Part shown: piece after piece, positions 1 to 51,297 of the stretch
Numbering within the stretch: the stretch's first letter is position 1
Layout: each line of letters opens with the position of its first letter
Position numbers and translations under genes: made by a program
From: Candidatus Hodarchaeum mangrovi
GTDB lineage: Archaea > Asgardarchaeota > Heimdallarchaeia > Hodarchaeales > Hodarchaeaceae
Reading direction: 5' to 3'
NCBI GenBank assembly: GCA_016839515.1
Contig: JAEOUE010000032.1
Coordinates: forward strand, 1-51,297
Length of the DNA: 51,297 nucleotides
The notes under the pieces: generated by a model
What the model saw: only the letters and a program-made list of their open reading frames with translations
Database searches by the model: none
Told to the model about the DNA's origin: nothing

Positions 1-551
1 GTTAGGGGAGAATAAACTCCGTAAGGAGGATTAAAAACTGATGTTGAAATTCTTCTATCACCATGTAACATAAAAGGTATAATTGATTGGTAGGAATTCA
101 TCCATTTCACAATATATTTTGTTGGGATGTTTTCTGTTCCTAAAAAGATTAAAGAATTAGTTCGTTTTCGTATTCGTTCCAAAATATTAGGAATAGCATC
201 AGTGATAGAGTTTTTACAATCAATAGTTGAATAGAAAGGATAACCCGCAACAACACAATATAATAATCTTTGAGATGAAAGAGTTTCCAGATAATTTTCA
301 AGTAAAAACCTACCCTGCTGATGAAACTCACTAGCACGGGCAGCTATTGTTAAAACAACCACTCCAGTAGTACTTTTTAAGATTGTTTTTAGCTGTAAGG
401 GGTCTAAAAGTGAACCGATTCCTTCATAATCTATAAATACAAACTTATGATATTTATAGGAAAAATCAATTGCTCTAAGAAAAGCTTGATAAGATAAAAA
501 CTGGGAACGCTTTAAGGCGATTCCTGTTAGGCATGTTGAATTACCTAGCAT
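1..551 (-). CDS. Partial conserved hypothetical protein (runs off left edge), resembling an uncharacterised haloarchaeal family often annotated 'luciferase'
   Basis: Not in the ORF track. Manual translation from ATG at 551 (preceded by GAGGAAATT) gives MLGNSTCLTGIALKRSQ...FIDYEG...VLTIAARASEF...VVAGYPFY...IFLGTE and stays open to the window edge. The family resemblance is from memory. Confidence 0.7.
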   Translation of the reverse strand, partial: MLGNSTCLTGIALKRSQFLSYQAFLRAIDFSYKYHKFVFIDYEGIGSLLDPLQLKTILKSTTGVVVLTIAARASEFHQQGRFLLENYLETLSSQRLLYCVVAGYPFYSTIDCKNSITDAIPNILERIRKRTNSLIFLGTENIPTKYIVKWMNSYQSIIPFMLHGDRRISTSVFNPPYGVYSPL

Positions 552-688
552 AATTTCCTCATAATAGAAAAAGGATATTCCTTTATAAGCTCAAAAGAAT
601 TTATAAAATTAATATATTAACTTGAAATTGATAATTAATTCTGAAAGTTTTTCAAGCATTAAATTCCTTCCTCTTTAAGTAGAGAAAA

Positions 689-985
689 ATGAATCAAGAT
701 GATATTATATCTCAAGAAACAAATCTGGAAAATATAAGAAATTTCCCGCACCCCTCTGGCCTTTTAATTAAAATTCTAGCTTTTTTAGGATCTATTGCTT
801 TGATACTAGGCCTTTTTACAACCTTAAGTGTTATAATCATTTCTATTCCATATTCTGGTATCATTCACCCTCATGGGTTCTTAATTGGTATTTTTTTAAT
901 ATTAGGAGGTTTAATATTATTATTTAGCCTAATTATTGTTTCCAACACGGCAAGGCCCCATGAAAACCAACCTTTAGCCCCCTAA
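689..985 (+). CDS. Small hypothetical membrane protein (2 TM helices)
   Basis: 98 aa with two long hydrophobic stretches. Confidence 0.6.
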   Translation: MNQDDIISQETNLENIRNFPHPSGLLIKILAFLGSIALILGLFTTLSVIIISIPYSGIIHPHGFLIGIFLILGGLILLFSLIIVSNTARPHENQPLAP

Positions 986-1208
986 GATTAAACTTTCAAT
1001 ATAATCTGTTTGAAAATTATTGAGAATTTTCCAACAAAGTAAATAGAAGATATATATGGAAGAGAAAAATAGAACGAATGTGTTTAAAGGATAATTGATG
1101 TATTTTATAGCCATATTAATTAATCAGAATTAGATGAATAATTATTAAGTGCCAATAGACGTCTCCTTTTATAAGAGGAATATATGTTTTAATTAGGAGC
1201 GTTTTTCT

Positions 1209-1931
1209 GTGGATACTTATTCTCCAAAGGCTGGTCAAGCAATTCAAGTTATTTCAGCTTTCGCTGATCCTACTCGGCGAAAAATCTTGCTGGAACTGTA
1301 TAAAGCCAGACCTACAGGACTTACAGCCTCCAAACTGTCAGAACATCCAGAAATTAATAAGAGTATCCCTACCATTTTACACCATTTGGAAAAGCTCCAA
1401 GAATTAAATTTAATATATTATAGTATGGAAAAAATAGAAAATTCAAATCGGGAAGTAAAACACTGGAAAATTGATTATGAATCTTTTCTAATTAAAATTG
1501 ATATGCAAAGTCTAGCATTAGATGATTTTAATCCTGATAATTATATTTTTGTTCTCTTTAATCGTCTCAAAGAGGATAAATGGACGCTAACAGAAGCTTT
1601 TGCACAGGAATATTCAATAGAGCAGCTTAAAACCGATTTGAGTAAGAAATTTCCAACGATTGCTGATCGAATTGTTCAGATTCTTTGGAATTCTTTACAA
1701 GATAAAACTGAATTCTTGAATTTCATTGAAAATTGGATCATTAATACTTTTCGTGAGTCAGGTGGAACTTTACGATTAGATTTTCAAGAATTTGGACATT
1801 GTTTTAGTTTAGATGATTATCTTCGACGTTATATGTTTGAGAAACTCATGGCTTCAGGGATTTTTACTTGGGATTTAACTGAAGGAAAACAACGAATTAT
1901 AATAAAAGGGACTCACCTTAAGGAAGAGTAA
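1209..1931 (+). CDS. ArsR-like winged-helix transcriptional regulator with C-terminal extension
   Basis: AFADPTRRKILLEL...TILHHLEKLQELNLI wHTH signature; GTG start preceded by AGGAG. Confidence 0.85.
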   Translation: MDTYSPKAGQAIQVISAFADPTRRKILLELYKARPTGLTASKLSEHPEINKSIPTILHHLEKLQELNLIYYSMEKIENSNREVKHWKIDYESFLIKIDMQSLALDDFNPDNYIFVLFNRLKEDKWTLTEAFAQEYSIEQLKTDLSKKFPTIADRIVQILWNSLQDKTEFLNFIENWIINTFRESGGTLRLDFQEFGHCFSLDDYLRRYMFEKLMASGIFTWDLTEGKQRIIIKGTHLKEE

Positions 1932-2038
1932 TTTTTAAAACACAACTCTTCACAATTTTGAACCATACAGTTAAATAAGATTCGTTATTGCCTTTCTTCT
2001 AATATAAAGTAAAACTAATCTGACTTGAGGATTCAACT

Positions 2039-2542
2039 ATGAAAAAGACTGAAAAAAATTTGATGGCAGCTTTTGCTGGAGAAAGCCAAGCCAATCGAAA
2101 ATATCTAGCATTTGCTAAAAAAGCTGAAAAAGATGGTTATAAACAAGTTGCTCGTCTTTTCCGCGCTGCTGCAGCAGCGGAAACTGTCCATGCCCATTCC
2201 CATCTTAAAGTTTATGGTGGTATTAAATCGACGGCAGAAAATTTGCAAGAGGCAATGAAAGGAGAACATTACGAATTTACATCCATGTATCCCGAATTCC
2301 TTAATGATGCGAAATCAGAGGGTCATAAAATGGCTATTAGAAGCTTTGATTTAGCAAATCAGGTTGAAAAAGTCCATCACAAGCTCTATGAAGCAGCTTT
2401 TAAAGCTGTTGAGAAGGAAAAAGACCTTCCACAGATATCCATATTTGTTTGTGATGTTTGTGGATTCACTGTGGAAGGTGAGGCACCCGAGGTATGTCCA
2501 ATCTGTGGAGCGGTTCATGATAGATTTATGGAGATTCAATAA
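2039..2542 (+). CDS. rbr: Rubrerythrin
   Basis: AFAGESQANRKY, ETVH, GEHYE, EKVH di-iron motifs plus C-terminal rubredoxin-like CDVC...CPIC. Confidence 0.95.
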   Translation: MKKTEKNLMAAFAGESQANRKYLAFAKKAEKDGYKQVARLFRAAAAAETVHAHSHLKVYGGIKSTAENLQEAMKGEHYEFTSMYPEFLNDAKSEGHKMAIRSFDLANQVEKVHHKLYEAAFKAVEKEKDLPQISIFVCDVCGFTVEGEAPEVCPICGAVHDRFMEIQ

Positions 2543-2561
2543 CCTTTAATACAGAATAATC

Positions 2562-3392
2562 TCAACTGAACTGTTTTAAATTGCTTACCCACTGTAACAT
2601 CTGTTCATGTAATGTTGGGGAAGCAACTATCAATTGATCAAAAATTTCATCAGTTGGATGAATTGATTCCCCCTCTAAATTAGAAACTTTAAATCCAAGT
2701 CCTTCTAGTATAAGGAACGCTGCTGCTAAATCCCAAAATTGTCCTTTAGACCCCGCACCCCAAAAAATAGCTCCATGCAAGGTTCCTTGAGCAACTAACA
2801 TTAAATGCTGTGAAATTCCTCCTCCTAAACGGTATGCACGACCAATAATCCCATTCAAGTCAGCTATCGCCAATTCTTTTTTTAATGTTTTTTTCAACCG
2901 ATTAGAAAAGTCTACTAATATTCGAGCTTTATTTAATGGATAAGTTCGTGGACGTGGCAAAGGGGAACCATTTAATCGAACAGAACCTTCTCTTGCTGCA
3001 GAGTATAACATATCAGTAAAAGGGTTGTATACAACACCAGCAATTAAGCCATTTTGATCCCAAGCTGCTATAGACATACTTACAAACGCAAAATTCCCTC
3101 TTAAAAATGCTTTAGTTCCATCAAGAGGATCAATAAACCAGATAATATTCTCAGGAAGGGTCTGGATATTTATCTGTGACTCTTCAGATTGAATTAGATG
3201 ATTTGGATAATACATTAAAATATGGTTTTTAATTAGGCGTTCACTTTCAGTATCAAAATTTGTATAAACATCATTCTCTCCTTTTCGGAAAATTTGGAGA
3301 TCCTTGAAAGACATTAAACGTAAAAAAGACCCCGCTATTCGTGCAGCTTGTTCAGCAATTAATCGATAATTTTCAGAATCCATTAATATCAA
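2562..3392 (-). CDS. Inositol monophosphatase / FBPase family protein
   Basis: SEE, WFIDPLDGT and WDLAAA motifs. Confidence 0.92.
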   Translation of the reverse strand: MILMDSENYRLIAEQAARIAGSFLRLMSFKDLQIFRKGENDVYTNFDTESERLIKNHILMYYPNHLIQSEESQINIQTLPENIIWFIDPLDGTKAFLRGNFAFVSMSIAAWDQNGLIAGVVYNPFTDMLYSAAREGSVRLNGSPLPRPRTYPLNKARILVDFSNRLKKTLKKELAIADLNGIIGRAYRLGGGISQHLMLVAQGTLHGAIFWGAGSKGQFWDLAAAFLILEGLGFKVSNLEGESIHPTDEIFDQLIVASPTLHEQMLQWVSNLKQFS

Positions 3393-3790
3393 CCCTTTAG
3401 CTTGGAAAGAGCAAATTTCACTTGGGCGCTTAATCCATCTAATAATGGCATAACACTCCCCACAGTACCAGGAACCGCCGCTGCAACCATGAAAATATCT
3501 TCAGCTACTGGTGAAACATAACATTCCCGTGTAGCAGTTCGAAATATCAAGATATTAATATCATTTTTAGTTCTACTATTAAAAGCCGACTTTAACTCTT
3601 CAAAGGCAATTAAACCTAAAACATTGATCGACTCCATTTCTTCAGCTATACATGTACGAGTAGAATATAATTCTAATCCTTCAGTCGCAGAAACGATTGA
3701 TATACAGAGTGGAATTTCAATATCCTCACTTTCAAAAACTTTAGATACAACATCAATCGCTTTTTTAGCAATTGTAGACATTTTTATCAT
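3389..3790 (-). CDS. Roadblock/LC7 (MglB/LAMTOR-like) domain protein
   Basis: About 130 aa; helix, ISIVSATEGLELYS hairpin, helix, three strands, helix pattern typical of the roadblock fold. Stop overlaps the next start (TTGA). Confidence 0.7.
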   Translation of the reverse strand: MIKMSTIAKKAIDVVSKVFESEDIEIPLCISIVSATEGLELYSTRTCIAEEMESINVLGLIAFEELKSAFNSRTKNDINILIFRTATRECYVSPVAEDIFMVAAAVPGTVGSVMPLLDGLSAQVKFALSKLKG

Positions 3791-3988
3791 CCTATAAACA
3801 ATAGTGTTGCAGAATTTGTGCTTACAAAGGAGAATTCACGCTAAACGATAACTTTCATTTGCCTCTGATATATTCCATTGAAAAATATTTGTATTAAATC
3901 CAGCTTCAGTGATAAGGAGGAAGCATTTTATCTTAAAATCTTTAACTAACAATAAAAAATGCTTTCTCTGAGGTTAATGAGAATATAA

Positions 3989-5008
3989 ATGGAATTGAAG
4001 AACATGCATCCCATTTTAATAACACAGGATCTGGAATCATTAAAAAAAGCAACTGAAGTTTTAGATAAAATATTTCTAGAAAGTAAAGTTCCTATCGAAA
4101 TACAAAATGAATGGACTAAATGGAATAAATGGTTTCTAAAACAGAAAGAAGCCTTTATCCAAGGAAAAACGACCATCCCAAAATATTTTGCTCAGATTAA
4201 GCGGATTCAAGAATTCATTTTAGAAAATACACCCCTTAAGGAAGAAAATTTATTTCAGATGAGTTTAGTTAAACGAGAACGTGTTTATGATATCACAAAA
4301 CTAACACATGAAAAACCAGAAGCTCTACCCACTAGTGAAAAAGAATTTCTTATTAAATCGATCTATGAAAATTTAGTAAAATCACCATCAGATCTTAAAA
4401 ATAACCCTACTATTGAATCAATGGTAACAAAGAAAATGGAAAAACGATTCGGAAGGAAACTTCCAGAGGATTTAAATTTAGAAGCAGAAAGGTTAATGAC
4501 TTCAAAAAATATTCAAAAAGAAGATGATGATTATTTTATTCAATTAGGGGAAATATTTCTTGAATTAGGCAAATTAGATCAAGCAAAGTCAATAATTAAT
4601 AATGTTTCAAATGATAAAACCAGATTTTCCCTCCTCACTTGGACTTCTTTCCTAGAAAATGATTATTCTGCTTTTAAAAAGAACATTCAAAAAGCCTATC
4701 CAGAAACATTTGAACCTCAAACAAAAGGTCCCTACATCCTATCGTTTTTACTTGGAAACGAAAAAAATTATAAACTTATACTTGATGAAAAAGGTAATCG
4801 AACATTAGAATATACATTCACAACTGGAATCTACCAAATACGACAAATGGATGTTTTTCGATCTTTTTTAGATGATTTAAGACAATCACCTGATTTTAGG
4901 TTAGGAATGTGGATTCGTCCAACGACTATTAAGACCCAAAACATCGCAAAAGATATCTCTCAATTATATTTTAAACAAGTTATTGGGTGGAAAGATATCT
5001 CAGTTTAA
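3989..5008 (+). CDS. Hypothetical protein, helical, with a TPR-like segment
   Basis: 339-aa ORF; YFIQLGEIFLELGKLDQAKSII looks like one TPR repeat. Confidence 0.6.
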   Translation: MELKNMHPILITQDLESLKKATEVLDKIFLESKVPIEIQNEWTKWNKWFLKQKEAFIQGKTTIPKYFAQIKRIQEFILENTPLKEENLFQMSLVKRERVYDITKLTHEKPEALPTSEKEFLIKSIYENLVKSPSDLKNNPTIESMVTKKMEKRFGRKLPEDLNLEAERLMTSKNIQKEDDDYFIQLGEIFLELGKLDQAKSIINNVSNDKTRFSLLTWTSFLENDYSAFKKNIQKAYPETFEPQTKGPYILSFLLGNEKNYKLILDEKGNRTLEYTFTTGIYQIRQMDVFRSFLDDLRQSPDFRLGMWIRPTTIKTQNIAKDISQLYFKQVIGWKDISV

Positions 5009-5027
5009 TCTATAAGGACAATGATAA

Positions 5028-5070
5028 TTTTTTGCCTTTGATAACCTAAAGTTTTTTTGTGGTTTTTTTT
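5028..5070 (+). terminator. Oligo-T tracts, possible archaeal intrinsic terminator
   Basis: Several T-runs including GTTTTTTTGTGGTTTTTTTT downstream of the 3989..5008 stop. Confidence 0.35.
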
Positions 5071-5121
5071 GAAGCTTTTATTCAAGATAAATAGCATATT
5101 TAGATTCACGGAGACATTTCA

Positions 5122-8100
5122 TTGAACTTTCCTGCTCTACCTGAAAAACCAAATCTTCCTAGAAGAGAAGAAGAAATATTAAAATTATGGGAAAATATTA
5201 ATCTCGAAAAAAAGATTCAAGAAGCATCAAGTAAAAATCCCCCCTTTGTTTTCTTAGAAGGACCTCCTACAGCAAATGGTTACCCACATATGGGTCATGC
5301 ATTGACACGCGCAATTAAAGACATTTTTTTGCGTTATAAAACAATGACTGGTTATTATGTAACTCCGCGAATCGGAGGATGGGATTGTCATGGTCTTCCT
5401 GTTGAAATCGAAGTTGAAAAGGAATTAGGTTTAGAGAATAAAGAAGATATTGAGAAATATGGAATTGAGAAATTCATTCTTAAATGCAAGGAATCTGTAA
5501 TGCGATATGTTGGGGAATGGGAAGAAATGTCACACAGAATTGGATTTCACCTTGACCTTTCACGTTCATATATCACTATGTCTGAAGAATATATAGAATC
5601 TGTATGGTGGTCTTTAAAACAGATTTATGAGCAAGGATTATTATTTAAAGGATTTAAAGTTGTTCCTTATTGTACACGTTGTGGAACACCGATTTCCTCC
5701 CATGAAGTTGCTCAAGGTTACCAAGAAACAGAGGATCCGAGTATTTATATCAAATTTAAGGTAAAAGGTGAAGATAATAAATTCTTTTTAGCTTGGACTA
5801 CAACTCCATGGACACTACTATCTAATCTTGTTTTAGCAGTGAACGAAAATGAAATCTATGTTGAAGTTGAACATCAGAATGAATGTTTGATATTTGCAAA
5901 GGCTCTTTTACCAAAAGTTTTTCCAGAAGGTAAGAAAATTTTAAAAGAATTTTTAGGTCAAGAGCTTCTAAATATAGAATATGAGGCATTATTTTCGTAT
6001 ACAAGTGAACAAACGCATGGAAAGCGCCATTTTGTTGTAGCTGCTGATTTTGTTTCCATGGATGATGGAACAGGAATAGTTCATTGTGCACCTGCTTTTG
6101 GTGTTGAAGACTATGAACTTTGTCAAAGTATCGGTGTTGAGATGTTCAACCCTGTTCTAGAAAATGGTGAGTTTAAGGATGATATGCCAGATTTTGGAGG
6201 TATGCATGTCAAACAGGCCGACCCCTATATAATGGAAAAACTTAAAGAAATGAATTTACTTCTAAAAGTAGAAACAATCACACATACCTATCCATTTTGT
6301 TGGAGATGTGATTCTCCGCTACTTTATTATGCAATGGAATCATGGTTTATTGCTATGAGTCAAATGCGAGAAAAAATTCAAGGATTAAATCAAAAAATTC
6401 GGTGGATGCCAAAGCATCTAAAGGAGGGTCGATTTGGAAATTTCCTAGAAGAACTTAAAGATTGGTCCCTCTCTAGATCACGCTATTGGGGAACTCCTTT
6501 ACCAATCTGGACCTGTGACTCCTGTAAACACGAATTCGCTGTTGGAAGTCTTTCAGAATTAAGTTCACTTACAAAAGGAGGCCTTCCAGAAAACTTCACA
6601 CTTCACAAACCAGATGTTGATGAGATTTTTGTATTATGTCCGAAATGTCAAAATAAAGCTACACGGGAGGAATATGTAATTGATTGTTGGTACGATTCAG
6701 GATCTGCAACATTTGCTCAATGGCATTATCCATTTGAAAATCAAGAGGAATTCAAAAGTCATTTTCCAATAGATTTTATTACGGAGGCGATTGATCAAAC
6801 AAGAGGTTGGTTTTACACATTACTGGCAATATCGACTGTTGTTTTTAGTGAACCTGCTTTCTTGACATGCCTTACGATGGGACATATCCAAGATGAAGAA
6901 GGAAAGAAAATGTCTAAGTCAAAAGGAAACGTTATTGCACCAGAGGAAGTTTTTAGCCGTTATGGTGCTGACCCGGCACGATGGTACCTATTTTCTACAC
7001 CTACTTGGAATGATGTACGTTTTGGGTTTAAATTAGTGGAAGAAAGTTTGAAAGAATTTATTCTACCATTATGGAATGTTCTTTCATTTTTCACAACCTA
7101 TGCAAATCTCGATAAATTTGCACCAAAGAGTAAAAAATATTATGTTCCTTATTCAAAGCGTCCAATTCTGGATAAATGGATTATCTCTAAGTATAATAAT
7201 GTTCTTATCGAGGTTCATCAGGCTTTTGAAGAATTATCAATTCATCAAGCAGTAAAATCCTTTCAGAGCTTTCTAAATAATGATCTTTCAAATTTGTGGA
7301 TTCGACAATCTAGACGTCGATTTTGGGAAAAAGAATTGACTATTTCAAAAAAGTCGGCCTATTCGACTCTATATGAAATTTTAACCTCTTTAAGTAAGTC
7401 ATTAGCCCCATTCATTCCATTTTTGGCGGAAGAAATGTATCAATTACTAATTATAAGTCAAAAGGAAGGATTAGAAAGTGTACATCTAGAAAAATTCCCT
7501 CAACCAAATCAAAATTACATTAAGCCTGTGATTGAAAATCAGATCAATATTGCTCGTGAAGCAATAACTAATGGAAGAGCAATCAGATCCAAAAAAGATA
7601 TAAAAGTAAGATGGCCTCTATCACAAGTTATTTTTGTTTGTAATGAAGAAGGAAGAGAAGCAATATCAATTTTAGAGGATCTTATTAAACAGGAACTTAA
7701 TGTAAAGGAAATAATTTTTAGTGATGATCCTTTAGAATTTCAAGAAATCGAATTTGCTCCTAATTTTAAAAGTATTGGTCCTAAACACAAAAAAAATGCA
7801 AATAATGTAGCCCAATGGATAAAAACCCAAAAAGGTAAGGAAGCAAAAAGAATAGCCGAGATATTAAACAAAAATGGAAGCTACTCTGCTAATATCATTA
7901 ATGAGGAAATAATAATAGATGAAGAAGATTTAGAAATCCGCATTACAGAACGAGAAGGTTATTCGGGTGCACCCTTCAAAAACGGAGACCTTTTTCTAAA
8001 TCTAGAATTAGATAATGGTCTAATAAAAGAAGGCTTCATACGTGACTTAATTAGGCGTATTCAATCAATGAGAAAAGATATGGAACTTGCTTATGATAAG

Positions 8101-8295
8101 GAAATTCTAGTATTTTTCTCCAAAACGGATAGTGAATCCATTGAAACAATAAAAGAATTTTCATCTCTACTAAAAGAAGAGGTATTAGCTGATCAAATTG
8201 ATTTTAAGGAAGTTAAAAAAGGATTCCGGAGAGTTTGGAATATCAATGATCCTTATGGTAAGGGGCATGAAATTTCTATTGTAATCCAATCTTAA
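5122..8295 (+). CDS. ileS: Isoleucine--tRNA ligase (archaeal/eukaryotic type 2)
   Basis: GPPTANGYPHMGH (HIGH), GWDCHGLP, WTTTPWTL, GTGIVH, DQTRGWF, KMSKS; TTG start with GGAG upstream. Confidence 0.98.
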   Translation: MNFPALPEKPNLPRREEEILKLWENINLEKKIQEASSKNPPFVFLEGPPTANGYPHMGHALTRAIKDIFLRYKTMTGYYVTPRIGGWDCHGLPVEIEVEKELGLENKEDIEKYGIEKFILKCKESVMRYVGEWEEMSHRIGFHLDLSRSYITMSEEYIESVWWSLKQIYEQGLLFKGFKVVPYCTRCGTPISSHEVAQGYQETEDPSIYIKFKVKGEDNKFFLAWTTTPWTLLSNLVLAVNENEIYVEVEHQNECLIFAKALLPKVFPEGKKILKEFLGQELLNIEYEALFSYTSEQTHGKRHFVVAADFVSMDDGTGIVHCAPAFGVEDYELCQSIGVEMFNPVLENGEFKDDMPDFGGMHVKQADPYIMEKLKEMNLLLKVETITHTYPFCWRCDSPLLYYAMESWFIAMSQMREKIQGLNQKIRWMPKHLKEGRFGNFLEELKDWSLSRSRYWGTPLPIWTCDSCKHEFAVGSLSELSSLTKGGLPENFTLHKPDVDEIFVLCPKCQNKATREEYVIDCWYDSGSATFAQWHYPFENQEEFKSHFPIDFITEAIDQTRGWFYTLLAISTVVFSEPAFLTCLTMGHIQDEEGKKMSKSKGNVIAPEEVFSRYGADPARWYLFSTPTWNDVRFGFKLVEESLKEFILPLWNVLSFFTTYANLDKFAPKSKKYYVPYSKRPILDKWIISKYNNVLIEVHQAFEELSIHQAVKSFQSFLNNDLSNLWIRQSRRRFWEKELTISKKSAYSTLYEILTSLSKSLAPFIPFLAEEMYQLLIISQKEGLESVHLEKFPQPNQNYIKPVIENQINIAREAITNGRAIRSKKDIKVRWPLSQVIFVCNEEGREAISILEDLIKQELNVKEIIFSDDPLEFQEIEFAPNFKSIGPKHKKNANNVAQWIKTQKGKEAKRIAEILNKNGSYSANIINEEIIIDEEDLEIRITEREGYSGAPFKNGDLFLNLELDNGLIKEGFIRDLIRRIQSMRKDMELAYDKEILVFFSKTDSESIETIKEFSSLLKEEVLADQIDFKEVKKGFRRVWNINDPYGKGHEISIVIQS

Positions 8296-8316
8296 ATAAC
8301 TATTTAGGGATGAATT

Positions 8317-10092
8317 ATGAAGTCAAATGAGCTAAGAAGCCTTTATTTAAAATTTTTTGAAGAAAAGGATCATGCTATTATTCCTTCTGCTTCATTACTA
8401 CCAGAAAATGACCCCACGGTTCTTTTCACGACTGCTGGTATGCATCCACTCCAGATTTATCTTTTAGGAGAACCTCATCCTGCTGGAAAAAGATTAGTTA
8501 ATAGCCAAAAGTGTATAAGAACTGGTGATATTGATGAAGTTGGTGATCCATCTCATTTAACATTCTTTGAAATGCTTGGAAATTGGTCTTTAGGGGATTA
8601 TTTTAAAGAAGAGGCTATTAATATGAGTTGGGAGTTTTTAACTGATCCTAAATGGCTTGGCTTAGATCCTAATAGAATTTCAGTTACAGTTTTTGCAGGA
8701 GATGAAGAAATTCATCCTGATTACGAAACAGCTGAAATTTGGAATAAAATTGGTATCCCAAAAGAACGAATTTTCTTTTTACCACGTTCTGATAACTGGT
8801 GGGGACCTGCAGGAGAAACAGGTCCTTGTGGACCAGACACGGAAATGTTCTATGATACAGGAAAACCACTTTGTTCTAAGAACTGTAAGCCAGGATGCTC
8901 TTGTGGAAAATACTTTGAAATCTGGAACGATGTATTCATGACTTACAATAAAACAGTGGAAGGAAATTATGAAAAGCTTAAACAACATAATGTAGATACT
9001 GGTATGGGCATTGAGAGAACAATTGCGGTTTTAAATGGATTTGATAGTGTCTACAAGATTGATACTATTGAACCAATTGTGAATCAGGTAAAAAAATTAG
9101 CAAAAATTAAAAATGAACCTTCTGATGAAGAATATAAAGCGATTTATATTATTTCAGATCATATAAGAGCCTCAACTTTTATCTTGGGGGATGATAAAAA
9201 CTTAATCCCCTCTAATCTGGGCCAAGGATATGTATTAAGACGATTAATTCGAAGGATAATCAGACAAGGAAATATTTTAAATATTAAACAAAAATTCCTT
9301 CCTATACTTGCTCAAATTGTTATTCATTTATATAAAGAAACCTATCCAGAATTAGAACAAAATAAAGATTTTATTATTAACAATCTTACTACTGAAGAAG
9401 ACAAATTTACGGTTGCTTTAAAGCGGGGTTTAAGGAAATTCAACAAAATTTTAGTAGAAAAGGGAATAATTACAGGAGAGGATGCTTTTCTTCTCTTTAC
9501 TTCCTTTGGTTTCCCTCTTGAAATAACATCTGAGCTTGCAACTGAAAAAGGTATAATTTTAGATCTTGAAACCTTCAGAAAAGAGTTTGAACACCATCGT
9601 GAACTTAGTCGTAAAGCAACAGCAGGAACATTTCAAAGTGGTTTAGCAGATCACTCAACCAGGACTACTAGACTTCATACAGCGACTCATCTTTTACAAC
9701 AAGCTCTTAGAAACGTTTTAGGCAATCACGTGGAACAAAAAGGTAGTAATATTACTACCGAAAGAACAAGATTCGATTTTTCACACCCAGTAAAACTTAC
9801 TGAGTCTGAACTAAAACAGGTTGAAGACTTAGTAAATCAAAAAATCAAAGAGAAAATTCCTGTTACAAAAGAAATCATGACACCTCAAGAAGCATTAAAA
9901 AAAGGAGCACTTGGATTTTTTGAAGCCCAGTACCAAAGTAAAGTCTCAGTTTATTCAGTGGGGGAATTTTCGAAAGAAATTTGTACAGGACCTCATGTAG
10001 AAAATACTCAGGAAATAGGAAAATTCATTATTCAAAAACAGCAAAATATTGGAGTAGGGTTAATGAGAATTAGGGCAACCATCGAAGACTAG
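8317..10092 (+). CDS. alaS: Alanine--tRNA ligase, short form lacking the C-Ala domain
   Basis: LFTTAGM, HLTFFEMLGNWS, GPCGP, DTGMGIER, DHIR, GYVLRRLIRR, editing HTATH...CTGPH; ends at 591 aa. Confidence 0.96.
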   Translation: MKSNELRSLYLKFFEEKDHAIIPSASLLPENDPTVLFTTAGMHPLQIYLLGEPHPAGKRLVNSQKCIRTGDIDEVGDPSHLTFFEMLGNWSLGDYFKEEAINMSWEFLTDPKWLGLDPNRISVTVFAGDEEIHPDYETAEIWNKIGIPKERIFFLPRSDNWWGPAGETGPCGPDTEMFYDTGKPLCSKNCKPGCSCGKYFEIWNDVFMTYNKTVEGNYEKLKQHNVDTGMGIERTIAVLNGFDSVYKIDTIEPIVNQVKKLAKIKNEPSDEEYKAIYIISDHIRASTFILGDDKNLIPSNLGQGYVLRRLIRRIIRQGNILNIKQKFLPILAQIVIHLYKETYPELEQNKDFIINNLTTEEDKFTVALKRGLRKFNKILVEKGIITGEDAFLLFTSFGFPLEITSELATEKGIILDLETFRKEFEHHRELSRKATAGTFQSGLADHSTRTTRLHTATHLLQQALRNVLGNHVEQKGSNITTERTRFDFSHPVKLTESELKQVEDLVNQKIKEKIPVTKEIMTPQEALKKGALGFFEAQYQSKVSVYSVGEFSKEICTGPHVENTQEIGKFIIQKQQNIGVGLMRIRATIED

Positions 10093-10100
10093 ATAAAAAT

Positions 10101-10856
10101 TCATCCGCGCACTATTGAAAATTTTGGGGGAGTAGATGTGATCTTTACCAAAGATTGGTTTGGAATTTCTCTCCAATTACTCTTATCTAGTTGTGGTAAC
10201 GAAATTGGTTCAGAAGAAACGATTACACCTTCTAAAGAGTTGAAATAAAGATATAGGGTATAATATTCTGGACTTTTTGTACACCAACGTATTGCATACA
10301 AATCAGTGCCATTACTAAATATTGAGTTAATAGCAGTAAACCTATAATTGCTTTTCAGAACCATTTGGACGAAATTAGGCCAATTTTTAGCGATAATAGG
10401 CTCATTAAGAAGAAAAGTAAGCAAAAAATGAAATAAAAGTTCAGAGTCGGATCCATCCGAGGTTAATTCAAGGTTTTTATTACGAGGAAGGTTTTCAGCA
10501 TCATAAAATGTACCGTTATGGATAAAAGCCCATGGAAAACTGAAAAATGGGTGAACATTCTTCAAATTTACCTTAACCCCTGGGCTTGCTTTTCTTAAAT
10601 GGGCTAATAAAGCTATGGGCTTCCCAGTAATCCCTAAAACAGAATTTATATAATTTCTAGATTTGTATGCTGATTCACTCCTTTTATCTATTAATATTAA
10701 AGGGTGTCTATTTAATGAGGCAGCAATTCCCCAACCATCATAATGTCCTATTGGAGCTCCAAAAGGTACTTTTCCAATTTGAGACTGGTTCTGAAATTCA
10801 AATAATATTTCATGCCAATTTTGAAAGTTCCCAAGAAACCCTAATAATCGACACAT
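10101..10856 (-). CDS. Class II glutamine amidotransferase (YafJ/EgtC-like)
   Basis: N-terminal MCRLLG nucleophile Cys, DGWG, AHLRKAS, NVHPF, HNG, SDSE, SSEP. Confidence 0.92.
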   Translation of the reverse strand: MCRLLGFLGNFQNWHEILFEFQNQSQIGKVPFGAPIGHYDGWGIAASLNRHPLILIDKRSESAYKSRNYINSVLGITGKPIALLAHLRKASPGVKVNLKNVHPFFSFPWAFIHNGTFYDAENLPRNKNLELTSDGSDSELLFHFLLTFLLNEPIIAKNWPNFVQMVLKSNYRFTAINSIFSNGTDLYAIRWCTKSPEYYTLYLYFNSLEGVIVSSEPISLPQLDKSNWREIPNQSLVKITSTPPKFSIVRG

Positions 10857-10885
10857 ATCAGATTTACCTTTTTGAAAAAACTCGA

Positions 10886-11746
10886 TTAATATTCACCTGG
10901 TTCAACCAAAGGAATCCGCCAATCAATGGTTGGAGTTCTAATTCCCATTTTAAAAATTATTGGTCCTCTTCTCTTATGCTCACTACGGTATATTAATGAT
11001 TTAACTTTCTTAACTTGAGAAAGAGGGACATTAAGTTTATTTACAATTTCTTCATCTGTCTGAAACCGTTCTAATCCATAAAGAATCTGATCTAGCTCTA
11101 CATAGGTTATTCCTATTTCTTCTTCATCAGTTTGATCTTTCCAGAGTCCTGCTGACGGTGCTTTGTTTAGAATCTTTTCTGGAATTTTTAATGCTCTCCC
11201 CAATTGATAGATTTGGGTCTTATAGATGTCTCCAAGAGGCAGAAGATCTACAGCAGCATCACCATACTTTGTGAAATACCCAATCATGATCTCAGATTTG
11301 TTTCCACCACCACAAATTAAACAATTGAGTTTATTAGCATAATAATACCAAACTGTCTGACGCAAGCGTGGTTTTAAATTTGCCCATTCCATCAATCTAG
11401 AATCTTCAGGAGTCTTGATAGTACTTGAAAAAACGTCAATCAGTTTTTGGATGTCAACAACGGTTAAAGAAATATTTAAACTTTTACATAGCTGTTCTAC
11501 ATCTTTATAATCAGACGGGGGAGTTGTTGAACTGGGAAAGAAAACCCCATGCACCCGGTCAGAGCCTAAAGCTTTCACACATAATGAAACAACGACTGTA
11601 GAATCAATACCACCACTTAAACCCACTACAATGCCAGAGCGCTTTGATTCTTCAACACGTGTTTTAATAAAATCAGAAATAATTTTAATCACATGGTTGA
11701 TGTCAATTGGAGGAAGAGAGGATTTAACTTCTGCTTTTCGTGTCAT
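10886..11746 (-). CDS. nadE: NAD+ synthetase (synthetase domain only)
   Basis: GLSGGIDS, NLKPRLR, NKSE..GYFTKYGD, KAPSAGLW..QTDE, SEHKR. Start moved to ATG 11746, which overlaps the upstream stop (ATGA). Confidence 0.95.
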   Translation of the reverse strand: MTRKAEVKSSLPPIDINHVIKIISDFIKTRVEESKRSGIVVGLSGGIDSTVVVSLCVKALGSDRVHGVFFPSSTTPPSDYKDVEQLCKSLNISLTVVDIQKLIDVFSSTIKTPEDSRLMEWANLKPRLRQTVWYYYANKLNCLICGGGNKSEIMIGYFTKYGDAAVDLLPLGDIYKTQIYQLGRALKIPEKILNKAPSAGLWKDQTDEEEIGITYVELDQILYGLERFQTDEEIVNKLNVPLSQVKKVKSLIYRSEHKRRGPIIFKMGIRTPTIDWRIPLVEPGEY

Positions 11747-12573
11747 ATTTGACGAACTCCTAATTCTAAAGTGTTGAAAATCCAAGGTGGAATATCACGA
11801 AGAGTAGGAACAAAATTTTTGGAAGATTTAGGGCTTTCAGTGTTTAATTTTGCAATACCAAAGTCTGGTTCATCGTATTTTAACTTTAAAATACGATTTC
11901 CAGTCGCATTACACACCTCTGATCCTCCCCAGAATATTAGTTCATCCTGAATCCCAGATTGATTCACATAAACCATATTTACAGTGTTCTCCATTGCACG
12001 TGAAGAAATAAAGGATTCAAAATATTGTCGTCTTACCCCAGGTGAAGCAGAAATACAAATACTTGTGTGAGCTCCAAATAAAGCATGAGCTCGTGTTATT
12101 TCAGGACTGAAAAGGTCATAACATATTTGTAAACCTAACTTCCCAAATGGAGAATCGATAACATTAATTTTAGTGGCGCTTCTAAAATAACGCCTTTCAT
12201 TAAACACTGTATGGTTAGGAATCATTATCTTCCGACTTTTTCCAATGAAACCGTTAGGACCAAACATTACAGCAGTATTATAAATTAAACCTGGAATTGA
12301 ATTTTCTGGTAATCCTGCAACTAAATAACAGCTATTTTTCTTAGCTATTTCAGCCAGTACTCGTGATAATGGGCCTTCAGGAACAGGCTCAGCCAATTGA
12401 AAAACATCATCATGCATCAAATAACCTGTAACTGATAATTCTGGAAAAATAACGATAGTATTAGGATCTTCCTTTATTTCAGGCTTTTGACAAATATTTC
12501 TAATTTGTTCTAAATTTGCTTTTGGATCAGCTTGGATTGATTTAATCTGTCCAAGGGCGATTTTAAAGTCCAC
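11743..12573 (-). CDS. Carbon-nitrogen hydrolase (nitrilase family); probable glutaminase partner of NadE
   Basis: E-K-C triad: FPEL, SRK, ICYD; FNERRYF resembles the glutaminase domain of Gln-dependent NadE; translationally coupled to nadE. Confidence 0.88.
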   Translation of the reverse strand: MDFKIALGQIKSIQADPKANLEQIRNICQKPEIKEDPNTIVIFPELSVTGYLMHDDVFQLAEPVPEGPLSRVLAEIAKKNSCYLVAGLPENSIPGLIYNTAVMFGPNGFIGKSRKIMIPNHTVFNERRYFRSATKINVIDSPFGKLGLQICYDLFSPEITRAHALFGAHTSICISASPGVRRQYFESFISSRAMENTVNMVYVNQSGIQDELIFWGGSEVCNATGNRILKLKYDEPDFGIAKLNTESPKSSKNFVPTLRDIPPWIFNTLELGVRQI

Positions 12574-12610
12574 TTAACTTTCTCCTTATCCTATCATAGT
12601 TTTTTAAATA

Positions 12611-13885
12611 TTAAACATTAAGATATTCGTTCCAATCCCAATCTGTTACCTGAGTGGAATAACGGAGCCATTCATCTCTTTTTAATTCAAAGAAGTTCCT
12701 GCAAATATGAGTTCCAAGAGCCTCACAGAGTAAAGAATCAGATTCTAAATATGTTAAAGCTTCAAATAAATTTCCAGGTAAAGTCTTTATATTAAGTGCC
12801 TCAAGTTCCTTTCTATTTAGTGTAAATATATTTTTTCGGATTGGTGCTGGGAGCTCTATATTTCTATTTATTCCATCCATTCCTGCTGCTAATATTGCGA
12901 TGAAAGCTAGATAAGGGTTACAACTAGGATCAGGACATCTATATTCAAAACGTGCCATCTTAGGATCTCTAAACATTGGAATTCTAATCAAAGCTGATCG
13001 GTTCATCGGACCCCATGCAACATAACCAGGAGCTTCATATCCTGGTACTAAACGTTTGTAAGAATTGACAGTAGGAGCAACAATAGCAGTCATAGCTTGA
13101 GCATGTTCTAAAATACCCGCCATAAAGTGTTCAGCTGTTCCAGTCAAATTTTTTTCCTCGGAAGAGGTGAATAAATTGTTATCGCCTTCCCATAAAGAAA
13201 TATGACAATGCATACCATTTCCATTTTCTGTCATAAAAAGCTTTGGCATAAAAGTAGCTGTATATCCAATTTTAGCTGCCAAAGCACGAATTATTGCTTT
13301 ATACGTGACAATGGTATCAGCAGTCCATAATGCTTCTTCATGTCCAATTTCAATTTCATATTGTCCCGTACCAACCTCATGATGATGAACTTTTGGTTTA
13401 AGATTAGCTTTAGTAAGATCTTGTGAAAATCGCTTGATAACACCCTCTGCTATTGAACTTGGATAAATGTCAGCATAACGACCATGATCAATTGGTTTTC
13501 CATCTTTTAATAAAAAAAATTCAGGTTCTGGACCTATTTTAAGTTTCCAATCTTTCTTTCCTAATAATTTCTGTATTATCAAACTCAAGCGAGATCGAGT
13601 ATCTCCTTGGAAGATCTCCCCATTTTGTAGAATTTTACACATTACAGCTAATTTTGGTTCCTCGGTATAAGGCAATTCGATTAAAGTTTCAGGTATTGGA
13701 AGAAGATGTAAATCGGAATTTTCGATTGATGTGAATCCTTGAACTGAACTACCATCAATATTAACTCCTTCAGAGAATATGGGGTCATCGATAACACCCC
13801 CTATGTCTTGTGCTGAAATTGGGAGGTTCATTGCTTTAAGTGTGCCATTTATATCCACAAATCGGACTTCCAACATGTTATACAT
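12611..13885 (-). CDS. glnA: Glutamine synthetase type I
   Basis: DGSS, PEPEFF, HHEV..GQYEI, TFMPK..NGNGMHCH, RLVPGYEAP, NRSALIRIP, EYRCPDPSCNPY; start taken at ATG 13885 after GGTG. Confidence 0.93.
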   Translation of the reverse strand: MYNMLEVRFVDINGTLKAMNLPISAQDIGGVIDDPIFSEGVNIDGSSVQGFTSIENSDLHLLPIPETLIELPYTEEPKLAVMCKILQNGEIFQGDTRSRLSLIIQKLLGKKDWKLKIGPEPEFFLLKDGKPIDHGRYADIYPSSIAEGVIKRFSQDLTKANLKPKVHHHEVGTGQYEIEIGHEEALWTADTIVTYKAIIRALAAKIGYTATFMPKLFMTENGNGMHCHISLWEGDNNLFTSSEEKNLTGTAEHFMAGILEHAQAMTAIVAPTVNSYKRLVPGYEAPGYVAWGPMNRSALIRIPMFRDPKMARFEYRCPDPSCNPYLAFIAILAAGMDGINRNIELPAPIRKNIFTLNRKELEALNIKTLPGNLFEALTYLESDSLLCEALGTHICRNFFELKRDEWLRYSTQVTDWDWNEYLNV

Positions 13886-14035
13886 TTTAAACACCAAATT
13901 AAGGTAAAATTTATTTTTAATTAAAAAAGCTACAAATGCATATATCATATGGGTACTTTAAGCTACCGAAATTTAGAAGAAATATGAATTCTAAATTTTA
14001 GAATAATAAGAAAACAAGTTTGGTATTCAGAGAAG

Positions 14036-14932
14036 TTAGTGATTCTTACGCATTAAATCACGGAGTTGACGATAACCAATCAATTTCAACTGAAATTTAT
14101 CAACACATTTTTTAATTATAGGGTTAGTAAACGCCTCAAAGTCTTGATTCCTCCAGACAGCTGAGTCTTTGGTAATCGCTTCCAATTCAGAACTCATTTG
14201 AGCAGGATGAAATAGCAAATGGGTAAGACCAGATTTTATTTCTGCAAAACGTTTACAATAGTAATCGGTCTTATTTTTTTGTTCCCCTCCAGTATCAATT
14301 ATTATTTGATCTAATAAAGGTAATCCACTTTCTTCTAAAACGGGAAGAAAAGAAAGGAAAAGATCAGCATATTCACCAAATCCCATCGCTATCATTTCTT
14401 CTCGTGTGAGTTTTGGAATAAAAGCAGGGATGTCAAACTCCTGAGCTAATTGTATATAAGATTGGATGAACTTAGGGTAGATAACAGTTCCCATATGAGT
14501 ATCAATATGTGTTACATCAATACCTTGGTCAAGAGCAGTCTGAATTTGAGCTCTCATTTCTTTTTCTGCTGCTTCTGGAGTTACATTTGCTAGGGCTTCT
14601 TCAGTAGTCCGCCAGAGACACATTTCATGATCTAATAATCCAGTTTTAGGATCAACACTAGATAAAGCCCGCCAACGATATGTTTCATACTCACATGTTA
14701 GTGTTAAATGCACACCAACGTCATAATGTGGATTTGATCTACAAATAGATGCTGTTTCAAGAAACCAAGCTGAAGGGATTATGACAGAACCACAAGTTGC
14801 AACACCAAAGTCCAAACATTTGAAAGACCCAATATTTGAAGAATGTGAAAAACCCATGTCGTCAATGTGAATTATAACAAGTTTATCATCCTTTTTAAAT
14901 CCTAATTTTTCTGAAATTGATTCTATGACCAT
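14036..14932 (-). CDS. YdjC/ChbG-family carbohydrate deacetylase
   Basis: HIDDMG, GVHLTL, THIDTHMG, FHP motifs. Start uncertain (ORF extends to 15013). Confidence 0.88.
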   Translation of the reverse strand: MVIESISEKLGFKKDDKLVIIHIDDMGFSHSSNIGSFKCLDFGVATCGSVIIPSAWFLETASICRSNPHYDVGVHLTLTCEYETYRWRALSSVDPKTGLLDHEMCLWRTTEEALANVTPEAAEKEMRAQIQTALDQGIDVTHIDTHMGTVIYPKFIQSYIQLAQEFDIPAFIPKLTREEMIAMGFGEYADLFLSFLPVLEESGLPLLDQIIIDTGGEQKNKTDYYCKRFAEIKSGLTHLLFHPAQMSSELEAITKDSAVWRNQDFEAFTNPIIKKCVDKFQLKLIGYRQLRDLMRKNH

Positions 14933-15002
14933 AGAAAACCCCATTAATATTTTGTAAATCAAATTTAGACAGTATCTAAAGAATTTTATGGAATATGGTG
15001 AT

Positions 15003-15761
15003 TCATTTTCCAATAGCGGGAATTGATGATAAAAAGTTCAATATTATTTTGTTGACTTCATCTGGTTTTTCCTGAAAAATAAAATGACCTCCAGAGGGAA
15101 TAATTTCCAATCTAGAATTTTTTATGTGTTCATGAAGATAGGTAGAAAATTTCACGGGGGTCATCTGATCATTTTCTCCACAAATAATCAGTGTAGGACA
15201 TGTGATCCTAGAAATTTCAGTCCGTTGATCAAAATTTTTACAGGCTTCAAAATCAGCTAATAGAATTTCTTTTCCATTAGATCGTATCAATCTTTCGTTC
15301 TTTTCAATAATTTTTAAGTCAATGTTATTAGAGTAAGCATATTGCCCTAAAAAATTCATTGCTTCATTAAAAGTATTGGAAATCATCTCAATAATAGTTG
15401 GTGCTACATTTAATTTAGCTCCCGTTCCAATTAATACAATAGCATGAATTTTTAATCTTCCATTTATTGCTAGCTGCTGAACAATCCCACCACCCATTGA
15501 GTGACCAACGAGAACTAATGAACTTATTTGAAGATCAGAGACTAGAGTTGTTATTGCTTTTGAATATTTCTCAATTGAAATTTTTTCTAACCTCGGACTT
15601 TTTCCATGACCAGGAAGATTTATTGCTAACGTTTTAAAGCCTTGTTTTTGAAAGAATTTTACTTGTGAACTCCATTGCTCGATTCCTCCTCCAGCTCCAT
15701 GAATAAAGACAATTGTTGACTTTTTTCCTTGAATCACATGATTATAGTTATATTCCATCAT
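15003..15761 (-). CDS. Alpha/beta hydrolase
   Basis: FIHGAG, LPGHG, GHSMGG nucleophile, GEND, GH. Confidence 0.93.
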   Translation of the reverse strand: MMEYNYNHVIQGKKSTIVFIHGAGGGIEQWSSQVKFFQKQGFKTLAINLPGHGKSPRLEKISIEKYSKAITTLVSDLQISSLVLVGHSMGGGIVQQLAINGRLKIHAIVLIGTGAKLNVAPTIIEMISNTFNEAMNFLGQYAYSNNIDLKIIEKNERLIRSNGKEILLADFEACKNFDQRTEISRITCPTLIICGENDQMTPVKFSTYLHEHIKNSRLEIIPSGGHFIFQEKPDEVNKIILNFLSSIPAIGK

Positions 15762-16591
15762 TTTTCATCTAAATCAAGATCTTTGAACAAATTACTCTCA
15801 TAGGAAATCTTCCAGCGTGGAGAACGTTTTTCAACGAACGCTGTGAGTCCCTCCTTTCCCTCATCAGAAGTTCTAACCTCTGCAATTTTTTTTATGCAGT
15901 ACTCACGAATATTTTTTAGTTCTGAACCACGGTTTTGGTTAAGAACTTCTTTTATGCTTTTCATTGCAGCAGGACTGCTATTAAAAAGGTGGTTAATGAT
16001 CTCAGTGAGTTTTAGATCTAATTCCTCTAAATTTTCAGCTATCTCATGAACTAAACCGATATCAAGGGCTTTTTGACCATCAAATCTTTCACCAGTTAGG
16101 AAGAATCTTGTTGCGTTTGAAAAACCAATTTTTGAAATAACATATGGGCTTATAACTGCTGGTAGAATTCCTAAATTTACTTCAGAGAAGGCCAATTTAG
16201 CGTTTTTAACTATTAGTGATATGTCACATACCGAAATTAAACCTATTCCTCCACCGAATGCAGAACCATTTATTCTTCCAATTACAGGTTTCGGGGTTTT
16301 ATAGATTGTATAAAATAATTCTTCAAGTCTCAGTGCATCATCTTCATTCTCTTCATATGTAAATTCTTTACTTTCTCGCATATAATTGACATCAGCACCA
16401 GCAGAAAAAGATTTACCTTTTCCTGTTAAAACTATTACTCTAACTTCCTCGTCATTCTCAAGAAGCTTAAAGGCCGTTGTTAATTCCTCTATCATTAAAG
16501 AATTAAAGGCATTATGGATTTCAGGTCTCGATAATGTCACAACAGCAGCATAATTACTAATTTTAACTTTAATTGTTTCATATTTTTGCAT
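15758..16591 (-). CDS. liuC: Enoyl-CoA hydratase family; probable methylglutaconyl-CoA hydratase
   Basis: LSRPEIHNAF, FSAGAD, AFGGG, FSEVNLGILPAVISPY; adjacent to the MCC genes. Confidence 0.85.
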   Translation of the reverse strand: MQKYETIKVKISNYAAVVTLSRPEIHNAFNSLMIEELTTAFKLLENDEEVRVIVLTGKGKSFSAGADVNYMRESKEFTYEENEDDALRLEELFYTIYKTPKPVIGRINGSAFGGGIGLISVCDISLIVKNAKLAFSEVNLGILPAVISPYVISKIGFSNATRFFLTGERFDGQKALDIGLVHEIAENLEELDLKLTEIINHLFNSSPAAMKSIKEVLNQNRGSELKNIREYCIKKIAEVRTSDEGKEGLTAFVEKRSPRWKISYESNLFKDLDLDEK

Positions 16592-16622
16592 TAATACTTC
16601 CTTACCTTAAGAATTCAAATAT

Positions 16623-18227
16623 TTACATCCTGAAAACACCAAATTTTGTATTTGGAATTGGTGCATTTAAAGAGGCAGAAATACATAACGCTAATACTAT
16701 TCGGGTGTCAGCTGGATCGATTATTCCATCATCCCAAAGTCTTGCTGTTGAGTAATATGCACTTGATTCTCTGTCATATTTTTCCAAGATCGGAGTCATT
16801 ATCTTCTCTCGAGCTTCTGTTGTCAATTTATCTCCCTTTAGTGCTAATTGAGATTCTTTAACGGTAACTAACACATTTGCAGCCTGCTCACCTCCCATCA
16901 CTGAAATTCGTGCATTTGGCCACATGAATAAAAACCGAGGAGAATAAGCTCTTCCTGCCATTCCATAATTTCCAGCACCGTAGGATCCTCCTATAATTAT
17001 CGTCACTTTTGGTACCGCGGTATTACTAACTGCCATAACTAATTTAGCACCATCTTTTGCAATACCCCCAGCTTCAGCTTCCTTCCCAACAATGAATCCT
17101 GTGATGTTTTGTAGAAAAACTAAGGGAATTTTTCTTTCAGAACACAGATTGATAAAATGAGTTCCTTTTAAAGCACTCTCAGAAAAAAGAACTCCGTTAT
17201 TTGCTAGAATACCAACTGGATATCCCATTATTCGTCCAAAACCACACACAAGGGTAGTCCCATACAATGCTTTGAATTCATGAAACTTTGATCCATCAAC
17301 GATTCTTGCAATTATTTCATGTACATCATAAGCTTGTCTTGGATCTTTTGGTAATATTCCATAAATTTCCTCAATATCATATTGAGGAGGTTCAGGAGCT
17401 CTAATATCAAGTCGTGTTTTAGGGGGTAAATTTAAATGCTCAATGATGGTTCTTGTCATTAACAATGCATGTTCGTCATTAGTTGCGTAATGATCTGCTA
17501 CTCCTGAAGTTCGGCAATGAACATCAGCACCACCTAAATCCTCTGCTGATACTTCCTCGCCAGTAGCAGCTTTTACTAGTGGAGGACCTCCTAAAAATAT
17601 TGTTCCTGTTCCTTTTACAATAATAGTTTCATCAGACATAGCAGGAACATATGCTCCTCCTGCTGTACAGGAACCCATTACTACGCTAATTTGAGGAATC
17701 CCTTTAGAGGACATCTGTGCTTGATTATAAAAAATCCGTCCAAAATGATCACGGTCTGGAAAGACTTCTGCTTGTAGAGGTAAAAATGCCCCGCCAGAAT
17801 CTACCAAGTAAACACAAGGAAGATGATTTTCTTCAGCAATTTCCTGAGCTCTTAGATGCTTTTTTACTGTCATTGGAAAATATGTACCTCCTTTAATCGT
17901 AGCATCATTCGCAATAAACATCACTTCCCTTCCAGATACCATTCCAATTCCTGTTACTATACCTGCATAAGGACATGAATTATCATATATGTTATATGCT
18001 GCAAGAGAACTTAATTCCATAAAAGGAGTGTCAGGATCTAATAATTTCTGAATTCGCTGTCTTGCGGGAATTTTTTCACGACTTATGTGTTTTGCAAGAG
18101 CTTCTGGATCACCTGCTCTGATTTTATCTAATGTTTCTTTTAAGAGCTGAAGGATATCCTGATAATGTTTAGTATTTTCCTTGAATGCCTTAGAATTAAC
18201 ATCAATTTTACTTTTTATTATTGGCAT
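16623..18227 (-). CDS. liuB: 3-methylcrotonyl-CoA carboxylase beta (carboxyltransferase) subunit
   Basis: [59 protein letters not shown]-terminus. Confidence 0.93.
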
Positions 18228-18384
18228 ACAATTTCCCTTTGTAAATTCGTTACTATTATTAGTTTCATTTGATGATAGATTAATATATTGCTTGATTTAT
18301 GTTTAAAGACTAGTAATAAAATGAATTAATGTTCTCACTTGGAAACAAATCAGAAGAAAATGTAAATTCAAACGCTATTAATCT

Positions 18385-18909
18385 TTATTCTTCTTTGGTC
18401 TTTTTTGACTCGATATTTTCTAACTCAATTAGAGGGATATTAGCTTCAACCTGATCCCCTACAGAAAACAATATTTTTGTAATAATGCCATCAAAAGGAG
18501 CTGTTATTCTATTTTCCATCTTCATGGCTTCGATGGAGATAAGATCCTGCCCCTTTTTGACCTTTTGTCCCTCTTTAACAAATATTTTGACTATTCGACC
18601 AGGCATTGGACTCTTTAATCCCCCTTCTGCTTCGTCAATTTCTTCAAATTCTGTTTCTAAGGTTGAAACACGACGAATCTCATAATCCTCACCATCAAGA
18701 TGAATAAATCGTGTATCCCCATTCTTTGAAACATTCACTTTGTATATAATATTATCTAGAGTAAATTGGAATTGGCCCACCCCTAAGACCTTTGCTTGAA
18801 CCTGAATTTCTTTATCTCCAACCACAACAAAAAAATTATTCTTTTCATCCCTTCTTAATCTTACCTCATGCCGTCTTCGACCATCATCAAATGTAAAAAT
18901 ATCACTCAT
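18385..18909 (-). CDS. Biotin carboxyl carrier protein with N-terminal BT-like beta domain
   Basis: SPMPG...EAMKMEN biotinylation motif. Confidence 0.93.
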   Translation of the reverse strand: MSDIFTFDDGRRRHEVRLRRDEKNNFFVVVGDKEIQVQAKVLGVGQFQFTLDNIIYKVNVSKNGDTRFIHLDGEDYEIRRVSTLETEFEEIDEAEGGLKSPMPGRIVKIFVKEGQKVKKGQDLISIEAMKMENRITAPFDGIITKILFSVGDQVEANIPLIELENIESKKTKEE

Positions 18910-18929
18910 ACTTCGTCACAGAATTTTAA

Positions 18930-20633
18930 CTATAACTTTCTTGTGTCCTTTTTCCCAAGCTGCCAAGAACCTATTTTTCGCCAAGGAGAGTGGGGATCAG
19001 AATCAGGTAAAAAAGAAGAATGAAAATCATCTCCGACTTTAGGTAGGATCTTCTTAATTGCTGCCTTCCCTTTCCCAATAGTAGTAGTCAGTTTTCCGGA
19101 CATCGCATCTAAGGATTCCCGTCCCCAAGTTCCTAATTTGGACCAAGGTGAATAATAGTGATCGATACCATTTATTAATGAACTTGGTGTAAGATCCTGT
19201 CCCGTAGACAAAAAAGGTTCCATTACTTCAAATAAAGCTGCAGCTAAGAAAACCTCAACTGGAGTTTCTTTTTGATTCCCTTTCCATTTATTAAAGTGAT
19301 TTTCTACAAAATTAGTGTGAGTATCTCCCTCTTGAAAAGCTTTTTTGTTTAAAACTTCACGAAGAAATGCGATATTTGTTGGAATTCCTTGAGCACTGTA
19401 ATTCCTTAGTGCCCATCTCATCTTTTGAATTACCTCTTCACGGGTTTCAGCATGGACAATAAGTTTTGCTATCATTGGATCGTAATAAGTCGAAATTTTC
19501 CCACCCAACGTGGAAATTCCAAGATCATTGCGAATATTTACCCCTACAGGAACTTGAACCTGATAAATTGTACCTGAAGAGGGTAGAAATTGCTTTTCGG
19601 GATTTTCAGCATAGATTCTGAATTCCAAAGCATGTCCTCTTGAGACTATATCTTCTTGATTTAAAGTCAAATTCTGTCCTGCAGCTATTTTTATTTGCCA
19701 TTTCACTAAATCAATACCTGTAACAGCTTCAGTAATGGCATGTTCCACTTGAAGTCTTGCATTTATCTCGAGAAAATAAAATTCTCCAGTTGTATCATCT
19801 AATACAAACTCAACAGATCCTGCATTTGAATAATTCACAGCTTGAGCTGCGGAGACAGCTATTTTCCCCATTTTATTACGAAGCTCTGGACTTAATGCTG
19901 TGGATGGTGTCTCCTCAATGATCTTTTGATGTCGCCTTTGTATTGAGCATTCTCTTTCATTCAAATGAATAAGCTTACCATACTTATCTCCTAATACTTG
20001 AAATTCAATGTGACGAATATATGGAAGATATTTCTCTAAAAATACATCACCAGAGCCAAATGCACCCTCAGCCTCTCTTCTTGCACTTTCGAAAGACTCA
20101 ATAAATTCATCTTCAGATTCAACAATACGCATACCACGTCCCCCTCCTCCAGCTGTAGCCTTGATCATCAAAGGAAAACCAATTTCTTTTCCTTTCTTTA
20201 AAAGATAATCTTTATTTCGTGAACCACCATGATATCCTGGAATTACTGGTATTCCAGCTTTTTCCATCGTCTTTTTTGCTTGGATTTTGTCACCTACAGC
20301 ATAAATTGCCTCGGGTGTTGGACCAATAAAATTAAGTCCATTATCAAGAACTTTCTGTGCAAATTCAGAATTCTCTGAAAGAAATCCATATCCGGGGTGA
20401 ATTGCTTCTGATTGACTTTCTAATGCAATTCGGATGATTTTTTCCATGTTCAAATAACTATTAGCAGGTGTTGGATCTCCTAGGGGGTATGAATAGTCCG
20501 CAGCGTGGACATGTACTGAATCTTCATCAACTTCGGAATATATTGCTACAGTGTCAATTCCCATCTCTTGAGCAGCATTTATTATTCGTGTAGCGATCTC
20601 TCCCCTATTAGCAATAAGAATCCGTTTAAACAT
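18930..20633 (-). CDS. Biotin carboxylase subunit of acyl-CoA (probably methylcrotonyl-CoA) carboxylase
   Basis: ILIANRGEIA, HPGYGFLSEN, GGGGRGM, ERECSIQRRHQK, EINARLQVEH, YYDPMIAK; no biotinyl domain. Confidence 0.94.
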   Translation of the reverse strand: MFKRILIANRGEIATRIINAAQEMGIDTVAIYSEVDEDSVHVHAADYSYPLGDPTPANSYLNMEKIIRIALESQSEAIHPGYGFLSENSEFAQKVLDNGLNFIGPTPEAIYAVGDKIQAKKTMEKAGIPVIPGYHGGSRNKDYLLKKGKEIGFPLMIKATAGGGGRGMRIVESEDEFIESFESARREAEGAFGSGDVFLEKYLPYIRHIEFQVLGDKYGKLIHLNERECSIQRRHQKIIEETPSTALSPELRNKMGKIAVSAAQAVNYSNAGSVEFVLDDTTGEFYFLEINARLQVEHAITEAVTGIDLVKWQIKIAAGQNLTLNQEDIVSRGHALEFRIYAENPEKQFLPSSGTIYQVQVPVGVNIRNDLGISTLGGKISTYYDPMIAKLIVHAETREEVIQKMRWALRNYSAQGIPTNIAFLREVLNKKAFQEGDTHTNFVENHFNKWKGNQKETPVEVFLAAALFEVMEPFLSTGQDLTPSSLINGIDHYYSPWSKLGTWGRESLDAMSGKLTTTIGKGKAAIKKILPKVGDDFHSSFLPDSDPHSPWRKIGSWQLGKKDTRKL

Positions 20634-21150
20634 GGTTTACCCAAAACCTTTTTATTTAATGTATTAGAGATGAAGAGTCTCAGAACTATCTATAGTTTCA
20701 AATTGTAGGAAGATCCTTCCTCTGTGGTTTTTCATGTGTTTAAATGTTAGAAATTTTTGATGCTGCACTGAACGAATACTTCTGTGAAGCTATTTAAATA
20801 TAGGGGTTAGTTTATTTTCACCCATATAAGAGATCTGGGTAAAAATTTAATGTATCTATTTTAACCTAATTTTTTTGTAATATGTAGATATTCAAGATAT
20901 TTTAAATTATAGATCAGTAAAATTAATCATTTTGATATTTAAAAAACCCACTCTTAATAGATGTAATAATCCTATTTCTAGAGAATTAGAATTTGATTTA
21001 TCAAACTTATTTTTTAATAAACAACTAGAAAATAAATATTGTAACAACTGAAATAAAATCTAATGTTATAAGAACGATACCTTTTGTAAACATTATTTTG
21101 CTAATTTCCGAGAACATTATATATATAACTGTGGTCATACTGAGGTATAG

Positions 21151-21903
21151 GTGAGCAATATGGCACTGATAGAAATAGATACCATCTTATTACTCCTTGA
21201 ACAAATTTGCTTAGGTAGTTTAATCTCAGGATTAATCCTATTCTTCCTAACGTTATTTCTTCAAGGAAGCCATATTTTCGATCATGATACTGACATAGAT
21301 CATGATATTGATCATGATGTATCTCTAGATCACGGGGGTATAGATTTAGGGGATGCAGATATTGATACTGACATTGATCTAGATGTAGATCATGATGTAG
21401 GTCTTCATGTCGATAAACACTTTGATATTAAGGACCATGCATTTGAAGCAGATAATCCTACTCCTTTAATGTTATTAATTGGTACTTTTCTAATGACATT
21501 CGGTGGAATAGGTACCATTCTTCTTCAAACTTCAATTAATCCAATTTTTATTATAGGTTTGACTTTTATTATCCCTATTGGAACTACATATGGTATTTCC
21601 AAACTCTGGGCAAAATTAGCTGTTTCAGACATTTATGAAACACCTCTTCAAACAATAAAAATTGATGATAAGGTTAAAACTATTACCACAGTTGACACAG
21701 ATGGAGGATTAGTTGTAATTGAGACATCTTCAATTCATGGTCCAATTAAAATGGCAGCAAAAACTAGATATGGAGCAATAGCGAAAGACATGGAAGCTTA
21801 CGTTATTAAAATTGACTCAAATGCCGTAATAATTGATGAATGGCCCTCATCAGAGGAAAATAAGAAGCCAATCCCAGACAAGAGATCTATACGTTGGGAT
21901 TAG
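21151..21903 (+). CDS. NfeD/YuaF/YqiJ-like membrane protein with His/Asp-rich loop and C-terminal OB fold
   Basis: TM helix, DH-rich tract, two TM helices, then a beta-rich C-terminus; directly upstream of flotillin. Confidence 0.8.
   Translation: MSNMALIEIDTILLLLEQICLGSLISGLILFFLTLFLQGSHIFDHDTDIDHDIDHDVSLDHGGIDLGDADIDTDIDLDVDHDVGLHVDKHFDIKDHAFEADNPTPLMLLIGTFLMTFGGIGTILLQTSINPIFIIGLTFIIPIGTTYGISKLWAKLAVSDIYETPLQTIKIDDKVKTITTVDTDGGLVVIETSSIHGPIKMAAKTRYGAIAKDMEAYVIKIDSNAVIIDEWPSSEENKKPIPDKRSIRWD
21271..21438 (+). repeat. Coding low-complexity Asp/His repeat (DHD, DID units)
   Basis: GATCATGAT at 21280, 21298, 21310 and 21388. Confidence 0.8.
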
Positions 21904-21932
21904 TGACTGATGCTCAAATAAAGGTGTAAATA

Positions 21933-23183
21933 ATGAATAATATATTTGTACTCCAAAATTTAGATAGTTTGATTGCTGACTTGGCTCCATATGGAGCTGG
22001 GATAGTCATACTTTTTGTATTTGTCTTTATTTTCTTTGCTATATTTTATGTATCTCGTTATCGAAAGTATAAAACAAATGAATATGTTATCCATTTTCGG
22101 AGAGGAAAAGTAAAAAGAGCTGGTACTGGTGGAACTGTATTTATGTGGCCTATTTTTGACGAAGTTATAGTAATTCCCACCACTGTACAGCAAACCCTTC
22201 TTGAGGCTAGAGAAAAGGTCGTTTCACATGAATATCAAGATATTGCTATTACAGCATTTGTTTATTGGCGGGTTACCAACCCAGAGGTATCATTCTCGAA
22301 AGTTAGTTGGAATCCAGCCCGCTCTGATTATGTTGAAAAAGCAATTAAAAATGCTACTGAAGCAATTATTCGAACTACTTGTGCAAACATGAGAATTGAA
22401 CAAATCATCAGAAACCGTGCTGAAATTATCAAAAATGTTACAAGTGAACTTCATCATCTTGCTGGAGACTGGGGAATTACTGTAGAATCAGTAGAAATTC
22501 GAGATGTTGAAGTACTCGATGCAAGATTAAAAGACAATCTTGAAGCAGTAAAAAAGATAGAAGAAGCACAAACTGCTCAACTACGTCAGGCCGAAATGGA
22601 AGAAATGGTTCAACTTCGAAATCTTGCAGTGAAACAGAAAACTGGAGAGACAGATCAAGAAGTAAAACTTCAGATTGAATCCAAAGCTAAGCAAAGAGAA
22701 ATTCAAATTGCTCAATTAGAACAGGAGAGGGCAGTTATCGAAGCTGAAACTAAACGGAGAAGAATGAAGATTGAAGCAGAAGCAGAAAAATTCTTAAAAG
22801 TTACACAAGAAATTTCAGTTGATGCAGAACGAATTCGACAAGAAGCAATGGCACGAAAGGATCAATTAATAGCTGAAGCAGAGGGTGAAGCAGCTAAAAT
22901 AAGTAAAACTCAGATTGCTTTAGCTCAAGGTATCCTTGAACAAGCTAAGGCTTTAAGTGAAGCGGATGAAAAATATATTCAACTGAAAACACTTGATATG
23001 CTTCCTGAAGTCTTTAAAAACATAAATGTCGATAAAATGATTTTATTGGGTGAAGGACAAGATGCTTATAAATCGATTGCTCAAATGGTTTTACCATTTG
23101 TCGAATTAGCCCGAGAAATGGGATTGAATAAAACAGGAGGAGGAACCTCTGAACGTATTCCTCGTTCAAGAGAAGAAGATTAA
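21933..23183 (+). CDS. Flotillin-like SPFH/band 7 protein
   Basis: N-terminal TM, SPFH core (WGITVESVEIRDV), long Ala/Glu coiled coil (AEAEGEA). Confidence 0.92.
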   Translation: MNNIFVLQNLDSLIADLAPYGAGIVILFVFVFIFFAIFYVSRYRKYKTNEYVIHFRRGKVKRAGTGGTVFMWPIFDEVIVIPTTVQQTLLEAREKVVSHEYQDIAITAFVYWRVTNPEVSFSKVSWNPARSDYVEKAIKNATEAIIRTTCANMRIEQIIRNRAEIIKNVTSELHHLAGDWGITVESVEIRDVEVLDARLKDNLEAVKKIEEAQTAQLRQAEMEEMVQLRNLAVKQKTGETDQEVKLQIESKAKQREIQIAQLEQERAVIEAETKRRRMKIEAEAEKFLKVTQEISVDAERIRQEAMARKDQLIAEAEGEAAKISKTQIALAQGILEQAKALSEADEKYIQLKTLDMLPEVFKNINVDKMILLGEGQDAYKSIAQMVLPFVELAREMGLNKTGGGTSERIPRSREED

Positions 23184-23201
23184 TCTTACCCTTACCCTTT
23201 T

Positions 23202-24224
23202 TTACTTAACATCACCAAAAAGCATATTTTTTGAAATTCGTACGGATTCTTTCCGTTTACGCATCCGAGAAAAACCACTTTCAATCCAATCTTTGGCCTC
23301 CTCATCTCTCCCTAATTTTCTATAGATAGATCCTATTGTTAAATATAGGATTGAATCATCTTTAAGATCGTTTGCGCGCATATAAAACTCGATGGCTTTC
23401 TCAAATTCTATGGTTTGATGAGAAATTAAAGCTTTCCAATAAAATAAGTTACCAATACGAACCAAAACAGAGATTTCAACTATTTCTTTTACTGTTTCTT
23501 TATCTTCACCATCTAACCGTGCTAATACTCTAATATAACGAGTGATCAATGGATAAATTTTTAGAAATTCTTCCGGTTTTACATTTGGACGCATATAATA
23601 AGATCCTTCTAAGATAGGAGGGTCTGTAAATACCATATATTCATCTAGAAGTTGATTAATCGATGTCTGGACTTGTGTAATGTCTCGAATGATTGCTGAT
23701 AATTCTTGATGCCGAGTTTGAGATTCACGAATCTCTTGAAAACTGAGTGCAGATTCTTTAATTGAACTAGGAGCACTTTTACCCTCATTATATGAAATAA
23801 AACTCTCTAAATTCGTATAAATATCTTTAAGATAATCAATGGATATTTGTTTTTGGTTTTCGATTGACTTCAGACGTTCAGCCAGAATTTTTTCAATATT
23901 TCCGAAATTGGTTAGAGCTCGTGACTTTTCCTCTTTATCGAATAATAAAAAAATAGTACAATATCTTCCTGAGAATTGAATTCGTGGATCTTGTGATTCA
24001 TTACCTTCTAAAGTAAATGGATATGCTAATGCTAGTTCTTTCCTCCCTGGAACTGGAAAAGGACCATGAAGTTGATTTATTTGATCACGACTTTCCCCTA
24101 AACCAAGGGCAGTCAGAAGACTGATGCTAAGTTTCATCGAAGAAGTTTCATCAAGTTGAGAAAGATTAATCTCAGTCATTGGACCTGTATCTGCCATCAC
24201 TGAAAAGATTATTCCGTTAAACAT
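23202..24224 (-). CDS. Hypothetical protein: N-terminal uDENN/longin-like domain plus C-terminal TPR
   Basis: IIFSVMADTGP...LHGPFPVP...LAYPF...DPRI...TIFLLF; C-terminal FEKAIEFYMRA and LYLTIGSIYRKLGRDEEAKDW TPR helices. Start taken at ATG 24224 after GGTG. Confidence 0.6.
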   Translation of the reverse strand: MFNGIIFSVMADTGPMTEINLSQLDETSSMKLSISLLTALGLGESRDQINQLHGPFPVPGRKELALAYPFTLEGNESQDPRIQFSGRYCTIFLLFDKEEKSRALTNFGNIEKILAERLKSIENQKQISIDYLKDIYTNLESFISYNEGKSAPSSIKESALSFQEIRESQTRHQELSAIIRDITQVQTSINQLLDEYMVFTDPPILEGSYYMRPNVKPEEFLKIYPLITRYIRVLARLDGEDKETVKEIVEISVLVRIGNLFYWKALISHQTIEFEKAIEFYMRANDLKDDSILYLTIGSIYRKLGRDEEAKDWIESGFSRMRKRKESVRISKNMLFGDVK

Positions 24225-24405
24225 GCCACTGCACCAAATCACTTAATGTGAGGTGGTTTCAACTCCGAATCTACATTCTTCTGATTCTATAGGAATGAAA
24301 TTATTGTCATACTTCGTATGAAATTTATCTTTATCTGTTTTGTTAAAAACCTTTATGTTCCCAAAGGATAAATTAAGGAGATTAGAGAGGTTTTTTGATT
24401 CAGAA

Positions 24406-25971
24406 TTATCTCTCAGTAATTTTTTCTCTTGACTTTGTTTTAGGTGGAATGGGTAAATCACGTTCAATTCTCTTCATTCTTTTCTGAGAATAATCTCCTA
24501 GAGCTTTATTAAATGCTTCCTTATTCATGGAAATTCTTTGATACGATCCTAAAGTAGGTGAATATAAAGATTTTACATCTAATTGATATTTGGTCAATAA
24601 AGCCCAAGAATTTCGCATAGCTAATAAATCATATAGAAAATAAGTGCTATCCATCAGCTCTATCACAGTTTTTCTGACATTTAATTCTAATTCAAAAATT
24701 CTAGGACGATTTAGGATTTCTAATAAAAGCTGTAAAAGATCTATCAGTTCATCCAATTTCTCTTGTTGAATCTTCTCAGTCTCAAAATATGCAATAAATA
24801 AATTAACTTCACTTGTTAAACGCTCTAGCTGGTATTGAAGAAGGGGAGTACTTCTAATAAATTTCCGTTTATCCATCTTTTTTATCAAAAGCCGTATTGT
24901 CCTAAGAGATAGGTCAGGATCTGAGGATTTAAATCCTAATCTTCTTAAGAATCGAGCAAGCTTCCCACTAATTCGAAGTTGCCCTTTCATCTCACGAGTT
25001 GTATCAATCCCCTGTTTATGATATTGTTGTACTACTTCTTTAATGAACGTTGAATCAATGTCTCCAGCGAGCCCCATACTTGACAATAAGAAGTATGATT
25101 CTACCATACGTGTTGGATCATTAATATTTTGAATATTTTTTCTTAAAAAGGATCCTAATAATAATCTATCACTCTCTGAAAGCAATTCAAGCTTTCCTAA
25201 CCTGTGAATTAAGAAACAAAAGGAAATTACGGAATTTTCAATCGTTTCAGTTTTGATCCCTTCTGAAATCATTTTAAATACAAATTCAGAAATTACGTTT
25301 TCTATCTCCTCACTTGGCCCAGCTAAAAGACTAGCAATATCCATCAGGGTACTTAGATTATTGATTTCTTCAGGTGAATAGGCAAATTTTTTAACAAGAT
25401 GTGATATTTCTGATTCACCAGATACACATAATCGCTTTATAAATTGAAATTCATTAATGACTTCAGAAATATCAGATGAAATTCTTTTCTCTTCAACTAA
25501 CTCATTCAACACTTTTTGTGACACTTTATGTCCTTGTAGGCTCCCCTCAAGGAGTCCAGTTAATAATTCCTCGGGAATTTCTTCAGAACTCTCTTTTCCC
25601 ATGGAATATGCAAGAGGAATGGCAATTTTTTCGAGTAAAGATTCTACGTTGTCCAATTTAGAAAGAATTGCTTGATGCTCATCCCCAAGCTTAGTTAAAC
25701 TTCCAACGATTAACTCATCAAGGTCTTTTTTTGGAGAAAATGCCCCTAGTTCCTCATGAATTACCTTACGAACCTCTTCAAGTACATCTGGGGTTAGTTT
25801 TTTCTTTAAAAACTCTTTTCCAAATTTTTTTTCTAATTTGTTATCAATCCTTTCTACTAAAAAAGAATTCGCTAATTTATACCTAGCAAAACCAGCTGTA
25901 TAATCAGCCACAATCTGTTTTATAAAAGCAGCTGCTGTTAAACCTGCAAATGCTAGAAAAGGGGCAACCAA
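24406..25971 (-). CDS. Large all-helical hypothetical protein
   Basis: 521-aa ORF, TTG start, hydrophobic N-terminal helix; no recognisable catalytic motif. Confidence 0.7.
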   Translation of the reverse strand: MVAPFLAFAGLTAAAFIKQIVADYTAGFARYKLANSFLVERIDNKLEKKFGKEFLKKKLTPDVLEEVRKVIHEELGAFSPKKDLDELIVGSLTKLGDEHQAILSKLDNVESLLEKIAIPLAYSMGKESSEEIPEELLTGLLEGSLQGHKVSQKVLNELVEEKRISSDISEVINEFQFIKRLCVSGESEISHLVKKFAYSPEEINNLSTLMDIASLLAGPSEEIENVISEFVFKMISEGIKTETIENSVISFCFLIHRLGKLELLSESDRLLLGSFLRKNIQNINDPTRMVESYFLLSSMGLAGDIDSTFIKEVVQQYHKQGIDTTREMKGQLRISGKLARFLRRLGFKSSDPDLSLRTIRLLIKKMDKRKFIRSTPLLQYQLERLTSEVNLFIAYFETEKIQQEKLDELIDLLQLLLEILNRPRIFELELNVRKTVIELMDSTYFLYDLLAMRNSWALLTKYQLDVKSLYSPTLGSYQRISMNKEAFNKALGDYSQKRMKRIERDLPIPPKTKSREKITER

Positions 25972-26097
25972 TCACTTTCACTGATAATCTGTTGTTCCAT
26001 ATAGTTTAAAATATTATCTAAACAAATAAGCTATTAGAAATAATTAAGAGCGAAAACTTTTCATTTTATTGAATACAACGCAACGAGGTTCCTAATC

Positions 26098-26919
26098 ATG
26101 AAGAAACATTCTACTTTTCAACTTTGGTTACGAATTATTCTCTTTATGGCTATAGCTATCATGTTAATATTTACATTTCAAGTTTTTATTCTTCCACTAG
26201 TCCAGCAGATAATCCCAAATGGAGAGGCTCTACCCTTAAATTTAGAGATTAATTTAATCCGTATGGTTAATGGAATTGTAGGTGTAGGCTTGGTATATGT
26301 TTTCCTTGCCTTTGATCGCCAAAGATTCAAAGATGTTGGGTTGGAATGGGATAAACAATACGGAATGGAGTGGATTTTAATTTCAATACCAATAACATTA
26401 GCCGGCTTAATTCCTACTGTTGTCATCGAAATAATCTTTGATATAATCATTCTTAAGGAATTAATCAATGTCTTTGCAATCATATTAACACTTCTCGTTA
26501 CAATTTTTGCAATTGGACTTGGTGAAGAAATTCTTTTCCGAGGATATATTCAAAATATGCTCGAAACAAAGTATTCATTCAAATTTTCCGCAGTATCCTC
26601 TGCTTTAATGTTTGGATTTCTCCATTTTTGGCTCGCAGCAACGAGTAGAAATCTATTTTATATGGTGGCTATCTTATTTAGTGCAGCAGTTATTGGTGTA
26701 ATGTTTTCGTACGTCTATAAATTCACTAATTATAATCTTATCTTTCCAGTAGCTATTCACGGCTTTTGGGACTTTTTTCTTTTCATTTTTCAAGCAGATT
26801 TTCGATATCAAGATCTTTTACATGTTGTAATGGAGATTTTAGCATCAACGATTGGAGCTGTAATAATATTTTATGGTGCTCTACGTTATGCTGAGAGACG
26901 AAATTATTTCTCAAAATAG
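26098..26919 (+). CDS. CPBP (Abi/Rce1-like) intramembrane glutamic endopeptidase
   Basis: EEILFRG, FGFLH, HGFWD motifs; multiple TM helices. Confidence 0.93.
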   Translation: MKKHSTFQLWLRIILFMAIAIMLIFTFQVFILPLVQQIIPNGEALPLNLEINLIRMVNGIVGVGLVYVFLAFDRQRFKDVGLEWDKQYGMEWILISIPITLAGLIPTVVIEIIFDIIILKELINVFAIILTLLVTIFAIGLGEEILFRGYIQNMLETKYSFKFSAVSSALMFGFLHFWLAATSRNLFYMVAILFSAAVIGVMFSYVYKFTNYNLIFPVAIHGFWDFFLFIFQADFRYQDLLHVVMEILASTIGAVIIFYGALRYAERRNYFSK

Positions 26920-26941
26920 CGTAATAGGAAAAATTTAAGGC

Positions 26942-27724
26942 ATGAAACCTTTAGATCTCTATTTAGTTCAAATGGATATTGTATTTGGGCAAAAAAAGAA
27001 AAATTTTCAAAAAGCACAACAGTTCATAAACCAGATTAAGCTTAATCCATCATCTTCTGAGCATCAACTGATATGTTTTCCTGAATTGTTCTCCACTAGC
27101 TACGATTTTAAAAATATTGGTTTACAAGCTGAGAATTTAACTGATGGGGAAACAATTTCCTTTTTAATAGATCTAGCGGTTGATTATAATGTTTCAATCA
27201 TTACAAGTCTTTTGGAATATGAAGATGGTCATTATTATAATACAGGTGTATTGATTGATGCAAAAGGAACTCTTCTTGGAAAATATCGGAAAAATCATTT
27301 ATTTCCACTCCCTCCTATGGATGAAACCCAATTTTTAACTCCTGGTAAACTACCTGAAAATGGAATTCAAACTAGTTATGCAAATATCGGTATTCAGATT
27401 TGTTATGACCTTCGTTTCCCTGAGAATAGTCGGACTCTTGCTAAATCGGGTGTAGAGGTATTAATATATGTTGCAGAATTCCCTAAACCACGGGACTATG
27501 TCTGGACAACTCTTCTTCAAGCAAGAGCAATTGAAAACCAAGTTTTTGTTGCAGGAGTCAATCGTGTTGGAACTATTCCAGGAGCTTGCTTTTTTGGACT
27601 TTCAATGATTGTAGATCCCTCGGGGACTATATTGATTAAAGGTTCACAAGCAGAGGAAAATATTTCTGCCTTCCTTGACCCAAAACAAATTGATATAGCT
27701 AGAAATTTTTTAAAAACAATATAG
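26942..27724 (+). CDS. Nitrilase-family amidohydrolase (omega-amidase, YafV/MtnU-like)
   Basis: FPELF, YRKNHLF, ICYDLRFPE, ARAIENQ. Confidence 0.9.
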   Translation: MKPLDLYLVQMDIVFGQKKKNFQKAQQFINQIKLNPSSSEHQLICFPELFSTSYDFKNIGLQAENLTDGETISFLIDLAVDYNVSIITSLLEYEDGHYYNTGVLIDAKGTLLGKYRKNHLFPLPPMDETQFLTPGKLPENGIQTSYANIGIQICYDLRFPENSRTLAKSGVEVLIYVAEFPKPRDYVWTTLLQARAIENQVFVAGVNRVGTIPGACFFGLSMIVDPSGTILIKGSQAEENISAFLDPKQIDIARNFLKTI

Positions 27725-27756
27725 GGAATTTTACCTTAAAAAACAGGTAAGATCAG

Positions 27757-29925
27757 TTAGATTTCGATGGATGATCCTAATTCAGGAATTTTTAGAGATG
27801 AAACATTAAAAATTGGAGTTTTACGTAATTGTTCTAATTGCAAAGGATCGGTAGATAATGCTCCTAGATGGATTAAGATTTTTTCACCTTTAACTGAACT
27901 GAGGTATTTTTGAAGGGTATCATTTGAACTATGACCACTAAACCGTGCGTAAACTATTTTTTGTTTGTAATCTGGTTCCATTTTATGAAGAAGACGATAA
28001 GCTAATGTATTCTTTGCTAGAAATCCGCAGAGTATAATTGAAGTATCTGAATCAGTTTTAGTTTCCTCTACAAGCTCTCTTGCATAACCTCCACCTAGCA
28101 TACCTCCTCCAGTAATTACAACTTGATCATCAAATGGGGGAATCAAATTATCACTTAAGTATCCTTTCGTAGAAATTCCAGTTAACCGAGCTACTTTTGT
28201 GGCCATACCAAGGAGTGAAACTTTTCTTTCAGCTGTTAAACCAGCTTTATCAAGTTTTAATAAAATTTCTTGCGCTCTCCCAACACTAAAAGCGGGAATA
28301 ATTACTCGCTTACTTTCTTTTACCGTTTCAAATAACAGTGAATCACGTTTTTTAGTATCAAAAGATTCTTGATTATAATAAGTACAATCCATAATTGTAA
28401 GATTAGCATCTGTTGGTAAATTAGCTCCTTCATTATTAAATAACGCACTAGGATCCAGATTGGCATCTCCTGAGAACAAAATTGATTTGTTTCCTATTTC
28501 AAGTTTATAAGCATAAGACCCTTGAATATGATGAGCAGGTATTGGAGTGATGGCAATATCAGGGGTTAAATTATAGGTTTTAGAACTGGAAAGTGTTATG
28601 AATCTCTCTAGAAGCTGAATTATATTTGATTCATTTGAAAGATGCTTAAATCTAGGATCTACGGTTCGAACAAGATTGCTAGTATTTCTATTCATCAGAT
28701 TCTGGTTATCTAAAAGAAGAAATTTTGCTAGATTTTTACTCATTGCACTCCCATAAACATATCCTGAATATCCTAATCCGAAAAGATAAGGAATAGCACC
28801 GATATGATCTAAATGAGAATGACTTACAAGGATTGCATCTAGGTAATTTAATGCTTCATCCCAAATTGGGACTTGATAGTTTGCTATTGACATTCCATAA
28901 TCTATCAAGATAATGGACATACTGGTCTTTATGAGAATGCCCATGGTTCCAATTGTTTCGCCACCTAAGAATTTTATGATAACTTTATCTTCAGGTTTAC
29001 TATAGATTGGAAATGCTAGTTTCTCTAAAAAGGGATTCAAAGCCTCAGATGGAATATTCTGAGGAATTTTATCTTGTTGTATTGTTTTGGATGCAATAAA
29101 AGATGCATAGGGACGTATAAATGAATTAAATACGAAAGGGACAAGACTTAGTTGATTTTCCTTAATTACTGGATTAATTTCTTTTGAAAACTCCTCAATG
29201 TCATTGAATCGTTTTATTGGCTTCCAAAATTCAATAAAATCGTTAACTTTTAAATTTAGTACCCTAGAAAGAGTTTCATGATCAAAATATGTTTTTAAGG
29301 ATATTTCTTCAACATCATAAGCTATTTCTGAAACAATATCTTCTAAATATTGAGAATAATTATCAATAGCTTTTATATGGGTTTTTTGGAAGTTGTTTAT
29401 TTCATCTTTATTATGGGGAAAGATATTACAGAATTGAGGGATGAATTTTTCAATTTTGGGTAAAGGTATTCCAATAAACCTCAATAATGCTAGATAATTT
29501 GGAAAATAGGGGGGATTAAATTTATTATTCTTCAAATATTTTAAAATTGACTCACTAGAATGTAGAACTACCTCTTCCAAATCATTTGAATTGGTATAAA
29601 GATATCTGATTACAGTACGGTAATCTTCAAAATCAAATATTGAATTTTGGAGTGCAATTATAGTCATATTTGTTGTTTTTTTCCAATTTTCAGTTAAAAT
29701 TTCCAGTTCTTGATAATCATTCTTAAATAAGTCCTTTATTTTGACCCAAATCGTTCTTTCAGTTGTAAAATATTCATGATCAATGAGAGGAGTGTTTATC
29801 AACCCTAAGAATAAAAAATCTTTCTGTTCTGAAGTAAAATCAAGTCCTATATCAGTAATATTATAATTTTTACCATCTTTTATTTTTTTTAATATTTCAG
29901 ATAATCTAGAATCATTTTCAAACAT
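27757..29925 (-). CDS. MBL/beta-CASP ribonuclease with about 310-aa N-terminal extension
   Basis: FLGG, IDYG, HSHLDHIG, AHHIQGS, FSGD, MDCTY, IPAFSVGRAQE, GMLGGG, FSGH. Confidence 0.88.
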   Translation of the reverse strand: MFENDSRLSEILKKIKDGKNYNITDIGLDFTSEQKDFLFLGLINTPLIDHEYFTTERTIWVKIKDLFKNDYQELEILTENWKKTTNMTIIALQNSIFDFEDYRTVIRYLYTNSNDLEEVVLHSSESILKYLKNNKFNPPYFPNYLALLRFIGIPLPKIEKFIPQFCNIFPHNKDEINNFQKTHIKAIDNYSQYLEDIVSEIAYDVEEISLKTYFDHETLSRVLNLKVNDFIEFWKPIKRFNDIEEFSKEINPVIKENQLSLVPFVFNSFIRPYASFIASKTIQQDKIPQNIPSEALNPFLEKLAFPIYSKPEDKVIIKFLGGETIGTMGILIKTSMSIILIDYGMSIANYQVPIWDEALNYLDAILVSHSHLDHIGAIPYLFGLGYSGYVYGSAMSKNLAKFLLLDNQNLMNRNTSNLVRTVDPRFKHLSNESNIIQLLERFITLSSSKTYNLTPDIAITPIPAHHIQGSYAYKLEIGNKSILFSGDANLDPSALFNNEGANLPTDANLTIMDCTYYNQESFDTKKRDSLLFETVKESKRVIIPAFSVGRAQEILLKLDKAGLTAERKVSLLGMATKVARLTGISTKGYLSDNLIPPFDDQVVITGGGMLGGGYARELVEETKTDSDTSIILCGFLAKNTLAYRLLHKMEPDYKQKIVYARFSGHSSNDTLQKYLSSVKGEKILIHLGALSTDPLQLEQLRKTPIFNVSSLKIPELGSSIEI

Positions 29926-29961
29926 TCAAAATCAACAAAATTAATAATGATGAATTAATGA

Positions 29962-31374
29962 TCATAAAATGGGTATCAGATTATAATCAATGTACCCTTT
30001 GTAAAGTACTGGTTCAATAGCAAAATACTCTGTTGCAGGGATTATACCTTCCAATACAAGTGCACGATTAATTAAATCTATTTTCCAATGAGTTGAAGCC
30101 GCTGTTGTACCACCTTGGTACTCTTGATTTTCCTTTAACCAACCTACTATGACATCCCCCTCTAATTTAGCTTGAGAAACTAATATTGCAATTAATCTAT
30201 TTAAATCCCGGATACCATATTTGTTTTCTAGAACATCAAGGCCTAAATTAATCAAAAAAGGAGTCCCAATTTTTTTTCTCATAGTCTGTTTTATTTGTTG
30301 AATTTTCTCTAACAATTGATCAAGATTATCTGGTAGCTCATTTCTATTTGGTGTACTTTTTGGGATGTACCTTTCAAAATTGAAGGTATGTTCTATCCAA
30401 TTTTCTGTACCCGTAAAAACATCATAAAAACTCTTTTTAGAATCGAAAGTGACTCCTTCACGAAAGATTGAAATCAAGGGACGATTATTATTTAAGTGAT
30501 TGGTGATCATAGGAAATAAAATAATATCAAGGGCATCTCCTACTGTAGTTGAAACATCAAATAAGTTCCATGATCCTTTTTCTAAACCTCCAGCTAAAAG
30601 GTCGTCAAAACTAGAGGCCCCTGTTGAAATAAATTGCTCACCAGGGTCATTCAACGTGGGAGATTTTAATATTATGGCTGGAAAACGATATTTAAATGGT
30701 TCAAATGTTTTAAAACGCCCTGAACTTAAACTAGCTAGATAGGTCTCATTTTTAATCTCTCTACCCCGCATTTTTTCAAAGTTCAACTCTCTAATTCTTC
30801 GTGGAATACCATGTTCTGAGATATGCGTTCTTTTACTTAAAACTATTATACCATCAACAATCCAATCTAAACTGGAATCTTTCACCCCTTCCTCGATGAA
30901 TATAATTTTTGATTCTTCAGATCTTAAATATTGAACAATGGCTGACTCCCAATGCCTGATTTGACTGTCAGATAAATTGATTGTTAAACCATTCCAACTA
31001 TCAATTACTATAATTTTTTTTTGTGATTTAGCTCCTAGGGAAAATATTTTTTGAACGAATTCAGGCATTGTTTCAAATTTAAGAATTAAAATATCGGAAT
31101 CTGATTCAGCTGATTGAGTTCGTGTAGCATCAACAAAAAAAGATCGTTGTCTTTCAGTAGGAATCGTTTCTTCCAACCATGGAAAATCCTGTAAGAGTTC
31201 TCTCGGATTTAACCGTGTACTTACGTAAAATGAATTAGGTAAATGAGCCACTAAATCAAGAGCTAAACTTGATTTTCCAGTGCCAGGTAACCCCTTAATT
31301 AAGAGAGAATAGCTTTTGTCTAATTCTTCAAAATCTGGAAACTCAGTTGGTAACGATCCCTTTGTTCTTACCAT
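29962..31374 (-). CDS. KaiC/RecA-superfamily ATPase, GvpD-like (two domains, second degenerate)
   Basis: LLIKGLPGTGKS Walker A, IVIDSW Walker B, DWIVDGII, EKMRG; second domain begins ISTG..FDDLLAGG but lacks Walker A. Confidence 0.85.
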   Translation of the reverse strand: MVRTKGSLPTEFPDFEELDKSYSLLIKGLPGTGKSSLALDLVAHLPNSFYVSTRLNPRELLQDFPWLEETIPTERQRSFFVDATRTQSAESDSDILILKFETMPEFVQKIFSLGAKSQKKIIVIDSWNGLTINLSDSQIRHWESAIVQYLRSEESKIIFIEEGVKDSSLDWIVDGIIVLSKRTHISEHGIPRRIRELNFEKMRGREIKNETYLASLSSGRFKTFEPFKYRFPAIILKSPTLNDPGEQFISTGASSFDDLLAGGLEKGSWNLFDVSTTVGDALDIILFPMITNHLNNNRPLISIFREGVTFDSKKSFYDVFTGTENWIEHTFNFERYIPKSTPNRNELPDNLDQLLEKIQQIKQTMRKKIGTPFLINLGLDVLENKYGIRDLNRLIAILVSQAKLEGDVIVGWLKENQEYQGGTTAASTHWKIDLINRALVLEGIIPATEYFAIEPVLYKGYIDYNLIPIL

Positions 31375-31413
31375 TCATCATTCACTTTCCAAATGTGAAT
31401 TATATTTATCTTT

Positions 31414-31770
31414 CTAATTAGATAAAAATTGTTGGAGGGTATCTAAATCATGAAAAAGAATTACATTATCAAATGTAGGTTCGGGTAAATGATTGATTGG
31501 ATCATAAATAAGGGCTTTTCCCCTTGCGTTTCGACTAAGTTCTCTTTCAGCTGTTAAAATTCCTGTTAGTCCATTTGACACGGCAAGAATATAAGTTCGT
31601 TTACGAAATCGACTTTTGGACTTAAGATCAAATGTAATATAGAATTGACGACTTAAAATCGATTCAACTTCAAACCCACAAAATGAAACGACTGATTTTA
31701 TTTGATCAACAACTTCTTTCACTGAATAAACAACCCCTATTGCATATAACTTATCCATGCTTAAATACAC
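31414..31770 (-). CDS. Small hypothetical protein, possibly an inactive restriction-endonuclease-like fold
   Basis: 118 aa; GFEVE...FDL pattern then alternating beta/alpha. The fold call is tentative. Confidence 0.5.
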   Translation of the reverse strand: MYLSMDKLYAIGVVYSVKEVVDQIKSVVSFCGFEVESILSRQFYITFDLKSKSRFRKRTYILAVSNGLTGILTAERELSRNARGKALIYDPINHLPEPTFDNVILFHDLDTLQQFLSN

Positions 31771-31854
31771 AGAAGGTTATTTTTCTGTTTTAATTAATAA
31801 ATCAATCCATAATTTTAAAACTGTTGTTTTATTAGAAAGTTTGATCTTTTACTT

Positions 31855-32910
31855 TCAAAGCTTTTCCTCTAATTCTGAAGCAGCTAATATACCTTTTGAA
31901 GTAATGTAACCTGTAATTAATTCATTTGGAGTTATATCAAAGGCAGGATTATAAAAATTTGTTTCGTTTAAATAGAGAGATACGTGCTGATATCGAGATT
32001 CTTGGGAATTGAATCCCCATACATATTTTATTTCAGCATTTTCTCTTTCCTCAATAACTATCTCCTTCCCCGTTTTTGTTTGTCTATCAAAGGTTGAAAT
32101 TGGAAAAGCTGTATAAAAAGGAATTTTATGATAACTAGCTAAAATAGCTAAATTATAGGTCCCAATTTTATTAGCAATATCTCCATTCATTGCAACGCGA
32201 TCAGCTCCTAAGATTATTAAATCTATTCTCCCCTGAGACATTAGAAAACCCGCAACAGAGTCACAAATAACGGTATGATTGATTTTTTCAGATCCTAGCT
32301 CCCATGAAGTGATTTTTCCCTGAATTCTAGGTCTTGTTTCGTCAACAAAAACATGGAATCGCATTCCTTCTCTCCATGCCTGTTTTAAAGGTGCAATTGC
32401 ACTTCCATGATCAACTAATGCTAAAGCACCGGTATGACAATGGGTTAATATGTTCATTCCATTCTTAATGAGATCTTTTCCAATAATCCCTATCTTAAAA
32501 CCTTCTTCTTTAATTTGAAAGGCAAAAGTTTCTGCTACTTTCAAGATTTCTTCAGGTGTTTTTGATAAAGATGAAATTATTTTGTCTAATCCATTTTTGA
32601 GATCTACTGCTGTTGGCCGAGAATTTAATAGCTCTTGATAAGCAATTAGTATTTGTTTTTGGAAATCTTTTCTATCAGAAAATTCAAAAACAGCTTGAGT
32701 AAGGCCATATGCTCCAGCTGCCCCAATAGAGGGAGCTCCACGTATAATCATGTTTTTAATCGCTAATACAGTTTCATGATAATTAGTACAAGTGACTATT
32801 TTAATTTCAAAAGGTATTTTTGTTTGATCAATCATTTTTACAGTATTAGAATCTACATCCCACCAAACCGCAGGTTTATCAGTTTCTATCCCATCAATTT
32901 TAAGTTTCAA
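31855..32910 (-). CDS. mtnA: Methylthioribose-1-phosphate isomerase (eIF2B alpha-like family)
   Basis: IDQTKIP, IRGAPSIG, SRPTAVDL, LTHCHTG, DETRP, GADRV..NGDIANKIGTY, NPAFDITP. Confidence 0.9.
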   Translation of the reverse strand: MKLKIDGIETDKPAVWWDVDSNTVKMIDQTKIPFEIKIVTCTNYHETVLAIKNMIIRGAPSIGAAGAYGLTQAVFEFSDRKDFQKQILIAYQELLNSRPTAVDLKNGLDKIISSLSKTPEEILKVAETFAFQIKEEGFKIGIIGKDLIKNGMNILTHCHTGALALVDHGSAIAPLKQAWREGMRFHVFVDETRPRIQGKITSWELGSEKINHTVICDSVAGFLMSQGRIDLIILGADRVAMNGDIANKIGTYNLAILASYHKIPFYTAFPISTFDRQTKTGKEIVIEERENAEIKYVWGFNSQESRYQHVSLYLNETNFYNPAFDITPNELITGYITSKGILAASELEEKL

Positions 32911-33024
32911 GTATTATACATCCATCTTCAAATAATTTGGAGTTATGAATAGAATATCAATTATAAATTTAATATGGATTAAACTTTCCATTCGATTATT
33001 AAACTCATTTTAAAACGAAAAATT

Positions 33025-34038
33025 ATGAATCCATTCCTAATAAAATTAGCTCGTTTTGTTTCTGAAGAAGAACAAGAGCAGATAAAATCTGAAATAAACA
33101 AGTTTTGTCTATCATTTAAGACATCCTTTCAGATTATATCAGATAACTGGAGAAGTAAAAATCGAATTCTCCTCTTAATCGAATCAAAGGAAGAATATTC
33201 GAAAAAAATTATCGAATACCTTCTATCTAATCCAGGAGTTATCACAGTTATAAGGATGTTCCCTGATTCTTTTAATTTCAATCTCCCTCCATTTAAAACA
33301 CTCATTGACCATCTTAGTGATAAGATTCAGCTATTTAGTATTAATGAAGAATATCAGCTCGATTTTCGTGGATTTTCCAACATACCATTTCATAAAAAAT
33401 CTATTATCGATCGATTGAAAAAGAAGAAATTAAGGTACAAGGAAGACTCAGAATCAGCCTTTTATTTCGAGGTTATGAAAGATAAACATACTCAATCTCT
33501 AATTGGACGACTAGGGGTAAAGTACACTCAAGATTTTTCTAATTTTAAAAGGAATCGTTTTTTTCATACTTCTCTAGTAATTTTTTCTCCATATACTGTT
33601 CAAGAAGTAGCAGATTTTTTTCGACTTGCTTTATGCTTTCAAACAGAACTTATAATCACTAATGAAAATCAGAAAGCCGATCAATTATTAAAAAACATGA
33701 AAAAAACATACTTTAAAGGATTAAGTAAAGTAAAATATCATATTGTAAATGAGATTGAATCTCTTATAACAGATCCACAAAATATCTGCCTTGGATTTTC
33801 TCTCTGGGGAAAACAAGATATTATTCAATTTCTAAAGAAACTAGATAGTATAAGGCAACAATATACATCCTCTGATTCTAAAATTCTTTTAATATATGGC
33901 AATGAAGAAAGAGGATTACCTTTAAATCTAAGAACGATTATCCCAGTTTTCCGCATTGGGACTCTTGTATCGGAACCTTTACGAGCATCACAGGCTGCAG
34001 CATATACTTTAGGGTTATTGGATACACTTAAATTATAA
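33025..34038 (+). CDS. SPOUT-class RNA methyltransferase with N-terminal (THUMP-like?) domain
   Basis: C-terminal knot motif LIYGNEERGLP...PLRASQAAAY. Confidence 0.75.
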   Translation: MNPFLIKLARFVSEEEQEQIKSEINKFCLSFKTSFQIISDNWRSKNRILLLIESKEEYSKKIIEYLLSNPGVITVIRMFPDSFNFNLPPFKTLIDHLSDKIQLFSINEEYQLDFRGFSNIPFHKKSIIDRLKKKKLRYKEDSESAFYFEVMKDKHTQSLIGRLGVKYTQDFSNFKRNRFFHTSLVIFSPYTVQEVADFFRLALCFQTELIITNENQKADQLLKNMKKTYFKGLSKVKYHIVNEIESLITDPQNICLGFSLWGKQDIIQFLKKLDSIRQQYTSSDSKILLIYGNEERGLPLNLRTIIPVFRIGTLVSEPLRASQAAAYTLGLLDTLKL

Positions 34039-34049
34039 CTAGAGAGAGA

Positions 34050-35105
34050 TTATACATCAAGCTCAAGCATTTTTGATATTGGCATTTCATAAATAAAATT
34101 CTGACCTAATCTTGTTAAAATCTGTGCTATCTCCTGTTCCCATAGACCTGCGCGAATTATTAAATGAGACCCTAAAAAGAAATCTAGGGGTAACCGTGTG
34201 TATATTTGACTAATATCATAGGTTTGCTTGTAAGTACTCAAGATTAAAGGTACCCAAGATCGAGTGATGGAATGAATTAGAGCAGAGTAATCAGTTATAA
34301 TATTAAAATTTCGAGCAACATGTTCTTGAACAGCGTGACTAATTATATATGCAACGTCATCCATTCTATCTAATCCAGGTAACATGATTGCATCAATCCA
34401 TGCAATTTGTCCTGGAGAGATTAGGATGTTACTCATATGACTATCGCCATGAATATAATCTACTCCACCTTTTGATTGCTCCAAAATCTCCATCCAAAAA
34501 TTTAAAAATTCCTCAGTAATAGTTCCAGATAACACATCAATTAAAGGTTTATATAAAGCAGTATTAGCTGGCTTTTTCTTAGATGGACCATGTAAACGGG
34601 CAAGTGAATACCCCGCATATCCCCATAAGTCAGCTGGTTCTACTCCAAACTGAAGAAGTGGAGTGAAGCCACTAAGAAATTCCAATATTAAAGCTTGCAC
34701 CTCTGGAATTACATGAATTACTTGAGGGGCAAAAACTTGATCTGGAAATCGTTTAATTTGATGTGGTAGCTCGTGGTTCTTCTTCCAATTTTCCCAGTCA
34801 ACTTGACGTATTTTTAATAGTTCAGAAAGTTGTTTGGCATTCTCAACCTCTGTTTCTAAGTCCTTTGCGAATTTTATTACAATTCCCCCATCAATTATTC
34901 CTGCTAGTGCTGTTGAGAGAGCTGCTTCAATAACATAAGTCTTTCCTCCAGCTCCAGTAAAACAGTCTATTTTTTTTATCTTAGTATCAGAGATTCTTCC
35001 AGTTGTTACTTGTATATTTCGAGTAATTTGTTCACTTGATTGAAGGATAATCGATCTTACTTTTTCACTAATTCGCTTCTGTTTCTCAGGTGAATCTAAA
35101 TCCAT
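34050..35105 (-). CDS. APH/choline-kinase-like phosphotransferase
   Basis: GAGG, VIKF, LEFL, LARLH, HGDSHMSNI, WID motifs; start taken at ATG 35105 after GAGGT. Confidence 0.85.
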   Translation of the reverse strand: MDLDSPEKQKRISEKVRSIILQSSEQITRNIQVTTGRISDTKIKKIDCFTGAGGKTYVIEAALSTALAGIIDGGIVIKFAKDLETEVENAKQLSELLKIRQVDWENWKKNHELPHQIKRFPDQVFAPQVIHVIPEVQALILEFLSGFTPLLQFGVEPADLWGYAGYSLARLHGPSKKKPANTALYKPLIDVLSGTITEEFLNFWMEILEQSKGGVDYIHGDSHMSNILISPGQIAWIDAIMLPGLDRMDDVAYIISHAVQEHVARNFNIITDYSALIHSITRSWVPLILSTYKQTYDISQIYTRLPLDFFLGSHLIIRAGLWEQEIAQILTRLGQNFIYEMPISKMLELDV

Positions 35106-35115
35106 ATAAACTACC

Positions 35116-36513
35116 TCAATGAAGAAACTGGCGTAAAATATTTCCTCGTTCAACTAATGCATTAATTCCATCAACAGCATCCTCAGCAGTTTTAAATACT
35201 GGAATGCCATATCTTTCAAATTCCGAATTAACAGTTGGATCAGGAAGATTATAAATTAAAATAGGTTTTTGTGGAAATTCTCTCCGTAATAATTCGATTC
35301 GTGCCGGTGCATCCTTTGATACAGTAGGAGCATCAGTACGTGGTACAATAATTATTCCAGATACATTATTCTGTTTTAAAAATATTTTAGATATTTGTAC
35401 TATTACTTCTGTTGTGGCACTTCCAGTTAAATCAAGGAAAGATAATGCTTTGTTTCCTTTTCCTCGTGATAATGATGTCTGAACACCTTGTTTTGAAATT
35501 ACCGCCTCGGCCTCATTAACTGCTTCTTCAGAAAGCACAGCTAATTCAAGATTATATCGATTCATTCGATAAAGGGCCATTGCTGCAGGACCCCCTGTGT
35601 TAGCCACTAAAGCAATATATCTTCCAAAGATCGCAGGAGGTTGAGTATACAATGCTTTTATTGAATTTACAAACTGACTTGTACTATCACACTGTATAAT
35701 ACCTGAACGTTTTAAAATCTCTTTATAAATGCCTGTAGGACTTGCGACAGCTCCTGTATGGCTTCTCGCAGCCATTGTAACCTCTTCGGTCATTGGTAAT
35801 TTTAGAGCAACTATTGGTTTCTTTCGAGCTACAGCTTGAGAAACTTTAATGAACTTCCTACCTGCTTTAATCCCTTCTAAATAAGCTCCTATTACATGAG
35901 TTCCAGGATCTGACCCAAAATACTGGAGAAAATCTGTTTCATTAAGATCAGCTCCATTACCATATGAGACAAAACGTCTTAAGCCAATATTATTTTGTTG
36001 AAGAACAAGCAGTAGATCAATAGCTAAAGATCCAGATTGGCTGATCAAAGAAACATGGCCTTGTTTTGGTAACTCAAAGTTGGGAAATAGAGTATTAACA
36101 TTAGTCTGTGTATCAATAAGTCCTAAGCAATTTGGACCAATCAACCTTGAATCGCCCAACGCTTTAACTAGAGCAGCTTGTAAATCATCCCTTCCTATTT
36201 CAGAAAATCCAGCTGTGATACAAACAATGGCAGGTATTCCTCGTTTGGAACATTCCGCAACCGATTTAATAGCTAATTTAGTAGGTAAAACGACAATTGC
36301 AAGGTCTGGAACCTCAGGTAAATCAAATACACTAGGATAACATTTAATTCCCATTATTTCAGTAACTTTAGGGTTTATAGGATAGATTCGACCATGAAAA
36401 GGGACAACAAAATGATTAAAAATGAGTCTTCCGTATTTTTTTTCATCAGAGGATGCTCCTAGTATTGCCACTGATCTTGGTTCAAAGAAAAAGTCTAGCA
36501 CTCCATATTCCAA
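35116..36513 (-). CDS. acdA: ADP-forming acyl-CoA synthetase alpha subunit (CoA-binding)
   Basis: FFEPRSVAILGAS, YPINP, ITAGFSE, GPNCLG, SQSG, SYGN..D, YLEG, phospho-His SHTG. Confidence 0.88.
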   Translation of the reverse strand: MEYGVLDFFFEPRSVAILGASSDEKKYGRLIFNHFVVPFHGRIYPINPKVTEIMGIKCYPSVFDLPEVPDLAIVVLPTKLAIKSVAECSKRGIPAIVCITAGFSEIGRDDLQAALVKALGDSRLIGPNCLGLIDTQTNVNTLFPNFELPKQGHVSLISQSGSLAIDLLLVLQQNNIGLRRFVSYGNGADLNETDFLQYFGSDPGTHVIGAYLEGIKAGRKFIKVSQAVARKKPIVALKLPMTEEVTMAARSHTGAVASPTGIYKEILKRSGIIQCDSTSQFVNSIKALYTQPPAIFGRYIALVANTGGPAAMALYRMNRYNLELAVLSEEAVNEAEAVISKQGVQTSLSRGKGNKALSFLDLTGSATTEVIVQISKIFLKQNNVSGIIIVPRTDAPTVSKDAPARIELLRREFPQKPILIYNLPDPTVNSEFERYGIPVFKTAEDAVDGINALVERGNILRQFLH

Positions 36514-36670
36514 CCAACAATATCTTATTCAAAGTTATTTATTAATGACTTTGAGTTTTTAACTAAAAAATCTAAGAGACAGTGTTCCTTTCAGGTACAT
36601 TTAATAAATTCTCATTGGTCTTAAATAAAGTACTTGTTTATACAAGGTGAATAATTTTTTAAAATATTAT

Positions 36671-36729
36671 TTAGAGGAAGTTCTCATTTCTTTCACGATC
36701 CGAGCAACATGAGAAGGAATTGCCTCTAA
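36671..36729. other. Intergenic two-stem hairpin (candidate structured RNA)
   Basis: TTAGAGG/CCTCTAA outer stem and TTCTCAT/ATGAGAA inner stem separated by an asymmetric internal loop. Confidence 0.4.
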
Positions 36730-36934
36730 TTTGGGAAATTTAACCATATTATTAATAGATTAACTCAATACTTATTTTAATTCTCTGAGTACAATAAATT
36801 ATATCCCAAAGACTGATTTCAGAAAATATTCCCCCCTTTGTTTGGAAGAAGTATTCTTATTTTAGCTAAAATAAAGGTACATTCAATTATAAAGATGGAA
36901 GGACACTAAAATATCAGCCCAGAAACTTAAATAT

Positions 36935-37588
36935 TTGTATAATTTAGATAAAAACGGTTTAGAACTATCTCTACAAACGATATTATTAAATTTAAATCCA
37001 ACTATACTAATTCTCTGGAGTTCAATAAATATTATTATTCCTATAATTACTCTATTTTATTATTTCTGGCAGTTTGAGTTTTACCATCCTTTATTCTGGA
37101 TATTTATTCCTGATTCCTATACTTTTGCTATTATGTTTGGAATTTTTATAATTCTAACACTTGGATTCAAAAAGAATATTCAAATCCTAAATATAATCAC
37201 TTTCATAGGTCTAGTCAAAGTATTTTTTGGTTATATAACTCTATTTCTCCTAATCCCTTCATTTTTTGATATAGTGTCTTTAACAGCGCATAGTTTCGAA
37301 TTAATTGAAGGATTAACTCTTTTACCCTTCATAAGAACTGATTTACAAAATTATATCTTTAGTGCAGGAATCCTAATACTTGATTGGTTCATGGATTTCA
37401 ATCCTTTTATTCTACCCACCCTCGCCTTGTACCCATTTCATGAACAATATAATCTGAATCCTACATCTCCATTTATTGGTATTTTTTTTCTTGTTTTTAG
37501 CTTTTTAATATTTAGTTTACTAATTATGATCAAATTTCTCAGGTGGAATCATTCTAAAACTCCTATAAAGTTTATTGAAACTCTTTAA
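36935..37588 (+). CDS. Integral membrane protein, DUF1405-like
   Basis: Several TM helices; WIFIPDS motif and conserved-looking H and D residues in TM segments. Family call from memory. Confidence 0.6.
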   Translation: MYNLDKNGLELSLQTILLNLNPTILILWSSINIIIPIITLFYYFWQFEFYHPLFWIFIPDSYTFAIMFGIFIILTLGFKKNIQILNIITFIGLVKVFFGYITLFLLIPSFFDIVSLTAHSFELIEGLTLLPFIRTDLQNYIFSAGILILDWFMDFNPFILPTLALYPFHEQYNLNPTSPFIGIFFLVFSFLIFSLLIMIKFLRWNHSKTPIKFIETL

Positions 37589-37633
37589 TCGACTTTATCC
37601 TAAATTTTAAAGAATTAAATAGGAATTAGTGAA

Positions 37634-38374
37634 ATGCTTGGTGTCAATATCATAACAAAAACCGGAATTTTAGTTTTTAGTCATGGTTTTACAAGTAGCT
37701 ATTACGAAGACGTTGATGAAGAATTACATGCTGGTATTATGACTGCAATTCTAAATGCAATTCGTGAAACTCAAAAAGAATCTATTATTTCCATCCGTCA
37801 ACGAGAAGATTATTTTTTTTTGCTTTATGAAGGTGTTTTAACGTTTGGAATTCTTCCAACCTCCGAAGAAGATCCAAAACTCCTTGAATTTTTAAGAAAA
37901 ATTGTTTTAAAATTTGAACTTATGTATACAAAGGAATTACATCAAGATGCTATTTTAGAACGTAAATATTTTGAAGAATTTCGTCCCATAGTAAAGAAAA
38001 TGTACAGTGAAATGGTTGAAATTGATACTAAACTCCTTGACAAAATTATGGTAATAATGAAAAATTCAACCTTTACTAATTATATTATTTATGAAACTGA
38101 ATTTTTTCATCCTGTTTTCAAAGCTATTTTAGAACCAAATTTGAATTTTCACGCAGATAGGCTAACCCAGGTTTTTAGACATATTATGGATTTTGGTTTA
38201 AGAATTAATCAAAATTTTATTTCGGGAGAATTTAATTTTGAAGAAATCACCATGCATACTTTGAAAACACCTTCCCATTGTATTGCAATTTTTAATACAA
38301 ATGGACAGAGAGAAAGGGAATCCATAAGAAAGGAAATAAATCAGTTAAAAAGGAAAATTTGGGAATTAAATTAA
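37634..38374 (+). CDS. Longin-like plus roadblock/profilin-like two-domain protein (paralog A)
   Basis: VNIITKTGILVFSH..., DEELHAGIMTAILNA, KFELMY...FEEF longin pattern, then a second alpha/beta domain. Confidence 0.7.
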   Translation: MLGVNIITKTGILVFSHGFTSSYYEDVDEELHAGIMTAILNAIRETQKESIISIRQREDYFFLLYEGVLTFGILPTSEEDPKLLEFLRKIVLKFELMYTKELHQDAILERKYFEEFRPIVKKMYSEMVEIDTKLLDKIMVIMKNSTFTNYIIYETEFFHPVFKAILEPNLNFHADRLTQVFRHIMDFGLRINQNFISGEFNFEEITMHTLKTPSHCIAIFNTNGQRERESIRKEINQLKRKIWELN

Positions 38375-39120
38375 TCCACACTAATAAATTTAGATTTTAA
38401 TCTATTAATTTCATTCATGGTTTTTTCATGTAAATGAGACATAGTAATACAGATCACAAGATATTTTTCAAATTGCTCAACAATAATCCAATAACTTGAA
38501 CCCAGATTGAATGTTAGCTGAGTTATTGGATATTTAATTTTATAACTAGCTTCCAATATTGATTTACACATTAAAGCAACAGTATTCGCATGGGAATAAA
38601 GTTCTGGAATAGAGATCGTGGTAAAAACTTGGTGTAAATGGGGTTTTTCAAGGATAATATAATCCGAAAATAAAGAATCCTCCATAATCTCAATGATTTT
38701 TGATAATCCGACCACATCAATCGAAATTAAATTATCATACTTAGTTTCAAGATATTTATGAAAGTTCTGAAAGTCATTATCATCAAATTCACTAATCTCT
38801 GATGATAGTAAATCTTGAAATTGCGTCTCAAAATCTATTAATGTTGAATTAGCAAAAACTTCCTCCTTAAGATCATTTTCATAACTGAAGAAAAGACCAT
38901 AAGCAAACTTCCCTTCTACAATGTGAACGAAATATTTTCCTTGATCTATGGTTGTGATTTCTGTTTTAATATCTGAATTAGAACTACTTTCCTTGACTGC
39001 ATTTAAGACTGCAGTCATAAGACCCGCTCTTAAATCCTCATCAACATCTGAAAATCCTGGTACAAAAAAGTGAGAAAATAACAAAAGACCATCTTTTAGA
39101 GTGATATTGACACCAAGCAC
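38371..39120 (-). CDS. Longin-like plus roadblock/profilin-like two-domain protein (paralog B)
   Basis: Clear paralog of 37634..38374. GTG at 39120, preceded by GAGG, aligns with the Met of paralog A. Confidence 0.7.
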   Translation of the reverse strand: MLGVNITLKDGLLLFSHFFVPGFSDVDEDLRAGLMTAVLNAVKESSSNSDIKTEITTIDQGKYFVHIVEGKFAYGLFFSYENDLKEEVFANSTLIDFETQFQDLLSSEISEFDDNDFQNFHKYLETKYDNLISIDVVGLSKIIEIMEDSLFSDYIILEKPHLHQVFTTISIPELYSHANTVALMCKSILEASYKIKYPITQLTFNLGSSYWIIVEQFEKYLVICITMSHLHEKTMNEINRLKSKFISVD

Positions 39121-39236
39121 TGCAAAAATCCTCAAAAAATACTATTTTTTTCACTTGATTCTAACATTCTAGCTTAAGACTTTCGCTAAGATTAAAATTT
39201 ATCTATAAAAAAGCAATTAATCAAGTGAGTCTATAA

Positions 39237-40463
39237 ATGCGAATGTTAATTTTCGATCCTAGAATCTCGGGAGCTGCAGGTGACCTTTTAATTGCTGCTT
39301 TATTAGATATGAATTCTTCTAAATTTCGATTGGAGTTTTGTACACTTCTTAAAGAGCTTTTAATAAAAATTGATCCACAATTTGATATATTACATTCGGT
39401 AATAACAAAAAAAGGAATTGCTGGAACACAGATTAAAACTAAATCAAGTACTTACTTTCAGCCTCAAGAATTAACTGATCATATAACCTCCCTTGGAAAT
39501 TCGTTAAATCTATCTAAACCTGCTTTGAATCTTGCATTGAATGCAATAAATTTCATTATAGAAGCAGAATTAAAAGTGCATAATAAAGATTCAATTAACA
39601 ACACTCATTTACATGAATTAGCTTCGACAGATACACTTTTTGATATTTTGGGTTTTTCTTATCTTTTTGATAAACTTGGGTTAAATTCTTATAAACTTAT
39701 TCTACTCCCAATAGCAATTGGAGGAGGAATTATAGCCATATCTCATGGAAAGGTCTCTGTTCCTGCTCCTGCAACATTAGAAATAATAAAAAAAGCTAAC
39801 TTAATGGTTATTGGAGGACCTATTGAAAAGGAACTGCTAACACCTACAGGTGCAGCTTTATTAGCAGCTTTGAATGCTCAACCATGTACAAATATTCCAT
39901 TGATCACTGTACAAAACTATGGAAGAAGTTTGGGGACTAGAAATTATGAAAGTGAGATAATTCCTTTTCTACAAATATTGGAAGGAACTGAAGTTCAAGA
40001 ATTTCTTCAAGAAGATATCATTATTTTAGAAACAAATGTTGATGATGTTGATGGAGAGATTCTTGGGTATCTCTTTGATCTCCTTTATCAGGAACAATTA
40101 GTTTTGGATCTTTCTATGATTAATACTATTACCAAGAAAAATCGCCCAGGAATGTTAATACGTGCCATTGTTAAACCTATAAATGCTCATCAAGTCACAA
40201 ATATTCTAATTCGTCATTTAGGAACACTAGGAGTACGAATCTTACCTAGTACACGACATATAATTCCCAGACGCATAGAAACACATCATATTACTCTTAA
40301 TGGTATGAAAGAGTCAATCCAAGTAAAGAAGGGGTTTATAAAAGATGAGCTTATTTCTGAAAAGATCGAATTTGAAGATATTAAACGTCTTGCAAAGAAA
40401 AAGAAAAAAACTTTACGAGAAATACGTCAACAAATCCATTCTGATATGAAACGGGAGACTTGA
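39237..40463 (+). CDS. larC: Nickel pincer cofactor biosynthesis protein LarC (nickel insertase)
   Basis: SGAAGD, HLHE...DT..DI, HG.VSVPAPAT, ELLTPTGAA, LETNVDD, KKNRPG, TLGVR, EFED. Confidence 0.92.
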   Translation: MRMLIFDPRISGAAGDLLIAALLDMNSSKFRLEFCTLLKELLIKIDPQFDILHSVITKKGIAGTQIKTKSSTYFQPQELTDHITSLGNSLNLSKPALNLALNAINFIIEAELKVHNKDSINNTHLHELASTDTLFDILGFSYLFDKLGLNSYKLILLPIAIGGGIIAISHGKVSVPAPATLEIIKKANLMVIGGPIEKELLTPTGAALLAALNAQPCTNIPLITVQNYGRSLGTRNYESEIIPFLQILEGTEVQEFLQEDIIILETNVDDVDGEILGYLFDLLYQEQLVLDLSMINTITKKNRPGMLIRAIVKPINAHQVTNILIRHLGTLGVRILPSTRHIIPRRIETHHITLNGMKESIQVKKGFIKDELISEKIEFEDIKRLAKKKKKTLREIRQQIHSDMKRET

Positions 40464-40467
40464 AGAC

Positions 40468-41253
40468 TTGAATGAAATTGAACAAATATTATCAGATTTT
40501 AAATCGAATAAAATAACTCTTGAAGAAGCCAAAAAATTACTAAGGCTTTTCAGCTTAGAATTCATTGAAAATGAAGTTACTCTTGATTCAGGACGTTTTA
40601 AACGCAAAGGAATACCTGAAGTAATTTATGCGGAAAAAAAGAGTCCAGAAACGGTTAGAAAAATAATTCAAACTCATTTGAAAGAAAATTCATCAATTTT
40701 AGTCTCACGAGTACTAGAAAAACATCTTGGAATTATTAAAACTAATTTTGCAGAGCAATATAATATCCAAATTTCACCCCAATTTGAACCTTATTCGGTA
40801 ATTGTAGCAACAAAAGATTATCAATTTCAAAAATCAGTAAATAAAATCGGAATTCTCACTGCAGGAACTTCTGACATACCTGTTGCTGAAGAAGTCAAAG
40901 CCATTGCCAAAATGATGGGAGTAAGTACTATACAGTTTAATGATGTAGGAATTGCAGGAGTTCATAGAATTTTTGAACCATTAAAAACAATGCTACAAGA
41001 AAATGTCCGAGTTATTGTAGCAATTGCTGGGATGGAAGGAGCTTTACCTGCGATAGTCACAAGTTTAGTTCAAATTCCAGTAATTGGAGTTCCCACATCT
41101 GTAGGATATGGTTATGGAGGAAAAGGAGAAGCAGCTTTATTAACGATGTTACAAACTTGCTCTCCAGGTCTAGTAGTAGTAAATATAGATAATGGTATAA
41201 ATGCTGGCGCAACAGCGGCATTAATCATAAAACAGATTGAAGAAAAAGCATGA
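40468..41253 (+). CDS. larB: Nickel pincer cofactor biosynthesis protein LarB (PurE/AIR carboxylase-like)
   Basis: GIPEVIY, AGTSDIPVAEE, DVGIAGVHR, AGMEGALP, VPTSVGYG, VVNIDNG. Confidence 0.95.
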   Translation: MNEIEQILSDFKSNKITLEEAKKLLRLFSLEFIENEVTLDSGRFKRKGIPEVIYAEKKSPETVRKIIQTHLKENSSILVSRVLEKHLGIIKTNFAEQYNIQISPQFEPYSVIVATKDYQFQKSVNKIGILTAGTSDIPVAEEVKAIAKMMGVSTIQFNDVGIAGVHRIFEPLKTMLQENVRVIVAIAGMEGALPAIVTSLVQIPVIGVPTSVGYGYGGKGEAALLTMLQTCSPGLVVVNIDNGINAGATAALIIKQIEEKA

Positions 41254-41346
41254 AAAACAAGTAGATTAATTAATTTTACTTAAAACAACAGGCAAAAAAT
41301 CTATCAAACCGTCAGAGAAAGTGTTTTAATTGAAGGTGTAAATGAT

Positions 41347-42021
41347 ATGACTGAAAAAAAAGTGAATGAAAAAGAAATTCATGAAACAAAATCAAATAAT
41401 AACGAAAAGGATCAGATGGACCAAATATCCAATTCTGATAAAGAAACAGAAAAAAAAGATCAGTCTAAAAAGAAATATATTTTTAATTGTACAAAGTGTG
41501 GACAATGTTGCGAGAAAAGAGAAACAGTTCCATTGTCGTTGGCCGATATTCGATCATGGTCAAAATCAGGTATTTTTAATGCTGTATATCCTCATATTAA
41601 AATTAAAACTTTTCAAACAGATAATAAGAATCAATATATTGCTCTTGTTCTTGAAGGAACAGAAAAAGGATGCCCATTGTTTGACCAAGAAAACAAATTG
41701 TGCAATATATATCATTCGATGCCTTTAGAATGTAAAGCTTTTCCTTTAGGATTCAATGGACAAAATTATTACATTAAAGATAAGACAGTTCCTGGACTAG
41801 GTCAAGGTACTATGACTAAAGAAAGATTAATCGAAGATCGAGATAATGCTAGGGAAGATTTTGAAGCACGTCTTGATACACAGATATTACTTCCTCTCCT
41901 ATATTCTGCTTTTATGCAAAATATAATTGAACAACAACAGCAAATTATGGAAGAGATGCCTCAAGAAAAGCGAGAACAACTGGAAGAATTGTTGAAAAAA
42001 CCAAAATCTGATACAAAATAA
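41347..42021 (+). CDS. YkgJ-family (CxxCxxCC) cysteine cluster protein
   Basis: FNCTKCGQCC...CPLFD...CNIY..MPLECKAFP. Confidence 0.9.
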   Translation: MTEKKVNEKEIHETKSNNNEKDQMDQISNSDKETEKKDQSKKKYIFNCTKCGQCCEKRETVPLSLADIRSWSKSGIFNAVYPHIKIKTFQTDNKNQYIALVLEGTEKGCPLFDQENKLCNIYHSMPLECKAFPLGFNGQNYYIKDKTVPGLGQGTMTKERLIEDRDNAREDFEARLDTQILLPLLYSAFMQNIIEQQQQIMEEMPQEKREQLEELLKKPKSDTK

Positions 42022-42651
42022 TCAAGCTTGAGGATTATATCCACAATTTGAACATTCCCATCTGGCAATGGGAATTGTAATCCCCTTAATTTCTTCTGAA
42101 TAAGGTAAAAGATTTCCTTTACCACATTTTGGGCATAATGGAGTATCAATTTTTGTTCTGCTATTTTTCTGAAATAACTGAGATTGTACCAATTTTTTCG
42201 AAGTGTGAGTCTTTCTCTTCGAGATTTTTGAGGGTGACTTTTCCCTTGAACTAACCTTAACTTTTGAAATTCGTTTTTTAGTATCTTTATTTACCGCTTT
42301 CACATCTTGAGTTTGTTCTATTACTGATGTTATAACAGTAGATTGATCCATCGGCCCTAAACCTTCTTCAGGTACATCTTCAATGCATATCCAGAAATCT
42401 TCAGGTTCACTTCCTTGGTCAGCGGACCGAACACGCAAAGTTAAACCATATAATCGCCGAATTTCTTGAGCCACTGTGCTTGATATAAAACGGGTTCGTA
42501 CATGTGCTCCTTGGCCTATCCAGATCCATAGTTCCTTTCTTTCTTCCACAACAAGAATAAAGACTTCACCTGATTTTAAATCTTCCTTTTTAAAGGCGAC
42601 AGGATCCCAATTACCATCATCTTGTACTTGATAAGCAACAAGTCGTGCCAA
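42022..42651 (-). CDS. Gelsolin-domain protein with basic linker and C-terminal zinc ribbon
   Basis: LKSGEVFIL...LWIWIG...AQEI...DQGSEPEDFW gelsolin signature; C-terminal CPKC...CSNC. Confidence 0.82.
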   Translation of the reverse strand: MARLVAYQVQDDGNWDPVAFKKEDLKSGEVFILVVEERKELWIWIGQGAHVRTRFISSTVAQEIRRLYGLTLRVRSADQGSEPEDFWICIEDVPEEGLGPMDQSTVITSVIEQTQDVKAVNKDTKKRISKVKVSSREKSPSKISKRKTHTSKKLVQSQLFQKNSRTKIDTPLCPKCGKGNLLPYSEEIKGITIPIARWECSNCGYNPQA

Positions 42652-42725
42652 AATTAAGAACCACTCAAAAGTAAAGCATCTATGTGTTGAAATAATACCC
42701 TTTTAAAAAATTTGAGTGTAGATTA

Positions 42726-43349
42726 TTAATTTCCTAATAAAGCCTCAATCTTAAAGATATGGAGAGGAATGCATTTATATTGAACTGTTTTAGTTAAGAT
42801 GAACTCTTTGGGGGTTTCTATAAGCTTATCAAAACTAAGAAAATCAATAAAGTTATTTGGAGGAGGATCCAAAATCTTGGGGAGGCGTGTTTCAACATTA
42901 TATTCGTTTAGGAATAGTCCAGAAATAGTCGACTTTTTTCTTTTAATTGTAATAATCCCTTTATTTAACTTTATAACGCATAATCGCTCAGGTAATATTA
43001 TCTTACTCCGTTTCCAATGAATTTTCATATCATATGAAGGGGAGAAAATGAATTTAAACGAGGGAGTCCAAAAAAACCCAATTTGTAGCAATAAAAATAT
43101 AGAGATTAGAATTATTAATCCTGCAACTTCATTCATTACTGGTTTTATTGGTTGTAACAATCTAACATATGAATCAGCTATTTCAAAAGAGAACTGTTCA
43201 GGAGGGGAATTACTAGAAGTAGGACCCAAGGTATTCGGAAGAGGAACAATGAAGATGAATAGAACAATACTGCAGCTTATAGCTGTTATCCCAAGAAAAA
43301 GCTTAGTTTTTCTAATTCTTTTATCAGGAATTAATAACAAATTTTTCAA
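42726..43349 (-). CDS. Hypothetical membrane protein (2 TM plus basic C-terminal domain)
   Basis: Two hydrophobic helices; TTG start overlaps the upstream stop. Confidence 0.6.
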   Translation of the reverse strand: MKNLLLIPDKRIRKTKLFLGITAISCSIVLFIFIVPLPNTLGPTSSNSPPEQFSFEIADSYVRLLQPIKPVMNEVAGLIILISIFLLLQIGFFWTPSFKFIFSPSYDMKIHWKRSKIILPERLCVIKLNKGIITIKRKKSTISGLFLNEYNVETRLPKILDPPPNNFIDFLSFDKLIETPKEFILTKTVQYKCIPLHIFKIEALLGN

Positions 43350-43816
43350 TCTCCTTTATTTCTAGTTAAGAGTTCCTGTAATTTTTCTCCATGTAATTGA
43401 ACTAACTCAATCATACGTTGAACAAGTTTATTATCTGCATTCGCATATGCAAGCTTCATTCTTGAATGGATTTCGTCTAACATAACTAAATTATCTTTTT
43501 CCAAAGCTTTGAGATCATTATATATTGATTTGGACTTGACTGAAATACCTAAAGTCCTTGCGATATCAATCCCAGAGAGTCCTTGTGGATAAATAGCGAT
43601 AAGCTGCATAAGTATCAATCTTTTGTGAAAGGATAAAGGGGTTGTGAATAGGTAAACAATTGATGAATAATAATCACGTGTAAGATTTAGTAACCTCTGG
43701 GTTAATATTGTAATGTACTGACTAATCTCAGGACGAACTTGAGCTGTGGTTTCCAATGAATTTAATATATCACGAATTGTATTATCACTTTTTGTTTTTT
43801 CACTGGATGAAGTCAT
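43346..43816 (-). CDS. Winged-helix DNA-binding protein
   Basis: GLSGIDIARTLGIS..SKSIYNDLKALEKDNLV. Confidence 0.8.
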   Translation of the reverse strand: MTSSSEKTKSDNTIRDILNSLETTAQVRPEISQYITILTQRLLNLTRDYYSSIVYLFTTPLSFHKRLILMQLIAIYPQGLSGIDIARTLGISVKSKSIYNDLKALEKDNLVMLDEIHSRMKLAYANADNKLVQRMIELVQLHGEKLQELLTRNKGD

Positions 43817-43854
43817 GAGTAAAGATCTCCATTAACTTTGTCAGGTTTATGAGA

Positions 43855-43930
43855 ACACCAATAGGTGTGTAAAGATACACAATTAATAACAAGTACTTCC
43901 ACCTTTTGTATATGTTCGTAAAGGATACAA
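43855..43930. promoter_or_regulatory. Candidate operator elements between divergent wHTH genes
   Basis: ACACC-N4-GGTGT (43855-43868), GTGTA-N4-TACAC (43867-43880), TTGTAT-N13-ATACAA (43906-43930), and direct repeat GTAAAG(G)ATACA at 43869 and 43918. Confidence 0.45.
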
Positions 43931-43957
43931 TCAAAACCTTTTTTGAGGATTTATTTC

Positions 43958-44464
43958 ATGGTACAGCAATCTTTAAAACATAGCTTCAGGAGAGTTTCAG
44001 GATTTTCAACTATTAAGGAGAAAGATTCTGAGAATATAAATTATGAAAGTGCTATAAAAGGCACCACGCTTGATGTTTACTTTTTTCTCCTTAAAAAACG
44101 AGAGGCAGCTGGTGTTCGTGAAGTTCAAAGAGAATTAAACCTCTCATCACCAAGTGTAGCAAGTTATCACTTAGAAAAATTAGAATCATTAGCTATCATT
44201 AGGAAAAATCGATTTGGTAATTATGAACTTGCCAAAAAAATTGATATAGGAGCACTAAAGCAATTTGTTTTAATAGGAAATTATACACTCCCTCGTTTTT
44301 CACTTTATGCAACCTTTATTACAATATGTTTCATTGGTTATCTCGTTTTTTTTCTAACTTTTCCGATTTCAGTTGGGGAATTATTTGCACTCATTTTTGG
44401 ATTATTTGGTGTAATTATTTGTTGGATAGAAACTTTCTTGAGTTGGAACTCAAAACCTTTCTGA
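43958..44464 (+). CDS. Membrane-anchored winged-helix transcriptional regulator (wHTH plus 2 TM)
   Basis: GVREVQRELNLSSPSVASYHLEKL..., then LPRF and two TM helices; start taken at ATG 43958 after GAGG. Confidence 0.85.
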   Translation: MVQQSLKHSFRRVSGFSTIKEKDSENINYESAIKGTTLDVYFFLLKKREAAGVREVQRELNLSSPSVASYHLEKLESLAIIRKNRFGNYELAKKIDIGALKQFVLIGNYTLPRFSLYATFITICFIGYLVFFLTFPISVGELFALIFGLFGVIICWIETFLSWNSKPF

Positions 44465-44477
44465 AATACTAAGGGAA

Positions 44478-45005
44478 TTAAATAAAACGGACTCGTTCTC
44501 TTATATCAATTTTTGGAAAACGATGTTCCTGCTCTGTATCTCGCCAAATTTCCTTTAGTTTGTATTTCTCAATAAGTAATGATAGCTCTTTCAAAAATTG
44601 TAATAATTCTCGCACCTTTCTAGCAAATCGATACATAGACATCTCATCATATCGATACCCATTGAATATACGAAGTTCTTCATTTTCACTAGTGAGGATA
44701 ATCCTTCCTGTAAAGAATTGTCCCTGAATATTGAGAATATCTTTCAAAAAATCTAGAACAACTTTCTCAGGTGCTTCTTTTAGTTCCGTGAGTGCGTTTG
44801 AAAAAAAAGAAATATGAGAATATCCATTCTCTAAGGTAATATTAAGATCAGGACAATCTTTTACAGTTAAAAGGAACGTATAGGTTTTATTTTGTAAATC
44901 TGCGAGGATAACATATTCAAAACGAAGTAATTCTAGCCATTGCTTGATTCTATCGACCTGTTTTGGGAGATCTGCCCGTGGATCAATTCGGTGGATTGTT
45001 CGCAT
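44478..45005 (-). CDS. Hypothetical protein, possibly YbjN/T3SS-chaperone-like fold
   Basis: helix, 3 strands, helix, 2 strands, helix pattern; tentative. Confidence 0.5.
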   Translation of the reverse strand: MRTIHRIDPRADLPKQVDRIKQWLELLRFEYVILADLQNKTYTFLLTVKDCPDLNITLENGYSHISFFSNALTELKEAPEKVVLDFLKDILNIQGQFFTGRIILTSENEELRIFNGYRYDEMSMYRFARKVRELLQFLKELSLLIEKYKLKEIWRDTEQEHRFPKIDIRERVRFI

Positions 45006-45040
45006 AATTTTTCCTCGTATTAAATGATTATAAGGTGGAT

Positions 45041-45643
45041 TTAGTGGCTATTTTTCTCTTTTTTATCGCTTGAAATTTGAAAAAGGGTTCTATTTCGAAA
45101 GGGAATCAAGCACATAATTAACGTTTCTTTTAAAATATCTTTCCGGTTAATCTTATTATCAGTGAAAAATCCAATTGCTCCCTGTTTTTGTTTAATATTT
45201 TCAATACCACTAGCTTTATCTACTATTGTCCCTAATTCTAAGAAAGGATCATCTACAAGAGCTTCATACCAGTGACTAGGGAGGGGAATTTCACAACCCC
45301 GTACTGTTTCGATATACACAGGGTCAGCAACAGTGCAAAACACGATGATTCGATGTGTTCCAAACCTAGTTTGTGAAATCCCTCCCTCTAAACCCACGTA
45401 ATAATCAAATTCTGGATTATAATCCCTTATTAATTGTACCCTTCTCTGAGAATATTCAAAAGTTTCTAATTCTCCAATAGGTTGATTGGTCCATTGAACT
45501 TGGTTAAGATAATTATTTGGGGAGTTTAATGTAGGTACATCAATCGGAGTAATTCTGACATCATGGAAAAATGTTTCAAAAGCTTCTTTTGCTGCTTGTA
45601 TTTTAATTGGATTTTTACTAGCAACTTGGACTTTAATAGACAA
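45041..45643 (-). CDS. yjjX: Inosine/xanthosine triphosphatase (DUF84)
   Basis: ASKNPIK, QPIG..ET, VGLEGG, ELG, KQKQGAIGFFT. Confidence 0.92.
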   Translation of the reverse strand: MSIKVQVASKNPIKIQAAKEAFETFFHDVRITPIDVPTLNSPNNYLNQVQWTNQPIGELETFEYSQRRVQLIRDYNPEFDYYVGLEGGISQTRFGTHRIIVFCTVADPVYIETVRGCEIPLPSHWYEALVDDPFLELGTIVDKASGIENIKQKQGAIGFFTDNKINRKDILKETLIMCLIPFRNRTLFQISSDKKEKNSH

Positions 45644-46346
45644 CTTGTATCTTCTCCTCTAAATAACAGATGATTTTTGAAACTATAACCCATGCAGGAA
45701 GTACATCGTGATATAATGGTAGTAAGATTATCGAAAAATGACTATCTTTCAACATATTTAATAATGTAAAATTTAGGTCCCCTGATTGGTAACCCCCAAT
45801 GAGAAAGATTAAATCATTCATAAGGTTAATTTGTGACAATGAATGAATAGTAATCGGGAATTCTCCTTTGAAATGACTCGTTTCACAAAGTATTATTTGT
45901 GAACTCGGTTTCGACTGAAGGATATGATCAAGTGAGCATGATTCCAACTTTAAAATCGGATTTCCTTTAATTGGAACACGTCCTTGATATAATAATTGTG
46001 AAAACAAACCGCAAAAACGGTTATAATTAACAGGTACTCTCCAAGTTAATGGTATTTCAATACACAAATTTTCCCGAGTATGAATAATGACTTTAAATAT
46101 TCCTTCGGAAAATAAAGGAGAATAAACGGTGTTCAGAAGCATATGATGTATAATATCAGGACGTCCTCGCTGATTTGAGTCTGGTAACATGTCCATTAAA
46201 GGACTATGTATTGCCCCATCAAGTAAAATTCCTCTATCACGCTTAGATGTATTAAATTGCCATTCTTTTCGGATTAACGCATGTCTTCTTAAATTTTGGG
46301 GAATTAATTCCAATCCTGCATTAAAGAAGATAAAATCTATTGCCAA
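45633..46346 (-). CDS. nep1: SSU rRNA pseudouridine N1-methyltransferase Nep1/Emg1
   Basis: LELIP, LLD..H, RGRPDIIH, IHT, RVPVNYNRFCGL, IGGYQSGD. Confidence 0.93.
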   Translation of the reverse strand: MAIDFIFFNAGLELIPQNLRRHALIRKEWQFNTSKRDRGILLDGAIHSPLMDMLPDSNQRGRPDIIHHMLLNTVYSPLFSEGIFKVIIHTRENLCIEIPLTWRVPVNYNRFCGLFSQLLYQGRVPIKGNPILKLESCSLDHILQSKPSSQIILCETSHFKGEFPITIHSLSQINLMNDLIFLIGGYQSGDLNFTLLNMLKDSHFSIILLPLYHDVLPAWVIVSKIICYLEEKIQVVY

Positions 46347-46644
46347 ATATAACTCTCCATTAAACTAGTTACGGTTAGTAAGCAAATGAACTCCATCTAT
46401 AGGGAGATTATTCAAATTTCGTAAAATCTTTTTCTATCCATCAAAAAACATATTTGGATTTTTTAATCTATATCCAATCAAGTTCATTGCAAATTGTATC
46501 ACTCTTACCGTATTCTCCTAATTTGAACTTATTAAATCGTTTAAAGATATAATCTCCTTTTTTGTCGCCAATATATATTTGAGATTGACGTCCCTTCTTT
46601 AAATTTATAATTATGAACTCACAAGATGTTCAACAGGGAATTAG

Positions 46645-46833
46645 ATGCTACGATCATATGTTTTACCTAAAAAACTTAAAACTGTTCATCAACCAGGTCA
46701 ACAAGTAGAGATTTGGATTAATGAAAGACATATCTCATCAATAAATGAAATTCCTATGAAAGAACAATCTTTTATACGAGATTTTGTAAAAAATATGGAA
46801 GATCGTGGTTGGAAAGTCAATATTCAACTATAA
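46645..46833 (+). CDS. Small hypothetical protein
   Basis: 62 aa in an otherwise empty gap, protein-like composition, AGGGA upstream. Confidence 0.55.
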   Translation: MLRSYVLPKKLKTVHQPGQQVEIWINERHISSINEIPMKEQSFIRDFVKNMEDRGWKVNIQL

Positions 46834-46857
46834 TAAATCCTTTGCAATCATAATCTC

Positions 46858-48129
46858 TTAAAATTCATCTAATGACTCTGGAGTTGTCACATATTTTTGG
46901 AGAACTAAGTGTAATGGCTGAAATTCCATATCTTCCGGTGTGTTTTCTTTTAATATCCTTGCTAGATATCGAGCTCTTTCAGATCCTTCTTCTTGAGATA
47001 TTTGTGTAAATAACTTGTCATATGCAGAAGCATCTAAAGAAGCTAAAATGTCTCCAACTTTTTCGTAATATTCTTTTGAGATAGATGAATCACTGAGTAA
47101 TTCAATTAATAATAATACCATCTTTTTATTAGATTGAGTTATTGTCCTAATAACTTCGTGCTCTTCATCTCCTGCATTCCTCAGATGGTGAACCAATACT
47201 TCATATGCTTCATTTGTAGCATTTTCTTGAAGAGCATATAAAACTTCTAAACGTATGTATTCAGAAGTTTCAGGTTTAGAAAGAACCTCTTTTAATACTG
47301 GTACTGAGGATGGATCTTTAATTTTTCCAAGGACTTCAATAAGAGCTCCACAAATATTCTCAGATTCACAATTAACAAGTGCTTCAGCTAAATAAGGAGT
47401 TGCACTAGATTGAAAACGGACAAGGATTGCACGAACAGTCTGATCACGACGTTGATCAAACTTTCCTAGCATCGTTAGAAGTGGAAGAATTGCTTTTTCT
47501 TCTTTCATTTCAGCTAAAGCATATCCTGCTGCAAGTTTTGACTCAATGTCTTCCTCATAATTATTAAGTACTTCCAACATTTTTGTTTTTGATTGAGCTG
47601 CTTTTTCTTTCATATTAGCAAGGATAAAGATTAATTGTTGTTTTTGTTTAGGTAATTTTGTGTCAAAAACCTGTAATATTGAAGGAACTCTGTTTGACCA
47701 ACATTCCTGCCACATGGATGCCTTATGACATTTTAAAAAGGTGTCATCAAATACAGCATCTTTTGGTCGGATTTGTTCTGCAATACAATAAAATGTCAAA
47801 CGCTTTCGTTTAAGGAAGGGACATTTCGTTTTATAATTTAAATACTGCATTCCAGAACGAATTGTCAATAATTGATAAGCAAATATTTCAAACCATCGAC
47901 CGATTTGAAAGAGGGTATAAGGCAATAAGATCATAAAAACGATAAAAGTAATAACTATTCCAATTAATTCTAGGGATAATATCAAACCATAATAAGAAAA
48001 AAACAATAACCAAGCAAAAAAGGCCATTATTGAGGATATAAGGGTATTGATAACATCTGATGTAAATTTAGGTCCCTTTACGATCGGATCAAAGGATTGT
48101 TGTGGGGTATCTAGCACATCTGAAACCAT
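46858..48129 (-). CDS. Membrane protein with Cys-containing domain and HEAT/PBS-lyase repeats
   Basis: Two TM helices, CPFL..YC..KC..EC, then repeats such as AAGYALAEMKEEKAILPLL and LIEVLGKIKDPSSVPVL. Confidence 0.8.
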   Translation of the reverse strand: MVSDVLDTPQQSFDPIVKGPKFTSDVINTLISSIMAFFAWLLFFSYYGLILSLELIGIVITFIVFMILLPYTLFQIGRWFEIFAYQLLTIRSGMQYLNYKTKCPFLKRKRLTFYCIAEQIRPKDAVFDDTFLKCHKASMWQECWSNRVPSILQVFDTKLPKQKQQLIFILANMKEKAAQSKTKMLEVLNNYEEDIESKLAAGYALAEMKEEKAILPLLTMLGKFDQRRDQTVRAILVRFQSSATPYLAEALVNCESENICGALIEVLGKIKDPSSVPVLKEVLSKPETSEYIRLEVLYALQENATNEAYEVLVHHLRNAGDEEHEVIRTITQSNKKMVLLLIELLSDSSISKEYYEKVGDILASLDASAYDKLFTQISQEEGSERARYLARILKENTPEDMEFQPLHLVLQKYVTTPESLDEF

Positions 48130-48458
48130 TATTATACTTCTCCTTGGAAATGAGATTCATAGAGGATGCTTCTTTCAATTCCCCTCTAAATAGAGTTGAT
48201 TTTATGAATATTTGGATTTTTTAACACATAGAATCTAAGATAACAATGGTAATCAAATTTCCTTAGAAATTTCTTTTATAAAAAAAGGATCTTATTCAAT
48301 TATTATTCAAAGTTGAATTGATAAATTAAATTTTTCTAAGCAAATCTCAATTGGTAGAGCATAATCTAAAAAAGAGAATAGTGTACAATAGAAAATATTT
48401 TAAATTACCCTAGCTTTTAAACCTCCAAGTAAATGAATAGAAGTTGCTTTTAAGAGTG

Positions 48459-50528
48459 ATGAATTCAAATCCTTTTCAGAAGCTTATCTTAATAATTTTA
48501 ATATTGACCACTTTTTTTCCAATATCCTTCCCTCTAGTAAGCATCAAAACATCTTTTGAAAGTCAAATATTTGAAAATGACTCCATTGAAATCATTAGTA
48601 ATATCCCTGAAAGTGGTGAGGCAATATCTATTGCTATTCAAGAAAATATCGCTTGTATTGCTCATGTTTGGAATGGTTTATGGACTTACAATATTAGTAA
48701 TCCTCAAAGGCCCTTACCTCTAGGTCATTACTTTGATGGAGATTGGCCTCATGCTGTTGAAGTAAACGGAAACTATGCCTATACTATATCATGGGATGAC
48801 CCCATAAAAATACTTGATATCTCCAATCCAAAAAATTTATCTAAAGTGGGGCAAATTCATACAAATTCACGTATCCACGATGTAGCAATTCAACAAGATA
48901 TTGCATATATTGCAGCTGGGAAAAATGGTTTGGTAATCACGAATATTTCAAATCCAGCAGAACCACAACAAATCTACCAACATTCATTTGGAGGCCAATC
49001 AGATAGTTATCGGGTCAAAATTATTAATAAAACTGTTTATATTATCGCAGAGTTCACCCTGTATATTTTTGATGTTACTAACGTAACACAACCTACCATA
49101 ATTGGTTCTTATAGAATAGCTGATTCCTACAATTCAATTGATCAGGGATTATTAGTAAAAGATACATTGGTATTTGTTGCAACAGATGAAAAAGGAGTAA
49201 TAATCCTTGATGCCACTAATCCAGAAAATATCACTCAAATAGGTCAAATAATAGATAATGAACTGAATCCCAAAGAAATCGGTGTGAAAGATGGGATATG
49301 TTACGTTGTGGATGAAACCAGAGGATTAAAAGCCTTCAATATATCCACTCCTAATTCTTCGTTTCAAGTGGGGTCTATACTCCCTGAAAGTTGGGGTTCT
49401 TATCTAGATATCAAGATAAAGGATAGTTTCGCTTATATTGCGGCAGAAAATGGAGGAATGGAAATTATTGATATAAAAAATCCTTCTAATCTTGTTAAAG
49501 TAGGTAATTATGCCGATATTGGTGAGACAGAAGGTATCTTTATCAAAGAAAACTTTTGTTTTGTGGCAGATGGAAGAGGTCTTTTTGATATTATTAATAT
49601 TTCAGATCCTTTGATACCCACCAAAATATATTCTTCTCCTAAATACGGGTGGGGAGCAGATATTTTTGTTGCTGAAGGGTATGCATTCCTAGCTGCAGGA
49701 TATGAAGGCTTAGAGATACTTGATGTACGAGATCCTACCAATCCTGTATTTGTTGGATCAATAAAAGATGGGAGTTTTTTTCGTCAGGTTATTGTTAGAG
49801 ACTCTTATGCATATATTGCTGCGGGAGAGGAAGGAATACGGATAATTAATGTCTCAGATCTAACTTCACCTCAAATCGCTTGGTCTTGGACTGATTCAGG
49901 CTCAGCTTTTAACCTAGATATAGATGGTGAATATTTATATGTTGCAGATGGACAAGATGGACTAGAAGTGTATAATATTGAAAATCCAGCATTGTCCAAA
50001 GAAATTTGCCAATATAGAGGTTTTTCAGCAAGGGATATTATCATCTATTATCCACTAGCCTTTATAGCTGCAGGAAGTTCTGGTTTACTTATTTTAAATA
50101 TTGAGAATCAATTAAAACCAACTAAAATCACAGAATTTCAAGATGGAACAACTCTGCCTAACTTCTATGTTGATGTTTTTTTGAATGAATCCTATATCTA
50201 CGTCATGGACAGCAACTATCATTCATTGAAGATTATCAATATTTCGAATTTAGAGGATATTCAAACTATTGCAAAATATGAAATCTGGGGATCCCATTCA
50301 TCAAAAGTTGTTGTTGTACAAGGATCTTATACTTTCGTGGGGGAGGGATCACATGGTGTTACAATCTTAAAAACTCCAATTGCGCCTCCATTAAATATTC
50401 AATCTACTTTTAAATCTCGAAAAACAAGTATTATATCGTCTAGCTCCTTAGAATCCATAGTAGGAATTATTATTCTTGGATTCTGGATGAAGAAACACAA
50501 ACTTTCGCAATATAGAAAGAAGAGGTAA
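48459..50528 (+). CDS. LVIVD-repeat beta-propeller surface protein with signal peptide and C-terminal anchor
   Basis: Many (Y)AYIA.G..GL.I.(D/N)IS.P..P repeats; N-terminal hydrophobic signal; C-terminal hydrophobic segment and basic tail. Start taken at ATG 48459. Confidence 0.9.
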   Translation: MNSNPFQKLILIILILTTFFPISFPLVSIKTSFESQIFENDSIEIISNIPESGEAISIAIQENIACIAHVWNGLWTYNISNPQRPLPLGHYFDGDWPHAVEVNGNYAYTISWDDPIKILDISNPKNLSKVGQIHTNSRIHDVAIQQDIAYIAAGKNGLVITNISNPAEPQQIYQHSFGGQSDSYRVKIINKTVYIIAEFTLYIFDVTNVTQPTIIGSYRIADSYNSIDQGLLVKDTLVFVATDEKGVIILDATNPENITQIGQIIDNELNPKEIGVKDGICYVVDETRGLKAFNISTPNSSFQVGSILPESWGSYLDIKIKDSFAYIAAENGGMEIIDIKNPSNLVKVGNYADIGETEGIFIKENFCFVADGRGLFDIINISDPLIPTKIYSSPKYGWGADIFVAEGYAFLAAGYEGLEILDVRDPTNPVFVGSIKDGSFFRQVIVRDSYAYIAAGEEGIRIINVSDLTSPQIAWSWTDSGSAFNLDIDGEYLYVADGQDGLEVYNIENPALSKEICQYRGFSARDIIIYYPLAFIAAGSSGLLILNIENQLKPTKITEFQDGTTLPNFYVDVFLNESYIYVMDSNYHSLKIINISNLEDIQTIAKYEIWGSHSSKVVVVQGSYTFVGEGSHGVTILKTPIAPPLNIQSTFKSRKTSIISSSSLESIVGIIILGFWMKKHKLSQYRKKR

Positions 50529-50535
50529 ATTAATT

Positions 50536-51117
50536 CTAGGTATTTCTTATCCTTCTATGAATAATGATCGCAATTAGAATTAGCCCAAAGAAAATCGGAG
50601 AGAATGTAATTCCAGTGTTGCTAGAGGTTGGAAAAATCGGATTCCAATCAGTAATATGGGAAATGGAAGGATTAATAGTTAAAGCGTAATTAAAATCTCC
50701 TTGCTGAAGTGTTTGGATTCGAAGATTGATAGGTACTCCGTAAACAAAAGGTTTTTTGACAATAAATTCATAACTTGAGTAACTAAGAAGTAAGAAAGTG
50801 GGAGGAGGAATTTTTAATGGTCCAGTAAAATTAAAACCATACACAACGTGCCATAGAAGGATATCTGAAACATTACATTGAGACTCTCCATAATATGTCA
50901 ATCGAAATATAATTCCTAATGCCCCTGCAGAGTCATAGGTGCATTGAACACCTGGAGGGCATGGACCTGGGATAAATATTCCAGGAGAAGTTGCACCTAC
51001 AATTTCCAGATCCAAAATAATATTATTTGTATGTAGACTTAAGCTGAGAGAATTATTTACTATTATAAGACCTAATAGTATGAATAATGCCTTAAACATT
51101 AGCTTTCGAGAATCCAT
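50536..51117 (-). CDS. Secreted/surface hypothetical protein with C-terminal TM and basic tail
   Basis: N-terminal signal-like helix, CPPGVQC pair, C-terminal GITFSPIFFGLILIAIIIHRRIR. Confidence 0.7.
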   Translation of the reverse strand: MDSRKLMFKALFILLGLIIVNNSLSLSLHTNNIILDLEIVGATSPGIFIPGPCPPGVQCTYDSAGALGIIFRLTYYGESQCNVSDILLWHVVYGFNFTGPLKIPPPTFLLLSYSSYEFIVKKPFVYGVPINLRIQTLQQGDFNYALTINPSISHITDWNPIFPTSSNTGITFSPIFFGLILIAIIIHRRIRNT

Positions 51118-51297
51118 ATCACTTTACCTAGGAGAAATCACTATTAAATTCTTTGAAATTACGGAATAAGGTCAAAATGGAACATAGTCTATTAAACATT
51201 TTATAATCTCTGAGGAAAGCTGATTAAAAAATGATCTAGGGTTCTTTCCTAATAAATTATATCTCAAAGATATAAAAATCTATGAAGTCTGACATGA

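Follow-up and report, generated by a model that had tools for sequence, protein, structure and literature searches.

A one-domain Asgard gelsolin with a basic linker and a C-terminal C4 zinc ribbon in a family of Hodarchaeales

The window analysed here, a stretch of 51,297 nucleotides from Candidatus Hodarchaeum mangrovi, contains a gene whose product joins a gelsolin domain, a disordered linker and a zinc ribbon (Table 1). The gene had been proposed in a first-pass annotation and was verified as a real 209-aa open reading frame on the minus strand with a TTG start. In the AlphaFold model the head (residues 1-95) and the C-terminal hairpin are folded and flank a middle part of low confidence. 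The alignment of homologues follows the same division, the mean column conservation being 0.76 (head), 0.37 (linker) and 0.73 (ribbon), and the extension of approximately 115 residues C-terminal to the gelsolin domain is kept throughout the homologues. All four cysteines are retained in 65 of 66 homologues (one Cys is replaced in the remaining protein), and the features of the architecture are therefore not attributable to chance. The protein appears to be a lineage-specific variant of known Asgard gelsolin designs, composed of one domain, a charged tether and a ribbon.

Table 1. Positions of the gelsolin-ribbon gene, its parts and its two upstream neighbours in the window
Feature	Position	Strand	Basis or remark
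Whole gene	42022..42651	minus	encodes 209 aa (gelsolin head, basic linker and C4 ribbon); initiated by TTG, terminated by TAA
Gelsolin-homology domain of the ProGel/1DGelX type, one copy, aa 1-95	42367..42651	minus	PF00626, Foldseek, VIA-align
Disordered linker, aa 96-167	42151..42366	minus	pLDDT <50; net charge across homologues
Basic Lys/Ser tract of linker, aa 117-153	42193-42303	minus	
C4 zinc ribbon, aa 168-207, CPKC-x23-CSNC, long beta-hairpin	42031..42150	minus	predicted metal binding
Arg65 codon, column of the 2DGel Type I Ca2+ Asp	42457..42459	minus	alignment
Thr53 codon, column of the 2DGel Type II Ca2+ Glu	42493..42495	minus	alignment
Candidate own TATA-like box	42701-42710	minus, 5' of start	by eye
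Candidate purine-rich ribosome-binding-like hexamer	42661-42666	minus, 5' of start	by eye
Upstream neighbour, two-TM protein with beta-rich soluble C-terminal part	42726-43349	minus	kept in 19/19 loci
HTH-like protein gene, two genes upstream	43346-43816	minus	

No family above cut-off was found in Pfam or NCBIfam for the HTH-like and two-TM proteins encoded upstream, and the two-TM protein, whose soluble domain is conserved, gave no consistent Pfam or PDB match. Three consecutive plus-strand genes (39237-42021) encode a nickel-insertion protein (PF01969), an AIR-carboxylase-like protein (PF00731) and a CxxCxxCC protein (PF03692); these are presumably LarC/LarB-like nickel-cofactor genes. Two convergent genes (37634-38374, plus strand, and 38371-39135, minus strand) encode similar-looking proteins of approximately 250 residues that gave no Pfam match at an E-value of 0.1 and that we take to resemble longin-type domains. 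The minus-strand gene at 46858-48129 encodes a HEAT-repeat protein (PF13646) with a hydrophobic N-terminal part and a segment that contains Cys.

The gelsolin motifs noted in the first-pass annotation are present, namely LKSGEVFIL (residues 25-33), WIWIG (42-46) and QGSEPEDFW (79-87), and its assignment of a gelsolin domain was borne out by a Pfam match and a ProGel-like model. The Pfam Gelsolin match (PF00626) covers one stretch only, residues 17-87, and reaches 22 bits against a cut-off of 21. Thor ProGel (PDB 7C2F), which likewise has no Ca2+ sites, is the closest solved structure: it was the top Foldseek match of the head model (7c2f, E 1.9e-6), and VIA-align superposed 87 residues with a Z-score of 14.1, an rmsd of 1.6 A and 20% identity, followed by a runner-up at Z 11.9 and by Sec23a at Z 9.2. 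ProGel is a bare domain, whereas the protein described here adds about 115 residues. The gelsolin fold, the WxG motif and the long helix place the head in the gelsolin superfamily, and the presence of exactly one gelsolin domain assigns the protein to the one-domain Asgard class. Residues W44, G46, F55, A61, I64, R65, E82 and F86 are invariant in the homologue alignment.

A search with PF00022 detected one actin in the genome, which is 97-98% identical across the genus, and all 26 actins checked (26/26) retain the VP[IV]YEGF motif. The actin gene lies on a different contig and does not adjoin the gelsolin gene, which was counted against a role in actin regulation. The domain could instead have been repurposed for interaction with a protein other than actin, as in Sec23/24, making the protein an adaptor outside the cytoskeleton. 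Six gelsolin-domain open reading frames are present in the genome, this gene included, so that paralogues would be free to diverge, and the binding of ProGel itself to G-actin is reported as negligible in the available part of PMC7444086. However, the residue pattern of the long helix is common to the head and to actin-binding one-domain gelsolins, and the head resembles ProGel (Z 14.1) more than Sec23a (Z 9.2); such an adaptor is thus considered highly improbable. The order of domains also differs, as Sec23 and Sec24 carry an N-terminal zinc finger followed by trunk, barrel and helical domains and then a gelsolin-like domain, whereas the present protein of 209 aa has the reverse order and none of the middle domains. 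The 23 families listed for the ribbon and the 25 listed out of 44 for the alignment do not include PF04810, which we take to be the Sec23/24-type zinc finger, and Sec23/24 was not among the listed fold-search matches of the ribbon; absence from these lists does not amount to exclusion.

Positions 29, 53 and 65 were assumed from gelsolin numbering to be Type I and Type II Ca2+ ligand positions, with which the 2DGel alignments agree. The acidic ligands of both sites are absent in all 65 aligned homologues. Arg65 is an arginine in 65 of 65, and the matching column holds an aspartate in 13 of 13 Loki-type 2DGel-Zn domains. Position 53 is occupied by T (55), S (7), N (2) or I (1) and never by E (0/65), the residue found in this column in 13/13 of the 2DGel-Zn domains. 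At position 29 either E or Q is seen (E in 49 of 65, D in none), as opposed to D in 13/13 2DGel-Zn domains. An equivalent of Arg65 is also found in 16 of 18 rows labelled as 1DGelX by a motif rule and in 30 of 40 short one-domain rows. Because the acidic ligands of both sites have been lost, the protein should be independent of Ca2+, and no effect of Ca2+ on its actin activity should be seen.

In a tree of 205 rows the homologues form one clade (SH-aLRT 92, or 84 with the divergent homologue P0071), which sits among one-domain Asgard gelsolins and away from the 2DGel domains; the deep split is weakly supported (73). When 46 of these 205 rows were subjected to an AU test, from which P0071, L079 and P0217 were omitted, kinship was rejected neither with domain 2 of 2DGel (p 0.082) nor with all 2DGel domains (p 0.151). 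As joint grouping was not rejected, the tree by itself does not settle a possible descent from 2DGel-Zn proteins. An origin from a Loki-type 2DGel-Zn protein through loss of domain 1 is disfavoured by the residue pattern and by the lack of detectable homology between the ribbons.

The cysteine spacing of the ribbon had been annotated as CPKC-x18-CSNC and is in fact CPKC-x23-CSNC (C173, C176, C200 and C203). The ribbon was modelled with a pLDDT of 89.5. Its exposed hydrophobic positions are kept (LLP[YF]S, LP[FY] and W), and the net charge of the hairpin tip ranges from -4 to +5 over 65 homologues, being below zero in 14 of them. Prediction of a ribbon homodimer (two copies of residues 162-209 with Zn) gave scores of 0.04, 0.39 and 0.02 against a mark of 0.42, which speaks neither for nor against dimerization.

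Relatives of the ribbon were found among small stand-alone proteins. Those of the Asgard family f11 match it with a probability of 98% in hhalign and outscore 481 of 481 unrelated C4 windows of its own genome in both directions. In the ESM Atlas they are similar to unnamed bacterial clusters (0.96-0.97), and the best match there of the ribbon alone (0.82) is a lead only. A homologue search with the f11 protein returned one protein from one candidate. The f11 genes (L054:1420-1644, L055:1459-1704 and L056:1465-1710) encode proteins of approximately 75 aa without a Pfam match above cut-off and lie, at all three loci, between HypB-like GTPase and 2-hydroxyacid dehydrogenase-like genes, these neighbours being named by eye. 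The top Foldseek rows for the ribbon were TA0289 (probability 0.95-0.98, 44-46% identity over 39-43 columns) at a weak E-value of 0.23. DUF1936 was the best Pfam match of one stand-alone ribbon homologue (E 3.6e-4), with a score of 15 bits that is under the cut-off of 25. TA0289 was absent from the 28 VIA-align rows for the ribbon, in which the best Z-score was 2.8, to other ribbons. The ribbon of TA0289 (DUF1936; PDB 2QH1, 1PVM) and unnamed prokaryotic stand-alone proteins of 60-80 aa share the knuckle pattern CPKCxxGxLxP ... W-x-C with the present ribbon. However, the former follows CBS domains and the latter are free, whereas the ribbon here is fused to gelsolin; their second knuckle is CxxxxC with a further C-terminal segment, whereas here it is CxxC and the segment is absent. 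The label DUF3716, a single NCBI name that matched 12 of 21 members at E <=1 (best 3.4e-6), was taken to be a superficial match of the cysteine pattern.

These matches bear on a possible metal or redox switch, in which a rubredoxin-like C4 module may hold Fe and oxidation or metal exchange would replace Ca2+ as the input of the head. The TA0289 entry at the top of the Foldseek rows is titled CBS-rubredoxin-like protein in its Fe2+-bound state, and the DUF1936 match and the loss of the Ca2+ ligands point in the same direction. Against this, the Foldseek match has an E-value of 0.23, Pfam scores stay under cut-off, other one-domain gelsolins without Ca2+ sites have no ribbon, and a floppy linker of 70 residues offers no obvious allosteric path. 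A switch of this kind is judged very unlikely.

The first-pass annotation had regarded the fusion of gelsolin and a zinc ribbon as being without precedent. This does not hold for the arrangement as such, as a gelsolin-linker-zinc order has been published for Loki2DGel (PMC9433394), in which the commonest form carries two gelsolin domains, a linker of 69-79 aa and a C-terminal (CxxC)2 zinc domain. It appears to hold for the one-domain form that lacks Ca2+ sites and carries a different ribbon: no one-domain gelsolin with this ribbon was found in the accessible literature searched, including the available parts of PMC6393860, bioRxiv 2020.10.19.343400, bioRxiv 2025.02.26.640444 and PMC13716822. 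Loki2DGel (MKD1-2DGel, PDB 7WHG; PMC9433394) resembles the present protein in its C-terminal (CxxC)2 domain behind a charged linker. Unlike the latter, it has a pair of gelsolin domains that bear Ca2+ sites and are separated by a WH2-like motif, and its linker is acidic (pI 4.6-4.7, PMC9433394) rather than basic. The Loki zinc domain also has a Tyr-tipped loop, whereas the ribbon here is without a Tyr-Pro tip.

The Loki zinc domain is described as exclusive to Loki, where it is also found alone and on other proteins (available part of PMC9433394). In our searches, the Loki ribbon was detected in 153 of 400 Asgard genomes, whereas the window's GTDB family, with 22 genomes, yielded no match. A profile of the ribbon studied here gave no match to 7whg_G at E-values up to 10. 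The two ribbons aligned in hhalign with a probability of 73%, above 60 of 60 column shuffles, although shuffling destroys generic knuckle features. Of 481 unrelated C4 windows from its own genome, 179 equalled or exceeded the score of the median Loki ribbon; in the reverse direction 87 did so. Judged by these comparisons, the ribbon appears to resemble the Loki ribbon no more closely than unrelated C4 motifs do, and homology between the two is not detectable; a very remote tie is possible. An independent fusion is suggested because the ribbon matches small stand-alone prokaryotic zinc-ribbon proteins and not the Loki ribbon. The simplest history would be that a one-domain gelsolin captured its ribbon from a free prokaryotic zinc-ribbon protein, in an event distinct from that in Loki.

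Out of 166 candidates, a homologue search retained 66 proteins, two of which are the window's own protein and a near-copy. The 13 named homologues comprise eight from Hodarchaeales/Hodarchaeota, two from Heimdallarchaeota and one each from Hermodarchaeota, Thorarchaeota and Promethearchaeota. The window's GTDB genus and family are represented by 22 genomes, of which 19 contain the full gene and two contain it cut by an N-run, and in one it was not found; 19 genomes from other families of the same order or class matched through the gelsolin domain only. With the ribbon profile, 31 of 400 Asgard genomes were matched, of which 21 belong to the window's family and carry one copy each and three to family f11 (3 of 4 genomes, E 4e-8 to 7e-7); seven further marginal matches (E 2e-4 to 7e-4) are other proteins. 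Among these 400 genomes, the gelsolin-ribbon gene was not found beyond the window's GTDB family. The divergent homologue P0071 (199 aa) has the same architecture, and the range may therefore be somewhat wider than one family. When P0071 was traced in GTDB genomes, only two short matches were obtained, in bacterial records and in frames without such a gene.

A ribbon search of longer proteins gave 76 matches. Because 73 of these carry a gelsolin domain (203-261 aa) and the other three start inside the linker, the ribbon is, as far as these sequences tell, no promiscuous tag here, unlike the Loki zinc domain. Stand-alone ribbons suspected in the genomes G006 and G015 were both rejected, as each is this gene split at a joint of 100 N in the usual neighbourhood. 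In these single-contig genomes (G015 and G006) such joints (L031:2795-2894 and L032:2896-2995) have unrelated flanks, and synteny across them is meaningless. A single protein, P0100, seen once on a contig of 506 bases, shows this ribbon behind an unrelated, NAL1_N-like N-terminus and is probably an assembly chimera.

The linker was described in the first-pass annotation as acidic and then very basic. Both tracts are present in the window's protein (residues 89-116 contain seven D/E and no K/R; residues 117-153 contain 15 K/R, two D/E and seven S), but the acidic first part is not a trait of the family, since its first third has a median net charge of 0 when 65 homologues are considered. The pLDDT is below 50 over residues 102-138 and 142-165. 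The linker, 48-100 residues long, has a positive net charge in 64 of 65 homologues (median +10) and is composed of 23% K, 12% T, 11% S and 8% P; its sequence is poorly conserved and its charge is conserved. The 60 residues after the gelsolin domain have a median net charge of +13 (n=21) compared with 0 in 108 other long gelsolin proteins, kin not being independent. The linker looks like a selected polyanion-binding tether, for which F-actin, lipid and DNA are indistinguishable by sequence. Since the charge of the ribbon tip varies from -4 to +5, the basic linker is the likelier agent of any coupling to nucleic acid or membrane.

Gene order was conserved at 19 of 19 loci, where an HTH gene, a two-TM gene, the gelsolin gene and a convergent CxxCxxCC gene follow each other. 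This order is not evidence for an operon because unrelated neighbours are also kept and the gap between the two-TM and gelsolin genes, where measurable, spans 74-249 bases. The neighbourhood nevertheless bears on the possibility of a membrane-cortex anchor, in which the linker would bind anionic archaeal lipids and/or the ribbon would bind the two-TM neighbour, so that actin is held at the membrane of protrusions. The polybasic character of the linker, the same-strand position of the two-TM gene with its conserved soluble domain directly upstream at every locus, and the actin-filled protrusions of Hodarchaeales cells (bioRxiv 2025.02.26.640444; PMC13716822) are in line with such an anchor, which we still hold to be unlikely given that the intervening gap may contain a promoter of its own and that unrelated neighbours are likewise syntenic. 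The protein could also tether actin to the nucleoid, with the head on actin and the histone H1-like Lys/Ser/Thr/Pro linker, helped by the ribbon, on DNA or RNA. The composition of the linker, the many nucleic acid-associated ribbons among the weak Pfam and fold neighbours of the ribbon and the conserved HTH gene two genes upstream would fit this idea. However, 14 of 65 homologues have a ribbon tip of negative net charge, and the matches of the ribbon are weak and of a generic kind (Foldseek E at least 0.23, best Z 2.8). Polybasic tails bind polyanions of every sort, and the link to the HTH gene is weak because synteny extends to the wider neighbourhood, metabolic genes among it. A nucleoid tether is regarded as improbable.

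Published data on Thor proteins allow the head and its extension to be placed in a functional context. One-domain gelsolins of Thor bind actin and act without Ca2+ (PMC7444086). ProGel binds with a Kd of 337 uM and bundles, whereas 1DGelX has a Kd of 7.7 uM and severs, an effect that the authors ascribe to the tail (available part of PMC7444086). 1DGelX resembles the present protein in having one domain without Ca2+ ligands and a C-terminal extension, to which a contribution to filament binding or to targeting is ascribed (PMC7444086). Its extension, domain X, is a predicted coiled coil, whereas a disordered polybasic linker and a beta-hairpin C4 ribbon are found here.

It is fairly probable that the protein is a constitutive, Ca2+-independent binder of actin filaments, whose ProGel-like head, weak by itself, would owe added avidity to the basic tether and whose ribbon would dock a protein, the functional steps being inferred. 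Points in favour of this reading are the ProGel match of the head, its place among one-domain gelsolins in the tree, the invariant residues, the actin encoded in the genome, the basic charge of the linker and the exposed hydrophobic positions that the ribbon keeps while its tip charge varies. Taken alone, and like ProGel, the head would bind weakly to the cell's actin, at its gelsolin/cofilin groove and without a Ca2+ switch, and Arg65 may replace the ion at the actin Glu. The polybasic tether of approximately 70 residues would provide electrostatic avidity for acidic filaments or anionic membrane and could turn the weak head into a side-binder, bundler or severer, comparable to the role proposed for the 1DGelX tail. 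The zinc ribbon would be a structural docking module that positions the protein via a partner protein. Two published observations were counted against a function in actin regulation: AF2 models of the Loki zinc domain show no close actin contact in the available part of PMC9433394, and in L. ossiferum four of nine gelsolin-domain proteins were not enriched with actin according to the available part of PMC13716822. A more far-reaching and unlikely scenario is that a Ca2+-blind gelsolin captured a free prokaryotic Zn/rubredoxin-like ribbon together with an H1-like tether, independently of Loki, and became a dedicated actin-nucleoid coupler or membrane anchor. If this were true, the gelsolin would position cargo rather than cut filaments.

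Hodarchaeales are the order proposed as the closest relatives of eukaryotes. The protein is a single-copy, near-universal gelsolin of one Hodarchaeales-type family and carries the clear prediction of Ca2+ independence with avidity derived from the tail. Members of the order have been cultured and show actin-dependent protrusions and crawling (PMC13716822), and the published gelsolin work found in the available sources covers Thor, Loki and one Heimdall 2DGel. No eukaryotic counterpart of the gelsolin-ribbon protein was found, and because the protein is also restricted to one family it tells more of lineage-specific tinkering than of the eukaryotic ancestor.

Other combinations of gelsolin domains and cysteine motifs were observed. 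P0122, named Helarchaeota, has an N-terminal ribbon followed by three gelsolin domains, and P0086, P0115 and P0181 are further gelsolin-plus-Cys4 proteins with a different Cys tail on one domain or with ribbons between or before domains. The capture of zinc ribbons by gelsolins seems to be recurrent in Asgard archaea, and the apparently independent captures in Loki, Hel and Hodarchaeales gelsolins suggest that actin regulators in these lineages have a common requirement for a docking module. In four two-domain gelsolins (P0068, P0069, P0072 and P0083), both domains are of the one-domain type without Ca2+ sites and group with one another; these are tandem duplications that arose apart from 2DGel.
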